DNA from: Armatimonadota bacterium
GTDB lineage: Bacteria > Armatimonadota > Fimbriimonadia > Fimbriimonadales > Fimbriimonadaceae
NCBI GenBank assembly: GCA_031400935.1
Contig: JANNQV010000028.1
Coordinates: 233,565 to 253,564, forward strand
Length of the DNA stretch: 20,000 nt
Direction: 5' to 3'
Both the position numbers and the translations under genes were made by a program. Positions within the stretch are counted from its first letter, which is position 1. Every line of letters starts with the position of its first letter. Under the pieces are notes generated by a model. That model ran no database searches. It was not told the DNA's origin and worked only from the letters and a program-made list of their open reading frames with translations. Positions 1 through 20,000 of this stretch are shown piece after piece.

Positions 1-1
1 T

Positions 2-340
2 CCGCTGGCACAAGGCGTACTAACTGGCAAATACCTTCCTGGCAAACCTCTTCCTGAAGGTTCGCGCGGGGCCGACGATAAATCCAACACATTTATGGCG
101 GATGTGTTGACAGATTCAACCCTGGAACGAGTTCAGAAGCTAAAAGCGTTCGCAGAATCAAAGGGATGCACAGTCGGCCAATTTGCTTTGGCGTGGTGCC
201 TCAGACAATCGAATATCGCTTCGGTAATCGTCGGGGCAAGTAAAATTGACCAGATTGAAGAAAACGCGGCTTGTACAGATATCGAACTCAGTGCCAGCGA
301 CTTCGAAGACGGAATGAAGATTCTTCAGGGGATCCACTGA
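2..340 (+). CDS. Aldo/keto reductase, C-terminal part (5' end outside window)
   Basis: The frame is open from position 2 (PLAQGVLTGKYLPG...) into the 95..340 ORF. It contains AKR motifs PLAQGxLTGKY, QFALAWCL and VIVGASKIDQIEEN. Confidence 0.9.
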   Translation, partial: PLAQGVLTGKYLPGKPLPEGSRGADDKSNTFMADVLTDSTLERVQKLKAFAESKGCTVGQFALAWCLRQSNIASVIVGASKIDQIEENAACTDIELSASDFEDGMKILQGIH

Positions 341-367
341 TAAAGGTCGCATAAAAAGCAAAACGAA

Positions 368-883
368 ATGAGCGATTCTGAAAATTCTCAATTTGAAACA
401 TCTATTCCAATCGCAGAAACTGCTTTTGAAAAGCGGCGCGGGATTCGACATGTCGAGATTCGCTCAGGCTATGCTCAAGTTCATGTCACCCAGTTAAAAG
501 TACCGATCTCCGAAACAAGATTAGACATTCTGCAAGCGGTGGGCAACGCAGAAATTTCTGTTGATTTTCTAAAATTCACACCGACAGGTGTAAGCTTCAT
601 GGTGCAAGACCTTGTCGCTGAAAAAACAACACGTATCTTAGAGAATTTTGGAGCCATGTTTTCCCTAGCCGCAAATCGGCATATCGTCACGGTTCATGCT
701 GTAAACATGCGCGACGAGCAAGGCTTAATAGCCGATGTCATGGCACACGCCATTCGGTCTGGCGCGAAGCTCGAACACATTACAGATATGCATGACAGAA
801 TGCTGATCGTCGTCGCCGCCGAAGAATCGGAGCTCCTCCGCGCCGCTTTGCAAGAGCTTGCACAGGGGAAAAATGGCAATTAA
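368..883 (+). CDS. Stand-alone tandem ACT-domain protein resembling an aspartokinase regulatory (beta) subunit
   Basis: 171 aa with ACT-like segments (ILQAVGNAEISVDFL; VTVHAVNMRDEQGLIADVMAHAIRSGAKL). Its 3' end overlaps the aspartate kinase start by 11 nt. Confidence 0.7.
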   Translation: MSDSENSQFETSIPIAETAFEKRRGIRHVEIRSGYAQVHVTQLKVPISETRLDILQAVGNAEISVDFLKFTPTGVSFMVQDLVAEKTTRILENFGAMFSLAANRHIVTVHAVNMRDEQGLIADVMAHAIRSGAKLEHITDMHDRMLIVVAAEESELLRAALQELAQGKNGN

Positions 884-2234
884 AGTGCTGAAGTTTGGAG
901 GCACAAGTGTCGCTACACCCGAGGCTCGAAAGCTATCTGCGATGCGGGTCATTTCGGCAGTGCAGCAAGGCTATTCGCCAGTTGTCGTTGTGAGTGCAAT
1001 TGGGCGACGAGGAGCGCCGTACGCGACCGACACGCTTTTGCAAATGATCCGTGAAATTGACCCCGATGTAGAACCAGACGCGCGGGAAGTTGACCTGTTA
1101 ATCGCATGCGGCGAAATTCTCAGCGCAGTTGTTTTTGCACATACGCTAAAAACTCTCGGCCAGCCTGCCCAAGCGTTTCGAGGAGGTCAAGCGGGAATTC
1201 GGACAGATGGAGTTTTTGGAAATGCCAGAATCATGGCCATTCATCCGGTCAGCCTACTTCGAAGCATCGAAAAGGGATTTGTGCCAGTGGTTTGCGGCTT
1301 TCAAGGAATCTACGTTCCTCCCGAAGGCGGCCCCGGAGGTGAACTCACTACGCTGGGCCGAGGAGGGAGCGATACGACTGCTGCCGCATTGGGAGCAGCA
1401 TTAAAGGCGGAGTCGGTAGAAATTTTGACCGACGTTGACGGCGTAAAAGTCGCGGATCCTGACGCAGTTCCCGATGCGGCAACGTTAAGCCGAATCACTT
1501 ATGACGAGGTTGCAGAAATCGCTCACCTTGGCGCACGGGTAGTGCATCCTAGAGCCGCCGAAATCGCAATGAGCTACCAAATTCCACTTTGGATCAAGAA
1601 TACATTTTCAGATAATCCTGGCACGGAAATAGTGACCCGTGGCGAACTTGCAGAACGGCGACTTACTGGGGTCGCACATACGGGACAGTTGGTATATTTA
1701 TCGTTCCACTTGGAGTCCATTCCAGATAGTCACCGTACCAATTTGGAAAGCCGGATTTTTGAGATGATGGCGCGTTACGACATTAACCTCTATATGCTCA
1801 ATTTGAGCCCTCTTGGAACGGGTTTTGCAGTTTCCCGAACGCAATTTCCTATGGTTCAAGAGCTTCTCGATGCACTAGTGATTCCGCTTAAAGATGGCGA
1901 ACAACCAATTGTTGTGCTCATGCAACTCGGCAATACAGAATCACAGGCAGTTACAACTCAACGAGAATTGTTAGCATCTCTTGGCAAAATCCATGTGGTT
2001 CCGGTGGAGCAAACCGAAGGCTGCACAATGGTTTCACTAGTTGCAGCGAGCCAAATGCCAAGACCCGCACTTTTTGTCTCTGTGCTCAGAACGCTCCATG
2101 AAGCAAAAATCCCGGTCCTGCAAACCGCAGACAGCGATTTATCCATCTCAGTTTTGGTGCCAGAAGCAGAATGTTATCGCGCCGTTCGATTGATACATGA
2201 TCGCTTTGAGGGAGACGCCGGAGCCCTTCTGTAA
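873..2234 (+). CDS. dapG: Aspartate kinase (DapG / aspartokinase I-like)
   Basis: Motifs KFGGTSV, VVVVSAIGRRGAPYATDTLL (DapG-type signature), TTLGRGGSDTTA, ILTDVDG, and C-terminal ACT domains. Start taken at ATG 873. Confidence 0.92.
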   Translation: MAIKVLKFGGTSVATPEARKLSAMRVISAVQQGYSPVVVVSAIGRRGAPYATDTLLQMIREIDPDVEPDAREVDLLIACGEILSAVVFAHTLKTLGQPAQAFRGGQAGIRTDGVFGNARIMAIHPVSLLRSIEKGFVPVVCGFQGIYVPPEGGPGGELTTLGRGGSDTTAAALGAALKAESVEILTDVDGVKVADPDAVPDAATLSRITYDEVAEIAHLGARVVHPRAAEIAMSYQIPLWIKNTFSDNPGTEIVTRGELAERRLTGVAHTGQLVYLSFHLESIPDSHRTNLESRIFEMMARYDINLYMLNLSPLGTGFAVSRTQFPMVQELLDALVIPLKDGEQPIVVLMQLGNTESQAVTTQRELLASLGKIHVVPVEQTEGCTMVSLVAASQMPRPALFVSVLRTLHEAKIPVLQTADSDLSISVLVPEAECYRAVRLIHDRFEGDAGALL

Positions 2235-3055
2235 TGCAGATCGAATTGCCGACCAATCGTCCGGCAATTATGGGAATCCTCAATGTAACGCCCGACAGTT
2301 TCAGCGACGGCGGACTGTTTTTTGAACCAGAAATCGCCATCAAACGCGGCCTCCTGATGATCGGCGAAGGTGCCGACCTTATAGACATTGGGGGTGAATC
2401 AACACGCCCTGGCGCAAAGTCAGTTAGTATCGAAGAAGAACTGAAGCGTGTGCTGCCAGTTGTATTCGAACTCGCAAGACGAGGAGCTAGCGTTTCTATT
2501 GACACAACAAAAGCTGAAGTTGCAAGAGAGGCAATTTCTGCAGGAGCAAAGATTGTAAACGATGTTTCTGGACTTCGCGATCCAGCAATGATCGAAGTCT
2601 GTGCAGAAGCTGGTTGCACCGTTTGCATCATGCATATGCAAGGGAAACCGGCAACAATGCAATCCAATCCACTTTACGGCGATGTTGTGCGGGATGTAAA
2701 AGAATATCTGTTTCATGCTGCAACGCTTGCCGAAAAAGAGGGCGTGAATAAAGATCGAATTTGGATAGATCCCGGCATCGGTTTCGGCAAAACTGTTGAA
2801 AATAATTGCGAGATTTTGAAGAGGCTCGATGAATTTGTTCGACTTGGCTACCCGGTCCTAGTGGGCGTATCGTGCAAGTCGTTTCTTGGCAAAATATTGG
2901 GATCAGAAAGCTCCCCGCTCCCTGCTGATCAACGATTAGAAGCGACTCTTGCTGCCCAAGTTGTAGCTCAAACAAACGGCGCACGGATTTTGAGGGTTCA
3001 CGACGTTTTGGCGGCAAAAAGGGCATCTGTGATCTGTTCGGCGATTTCGAGCTAG
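2234..3055 (+). CDS. folP: Dihydropteroate synthase
   Basis: Motifs IMGILNVTPDSFSDGG, DIGGESTRPGA, DPGIGFGK and RVHDV. TAATG stop/start overlap with the kinase gene. Confidence 0.97.
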   Translation: MQIELPTNRPAIMGILNVTPDSFSDGGLFFEPEIAIKRGLLMIGEGADLIDIGGESTRPGAKSVSIEEELKRVLPVVFELARRGASVSIDTTKAEVAREAISAGAKIVNDVSGLRDPAMIEVCAEAGCTVCIMHMQGKPATMQSNPLYGDVVRDVKEYLFHAATLAEKEGVNKDRIWIDPGIGFGKTVENNCEILKRLDEFVRLGYPVLVGVSCKSFLGKILGSESSPLPADQRLEATLAAQVVAQTNGARILRVHDVLAAKRASVICSAISS

Positions 3056-3061
3056 TTTGAA

Positions 3062-4522
3062 TCACACTTTCTGCGTTTTCCATCGCCCACGCTTGAAGAG
3101 AATCATGCTCAAGATTCCCTGAACAAATTGAGTTGCGCTCATTGCTATCCAAGCCCCTCCAGCCCCCAATCCTAGCCCAAATGGCAATTTCCAATCAACA
3201 GCACCAAACGAAACAGTTGTCCCTGCGCCTAATGCCAACAGAATCGCCATTGGCACCCTGAGTCCCCAAAGGGAAAACAGCGTAATCCAAAGTGGTGTCT
3301 TAGTATCGCCCGCTCCCTGCATGGCTCCGAGCATGACCATGGCATACGCAAATCCAACTTCTGTAATGCAAAGGTATCGAAGCAACACGGTCGCTTGGTG
3401 AGCGATGACCGGCTTTCCGACGATCATCAATTCCGCAATTTGAGGCGCAAAAATGAAAATGGGAACGCTCAACATCCCTGTGACAAGTGCAGCATGATGG
3501 GCCCCAAGCCAAGCGATTCGTTCTGCGCGGTCTGGCCGCTTCATTCCCAAACTTTGTCCAACCAAAGCTGCAACAGCCATCGAAAGTCCAAAGCTCGGCA
3601 TGAACATGACTGATTCTATGGCAAACCCTGGTCGCATTGCCGCAACTGCGTTTCCAGCATCCGAAGAGAACTTCAGCACAACGGTGAAAACCGCAAGCGA
3701 GGCAACTCGAAGGACAGCCATGACAGCCGTAGGAAAAGCTATGCGAACAACTCTGCGAACATACGACATCATGGGTACGGTCAATTTGAGCATATTCCCC
3801 AAAGGCGTCTTTCCAGAATAAATTAGATAGCCAATTGCACTGATCCATGCCGAAATCGAAAGAGCAGTGGCGGATCCTTGCAACCCCAAATTGAATCCAG
3901 GAATCCCGATTCCGCCGGGCCCCTGACGTGGCGGAAAGATCAAGATGAAATTCAACAGAATGTGCAGGAGTATTTGAATTCCGGAAATTACCATCGGGCT
4001 CTTGGTGTCGCCGATCCCACGCATCGAACCTGCTAGCGACTGGATGATATAGATTGCTGGCAACCCAAGAACGTAGATTCCCAGGAATTGAATCATCAGC
4101 CGCTTCCCTTCGGTTTCTCCATTTGGAAGAAACAAGTTCGCAGTAGATGGAGCAGCTAAGAATCCAACCACGGCAAGCAAGATTCCGCAACCGATTGCAA
4201 CCATTACAGACTGCTTGCAAGACCGCCGAAACTCCCCAAGTTCTCCTGCGCCATAAGCTCGGCTCACTAGGGCTGTAGAAGCGGTCCCAACTGCCATGGC
4301 AAGGCTAAAAAGCAGAAACTGGATATTCGTGATTCCGCCATAAGCAACCAAAGCTGAGCGCGGCAAATGCCCGATAAATGCAGAATCGAGAAGGTTGTTT
4401 AGAACGCCAAGAGAGTTCAGCAAAACCGCCGGCCAAGCCAATTCCCAAAGGGTTCTGGAAAAATTTTCAGGCTGGTCGTCGGTCAATTCCTGCGAAACTT
4501 CAAGCTCGACGGATTGGGACAA
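3062..4522 (-). CDS. MATE family efflux transporter
   Basis: Multi-TM protein with two MATE half-repeats (GSMRGIGDTKSPM and GAMQGAGDTKTPL; LVGQSLG). Start uncertain: in-frame TTG at 4522 or 4549. Confidence 0.93.
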   Translation of the reverse strand: MSQSVELEVSQELTDDQPENFSRTLWELAWPAVLLNSLGVLNNLLDSAFIGHLPRSALVAYGGITNIQFLLFSLAMAVGTASTALVSRAYGAGELGEFRRSCKQSVMVAIGCGILLAVVGFLAAPSTANLFLPNGETEGKRLMIQFLGIYVLGLPAIYIIQSLAGSMRGIGDTKSPMVISGIQILLHILLNFILIFPPRQGPGGIGIPGFNLGLQGSATALSISAWISAIGYLIYSGKTPLGNMLKLTVPMMSYVRRVVRIAFPTAVMAVLRVASLAVFTVVLKFSSDAGNAVAAMRPGFAIESVMFMPSFGLSMAVAALVGQSLGMKRPDRAERIAWLGAHHAALVTGMLSVPIFIFAPQIAELMIVGKPVIAHQATVLLRYLCITEVGFAYAMVMLGAMQGAGDTKTPLWITLFSLWGLRVPMAILLALGAGTTVSFGAVDWKLPFGLGLGAGGAWIAMSATQFVQGILSMILFKRGRWKTQKV

Positions 4523-4553
4523 TAGAAGTTCAGGGTACCGAAGTGGCAACTAT

Positions 4554-4644
4554 TGTGGCTCGACCGTCCCGGTCGAGTGTGCCATTGGCGTCCCGCTCAT
4601 TTCCGAAATGACCGGACTTCCTCGACCGGGACGGTCAAGCCACA
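4554..4644. repeat. REP-like inverted pair (REPIN-like), GTGG-headed palindrome
   Basis: 4554-4577 tgtggctcgaccgtcccggtcgag matches the reverse complement of 4621-4644 at 23/24 nt. Each arm is itself a hairpin (ctcgacc-gtccc-ggtcgag). Confidence 0.8.
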
Positions 4645-4677
4645 TTGCGAGAAGGGTACAACAATGACCTAGATTCT

Positions 4678-5349
4678 ATGAAATACGAAATATTGCATCA
4701 ACCTTCGTTCTCTGTTGCACGGCTCATGCTGGAGCCAGGAGACACGATTCGAGCCGAATCTGGCGCTATGGTCAGCATGTCGCCAACTGTCACGATGGAA
4801 GCCAAGATGCACGGCGGCATTGGAAAAGCCATTGGAAGACTCTTTGGCGGTGAAAGCCTTTTTCAGACAACTTTCACTGCAACCCATGGGCCTGGCGAGC
4901 TACTTCTTGCACCGACTTTGCTTGGCGACATCGTTCCTGTTCAGCTTTCTAACACCGGGATGATGATCACGAGCGGATGCTTTCTTGCCAGCGAACTTTC
5001 TGTAGAACTAGAAACCAAAGCTAACTTTAAGAACTTTTTTGCAGGCGAAGGTTTGTTCTTGTTACGAGCTTCTGGGCAAGGATTTGTTCTCGTTTCCTGC
5101 TTTGGCGCGATTTACGCCGTTGATTTGCAACCAGGCCAGCCGTATATTGTAGATACTGGGCACATCGTTGCTTTTAGTGATTCCATGCAATTTGAAGTGC
5201 GAAGAGCCGCCAAGAGTTTGATCGGTTCGTTCACATCCGGCGAAGGATTCGTGGCCCACTTTTCTGGTCCGGGCCGCCTTTATGTTCAAACACGATCACC
5301 GCAAGGATTTGGTTCTTGGATGTCTCAATTTGTTCCGAGGGGTTCGTAA
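4678..5349 (+). CDS. AIM24 / TIGR00266 family protein
   Basis: Motifs AESGAMVSMS, GGESLFQTTF, FFAGEGLF, IVDTGHIVAF and SGEGFVAHFSGPGRLYVQTR. Confidence 0.9.
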   Translation: MKYEILHQPSFSVARLMLEPGDTIRAESGAMVSMSPTVTMEAKMHGGIGKAIGRLFGGESLFQTTFTATHGPGELLLAPTLLGDIVPVQLSNTGMMITSGCFLASELSVELETKANFKNFFAGEGLFLLRASGQGFVLVSCFGAIYAVDLQPGQPYIVDTGHIVAFSDSMQFEVRRAAKSLIGSFTSGEGFVAHFSGPGRLYVQTRSPQGFGSWMSQFVPRGS

Positions 5350-5813
5350 TGTTGAAATCGTTTTTTCTTCTTTTGCTGACCGCTGGAACCATTGGATGCG
5401 GTACGTCTCCGGTTCCCCACCTTTCGTTTGAATCACTAGATCAAAAAGGCAAAGTTGTTAAACTTAGCGATCTTCGCGGAAAAGTTGTTCTCTTAGACTT
5501 CTGGGCAACTTGGTGTGGGCCCTGTAAGGAATCAAAGCCCTTTATCGTGGAATTGCACGACAAATACAAATCAAAAGGGCTGTTCGTGGTCGGATTATCA
5601 AACGAGAGACGAGCCGTCGTTGAAAAGTTTGAAGAAGAGGAAACTTTAAAGTACCCAGTATTTCTAGATAACGACAATTCGGTAAATATTACTTTGAATG
5701 TCGGAGCCTATCCAACAGTCATAATTTTTGGCAAGGGTGGCGAATTGCTCTTTGAAGGGCATCCCGATGAAAAAGAGGAAATCCTTCGAATTCTCGAAGA
5801 GCATTTGAATTAA
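5349..5813 (+). CDS. TlpA/ResA-like thiol-disulfide oxidoreductase, probable lipoprotein
   Basis: LRGKVVLLDFWATWCGPC active site. N-terminal MLKSFFLLLLTAGTIG-C lipobox-like signal. TAATG overlap with the upstream gene. Confidence 0.9.
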   Translation: MLKSFFLLLLTAGTIGCGTSPVPHLSFESLDQKGKVVKLSDLRGKVVLLDFWATWCGPCKESKPFIVELHDKYKSKGLFVVGLSNERRAVVEKFEEEETLKYPVFLDNDNSVNITLNVGAYPTVIIFGKGGELLFEGHPDEKEEILRILEEHLN

Positions 5814-5829
5814 CAGTCTCAATTGAAAC

Positions 5830-7236
5830 TCAAAATTCCGCGCTGCCAGGAACTCTGTAATATGGAATAACATCCCTGATGTTCTTCATTCCTGTGACAT
5901 ACATCAACAACCTTTCAAGTCCTAATCCGAACCCAGAATGAGGCGCACTTCCAAATTTCCTTAGGTCTAGATACCACCAATAGGCTTCTAGTGGCAGCCC
6001 CATTTCTGCGATTCTTCTTTCCAGTACATCAAGCCTTTCTTCTCGTTGAGAACCACCGATTATCTCGCCTATTCTCGGAGCTAATACGTCCATTGCTCGA
6101 ACCGTTTTGTTGTCGTCGTTCAATCGCATGTAAAACGCTTTGATGTCTTTGGGGTAATCCGTTAGAATGACGGGTCGGCCCACTTTGACTTCCGTAAGCC
6201 ACCTTTCATGCTCGCTTTGCAAGTCGCATCCCCAGAAAACTGGATATTCGAATTTCTCTCCGCTCGATTCCAAAATCTTGATCGCCTCCGTGTAAGGCAT
6301 TCTCTCAAAAGGCGATTCCACCACGTGTTTTAGAGTGTTGAGAAGTTCGGGTTCGATGCGCTGGTTGAAGAAGTCAAGGTCTTGGCCACAGTTATCTAGG
6401 GCATATTGAATTACGTATTTCAGGAATTCTTCGGCGAGGTTCATGTTGCCTTCGAGAGAGCAAAACGCTTGTTCCGGCTCGACCATCCAAAATTCGGCGA
6501 GATGTCTTGCTGTCGAACTATTTTCAGCACGAAACGTCGGACCGAAAGTGTAAACATTAGTCAGTCCTAGAGCCAAAGTTTCTGCTTCAAGCTGCCCTGA
6601 AACCGTGAGAAAAGCTGGCTTGCCAAAAAAATCATCTTTGTAGTCTTTGCCGCTAAGGTGAGGAATAGGGCTCCCATCTGCTCCCATTCCTGGTTCCAAG
6701 AGTGTCGAAACCGCGAACATTGAGCCTGCGCCTTCGGCGTCGCTCGCCGTGATGATTGGAGTGTGAATGTAATGAAATCCATGCTCGTGAAAAAACTTGT
6801 GGATGGCAAAACTGATTTGTGCTCGAACGCGAAAAACGGCACCAAACGTGTTTCCGCGAACACGAAGATGTGCAATTTCTCGCAAAAACTCAAACGATGC
6901 CCCTTTCTTTTGGAGTGGATATTTTTCGGGATCGGCTTCGCCAAAAATCCCCACGCCCGTTGCCAAAAGTTCAGTTGGCTGCCCTGCTGCTGGAGACTCC
7001 ACCATAGAGCCATCGAACCGAACGCATGCGCCAGTCGTTATCTTCTTTAAGGTCTCGGCTGAAATGGAACCTTCATTTACTACAACTTGCAGATCGCGAA
7101 AGCAGGATCCGTCGCTTACTTGCACAAAGCTGATTCCCTTACTGTCTCGCCGAGTCTTCACCCATCCGAATGCCTGCGCCTCGGTTCCTGGCGCAAGGTC
7201 GAAGAGGTCTTTGATGTATTGGCGACGAAAGTCCAT
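5830..7236 (-). CDS. asnS: Asparagine--tRNA ligase
   Basis: OB-fold N-terminus, [49 protein letters not shown] and [10 protein letters not shown]. Start taken at ATG 7236. Confidence 0.97.
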
Positions 7237-7305
7237 GGGTTCAAATTGTACCGGAGCGACAGATTGATTCAACGGTAAGCTATCCAATCCCGTAGAGTAT
7301 CGGTA

Positions 7306-7533
7306 ATGGCAGTCTGGAATTTGCTAGAAAAGTTGTGGATCAAGTTGAATCGGACTTCGAAGACTTGCCACTGTTGCGGGCCGAAAAATGTGAGTTATGC
7401 CCACTACGGGGAGTTAGTGTGGTGTTGGCAAGACTGGCTTCTTATGTGCACTTGCCTTTGGGTCATTGCTTTGCCATGGTTCCTCTTCTTTAGAAAGCGA
7501 GACTACAAATGTCTTGATTGCAATGCTCATTGA
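7306..7533 (+). CDS. Small Cys-rich membrane-associated protein, LITAF-like zinc-ribbon architecture
   Basis: 75 aa: CHCC, a hydrophobic Trp-rich stretch, then YKCLDC. It fills the intergenic gap, and a TAGAGT -10-like box lies 7 nt before the ATG. Confidence 0.55.
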
Positions 7534-7642
7534 GAATAGAAATTCGTGCTTCAATTCGGCTCCATCCCTGCAAAACTACGTGCAACTCGCCGATAAAAAA
7601 AGTGAACTACTGCAATCGCAGTTAGGGAGTCGAGACACAAGT

Positions 7643-7912
7643 ATGGGTTACAGCCGCACGAATCGAGGAGATCAGACGGTCAGCATTAGTGTTGCTGGGC
7701 GAATCACAGCAATCGAAGTTCACACGCTTCGGTATTGGGAAAAAGAGTTCGCCGACATTTTGCATCCGATTCGAACCGAAGGTGGTCAGCGACGCTATCG
7801 CCCTGAGGATATTCAAACTGTATTCGTAATCAAGCGACTTCTTCGTGACGAAATGTTTAGCATCGCCGGTGCAAAAAGGCACTTGGCAAACCAGTTTCGA
7901 GTAGCAGCGTAG
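7643..7912 (+). CDS. MerR-family HTH transcriptional regulator (HTH only)
   Basis: ISVAGRITAIEVHTLRYWEKEF, RTEGGQRRY, IKRLLRDEMFSIAGAK. Start taken at ATG 7643. Confidence 0.9.
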   Translation: MGYSRTNRGDQTVSISVAGRITAIEVHTLRYWEKEFADILHPIRTEGGQRRYRPEDIQTVFVIKRLLRDEMFSIAGAKRHLANQFRVAA

Positions 7913-7928
7913 CATTGCCGTCCCGGCA

Positions 7929-10007
7929 ATGAACTCCGGAGCCACTATGTCAAATTCTCATTCTGCTATCGTTCAATCTCAATCGCTATTTTCGGCGCGT
8001 AAGTATCAAGAAGCCCTTCAAGCTATTGAATTAGCCGTAACAACTGACCCAAAAGTGGGTGAACTTCAGGCTGAACTTGGACGCATACTTTGCTATTTTC
8101 AGCGAGAGAATGAGGCAGTAGATTGCCTTGAGAAAGCTTGGCCTGCATCCGGTTCCAAAGAACTTGCGGGGATTCTTGCCAACTATGTGAACTCCCGCAA
8201 AGAACTGACCCAGCGATTGGACCTACCAGACAGTAAAGGCGATGAACTCTGGAATCGAATGCAGCCATTTTGGCCCGCTTCGCCTGAGTTTGTTGGCAAC
8301 AAAATTTCGGCAATTCTCATCGTCAAGAACGAGGAGAATCACCTTGAGCGATGTCTTCAAAGCATTCAAGGCGGCGTTGACGAGATTATTGTCGTTGATA
8401 CAGGTTCAACCGACAAAACCGTCGAGATCGCCGAGTCATTTGGCGCGACAATCGGACACTTTGAATGGTGCAACGATTTTTCAGCAGCGAGAAACTACTC
8501 TTTGGGACTTGCCACTGGAGATTGGGCTCTCTGGATTGATGCTGATGAGGCTGTAACACCAGAAAGCTGGAATCCGATCTATGAAGCCGTAGTTCGTCCT
8601 CACTTCGGAGGCTATTTCACCAGAATCGTCAATTTTACAGACGAAAACGAAACGACCGAATACACTCACGCGCCAATTCGGCTATTCAGGATTGATCCGC
8701 GTGTTCGATTTACGGGTTCGATCCATGAGCAGATTTCTCCAGCGATTGATGCTCTAGCTTGGCCGACGGCACATCTGGACAAAGTCACGATTCACCACTT
8801 CGGATACAAACCAAGCGAAATCGAAGCGAAAGACAAACTGAACCGCACAATTGACATGCTGCAAGTCGAGATTGAGAGGGAACCTAATGATTCTTTTCAT
8901 TGGTTTAACCTTGCAAATGTTTATTCGGTAGCCAAACGATATTCAGATTCAGTTGATGCTGCGAAAAAGTGCATCTCACTCATGGAGCCAAACCACATGT
9001 TCGCTTCATTGACGTATCAACTTCTGGCTGGCGGTCTGAATTCTGTGGACCAAGCCGACGCAGCAGTTGATGTAGCGCTTGAAGCAAAGCAGGCGGGCTG
9101 TTTCACCATTCTTAACCAATTTGAGCTTGCTCATTCTTACCTGTTGCTTCGCAAATTTGAAGAAGGCTTGGTAGCCATCGAAGCTTGCATGAATATGCGT
9201 TGGCTCGATGACATGACTGGCGACAGAGGTATTACGACACACAAAAGTCATGTCTTGAAGGGACAAATTTTGTGCGAATTGAACCGCTTGGAAGAAGCAG
9301 AAACCTGTATTGACTTTGCACTTGCTATTGACCCTGCCTTTGGACTTTCAAAATTCGCAAAAGCAGTTATTCTGGAACGCAAGGGCAAACATGACGAAGC
9401 AGAAAATTGGTTCAAAAACTGTCTTTCAGACCCATCTGTCGCATGGCAATCTCTTAAGGGCTTGGGGCGAATCTCTAGTGAAAACGAGAATTGGACCGAA
9501 GCCAAAGATTATTCTTGGGCAGCATTGGAGGCTCGGCCAAATGACAAAGAAGCTTGGATCATTTGGGCAAAAGCATTGGAAGCCATCGGTGATCTTGCAT
9601 TAATGATCGAGGCATATCAAGCTTACACCGAGAAGCACGGCGACCATGCAGACGTTTTGACGAATTGGGGACGGTCTTTGGAGTCGCAAGGCGACCTGCC
9701 TGGAGCTGTTGAAAAATATCTGCTTTCTACTGAGGTGGACCCAACTTGCTCAAACGCTTGGCTCAATTTGGGCGATCTCTTGTTCAAAGCGGGTAGCTTT
9801 GGCGAAGCCGCAACGAGCTATCAAAATGCGTTGCAAATCGAGCCTGTTCAGCCTGAAGCCTGGTTTTGCTTGGGCAATTGTTGTGGAAATCTCAACGTTT
9901 GGGAGGCTGCGGTTTCTGCATACAATCAAGCATTGACGATTGATCCGGATCATACTGGCGCTGCGCACAATTTGGAAGTTGCTAAAGGCGAATTGACTGC
10001 GGCGTAA
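7929..10007 (+). CDS. GT2 glycosyltransferase with N- and C-terminal TPR repeats
   Basis: ISAILIVKNEE, IIVVDTGSTD, DFSAARN, WIDADE (DxD), IHEQ and HHFGY, followed by many TPR helices. Alternative start ATG 7947. Confidence 0.9.
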   Translation: MNSGATMSNSHSAIVQSQSLFSARKYQEALQAIELAVTTDPKVGELQAELGRILCYFQRENEAVDCLEKAWPASGSKELAGILANYVNSRKELTQRLDLPDSKGDELWNRMQPFWPASPEFVGNKISAILIVKNEENHLERCLQSIQGGVDEIIVVDTGSTDKTVEIAESFGATIGHFEWCNDFSAARNYSLGLATGDWALWIDADEAVTPESWNPIYEAVVRPHFGGYFTRIVNFTDENETTEYTHAPIRLFRIDPRVRFTGSIHEQISPAIDALAWPTAHLDKVTIHHFGYKPSEIEAKDKLNRTIDMLQVEIEREPNDSFHWFNLANVYSVAKRYSDSVDAAKKCISLMEPNHMFASLTYQLLAGGLNSVDQADAAVDVALEAKQAGCFTILNQFELAHSYLLLRKFEEGLVAIEACMNMRWLDDMTGDRGITTHKSHVLKGQILCELNRLEEAETCIDFALAIDPAFGLSKFAKAVILERKGKHDEAENWFKNCLSDPSVAWQSLKGLGRISSENENWTEAKDYSWAALEARPNDKEAWIIWAKALEAIGDLALMIEAYQAYTEKHGDHADVLTNWGRSLESQGDLPGAVEKYLLSTEVDPTCSNAWLNLGDLLFKAGSFGEAATSYQNALQIEPVQPEAWFCLGNCCGNLNVWEAAVSAYNQALTIDPDHTGAAHNLEVAKGELTAA

Positions 10008-10046
10008 CGCCGTGTCCAAAAATTGCTACTTCTATCCTTTCAAACA

Positions 10047-10095
10047 CATGGGACATATGGGACCCATAGGACATATAAGTCCTATATGTCCTATG
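10047..10095. repeat. Degenerate 9-nt tandem repeat forming a perfect 13-bp hairpin between convergent genes
   Basis: Units catgggaca/tatgggacc/cataggaca/tataagtcc/tatatgtcc. cataggacatata (10065-10077) is the exact reverse complement of 10083-10095. Confidence 0.75.
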
Positions 10096-10112
10096 TTCGG
10101 ACCAGCTTGGAC

Positions 10113-13100
10113 TTATATCACGCCCTTCTCCCTCAATTTCGGATAATGGCATGCCTTGAACTTTTTGCCGCTTCCACAAGGACAGGAGTCATTCCGGCCG
10201 ACCTTTGACCAATCTTGCTTTGACTCGTCGAACGAGACGCTTGAACCAATCGCTGCCATCGCAGGAATCGAATCGCCGGCTTCCATTCGAACCATTGCAG
10301 GCGCTTCATCGGCAGACTCTTCAGATTGCTGAGCATCTTGAACCTGAATCTCCGCCCGAAAGATCATTCGCACCGCTTGATCACGGATCTGTTTGAGCGT
10401 GGTTTGGAAGAGGTCAAAAGTCTCTCGCTTGTAAGCAACTAGAGGATCGGTTTGGCCGTATCCTCTTAGGCCAATGCCTTCGCGGATGTACTCGACCATC
10501 TGCAAATGCTCCATCCACTTGTCGTTAACGGCGCGAAGCATGACCTGCTGTTCGAGCGAAGCCATAATCTCGTCACCATATCGCTCGGCTTTTTGTTCAT
10601 ACGCAGCCATCGCAAATTCTGTGCATTTGTCAATGAGTTCATCGCCCACTGGAATCGCTCGAAGATCGTCTACCGATGCAAAATCAACAAGCGGGAAAAG
10701 TCCATTTAGGTCTTCGTACAGAAGGCCGTGATCGTAATTTCTTCCTTCGTTTTCATCTATTACCCAGGCGTCGTTAACGATGTCCGTAATCATCTGTTTG
10801 ATGAATTCCACGAGGTCTTCGCGAACGTGCTTGCCGAGCAAGACTTCGCGCCTCATGCCATAAATGTGCTCGCGCTGAGCGTTCAAAACGTCGTCATATT
10901 CGAGTACATGCTTTCGAGCTTCAAAATAGTGGTTTTCTATTCGCTCTTGCGTTTTCTCTATCATTCGGCTCAGGAATTTTGCGTTCACTTCTTCCATTGG
11001 CGGCCATGCCTTGAGCAGTGGATTTTCGAGCATATTCGCGTTGAAAATCTTCCAAAGCTGGTCTTCGAGAGACACATAGAACCTGCTCTCGCCAGGGTCG
11101 CCTTGTCGGCCCGATCTTCCTCGAAGCTGGTTGTCAATTCGGCGGCTTTCATGCCGTTCTGTGCCAAGGATATATACTCCGTCAAGTGCTCGAACCACTT
11201 CAGCAACCTCTCGTCGTTCTTGGTCGCTCAATGGAAGTGGAGGAGCAGCACGTTCCTTACCACCGCGACGGAAGCTAGAAAAAGTGGATTCGTATTGTTC
11301 CAAAAGAGGGTCGCCATCTGAATCTCTCGCTCGAACGATCTGCTCATCTTGAATTCGTCCGCCAAGCAAAATATCTACGCCACGGCCAGCCATATTTGTT
11401 GCAATAGTCACAGCGCCTTTTCGACCAGCTTCAGCGATAATTAGCGCCTCTCGCTCATGGAATTTTGCGTTTAAGATGTTGTGCGGAATACCGTGAGTCA
11501 GCCCTTCTTCCAAGTACGATTTGTTTTCGCTTGTCAGCTTCCATTGTTCGAGCGCCCAGTCCATATTTTCTTGTGAAAATGCCTCACCGCTAAATCCAAT
11601 CTTGCTCGCGAAATTTGCTAATGCCTTTCGGTCTTGGTCAGCGAGAGGAGTATTCGTGATTTCAATTACATCCTTCACAATGTCCTTGGGGACATCCTTT
11701 TTGACTTCCAAATGGTATCGAAGCCTTTGCGACAGCACTAATTTCTGCAAAAGGTCGGTCGTCAAACGTGTTGACATAACTTCCGACATTTCGATAGAAC
11801 GAGTGCCGATTAGAACGGGTTGCTGCTTGGAATACAAACGCAAGACGTCCCAAGTAATCGCGCGAAACTTCGCTTCAAGCGTCTTGAAAATGATGTCGCC
11901 GTGATCAATTCGGATCATAGGGCGATGTGTCGGAACGCAGACCACATCGAGGCCGTAAATTTTTCGAAATTCGTCTTCTTCTGTTTTCGCTGTACCCGTC
12001 ATTCCAGCGAGTTTTTCGTAAAGTCGGAAGAGATTCTGGAAAGTGATAACTGCAACGGTTTGGCTCTCACGCTGAACAGTTACGTTTTCCTTAGCCTCAA
12101 GCGCTTGATGAAGTCCATCGCTCAACCGCCTTCCAAACATGAGCCTGCCGGTGTTTTCATCAACTAGTACAACTTCGTTACCGCGAACTACATAGTCCAC
12201 ATCTTTGTCAAAAAGCGCGACTGCTTTTACGGCAGCATTGACGTGATGCAAAATCTTTGGATCGCTCGCGATGTTGTCAATCTCCATCGTCTCTTCGACA
12301 AGGTCCATGCCATCTTCAGTAAGTGAAACCGAATGGTTTTTCTTGTCAGCTTTGTAGTGAGTTTCGTTTTCAAGCTTCTTTGCGATTTCATTGATGTGCT
12401 TGTAAAGCGAGACATCCTCGTTGCTTGCGCCCGAGATAATGTGTGGTGTTCTGGCCTCGTCAATGAGGATCGAGTCAACTTCGTCAACGATTGCGTAATG
12501 AAGTTCTCGCATCGAAAGTTGCGAAATATCGAACGCCATATTGTCGCGAAGATAGTCGAATCCAAACTCATGGTTTGTGCCATAAACAACGTCGCATAGA
12601 TAGGCTTCTCGACGTGAACAAGAAACCAGATTCATATATCTTGGATCGCCGAGTTGGTCTGCTCCAGGAACATAAAGGTAGCTCCCGCCGAGCTCTTCTG
12701 TGTCTTCGCCTTGGCCCTGAATAATGCCAAGCGATATTCCGAGAAAATGGAAAATGGGACCCATCCAGACTGCGTCACGACGAGCTAGGTAATCGTTGGC
12801 GGTAACGAGATGCGCTCCGCGGCCCGTTAAGGCATTTAAGATCAGCGGTGCAACTGCAGCAAGGGTCTTTCCTTCGCCCGTTTTCATTTCGGAGATTCGG
12901 CCTTGGTGGAGCACCATGCTGCCAACATGCTGAACGTCAAAGTGACGCATTCCGAGTGTGCGACTCGAGACCTCACGGACTACGGCAAACACTTCCGGAA
13001 GTAGTTGGTCTAAGGTCTTGCCTGTTGCAATTTGCTCTTTGAAGGAAGGGCCTTTGGCTCGCAATGCATCATCGTCGAGGGCAGATATCTCGGTTTCAAA

Positions 13101-13181
13101 TGCGTTGATTTGCGCCACGATTGGAAGCAGCATGTCAACGTCTTTCTTGCTAGTGTCGAATATTTTTCGTAGGAAATTCAT
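10113..13181 (-). CDS. secA: Preprotein translocase ATPase SecA
   Basis: MKTGEGKT, VDEVDSILIDEARTP, GMTGTAKTEE, ATNMAGRG, RIDNQLRGRSGRQGDPG and a C-terminal SEC-C motif CPCGSGKKFKACH. Confidence 0.99.
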   Translation of the reverse strand: MNFLRKIFDTSKKDVDMLLPIVAQINAFETEISALDDDALRAKGPSFKEQIATGKTLDQLLPEVFAVVREVSSRTLGMRHFDVQHVGSMVLHQGRISEMKTGEGKTLAAVAPLILNALTGRGAHLVTANDYLARRDAVWMGPIFHFLGISLGIIQGQGEDTEELGGSYLYVPGADQLGDPRYMNLVSCSRREAYLCDVVYGTNHEFGFDYLRDNMAFDISQLSMRELHYAIVDEVDSILIDEARTPHIISGASNEDVSLYKHINEIAKKLENETHYKADKKNHSVSLTEDGMDLVEETMEIDNIASDPKILHHVNAAVKAVALFDKDVDYVVRGNEVVLVDENTGRLMFGRRLSDGLHQALEAKENVTVQRESQTVAVITFQNLFRLYEKLAGMTGTAKTEEDEFRKIYGLDVVCVPTHRPMIRIDHGDIIFKTLEAKFRAITWDVLRLYSKQQPVLIGTRSIEMSEVMSTRLTTDLLQKLVLSQRLRYHLEVKKDVPKDIVKDVIEITNTPLADQDRKALANFASKIGFSGEAFSQENMDWALEQWKLTSENKSYLEEGLTHGIPHNILNAKFHEREALIIAEAGRKGAVTIATNMAGRGVDILLGGRIQDEQIVRARDSDGDPLLEQYESTFSSFRRGGKERAAPPLPLSDQERREVAEVVRALDGVYILGTERHESRRIDNQLRGRSGRQGDPGESRFYVSLEDQLWKIFNANMLENPLLKAWPPMEEVNAKFLSRMIEKTQERIENHYFEARKHVLEYDDVLNAQREHIYGMRREVLLGKHVREDLVEFIKQMITDIVNDAWVIDENEGRNYDHGLLYEDLNGLFPLVDFASVDDLRAIPVGDELIDKCTEFAMAAYEQKAERYGDEIMASLEQQVMLRAVNDKWMEHLQMVEYIREGIGLRGYGQTDPLVAYKRETFDLFQTTLKQIRDQAVRMIFRAEIQVQDAQQSEESADEAPAMVRMEAGDSIPAMAAIGSSVSFDESKQDWSKVGRNDSCPCGSGKKFKACHYPKLREKGVI

Positions 13182-13192
13182 TTTTTATCTCA

Positions 13193-13220
13193 GGGTATGG
13201 GGTTTAGGGTGCAGGGTACT
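13193..13220 (-). repeat. 4x heptamer NNNACCC tandem just upstream of the secA start
   Basis: Plus-strand units gggtatg gggttta gggtgca gggtact. Confidence 0.6.
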
Positions 13221-13244
13221 GGGCGGGGGCTTTCGGAAAGAAAC

Positions 13245-13285
13245 GCAGACTTTAGTCTGCATCTGGATCACAGACTTTAGTCTGT
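13245..13285. repeat. Two direct copies of the palindrome CAGACT-TT-AGTCTG (REP-like)
   Basis: gcagactttagtctgc at 13245-13260 and acagactttagtctgt at 13270-13285 share an identical 14-nt core. Confidence 0.75.
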
Positions 13286-13348
13286 AAAATCCGCGCAAAT
13301 ACGAATGAGCGCTAGAAAATCGAGCGACACAGAAACAATGTCGCCGAA

Positions 13349-13714
13349 CTAAGCCGGCCCAGCACGATTCGGATGAATCCTTGAAGCGACGACTGAAGCC
13401 AAACGCTCTGTCCGAATAGGATGAATCTGAATCCGGATGAGGGATTCAGAAATCGGTTCTGAATCTTGCGAATTTGTTTCTGTATCAAACCATTGAATCA
13501 GCAAATTCGTAACTGTCGCGATTCGTCGCGACGTTTCAATTGCGATCGCATCCGAATCAAGATCGTCCGAATTCTCAATACAACGCTTGCCCTCAAGTCG
13601 CGGGTCGCAAAGTAGGGCCAAAGCTTCCGTAAACTGGCTCGATGCAATACCACGATCTATTCCAAGTGAACCTTGGAGGATTAGAATCAGCAGTGCAGGC
13701 AAAAATGGAAGCAT
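13349..13714 (-). CDS. Putative SecM-like secretion-monitor / translation-arrest peptide
   Basis: Hydrophobic N-terminus (MLPFLPALLILILQG), C-terminal RIHPNRAGPA-stop, same strand and directly upstream of secA. TATAAT lies 15 nt before the ATG. Alternative start TTG 13783. Confidence 0.7.
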   Translation of the reverse strand: MLPFLPALLILILQGSLGIDRGIASSQFTEALALLCDPRLEGKRCIENSDDLDSDAIAIETSRRIATVTNLLIQWFDTETNSQDSEPISESLIRIQIHPIRTERLASVVASRIHPNRAGPA

Positions 13715-13729
13715 TTTTCTTCTTCCACT

Positions 13730-13735
13730 ATTATA
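13730..13735 (-). promoter_or_regulatory. Consensus -10 box TATAAT for the secM-like/secA unit
   Basis: Perfect TATAAT on the minus strand 15 nt upstream of ATG 13714. No clear -35 element. Confidence 0.5.
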
Positions 13736-13908
13736 GACGGGAATCGTTCGTAATTGAGCGTATTTGGGACCAATTGTTGTCAATTATCAGTTCTCGGATA
13801 TCAGTCAAAAGTGGATCGGAAGGCAGATTTCGTAGCCGTATTTTCGGTTTCGAGAGCCAACCTGATTTACACTTTGTGCAAATTTAGCGGCAACAATGAC
13901 AATGTCAA

Positions 13909-13952
13909 CAACCTGCCAGCAACTTGCAAACCACTTGCCAAACACATGCCAA
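13909..13952 (+). repeat. 4x degenerate 11-mer tandem repeat
   Basis: caacctgccag caacttgcaaa ccacttgccaa acacatgccaa. Confidence 0.6.
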
Positions 13953-13994
13953 ATTTCCATACGATGAAGCTTCCAGTCCAAAAAGCCGATCATG

Positions 13995-14000
13995 TATACT
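13995..14000 (+). promoter_or_regulatory. -10 box TATACT of the tRNA promoter
   Basis: TG-extended TATACT (catgTATACT) 11 nt before the tRNA 5' end. Confidence 0.55.
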
Positions 14001-14011
14001 AGGATCGCTGC

Positions 14012-14101
14012 GGAGAGATGGCTGAGTGGACGAAAGCGCCCGCCTGCTAAGTGGGTAAGGGGTTAAACCCTTCTCGGGTTCGAATCCCGATCTCTCCGCC
14101 A
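14012..14101 (+). tRNA. tRNA-Ser (anticodon GCT)
   Basis: Acceptor stem GGAGAGA/TCTCTCC, G discriminator and encoded CCA. Anticodon loop CT-GCT-AA, long variable arm, T-loop GGTTCGAATCC. Confidence 0.97.
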
Positions 14102-14166
14102 TTCTGATTTGTATGGAAGGCAATGAGGCTTGCAAGTAGATAGCAGGTTGTACACAAGTCGCCGCC

Positions 14167-14215
14167 AACACCCGACATCCAACACCCGAAACCCAAAACC
14201 ATAAACCTAAAACCC
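14167..14215 (+). repeat. 7x heptamer (consensus ~AAAACCC) tandem abutting a start codon
   Basis: aacaccc gacatcc aacaccc gaaaccc aaaacca taaacct aaaaccc, then ATG 14216. Confidence 0.7.
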
Positions 14216-15205
14216 ATGCCCCCACGAATCCTGCCCGCATTACTCGTTACAGCCCTCGCGTTTTCGAGCGGATACAGCCAAACGCTGCAAGAATATGTCG
14301 CGTTGCGAAAGAAACACGGAATCAAGGTTGCCTTTGAAGTTTCAGCACTTGATGTCTTGATCGGAACAAAGACGATTGAAATTGCCGGCGTTATCAAAGG
14401 CTCATTTTCGATAAGCGGAAAAACAACCTATTTACTCGAACGATTGGACGAAAGCACCGTTGACATCGAATCAAAAACACCGATTGCATGGCTTCAGGGC
14501 AACGAAGTGCATTGCAGACTCCTTATTCGGGCTTCGAGGCAAACTGAGACGTCGTCGCTTCATGCTGAACTCCTCGGAGCCGCTCCCGAAGCAGACATTG
14601 CTCGCTTGGAAGCTCTTGCCAGACCCAAAACTCCGACAAAAATCAATCACCCGACGACCAAGCCGCCACTTTCAGGTCCGATCGGCAAGGGGCAACCTGT
14701 TGCAGCTAATTGGACGCTCAGTGACACAGAACTTATCAGAAGCTATGGTTCTTACATTAAGGGCTATAACAAGCGCTTAACCGACGAGCAAGCAATCGTA
14801 ATCGCACAGGGAATCATTGGTTTCAGTAAACGCTATGGCGTTGACTCTCGCCTCATTATGGCAATGGTGTTGGTCGAAAGCGGCTTCAATCCAGACAGCC
14901 GAAGCAAACCTGGCGCGATGGGATTGGGACAATTGATGCCTGGTACAGCTCAAAGCCTCGGGCTTTCGAATGCTTACGATCCGATGCAGAATTTGTATGG
15001 CACGACACGTGTCATTCGTGGCCATATTGACAAGTATAAAAAAATTACTGGTAACGACTACGAATCGTTGATTTTGGCGTTGGCAGCGTACAACTCAGGC
15101 TCGGGCACCGTGCGAAGAAACAACTATCAAGTCCCCCCGTATCGCGAGACCCAGAACTACATCCGAAAGGTGATCGGGGCTTATCGCCGGTTTTTGGGTT
15201 ATTGA
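14216..15205 (+). CDS. Secreted lytic transglycosylase (SLT domain) with an uncharacterised N-terminal domain
   Basis: Signal peptide; SLT motifs MAMVLVESGFNP, GAMGLGQLMPGTA, LAAYNSG and ETQNYIRKV; Pro/Lys/Thr linker. Confidence 0.9.
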   Translation: MPPRILPALLVTALAFSSGYSQTLQEYVALRKKHGIKVAFEVSALDVLIGTKTIEIAGVIKGSFSISGKTTYLLERLDESTVDIESKTPIAWLQGNEVHCRLLIRASRQTETSSLHAELLGAAPEADIARLEALARPKTPTKINHPTTKPPLSGPIGKGQPVAANWTLSDTELIRSYGSYIKGYNKRLTDEQAIVIAQGIIGFSKRYGVDSRLIMAMVLVESGFNPDSRSKPGAMGLGQLMPGTAQSLGLSNAYDPMQNLYGTTRVIRGHIDKYKKITGNDYESLILALAAYNSGSGTVRRNNYQVPPYRETQNYIRKVIGAYRRFLGY

Positions 15206-15212
15206 GCAGGAA

Positions 15213-15764
15213 TCAGTCCTTCAAAATCCTGCCATACCCGTCATACTTCAAATTGCCACTTAGAATGAGTACGCCATCTATCAGCGGCCAAAGCACTCCA
15301 ACGCCGGTACAAAGAGTAACAAATAGCTGAATGACTCCAATCGCCGCATAGCCAAGATACATCCTTCCGACGCCTGGAAGCACGATGTTCAATATCCCAC
15401 CTGCGACCTTCGACTTGTCGCTTCGCAGCGCAGGAAAATTGCCCATAGGAGACATTGCCGGATACGAATCTTGATATGGTGAAGGCGATCCGTAAGGTTG
15501 ATAGCTCCCAGATGCTTGAGGCTGCATGACTGGAGGAGCAGTTCGTGGCATATTTGGCGGCGGAGGAGGCGCCATCATCGCAGGTGCAGATGCGAATTTC
15601 GCCTTCAAATCTCCGACGTGATCGGCAGGGAGCCATTGCGGCATTCCGGTGCACCAGATATATGTTTCGCGCACCACAACGCCCCCTTCAATCAACTCTT
15701 CCATTTGATCGAGGGTGAGCGGACCAAGTTGCCCGTAATGCCCAATGTAAAACCAATCCGCCAC
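15213..15764 (-). CDS. GYF_2 (DUF4339-like) + Pro-rich linker + TM2-domain membrane protein
   Basis: WFYIGHYGQLGPL...ETYIWCTGMPQW (GYF_2) and KSKVAGGILNIVLPGVGRMYLGY (TM2). GTG start. Confidence 0.85.
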   Translation of the reverse strand: MADWFYIGHYGQLGPLTLDQMEELIEGGVVVRETYIWCTGMPQWLPADHVGDLKAKFASAPAMMAPPPPPNMPRTAPPVMQPQASGSYQPYGSPSPYQDSYPAMSPMGNFPALRSDKSKVAGGILNIVLPGVGRMYLGYAAIGVIQLFVTLCTGVGVLWPLIDGVLILSGNLKYDGYGRILKD

Positions 15765-15937
15765 GTGTTGCTGTTACCTTACGACCATTGTATCTTGAGG
15801 GATGCAGGTTTTTGGGGCAATGTAGGGATTTTGGGAGTTTCGGAAGTGATTTCCTAGAACTCGATCATCACAAACTCCACGCAATGCATCTACAGATGGC
15901 TCAAAAGTAGAAATGAAACGGGCATTGAGCGACTTCG

Positions 15938-17548
15938 CTATTCTTCAGGAATGCACAAACACGAAGACGTGATTTTCGTATCTGCCTTTGCCCAAGTCCT
16001 TTGAAACTTTGCCAGAGTTATCGAAGCGTCGGCTGCCTTCCCTAGTGCTTCTTGGCACTTGCTCAAACCAAAAAGCGACCAACCATTCTTGGGAAGGTTC
16101 TTTAGGTCTTGCCAGAAGATCTGTTCGGCCTCTTTGTAGCGCTTCTCCCTCAGGAGCAATGCTCCTAATGTGTGCCGGACGGGTTGAATCCAATCTGGCG
16201 GTTCAGAATACCGTAGGGCATCCTCGGCTTGAACAGCCTTTCGCAAGGTTGATACCGCCATGTCTACATAGCCTTCGGCCACCAAAATCTCGCCAATCAT
16301 CAATAGGTTTGCAACATTCAGAAGATCGCTTGCCTTGTTGTTCCCAAACATCGCCTCGGCGAGAACTTTCTTTCTAGCTTCGTCAAAAAGCAGTTGTTCA
16401 GCCCTTGCCTCAAACGGCATACTTTTTGCAGCATAGGCAATTGCTCGGGAGGAATGGCGCAAAGCAGTACTTAAAGGAAAGTGAGCAGGAAACTCTGGCA
16501 TTGCAAGCACATCGTCCCATCTGCCAAATCGAACACGTACTTCAGTTGGCATAGCAAAGAAACCGTCAACGAACGGAGACATCTCCTTTTGATAATCCAA
16601 TGGAATTGCAGCGACCATAGCATCAATTGACTTTTCCGCAAGTGCTCTTTGTCCATTCATCATCGCTGAGAACGCAAGCATGTGGTTGTTGTGCGCCATA
16701 TAGACGCGATAAATCGGTGCCACTTTGTGCTCTGACCGATACTTTGCATCCACTACCATCGCCCTTGCATTTGCCTCGATGGACTTCTGCCACTCGCCGA
16801 CACGAACATCAATGTGCGACGGCATATGGACGTTGTGCCCTAGTCCAGGTTGAAGAAATCGAAGGCGGTCAGAAGCAGCAACAGCAAGCCCAGGATTTGG
16901 CGACGCCTCGACAGCGTGAATGTACAAATGAAGAGCAAACGGATGGTTTGGAGAGACCCTTATCGTCTTTTGGATTGTGGATACGATTTCCGTTGTGCCA
17001 GGTTGAGGCGTCCCGTCTTTCTTCCACAAATCCCATGGGCGAAGGTCCATCATGGATTCTGCAAACAGTGCGCCAGCATCAGGGTCATTTGGATTCTTTG
17101 CGAAGGTTTCTCGCATTGCGATTGCGTAGGCTCTGTCAAGTGGTCCGCGGGAACCTTGGGGCCACATGAAGCGCGTCGCCGCTGCGCGGATTAGCTCCGC
17201 ATCCGCTTTATTCCTTGCCTTCAATTTCAATGCTTTTTGTATGGCATTGTATGCCTCCATTTCTTCATCAGGAGGCACCATAGGAAAATTGATGTGCGGC
17301 CCATTCGCGGTCGCCAATCCCCAATAGGCCATTGCGCACTTTGGGTCTTGACGAATTGCCTCACGAAACGACTTTTTCGATTCGCCATGATGAAATGCGT
17401 ACAGCATGTTTAGACCCTGATCAAAGTACTTTTGAGCCATTGCGTGGTTTGTTACCTTGCGCGAATAGACTCCGGTGCCTCGAAAAAGAGGCATCTGTGC
17501 TTGAGTGCCAGATGTTTGGATTGCGGCGATGAAGAGTAGCGTTGTCAT
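15938..17548 (-). CDS. Secreted TPR-repeat protein of a conserved uncharacterised family
   Basis: Signal-like N-terminus; AQKYFDQGL, DPKCAMAYWG, HPFALHLYIHAVE, HMPSHI, LRYSEPPDW and PKNGWSLFGL. Confidence 0.85.
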   Translation of the reverse strand: MTTLLFIAAIQTSGTQAQMPLFRGTGVYSRKVTNHAMAQKYFDQGLNMLYAFHHGESKKSFREAIRQDPKCAMAYWGLATANGPHINFPMVPPDEEMEAYNAIQKALKLKARNKADAELIRAAATRFMWPQGSRGPLDRAYAIAMRETFAKNPNDPDAGALFAESMMDLRPWDLWKKDGTPQPGTTEIVSTIQKTIRVSPNHPFALHLYIHAVEASPNPGLAVAASDRLRFLQPGLGHNVHMPSHIDVRVGEWQKSIEANARAMVVDAKYRSEHKVAPIYRVYMAHNNHMLAFSAMMNGQRALAEKSIDAMVAAIPLDYQKEMSPFVDGFFAMPTEVRVRFGRWDDVLAMPEFPAHFPLSTALRHSSRAIAYAAKSMPFEARAEQLLFDEARKKVLAEAMFGNNKASDLLNVANLLMIGEILVAEGYVDMAVSTLRKAVQAEDALRYSEPPDWIQPVRHTLGALLLREKRYKEAEQIFWQDLKNLPKNGWSLFGLSKCQEALGKAADASITLAKFQRTWAKADTKITSSCLCIPEE

Positions 17549-17610
17549 AGTTTTCTCTGTGCTCCTTGCGCATATTCTCGCTCATTGAAATCCAAATTGC
17601 AAGTCCATTA

Positions 17611-18267
17611 CTAAACTCGAAGTTGCTTTGAAGCTTCGCGAGCAACTCTCCATACCGAATCGCTGTCTTTGCCATCCACGATCCAAACCAAATTGTCCGC
17701 TCGAAAGGCCACCCTACCATTGCCCGACATGAAGCCATCATTCGAACCAACTTGAGCTATCAAACCGTTGATCTTGGCTTCGTCTTTCGTATAACGGAGA
17801 TGCACGATCTTGCCATCTATCTGGATGCAAAAGCAACCAGAATCTGGAGTTCGTTCGGATTCAATAATCCTTCCGATATTTTGCGGAAGTCGAGCTAACT
17901 TGATCCCATTTCGATCTTCAATCCAAGCAGCCGCTTCGGTAAAACTCTTGGCGGCAAGGGCTTCATAAGCCGGTCGGCGATCCACTCGCGCTATCCCGAT
18001 AGCAGCCATCAAGATTCCGGCGGCAAGGGCTGGCTTCCAAGCCAATTGCGGAAATGAAACCTTGGCTTGCTTTGGCACCATAGCCTGCAATCGGCTTAGA
18101 GGAACTTCTTCTGACAGTCCTTCTCTCCTTATGCTTGCAAGGAATTCTCGCACTTCGTTCAATTGCCCCTTGGCATTGGCATCTTCAGCGAGAGTCTGAT
18201 CTGCAATGACTCGCTCGTCAGCGGAGAGAGTTCCATCCAAATATGCGTACCAATCAACTTTATTCAA
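17611..18267 (-). CDS. Membrane-anchored anti-sigma factor
   Basis: Anti-sigma-like N-terminus (AYLDGTLSADER), one TM helix (ALAAGILMAAIGIA) and an extracytoplasmic domain with CFC. Overlaps the ECF sigma stop. Confidence 0.8.
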   Translation of the reverse strand: MNKVDWYAYLDGTLSADERVIADQTLAEDANAKGQLNEVREFLASIRREGLSEEVPLSRLQAMVPKQAKVSFPQLAWKPALAAGILMAAIGIARVDRRPAYEALAAKSFTEAAAWIEDRNGIKLARLPQNIGRIIESERTPDSGCFCIQIDGKIVHLRYTKDEAKINGLIAQVGSNDGFMSGNGRVAFRADNLVWIVDGKDSDSVWRVAREASKQLRV

Positions 18268-18778
18268 AGCTTCCCCCCATCACCGCAAGTACCCGTTCTC
18301 TCAAGACGTTTCGGCCACGGAAAAGTCTGGAGCGAACTGTGCCGACGGGAACATCGAGAACCGACGCAACTTCTTCGTACGACATGCCTTCCACATCGCA
18401 AAGCTGAATTACGAGCCGATGATGACTTTCCAGACATTCTAATTGCTGAAGAATCGTTTGCGCTTGGTCACGATTCGCAACTGAAACCCAAAGATCGTCT
18501 CGAAACGGTTCTTCCCAATCGAAATCGGATAGCTGAAGATCAGGTTCAGGCTTTCGAAATCTTGCGAGGTTTTCGTTGTACAGAATTCGCAAAAGCCATG
18601 CCCTTAGGTGGCGTCCGTCGAACCGATTCCAAGCTGAAAACGCCCGAATGAGAGTTTCCTGCACTAAGTCTTCGGCGTCAAACGCCGACTTCGCCATTCG
18701 TTTTGCAACCCGGTACAAAACCGGAAGCTCGCCTCGAATAGCGGTTTCAAAATCTCGTGTCTGTCCTCGTAAGCTCAA
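18260..18778 (-). CDS. ECF RNA polymerase sigma factor
   Basis: Region 2 DAEDLVQETLIRAF...AWLLRI and region 4 EGMSYEEVASVLDVPVGTVRSRLFRGR. GGAG SD upstream of the TTG. Confidence 0.95.
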   Translation of the reverse strand: MSLRGQTRDFETAIRGELPVLYRVAKRMAKSAFDAEDLVQETLIRAFSAWNRFDGRHLRAWLLRILYNENLARFRKPEPDLQLSDFDWEEPFRDDLWVSVANRDQAQTILQQLECLESHHRLVIQLCDVEGMSYEEVASVLDVPVGTVRSRLFRGRNVLRERVLAVMGGSFE

Positions 18779-18804
18779 ATATAATGCTCCGGAGTTCGTC
18801 TTTG

Positions 18805-18904
18805 GGAGTGCGCGGGCTTGACCGCGCTTTTCCCCTGGTATTCCTCAAATCGTTTGTATCATTACCCACTTCCAAGTTGGTTTTTTGCGCGGTCAAGCCC
18901 GCGC
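18805..18904. repeat. REP-like inverted pair, GGAG-headed palindrome
   Basis: gcgcgggcttgaccgcgc (18810-18827) is the exact reverse complement of 18887-18904. Each copy is a hairpin gcgcgg-N6-ccgcgc. Confidence 0.8.
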
Positions 18905-18933
18905 GGTACCAATGAGTGTTTCTTTGCGATGTG

Positions 18934-18960
18934 AATGAGTTTGCCGTTCCAAAAGTTCCG
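18934..18960 (-). promoter_or_regulatory. Putative ECF-sigma promoter (autoregulatory) CGGAACT-N16-CATT
   Basis: Minus strand reads cggaact tttggaacggcaaact catt and points at the sigma gene. GGAAC is a typical ECF -35 element. Confidence 0.6.
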
Positions 18961-18969
18961 CAACGAGAG

Positions 18970-18996
18970 CGGAACTCCTTTTACCATTTTTGCATT
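18970..18996 (+). promoter_or_regulatory. Putative ECF-sigma promoter CGGAACT-N16-CATT for the Cys-rich gene
   Basis: cggaact ccttttaccatttttg catt has the same motif and spacing as the minus-strand copy. Confidence 0.6.
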
Positions 18997-19030
18997 TCCC
19001 CTTCGAAAAATGACTTTGGAGGTCAAACAA

Positions 19031-19405
19031 ATGAACAAAATCCTATTACTAGTAACCCTTTTCGCTTTCGCCATAGTGGCTGTTCCGTTCGGAATTGCCC
19101 AGACAGGAACGAAGAAGATGGACACAACCGCCCATGTTTGCGCGAAATGCGACATGGCTTCGATGAAGGCGGGCAAATGCCCTTGCGGCTCTGAAACTTC
19201 GATGATGAAAGGCCGTGTCGCCCATGTCTGTTCCCATTGCAACACATCTTCTAAGAAGGCTGGCAACTGTAGCAAGTGCAAGATGGCAATGAAGAAGAGT
19301 TTTGTTACCTATTCTTGCGATCATTGCAAAATGAGTGCTGGCAAGGCTGGAAACTGCAAGATGTGCAAGATGCCGATGAAGAAGCATGTCGTTCCGATGA
19401 TGTAA
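19031..19405 (+). CDS. Secreted Cys/Met/Lys-rich protein with three heavy-metal-binding-like repeats
   Basis: GGAGGT SD and a signal peptide. Three repeats of CxxC-x9-C(x1-2)C containing KAG[KN]C, 12 Cys in 124 aa. Confidence 0.8.
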   Translation: MNKILLLVTLFAFAIVAVPFGIAQTGTKKMDTTAHVCAKCDMASMKAGKCPCGSETSMMKGRVAHVCSHCNTSSKKAGNCSKCKMAMKKSFVTYSCDHCKMSAGKAGNCKMCKMPMKKHVVPMM

Positions 19406-19444
19406 ATGAACCACAACGCCCTCTTCAAAGGGCCTTTTAGTATA

Positions 19445-19480
19445 GTAATGCCCAACTGCAAAGTTGGGCATTACGTTTTT
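19445..19480 (+). terminator. Intrinsic terminator-like hairpin between convergent genes
   Basis: Perfect 13-bp stem gtaatgcccaact/agttgggcattac, GCAA loop, followed by gttttt. Confidence 0.7.
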
Positions 19481-19500
19481 GCCTTCCTGACCAGGAAAGC
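19481..19500 (-). promoter_or_regulatory. Candidate bacterial SECIS hairpin
   Basis: Minus strand GCTTTCCT-GGTC-AGGAAGGC starts 14 nt after the TGA. The loop begins with GG and the hairpin is not followed by a U-tract. Confidence 0.5.
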
Positions 19501-19505
19501 TGGAT

Positions 19506-20000
19506 TTAGTAGGTTCAACCCCATGTAAGCGTCCCCGGTGCGCTGGAAAAGTCAATTTCGACCATTTTCATTCTAGCCGATTTTGCCATTGCCTCATTAA
19601 GCGCTTTGACGCTTTCTGCACCGTAGCCCTCGAACACTCTTTCGATTTTGCCATTGGTGCCGACCTGAACCGTCGTAATGGAATATCGCAACTTGTAGGC
19701 TCCGATTGCCGCCTTAGTTGGGTCAGAAAGAAGCGGATAGTTCACTGCGAACCGCTCGGTCCACGCCTTTGCTCCTTCGGAGTCAGCATTAACCACGCCA
19801 ATAAGCGAAGTTTTTTCGCCGTAGGCTTTTTGGAGCGAATTGAACAACGCCGAAGCCTTCGCATTGTGAGGGCATCTCTGCTTCCAAAACACCACGAACG
19901 CCGGCTTTTCTTTGGCAAGTTTTGCCAAGGAATACGTCTTCCCATCGGGAGCCATGCCCTCGATGGCGGGTGCCATATTTCCAGCCGGGAGATAGTTTTC
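19506..20000 (-). CDS. Peroxiredoxin-like redoxin (AhpC/TSA fold), 5'-partial; candidate selenoprotein with TGA 19515-19517 as Sec
   Basis: DGKTYSL, VVFWKQRCPHN and YPLLSDP indicate the redoxin fold. The frame is open to the window edge. It ends TWG-TGA-ACC-TAC-TAA; if TGA is a true stop the CDS ends at 19515. Confidence 0.8.

Follow-up and report, generated by a model that had tools for sequence, protein, structure and literature searches.

Does the short open reading frame that precedes secA in this member of the Armatimonadota encode a peptide that reports on protein secretion by arresting its own translation? The original prediction had described, immediately upstream of secA, a frame with a hydrophobic N-terminus and a terminal RAGP motif, located 167 nt before secA on the same strand. 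Re-reading the sequence of the window, that is, the whole stretch of 20,000 nucleotides that was analyzed, showed that all of these coordinates are correct. The features on which the analysis of the upstream open reading frame (uORF) is based are the following:

10113..13181, minus strand: secA, 1022 aa, complete, with all five SecA Pfam domains
13349..13714, minus strand: uORF of secA, 121 codons plus a TAG stop codon (sequence, family HMM, dN/dS)
13658..13714, minus strand: N-terminal hydrophobic signal-like segment, residues 1-19, MLPFLPALLILILQGSLGI (hydropathy, profile match)
13355..13366, minus strand: codons CGT GCT GGG CCG for R117-A118-G119-P120, the predicted site of arrest (P site, Gly119; A site, Pro120)

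The frame is open from 13783 to 13349 on the minus strand and ends with the TAG codon at 13351-13349. As start codon, the ATG at 13714 is favored over the TTG at 13783, because position 1 of the family profile aligns to MLPFLP and the starts of the orthologs agree. The resulting protein of 121 aa begins with MLPFLPALLILILQGSLGIDRG, continues with an acidic and polar middle part, and ends with LASVVASRIHPNRAGPA, so that the residues SRIHPNRAGPA directly precede the stop codon. Its hydrophobic core comprises residues 3-13, with a Kyte-Doolittle value of 2.67 for the 11 aa from residue 3. The stop codon is separated from the secA start codon (ATG at 13181) by a gap of 167 nt on the same strand (13348..13182). 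Upstream of the uORF, a tRNA-Ser gene is located on the opposite strand, and this was the only hit above threshold in an Rfam scan of positions 13100-14150. A Pfam search with the 121-aa protein returned no family at E 0.001. Elsewhere in the window, the minus strand at 15213-15764 encodes a 183-aa protein with GYF_2 and TM2 domains, which is unrelated to the uORF and secA.

The conservation of this arrangement was analyzed in the GTDB family to which the window belongs. With the N-terminal 200 residues of SecA as query, secA was identified in 61 of 61 genomes, and upstream DNA was present at 59 of these loci; two genomes (G036 and G082), in which secA is located at a contig end, were left out. 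All 59 loci harbor a same-strand uORF ending in R-[D/A]-G-P, located 0-17 residues from the stop codon and 45-180 nt before secA, with a median gap of 78 nt at 54 loci. A hydrophobic N-terminus, mostly of the form M-L/F-P-x-L-P-A-L-L-L-L-L-Q-G, is present in each of the 57 uORFs with a complete 5′ end, a count from which L043 and L055, cut at their 5′ side, were left out. In an alignment of 53 uORFs, mean column identity is 19%, and R117, G119, and P120 are the only invariant columns, while M1 and P6 are nearly so; the same R, G, and P are also invariant in all 54 rows of the uORF table. The original prediction had suggested looking for a signal-like N-terminus together with the terminal motif in related genomes, and both are indeed found there (57/57 and 59/59, respectively), the core being R-[D/A]-G-P. 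A secA-upstream arrest-type peptide therefore appears to be universal in the family, with 59 of 59 examinable loci as compared to five published members.

The uORF of locus L073, from a reduced, AT-rich genome of 1.5 Mb in the same family (G065), is extremely divergent: its sequence is rich in Lys and Ile and its hydrophobic core starts at residue 14, while RAGP is kept.

A short frame of this kind, for which no Pfam family exists, might also be open by chance or have been called wrongly within a leader that is non-coding. Of the 19,699 stop-to-stop frames with 60 aa or more in the window's own genome (G000; 2.97 Mb, 67 contigs), only four show R[AD]GP among the 24 C-terminal residues, two of them as RAGP, and the secA uORF is the only one of these 19,699 frames that combines such a tail with the hydrophobic N-terminal pattern xP[ALIV]hhh. 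We also built a profile HMM from 51 secA uORFs of other genera, leaving out the genus of the window. Among 27,917 frames of G000 (at least 50 aa), the window uORF was its sole match, aligned end to end with an E-value of 2.5e-8, and the next best frame had an E-value of 2. In comparison with the congener G001, the uORF shows a dN/dS of 0.15 at a dS of 0.63, and secA a dN/dS of 0.03 at a dS of 0.77. Up to P120, the two genomes agree in each of the last 17 residues, whereas there is strong divergence in the spacer that follows. The RAGP codons are unchanged wherever they are covered by short contigs from four public DNA runs. The conservation at 59 of 59 loci, the HMM match, and the dN/dS refute a chance ORF, to which, considering also the low rate of such tails, we assign a practically negligible probability. 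Judged from these sequence comparisons, the uORF is a real gene under purifying selection.

Outside the family, no R-x-G-P-tailed ORF was found upstream of secA in the 25 genomes from the four sister families of the order (f2-f5). The same holds true for 35 loci that represent 24 further families of the phylum Armatimonadota, among which the start of secA was not re-located by tblastn in five and the upstream DNA was short in two. At locus L131 (G108, family f16), a same-strand frame of 141 aa with a hydrophobic N-terminus ends with LSYGSRAPPHAA (SRAPPHAA) about 206 nt before secA; it is a candidate for another arrest peptide in this phylum, unrelated to the uORF family and of the RAPP type. 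In genomes of families f8 and f19 (e.g., G098, G111, G124, G127, and G163), the match to the N-terminus of SecA is located inside frames of ∼2,200-2,600 aa, about twice the normal size of SecA, so that some Armatimonadota may encode SecA as part of very large fusion proteins.

Arrest peptides from this order have been described before. The group uA_RQH_Fimbriimonadales was named by Fujiwara, Tsuji, Yoshida, Takada, and Chiba (2024, Nat Commun 15:2711; PMC10987492). According to the accessible part of that article, uORFs of secA, secDF, and yidC were screened in more than 30,000 genomes with RDGP among the query motifs, and the criteria were a small ORF without known function, an N-terminal signal, a conserved C-terminus, and a spacer of more than 30 aa. 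In the same part of the article, the group comprises five rows, all of them with RDGP, a P-site Gly, and signals called by SignalP-6.0 at residues 1-20/22. A 131-aa RDGP member caused efficient arrest with B. subtilis ribosomes in vitro, while arrest in E. coli was weak in vitro and efficient in vivo; stalling of this member was shown to depend on its conserved Arg, an R124A mutant of it was built, and substitutions of Arg or Pro are stated to have abolished arrest “in most cases” (PMC10987492, accessible part). The uORF of locus L053, from a genome of the window's GTDB family (G068), is a one-residue variant of this tested 131-aa peptide, as judged by eye from the sequence given in the accessible part.

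The window uORF agrees with this group in its overall organization. It is a short ORF without a Pfam family, directly upstream of a complete secA and on the same strand, in a host of the order Fimbriimonadales, since G068, which carries the variant of the tested peptide, shares its GTDB family with G000. The N-terminal hydrophobic segment (Kyte-Doolittle 2.67) aligns with the N-terminus in which the accessible rows of the group have their SignalP-6.0-called signal. Far more than 30 residues separate the signal from the motif (hydrophobic core at 3-13, R at 117), and the C-terminal RAPP-like motif is conserved as R-[D/A]-G-P at 59 of 59 loci, with A in the window and D in the published members. 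Like the published rows in the accessible part of the article, it is a secA uORF of the same family with the N-terminus M-L/F-P-x-L-P-A-L-L-L-L-L-Q-G, an R-x-G-P core near the stop codon, a comparable length (121 aa vs. 92-131 aa), and a signal-core spacer well above 30 aa. Homology is indicated by the HMM lacking the window's genus (E 2.5e-8 over the full length). Pairwise BLASTP between the uORFs of the window and L053 was not significant (E 0.66), and in a profile-profile comparison with hhalign the match was confined to the N-terminal 20 columns. Because pairwise similarity is not significant while the profile match is strong, membership in the group rests on profile, position, and motif. 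The uORF differs from the five rows in the accessible part of the publication in its core (RAGP instead of RDGP) and in its distance to secA (167 nt including a repeat element vs. 78-134 nt), its flank lacks the G-F...S-x-R-[ST] consensus, and a helix opposite the secA start region, predicted for many orthologs of the group, is not predicted in the window.

Based on these observations, we consider it probable that the window uORF is the Fimbriimonadaceae secA-upstream monitoring substrate (uA_RQH_Fimbriimonadales), with the arrest core R-A-G-P in place of R-D-G-P. A literature search for RDGP arrest peptides of Fimbriimonadales or Armatimonadota yielded nothing beyond PMC10987492, whose supplementary figures may show RAGP members. 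The comparison with published arrest-peptide families that the original prediction had called for thus revealed that the kind is already in print, going by the accessible part of PMC10987492. The prediction itself, a SecM-like secretion monitor before secA, holds as far as the uORF is an ortholog of a published arrest-peptide group, while a stall at RAGP and control of secA would follow by analogy to its relatives.

The family uses two spellings of the core. RDGP is found at 47 and RAGP at 12 of the 59 loci, the latter in G000, G001, G005, G075, G007, G012, G080, G016, G022, G062, G065, and G073. Both spellings occur within two genera, g7 (A in G007, D in G077) and g16 (A in G016, D in G083). 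Since the codons GAY and GCN are one base apart, a switch between D and A is easy and recurrent and, as judged from the aligned cores, the RAGP spelling is a natural D/A toggle within the family. This toggle can be compared with published data on RAP-type cores: the accessible part of PMC12992588 describes that Ala-to-Asp substitutions partly keep arrest, that RAGP supports arrest within ApdP, ApcA, and SecM backgrounds, and that RAGP is under-represented in bacterial proteomes. Because R, G, and P are invariant and the RDGP members in the accessible part of PMC10987492 are listed with a P-site Gly, the uORF would be expected to stall when Gly119 is attached to the P-site tRNA and Pro120 occupies the A site.

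The sequence essential for arrest also includes the region adjoining the core (PMC12992588, accessible part). At the loci of the family, this region shows a consensus of G at -8 (30/54), F/L/Y at -7 (33/54), S/C at -4 (32/54), and R at -2 (35/54). The window flank, VVASRIHPN, departs from this consensus.

The RAGP core is shared with SecM of the Enterobacterales, which is likewise encoded by a signal-bearing uORF of secA and has its stop codon a few codons downstream of the core, and with both peptides the P site is expected to contain Gly and the A site Pro. The arrest region of secM pairs with the secA start region, and a comparable pairing is predicted in many orthologs of the Fimbriimonadaceae. 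The two peptides differ in that they come from different phyla and that the window uORF has no sequence similarity to SecM. The SecM segment F-x4-W-I-x4-G-I is absent, the 13 residues before RAGP being RLASVVASRIHPN, and no match to the Pfam family of SecM was found in the uORF at E 0.001. Since the majority core of the family is RDGP, we regard the identity of RAGP with the core of SecM as convergent, due to a single A/C nucleotide toggle, and not as the result of shared ancestry. The absence of this segment and of a Pfam match bears out the suggestion of the original prediction that the peptide is not homologous to SecM and possibly of independent origin.

ApdA, ApdP, ApcA, and the other RAPP-like (RQH) peptides have in common with the uORF a C-terminal core of Arg, a small residue, Pro or Gly, and Pro, an N-terminal localization signal, and a position upstream of a Sec or YidC gene. 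In contrast to the window uORF, whose core is RAGP and whose downstream gene is secA, ApdA, ApdP, and ApcA have RAPP or RAPG cores, precede secDF or yidC, are found in other phyla, and have no sequence in common with it beyond the core. Another short peptide, YwcI of B. subtilis (upstream of sacT), is reported to give a Pro-dependent arrest at RAGP with Gly in the P site; it is unconnected with the Sec pathway and has no homology to the window uORF.

How could a stalled ribosome affect secA? For each of the 59 loci, the folding of the RNA segment that starts 45 nt upstream of the Gly codon and extends to position +21 of secA was predicted in three states: as free RNA, with 30 nt around the P-site Gly (the footprint) kept unpaired, and with a shuffled footprint. 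The secA start region was defined as positions -18 to +6. On average, 3.9 base pairs are expected between the native footprint and this start region, compared to 1.3 for the shuffled footprint. Accessibility of the start region is 0.52 in the free state, 0.60 with the footprint shuffled, and 0.62 with the ribosome in place (paired Wilcoxon test, p 2e-5, which is overstated because related genomes are treated as independent), and the gain exceeds 0.15 at 18 of 59 loci. At four loci (L036, L041, L052, and L080), the part of the leader that adjoins the AUG on its 5′ side is predicted to form a helix with the codons that specify R-D-G-P and the tail, as in the SecM arrangement. For the window and G001, whose secA start regions are A/C-rich, masking of the start region is not predicted: accessibility is 0.72 in the free state and 0.65 with the footprint open, and the cross pairs amount to 0.04. 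The sole long-range helix formed by the arrest codons of the window (13365-13357 with 13224-13216) was rejected, as it is not kept in G001. A SecM-like pairing of arrest codons and secA start is thus predicted for a considerable share of the family, and is not predicted for the genus of the window.

The region between uORF and secA, together with the upstream region, contains the following features:

13182..13348, minus strand: uORF-secA spacer, 167 nt, C 0.29 and G 0.19, secA start region predicted to be unpaired (sequence, RNA folding)
13245..13285, minus strand: REP-like tandem hairpins ACAGAC-TAAA-GTCTGT, then GCAGAC-TAAA-GTCTGC, in the spacer; a low-copy intergenic repeat of the genome
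13323..13345, minus strand: hairpin GGCGACA...TGTCGC directly after the uORF stop codon; its stem, unlike the T-rich tail, is conserved in G001
13881..13908, minus strand: σ70-like match TTGACA-16 nt-TAAATT, 167 nt upstream of the uORF start; one match compared to a mean of 1.1 in shuffles

With 167 and 180 nt, the spacers of the window and G001 are the longest in the family. C exceeds G in 57 of 59 spacers (mean C 0.375, G 0.227), compared to 607 of 1,313 control regions, i.e., the 60 nt upstream of long ORFs of G000 (C 0.236, G 0.226), a control that comes from one genome. Such C-rich, G-poor spacers would be in line with base pairing to the G-rich arrest codons and also with the loading of Rho. 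In most secA leaders, no obvious Shine-Dalgarno sequence is seen, and the ATG follows CGAGAACC in several of them.

Terminator-like matches after the uORF stop codon number four, compared to 1.0 in shuffles, and three of the four overlap. A conserved terminator or attenuator at this place was rejected, since the T-tail is not kept in G001. The REP-like unit consists of a hairpin, a linker of ∼9 nt, a second hairpin, and a T-rich tail. In G000 it accounts for nine hairpins at six intergenic places, with both orientations toward the neighboring genes represented (the other sites are C14:41170, C20:69461-69486, C28:87869-87894, C8:2852, and C18:90648). G001 holds a covarying version at the same spot (CGGAA/TTCCG stems), and the stretch is found in other contexts in other metagenome contigs. 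Based on its sequence, the hairpin pair with its T-rich tail might terminate or process the uORF-secA transcript.

From these features, the following mode of action can be proposed. The uORF and secA would be co-transcribed from a promoter upstream of the uORF; no σ70-like match was found in the spacer between the two genes. The N-terminal signal-like segment, which lies ∼100 residues ahead of the core, would engage the Sec pathway before synthesis of the C-terminus is complete. By analogy to the tested member and the published structures of the SecM/RAPP class, the ribosome would stall while its P site holds the tRNA carrying R117-A118-G119 and its A site the Pro120-tRNA. Active secretion would pull on the nascent chain and release the stall, while poor secretion would prolong it. 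A longer stall would then lead to more secA expression, in many orthologs by melting of the predicted helix in which the arrest codons pair with the secA start region. For this genome, we infer both a stall at RAGP and a resulting increase in the expression of secA. The induction of secA by the stall is the least secure step here, as the masking helix is not predicted in the window.

It is therefore conceivable that the same arrest peptide has another output, in which the stall controls the continuation or stability of the transcript across the spacer, for example, by a TnaC-like block of Rho loading or through the REP-like hairpins. The excess of C over G in the spacers, unlike the composition of the 1,313 upstream regions of G000, would be in agreement with this idea, as would the unmasked start regions of the window and G001 and the hairpin repeat with its T-rich tail. 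However, C-richness is also required for pairing with the G-rich arrest codons (CGN GAY GGN CCN), and such helices are seen; furthermore, the composition control stems from a single genome, and the C-rich stretch of the window lies ∼115-150 nt beyond the stop codon, out of reach of the stalled ribosome. We therefore consider another output unlikely. The same rather low probability applies to the more specific proposal that the monitor has been rewired in the genus of the window, where the core would have changed to the RAGP of SecM, flank consensus and masking helix would have been lost, and a REP-like pair would have been inserted into the C-rich spacer, resulting in TnaC-like control via Rho loading, termination, or RNA stability. 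In this proposal, the repeated toggling between D and A would represent a natural experiment, according to which position 2 of R-x-G-P is free and the core of SecM is one nucleotide away from RDGP.

The loss of the family flank consensus and of the pairing with the start region, together with the lengthening of the spacer by the repeat, could also mean that arrest was lost altogether in this genus and that an ordinary small secreted protein, in which RAGP is tolerated, keeps its place before secA. Conservation within the genus, which spans the whole peptide and not the C-terminus alone, points in the same direction. This explanation has to account for the invariance of R, G, and P at 59 of 59 loci and for the identity of the last 17 residues up to P120 in G000 and G001 at a dS of 0.63. 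Pfam suggests no other function for the protein, and the under-representation of RAGP in proteomes and its ability to arrest translation in several contexts (PMC12992588, accessible part) likewise argue against a merely tolerated motif. A loss of the arrest function thus seems very improbable to us, clearly more so than a different output.

The preferred reading therefore remains that of a family-wide secretion-monitoring peptide with a RAGP core in this genome. It contains little that is new in kind, because secA-upstream RAPP-like arrest peptides of Fimbriimonadales are already in print. New are the apparent universality of the peptide in the family (59/59), the negative result upstream of secA in the 25 genomes of the sister families and the 35 loci of other families, the toggle between RDGP and RAGP, and the predicted pairing in part of the family. 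The D/A and flank variants of the family provide a ready natural set for testing the contribution of the second core residue and of the flank to ribosome stalling.

Follow-up and report, generated by a model that had tools for sequence, protein, structure and literature searches.

A redoxin family of Fimbriimonadaceae with a probable C-terminal selenocysteine and a SECIS-like hairpin in the 3' untranslated region

The question raised by this locus is whether the TGA at the apparent end of a redoxin gene is a stop codon or is read as selenocysteine (Sec), and what the protein would do if it is. The window, i.e., the whole stretch of 20,000 nucleotides analysed, forms the end of contig C28; the genome measures 2.97 Mb and is 95.6% complete. 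The redoxin gene is interrupted at the end of C28; its 5' portion lies on contig C13, and the two contigs overlap by 141 bases. The features referred to below are as follows.

19506..20000, minus strand: redoxin gene, 3' portion with read-through of the TGA (164 codons plus TAA; the start lies on C13)
19872..19874, minus strand: Cys codon of RCPHN (CxxN, its Cys corresponding to the first one of the thioredoxin CxxC)
19515..19517, minus strand: in-frame TGA, the proposed Sec codon (G-U-x-F/Y-stop), from homolog comparison
19506..19514, minus strand: Thr-Tyr and the true stop TAA, from the sequence and the tails of the TGA homologs
19481..19500, minus strand: putative SECIS hairpin with an 8-bp stem and a GGUC loop, located entirely within the 3' untranslated region (folding, bSECIS model)
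19445..19474, plus strand: terminator-like 13-bp hairpin of the convergent gene, separate from the SECIS hairpin (terminator scan)
18935..19405, plus strand: convergent gene; its small exported product has abundant CxxC repeats, Lys and Met (sub-cut-off zinc-ribbon/heavy-metal-binding matches)

As the sequence-only reading had described, the gene ends TGG GGT TGA ACC TAC TAA when read on the minus strand (TGA, 19517-19515; TAA, 19508-19506), and the protein has a single N-terminal Cys; the cysteine of RCPHN (codon 19874-19872) is the sole one also when the part from C13 is included. That part encodes a leader of 22 residues, basic at its start, with a hydrophobic core and no Cys. Judged by eye, this leader is signal-like. 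The protein is 183 amino acids long as annotated and would be 186 amino acids long with read-through. The TGA and its context were identical in contigs from four of four sequencing runs from three studies (one run is possibly the source of this DNA), so that the TGA is not an assembly error. The protein was assigned to the AhpC/TSA redoxins (Pfam AhpC-TSA, E 2e-14; Redoxin, E 2e-11; the search was performed with a 98% identical homolog).

Homologous loci were examined at the DNA level for the best 30 of each search and for 40 picked regions, which gave 140 distinct genes; identity to the first row of a 31-row alignment was 31-98%. Left out of the 140 genes were L139 and L170-L172, which have neither Cys nor TGA, and L145 and L146 of the phylum search, whose TGA-containing matches were rejected as plain stops of shorter proteins. 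At the column of the proposed Sec codon, 67 genes have TGA and 73 have a Cys codon, and TAA or TAG was never found in the 140 rows; the alignment of homologs suggested along with the original reading thus placed Cys at the TGA column and found the TGA itself conserved. The tail behind the TGA has exactly two residues in 61 of the 67 TGA genes, and its second residue is F or Y in 61 of the 67, while the true stop behind it is TAA in 29, TAG in 25 and TGA in 12 (one gene is cut by a contig end); that is, the two codons past the TGA are conserved while the stop codon varies. The Cys of RCPHN is invariant in the 31 aligned rows, and Asn follows three residues on in 30 of them. It had also been predicted that standard annotation would miss the Sec, and all 21 close database homologs do end at Gly; among the best 150 of 680 cluster representatives (50% identity), the C-terminus is Gly in 74, a Gly-Cys stands close to it in 69, and 7 show neither feature.

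Several paralogs were recorded in the course of these searches. L139, L170, L171 and L172 are paralogs in selA-negative genomes; because they have neither the Cys nor the TGA of the C-terminal arm, some paralogs can do without the residue on the arm. Tandem Cys-only paralog pairs, one of CPCC type and one of CPHN type, are present in many genomes (L159-L163, L173-L176, L079). The genome of the window itself has a Sec-type paralog ending GGG-U-AF (L185; G000:C15:58612-59090), with a 9-bp hairpin whose GUU loop lies at 21 nt, and a third, Cys-only paralog with CPCS (C27:37069).

The hairpin behind the stop codon was found as originally described, with its loop 22 nt past the TGA and no U-tract; an A-rich sequence follows it instead, and the terminator scan did not flag 19481-19500. 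Its 48-nt piece folds with -11.0 kcal/mol (z -2.57, equalled by 1 of 200 shuffles), and the stem-loop alone with -9.5 kcal/mol. Note that the z-score of a longer fold spanning the SECIS region is inflated by the 13-bp hairpin at 19445-19474. Genes were compared under the bSECIS model (PMC13188914) with a script of our own, not with bSECISearch, with the following parameters: a perfect stem of at least 4 bp, a loop of 3-9 nt, a loop start 16-37 nt past the UGA, a G in the first two loop positions, and -7.5 kcal/mol or lower. The redoxin hairpin passes this model, and so do 61 of 66 TGA homologs, versus 4.1 from base shuffles; five of the 66 fail. Among the Cys genes, 6 of 73 pass (3/24 of CxxN type and 3/49 of CPC type). 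The loop starts 19-24 nt past the TGA in 64 of the 66 TGA genes, and a T-rich tail follows the hairpin in just 4 of the 66. The TGA genes have 62 distinct hairpin sequences, with at most six pair types per stem position (pair types were tallied gene by gene, since aligning the 3' regions as DNA with MAFFT left the stems out of register); C-G predominates in the three pairs below the loop, and the lower pairs are free to vary.

As for the background in this genome, a loose bSECIS-type hairpin was found behind 42 of 1141 TGA-ended frames (at least 150 codons), and a strict, family-derived model was passed by 4/1141 frames ending in TGA, 4/1056 in TAG and 2/864 in TAA; two of the four strict TGA-frame hairpins are those of the redoxin gene and of its paralog on C15. 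A single hairpin of this type, taken alone, is weak evidence, and the case for Sec, as far as it is made from sequence, is one of conservation across homologs.

All four genes of the Sec machinery, which the sequence-only reading had proposed to look for, are present in the genome: selA, selB and selD were all above their cut-offs, and tRNA-Sec (selC) scored 66.1 bits against a cut-off of 47 and was also called by ARAGORN. The selD gene carries its own TGA (CSG-U-ASK), followed by a hairpin with a GGU loop. A Sec-containing formate dehydrogenase was not found in this 95.6% complete genome with TIGR01591 (best match below the cut-off; 0 of 9 matches with an internal stop). In the family, selA was found in 94 of 151 genomes, and the TGA form of the redoxin in 54 of these 94, while in the remaining 40 it was not found at E 1e-25; it was present in 0 of 43 high-quality selA-negative genomes (these genome counts include related genomes, which are not independent of one another). 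For all 57 genomes without detected selA, TGA was found in 2 of 108 matches, and the two exceptions come from genomes that are 88% and 77% complete, both with tRNA-Sec and one also with selB. The redoxins of G089 and G115, which have no selA and no selB over the cut-off, have Cys at the column, and their same-genus sister rows (G122/G102 and G104) have Sec.

A quick tree was built without the Sec column and was midpoint-rooted. In it, the Sec label needs nine changes; a branch of 63 rows (support 97) holds the majority of the Cys genes, and individual Cys genes are nested among Sec genes, two of them from selA- and selB-negative genomes with Sec same-genus sisters. The direction from Sec to Cys rests on relic hairpins because the tree is midpoint-rooted. 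The three CxxN-type Cys genes that pass the hairpin model (L143, L055 and L148_2) have a family-type hairpin at 21-22 nt, and L143 is a close ortholog of the redoxin gene with the same GGUC loop and a Cys codon. The simplest reading of these hairpins is that they are relic SECIS elements left by a recent Sec-to-Cys reversion. At L148, a Sec gene and a Cys gene stand in tandem, and their hairpins are identical.

Outside the family, strong full-length matches among 301 genomes of the phylum (best 12 candidates per genome) were nearly confined to the family and its order; in the sister family, one genome has both a Sec gene and a Cys revertant. Two selB-positive genomes from other Armatimonadota families have CxxC redoxins ending G-TGA-GTRKP (L158) and G-TGA-GSKG (L178). 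These two lie on long branches in the quick tree, and one of them passes the hairpin model; the Sec arm may be older than the CxxN family, in which case the latter would have exchanged the second CxxC cysteine for Asn. A metagenome scan with one protein gave 26 loci with two close relatives, and two distant loci that were inspected were BCP-like with no tail. The ESM Atlas gave generic AhpC/TSA clusters only.

What the protein does was considered from its motif, fold and arm. The PxxxT/SxxC motif of peroxiredoxins is absent in the 31 aligned rows. In the profile match to ResA (E 1e-20), the redoxin Cys aligns to the first Cys of the ResA CxxC, and the CxxC of ResA/TlpA is not kept (CxxN in 30 of 31 rows). 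No NCBIfam model reaches its cut-off for the first member (PrxQ, 24.7 against 260 bits; ResA, 33.5 against 170; SelL-related, 20.5 against 120), and no model with a C-terminal Sec is among the 16 NCBIfam families matched by the 31 members at E 0.01. The AlphaFold model of a 98% identical homolog with Cys for Sec has a pLDDT of 96.5, with the tail ordered and included, and the two putative redox residues lie far apart in the sequence (Cys43 and Sec162 in model numbering), with no conserved Prx residues. Isolated beta-bridges at residues 106 and 163 of the model suggest pairing of the tail with the loop of cis-Pro type that adjoins the active site. Among the 50 structure entries listed, 2ywi, 3u5r, 2cvb and 2ywo alone cover the full length of the model (1-164; Z 16.1-16.8, rmsd 2.8-3.1, 151-152 aligned, identity 16-21%). 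We take these four to be PRX_like1 proteins, and 2ywi, 2cvb and 3u5r presumably carry a C-terminal Gly-Cys. Structures of the ResA/TlpA/DsbE type and AhpE match the core domain with Z 17-18.5 and rmsd 2.1-2.4; because these cores score equal or higher, the PrxL assignment rests on the arm. Searched against PDB sequences, the C-terminal arm gave no significant match and no PrxL alignment. By its motif, the redoxin looks like a protein of the PrxL/PRX_like1 type rather than a peroxiredoxin. The PrxL of Caulobacter (cd02969), an exported protein with a signal sequence, has two distant cysteines that pair in a disulfide, has none of the conserved Prx residues and is held reduced by ScsB (PMC3322552).

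A selenoprotein that is nevertheless a true peroxidase, in which the N-terminal Cys is peroxidatic and the Sec resolving, like an atypical 2-Cys peroxiredoxin, is the alternative that survives best, and we regard it as improbable. It would agree with the Pfam AhpC-TSA and JGI 'peroxiredoxin' labels, with the fold matches to Bcp and AhpE and with the weak NCBIfam PrxQ scores, and a selenol could reduce peroxides directly; against it, there is no PxxxTxxC, the Cys stands at the first CxxC position and not at the peroxidatic one, the PrxQ score is less than its cut-off by the wide difference given above, and the Caulobacter PrxL was without detectable peroxidase activity (PMC3322552). A role of the Cys/Sec pair in periplasmic metal or metalloid handling (binding or shuttling of Cu, Hg or As) in place of thiol-disulfide exchange is quite unlikely: the convergent neighbour at 18935-19405, exported and CxxC-rich with its heavy-metal-binding matches below cut-off, and the several selenoproteins tied to heavy metals by Haft & Gwadz (bioRxiv 2022.07.06.499078) would be in line with such a role, but this neighbour is not conserved beside the homologs, and the fold is that of a typical oxidoreductase.

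The alternatives to Sec decoding fare worse. That the TGA is an ordinary stop, so that this would be a one-cysteine redoxin ending at Gly with a hairpin acting as a terminator or mRNA-stability element, is very unlikely; the database proteins that end at Gly and the commonness of hairpins behind genes would fit it, but an ordinary stop would drift among TAA, TAG and TGA, which the column does not do, and the next two codons would not be conserved, yet x-F/Y-stop is kept. The rarity of T-rich tails behind the hairpins, the strict background of 4/1141 and the lack of the TGA form in 43 of 43 high-quality selA-negative genomes also argue against it. Reading of UGA as Cys or Trp, through genome-wide recoding or a Cys-tRNA with a UCA anticodon, is hardly credible in spite of the Cys at this column in homologs, since TGA terminates 1141 long open frames in the genome, the sole tRNA with a TCA anticodon is tRNA-Sec, and the TGA form tracks selA.

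The preferred reading is Sec decoding at the UGA combined with a Cys/Sec redox pair, which we consider highly probable, and the redoxin gene is in all likelihood a real selenoprotein gene. At the level of sequence comparison, four points are established: the Sec/Cys pairing at the column, the fixed tail, the hairpin at a set distance and the dependence on the Sec machinery; these support what had been inferred from the window alone, namely that the UGA would encode Sec. The best explanation of the product is that it is exported and works as a thiol/selenol oxidoreductase with a thioredoxin fold, belonging to the AhpC/TSA family and laid out like PrxL. SelB, bound to the hairpin just past the gene, would bring Sec-tRNA to the UGA, and two more codons would be read before the TAA, giving the C-terminus W-G-U-T-Y. 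The protein would be exported by its predicted signal peptide, the C-terminal arm would fold back onto the active site, and the Sec and the CxxN cysteine would cycle between selenol/thiol and selenenyl-sulfide. The oxidised redoxin could then be re-reduced in the periplasm by DsbD, as the Caulobacter PrxL is by ScsB, a step that we think fairly probable.

As for the roles of the two residues, Sec generally marks the catalytic residue. Cys/Sec pairs indicate catalytic redox cysteines (PMC2673044), and for this reason we lean to Sec as the attacking residue. With slight preference, we suppose that the Sec attacks an oxidised envelope substrate (e.g., a protein disulfide or a sulfenic acid) and that the cysteine resolves; the reverse roles, with Cys attacking and Sec resolving, are possible. 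The 'second redox position' at which the sequence-only reading had placed the Sec need not be a resolving one, and the Sec may be the attacking residue. Around the homologs no conserved gene neighbour was found (the commonest is shared by 5 of 49 loci), so that there is no genomic link to DsbD or to a substrate.

The sole DsbD match in the genome (L179:841-2790; G000:C45) comprises alpha and beta domains and a TGA-interrupted gamma domain, in which the in-frame TGA stands at the first Cys of the motif (FTGYT-U-TNC, i.e., UxxC). Such a TGA was found in 4 of 103 DsbD matches from 102 of the 151 family genomes, two in the genus of the redoxin genome (that genome and its congener) and two in another genus; selA and the Sec redoxin were found in all four genomes, and Cys is encoded at this position in the 28 other top DsbD loci. 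The DsbD hairpin is weak alone (z -0.3), and a similar one with a G-U loop is present in all four TGA-DsbD genes. The DsbD of the redoxin genome is thus a candidate Sec-DsbD, which is not listed as such in the table of the 2026 review (PMC13188914).

One might read the CxxN redoxin family as the principal way in which Fimbriimonadaceae put selenium to redox use in their envelopes. In this genus, the redoxin would stand last in a periplasmic electron relay fed by the UxxC-gamma DsbD, its attacking nucleophile being a selenol on the C-terminal arm, as in mammalian thioredoxin reductase; we regard this joint reading as doubtful but worth stating. If true, it would make the C-terminal Gly-Cys the catalytic residue of the PrxL-type proteins, to which no function is assigned, and would explain why Sec decoding is kept in a genome without a Sec-containing formate dehydrogenase.

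Six more long frames of this genome, all with signal-like leaders, contain an interrupting TGA accompanied by a hairpin of the strict SECIS-like type, some possibly by chance; none of the six matched the NCBIfam selenoprotein models. They are as follows.

L180, G000:C17:122684, context GGC-U
L181, C31:2369, context DCG-U
L182, C28:4435, context CPL-U
L183, C17:139611, context GHT-U
L184, C66:3577, context ETA-U
L187, C17:117966, context GDT-U

The 2026 review gives a table of 119 prokaryotic selenoprotein families, including those of Haft & Tolstoy 2025, and a CxxN redoxin with a C-terminal Sec is absent from this table, which a family described only in the running text of Haft & Tolstoy 2025 could escape; its AhpC/TSA and redoxin entries are TxxU, UxxC, UxxU, UGC, UxxS or CxxU, none of them is cd02969, and the text of the review as available to us has no mention of Armatimonadota (PMC13188914). 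A 2022 selenoprotein review, in the part available, is in agreement (PMC9312934). BSepDB took in Fimbriimonadia genomes but searched known families only (PMC13326102), and the terms for this family and lineage are not mentioned in the deep-Sep paper (PMC12013277). Our literature searches found no printed description of this selenoprotein family. Its significance would be, first, that the databases systematically truncate a large selenoprotein family (74 of the best 150 clusters), and that its lineage has been covered by catalogues with searches for known families only. Second, the position of the Sec offers a testable handle on the catalytic residue of PrxL-type redoxins. Third, because the SECIS lies outside the coding region, the 62 natural variants show the requirements of SelB free of coding constraints (a loop 19-24 nt from the UGA, a C-G-rich upper stem and a G-G or G-U loop), a set of use for SECIS prediction and for recombinant selenoproteins with a C-terminal Sec, and the Cys genes with relic hairpins are a record of recent Sec-to-Cys reversions. 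Unless catalysis by the arm or the Sec-DsbD relay is demonstrated, this is one more family among more than 100.

Among known systems, the PrxL/PRX_like1 proteins resemble the redoxin in their AhpC/TSA thioredoxin fold, in a single Cys at the first position of CxxC and in the lack of the Prx motif; they also carry an export signal, which is predicted for the redoxin, and have their second redox residue on a distant C-terminal arm, where the redoxin would have its own. The redoxin differs in that the second residue is here a putative Sec, three residues from the end, identity to the PrxL-type structures is low (16-21%), and the profile match stops short of the arm. ResA, TlpA and CcmG gave the best sequence and core-fold matches (E 1e-20; Z 17-18) and are exported, as is predicted for the redoxin, whereas the redoxin has CxxN for CxxC and an extra C-terminal arm of about 20 residues. 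ResA/TlpA/CcmG proteins are reduced by DsbD-type proteins. The selenoproteins already known in AhpC/TSA (Prx TxxU, Prx-like UxxC/UxxU, UGC-containing TlpA, UxxS, redoxin UxxC, Prx-SUH CxxU and SelL-related) belong to the same Pfam families and share SelB/bSECIS decoding; by their listed motifs, they have the Sec in the N-terminal active-site motif, unlike the present family, in which that motif keeps Cys and the Sec would lie on the C-terminal arm. The name UXX-star presumably stands for U-x-x-stop. In the UXX-star families (NF041114, NF041211 and NF041212), the Sec, often after Gly, is likewise followed by two residues and the stop, but Table 1 of PMC13188914 enters family 1 as distantly glutaredoxin-like, and 0 of 31 redoxin members matched these models at E 0.01; since their Sec is two residues before the stop, their SECIS must sit past the coding region. 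In SaoC and KCU-star, a bacterial SECIS with a 7-bp stem and a GGU loop lies past the true stop, as shown by sequence for SaoC, and the C-terminal Sec is overlooked by annotation pipelines, but the folds are unrelated and the motif is a Cys-Sec dipeptide (bioRxiv 2022.07.06.499078). Given the precedents of UXX-star, SaoC and KCU-star, near-terminal Sec and a SECIS past the stop are not new in kind, and no Sec form of the PrxL/PRX_like1 type is in the 119-family table (PMC13188914); what appears to be new is a probably exported CxxN redoxin family with a G-U-x-F/Y C-terminus and a SECIS in the 3' untranslated region, widespread in one bacterial family.
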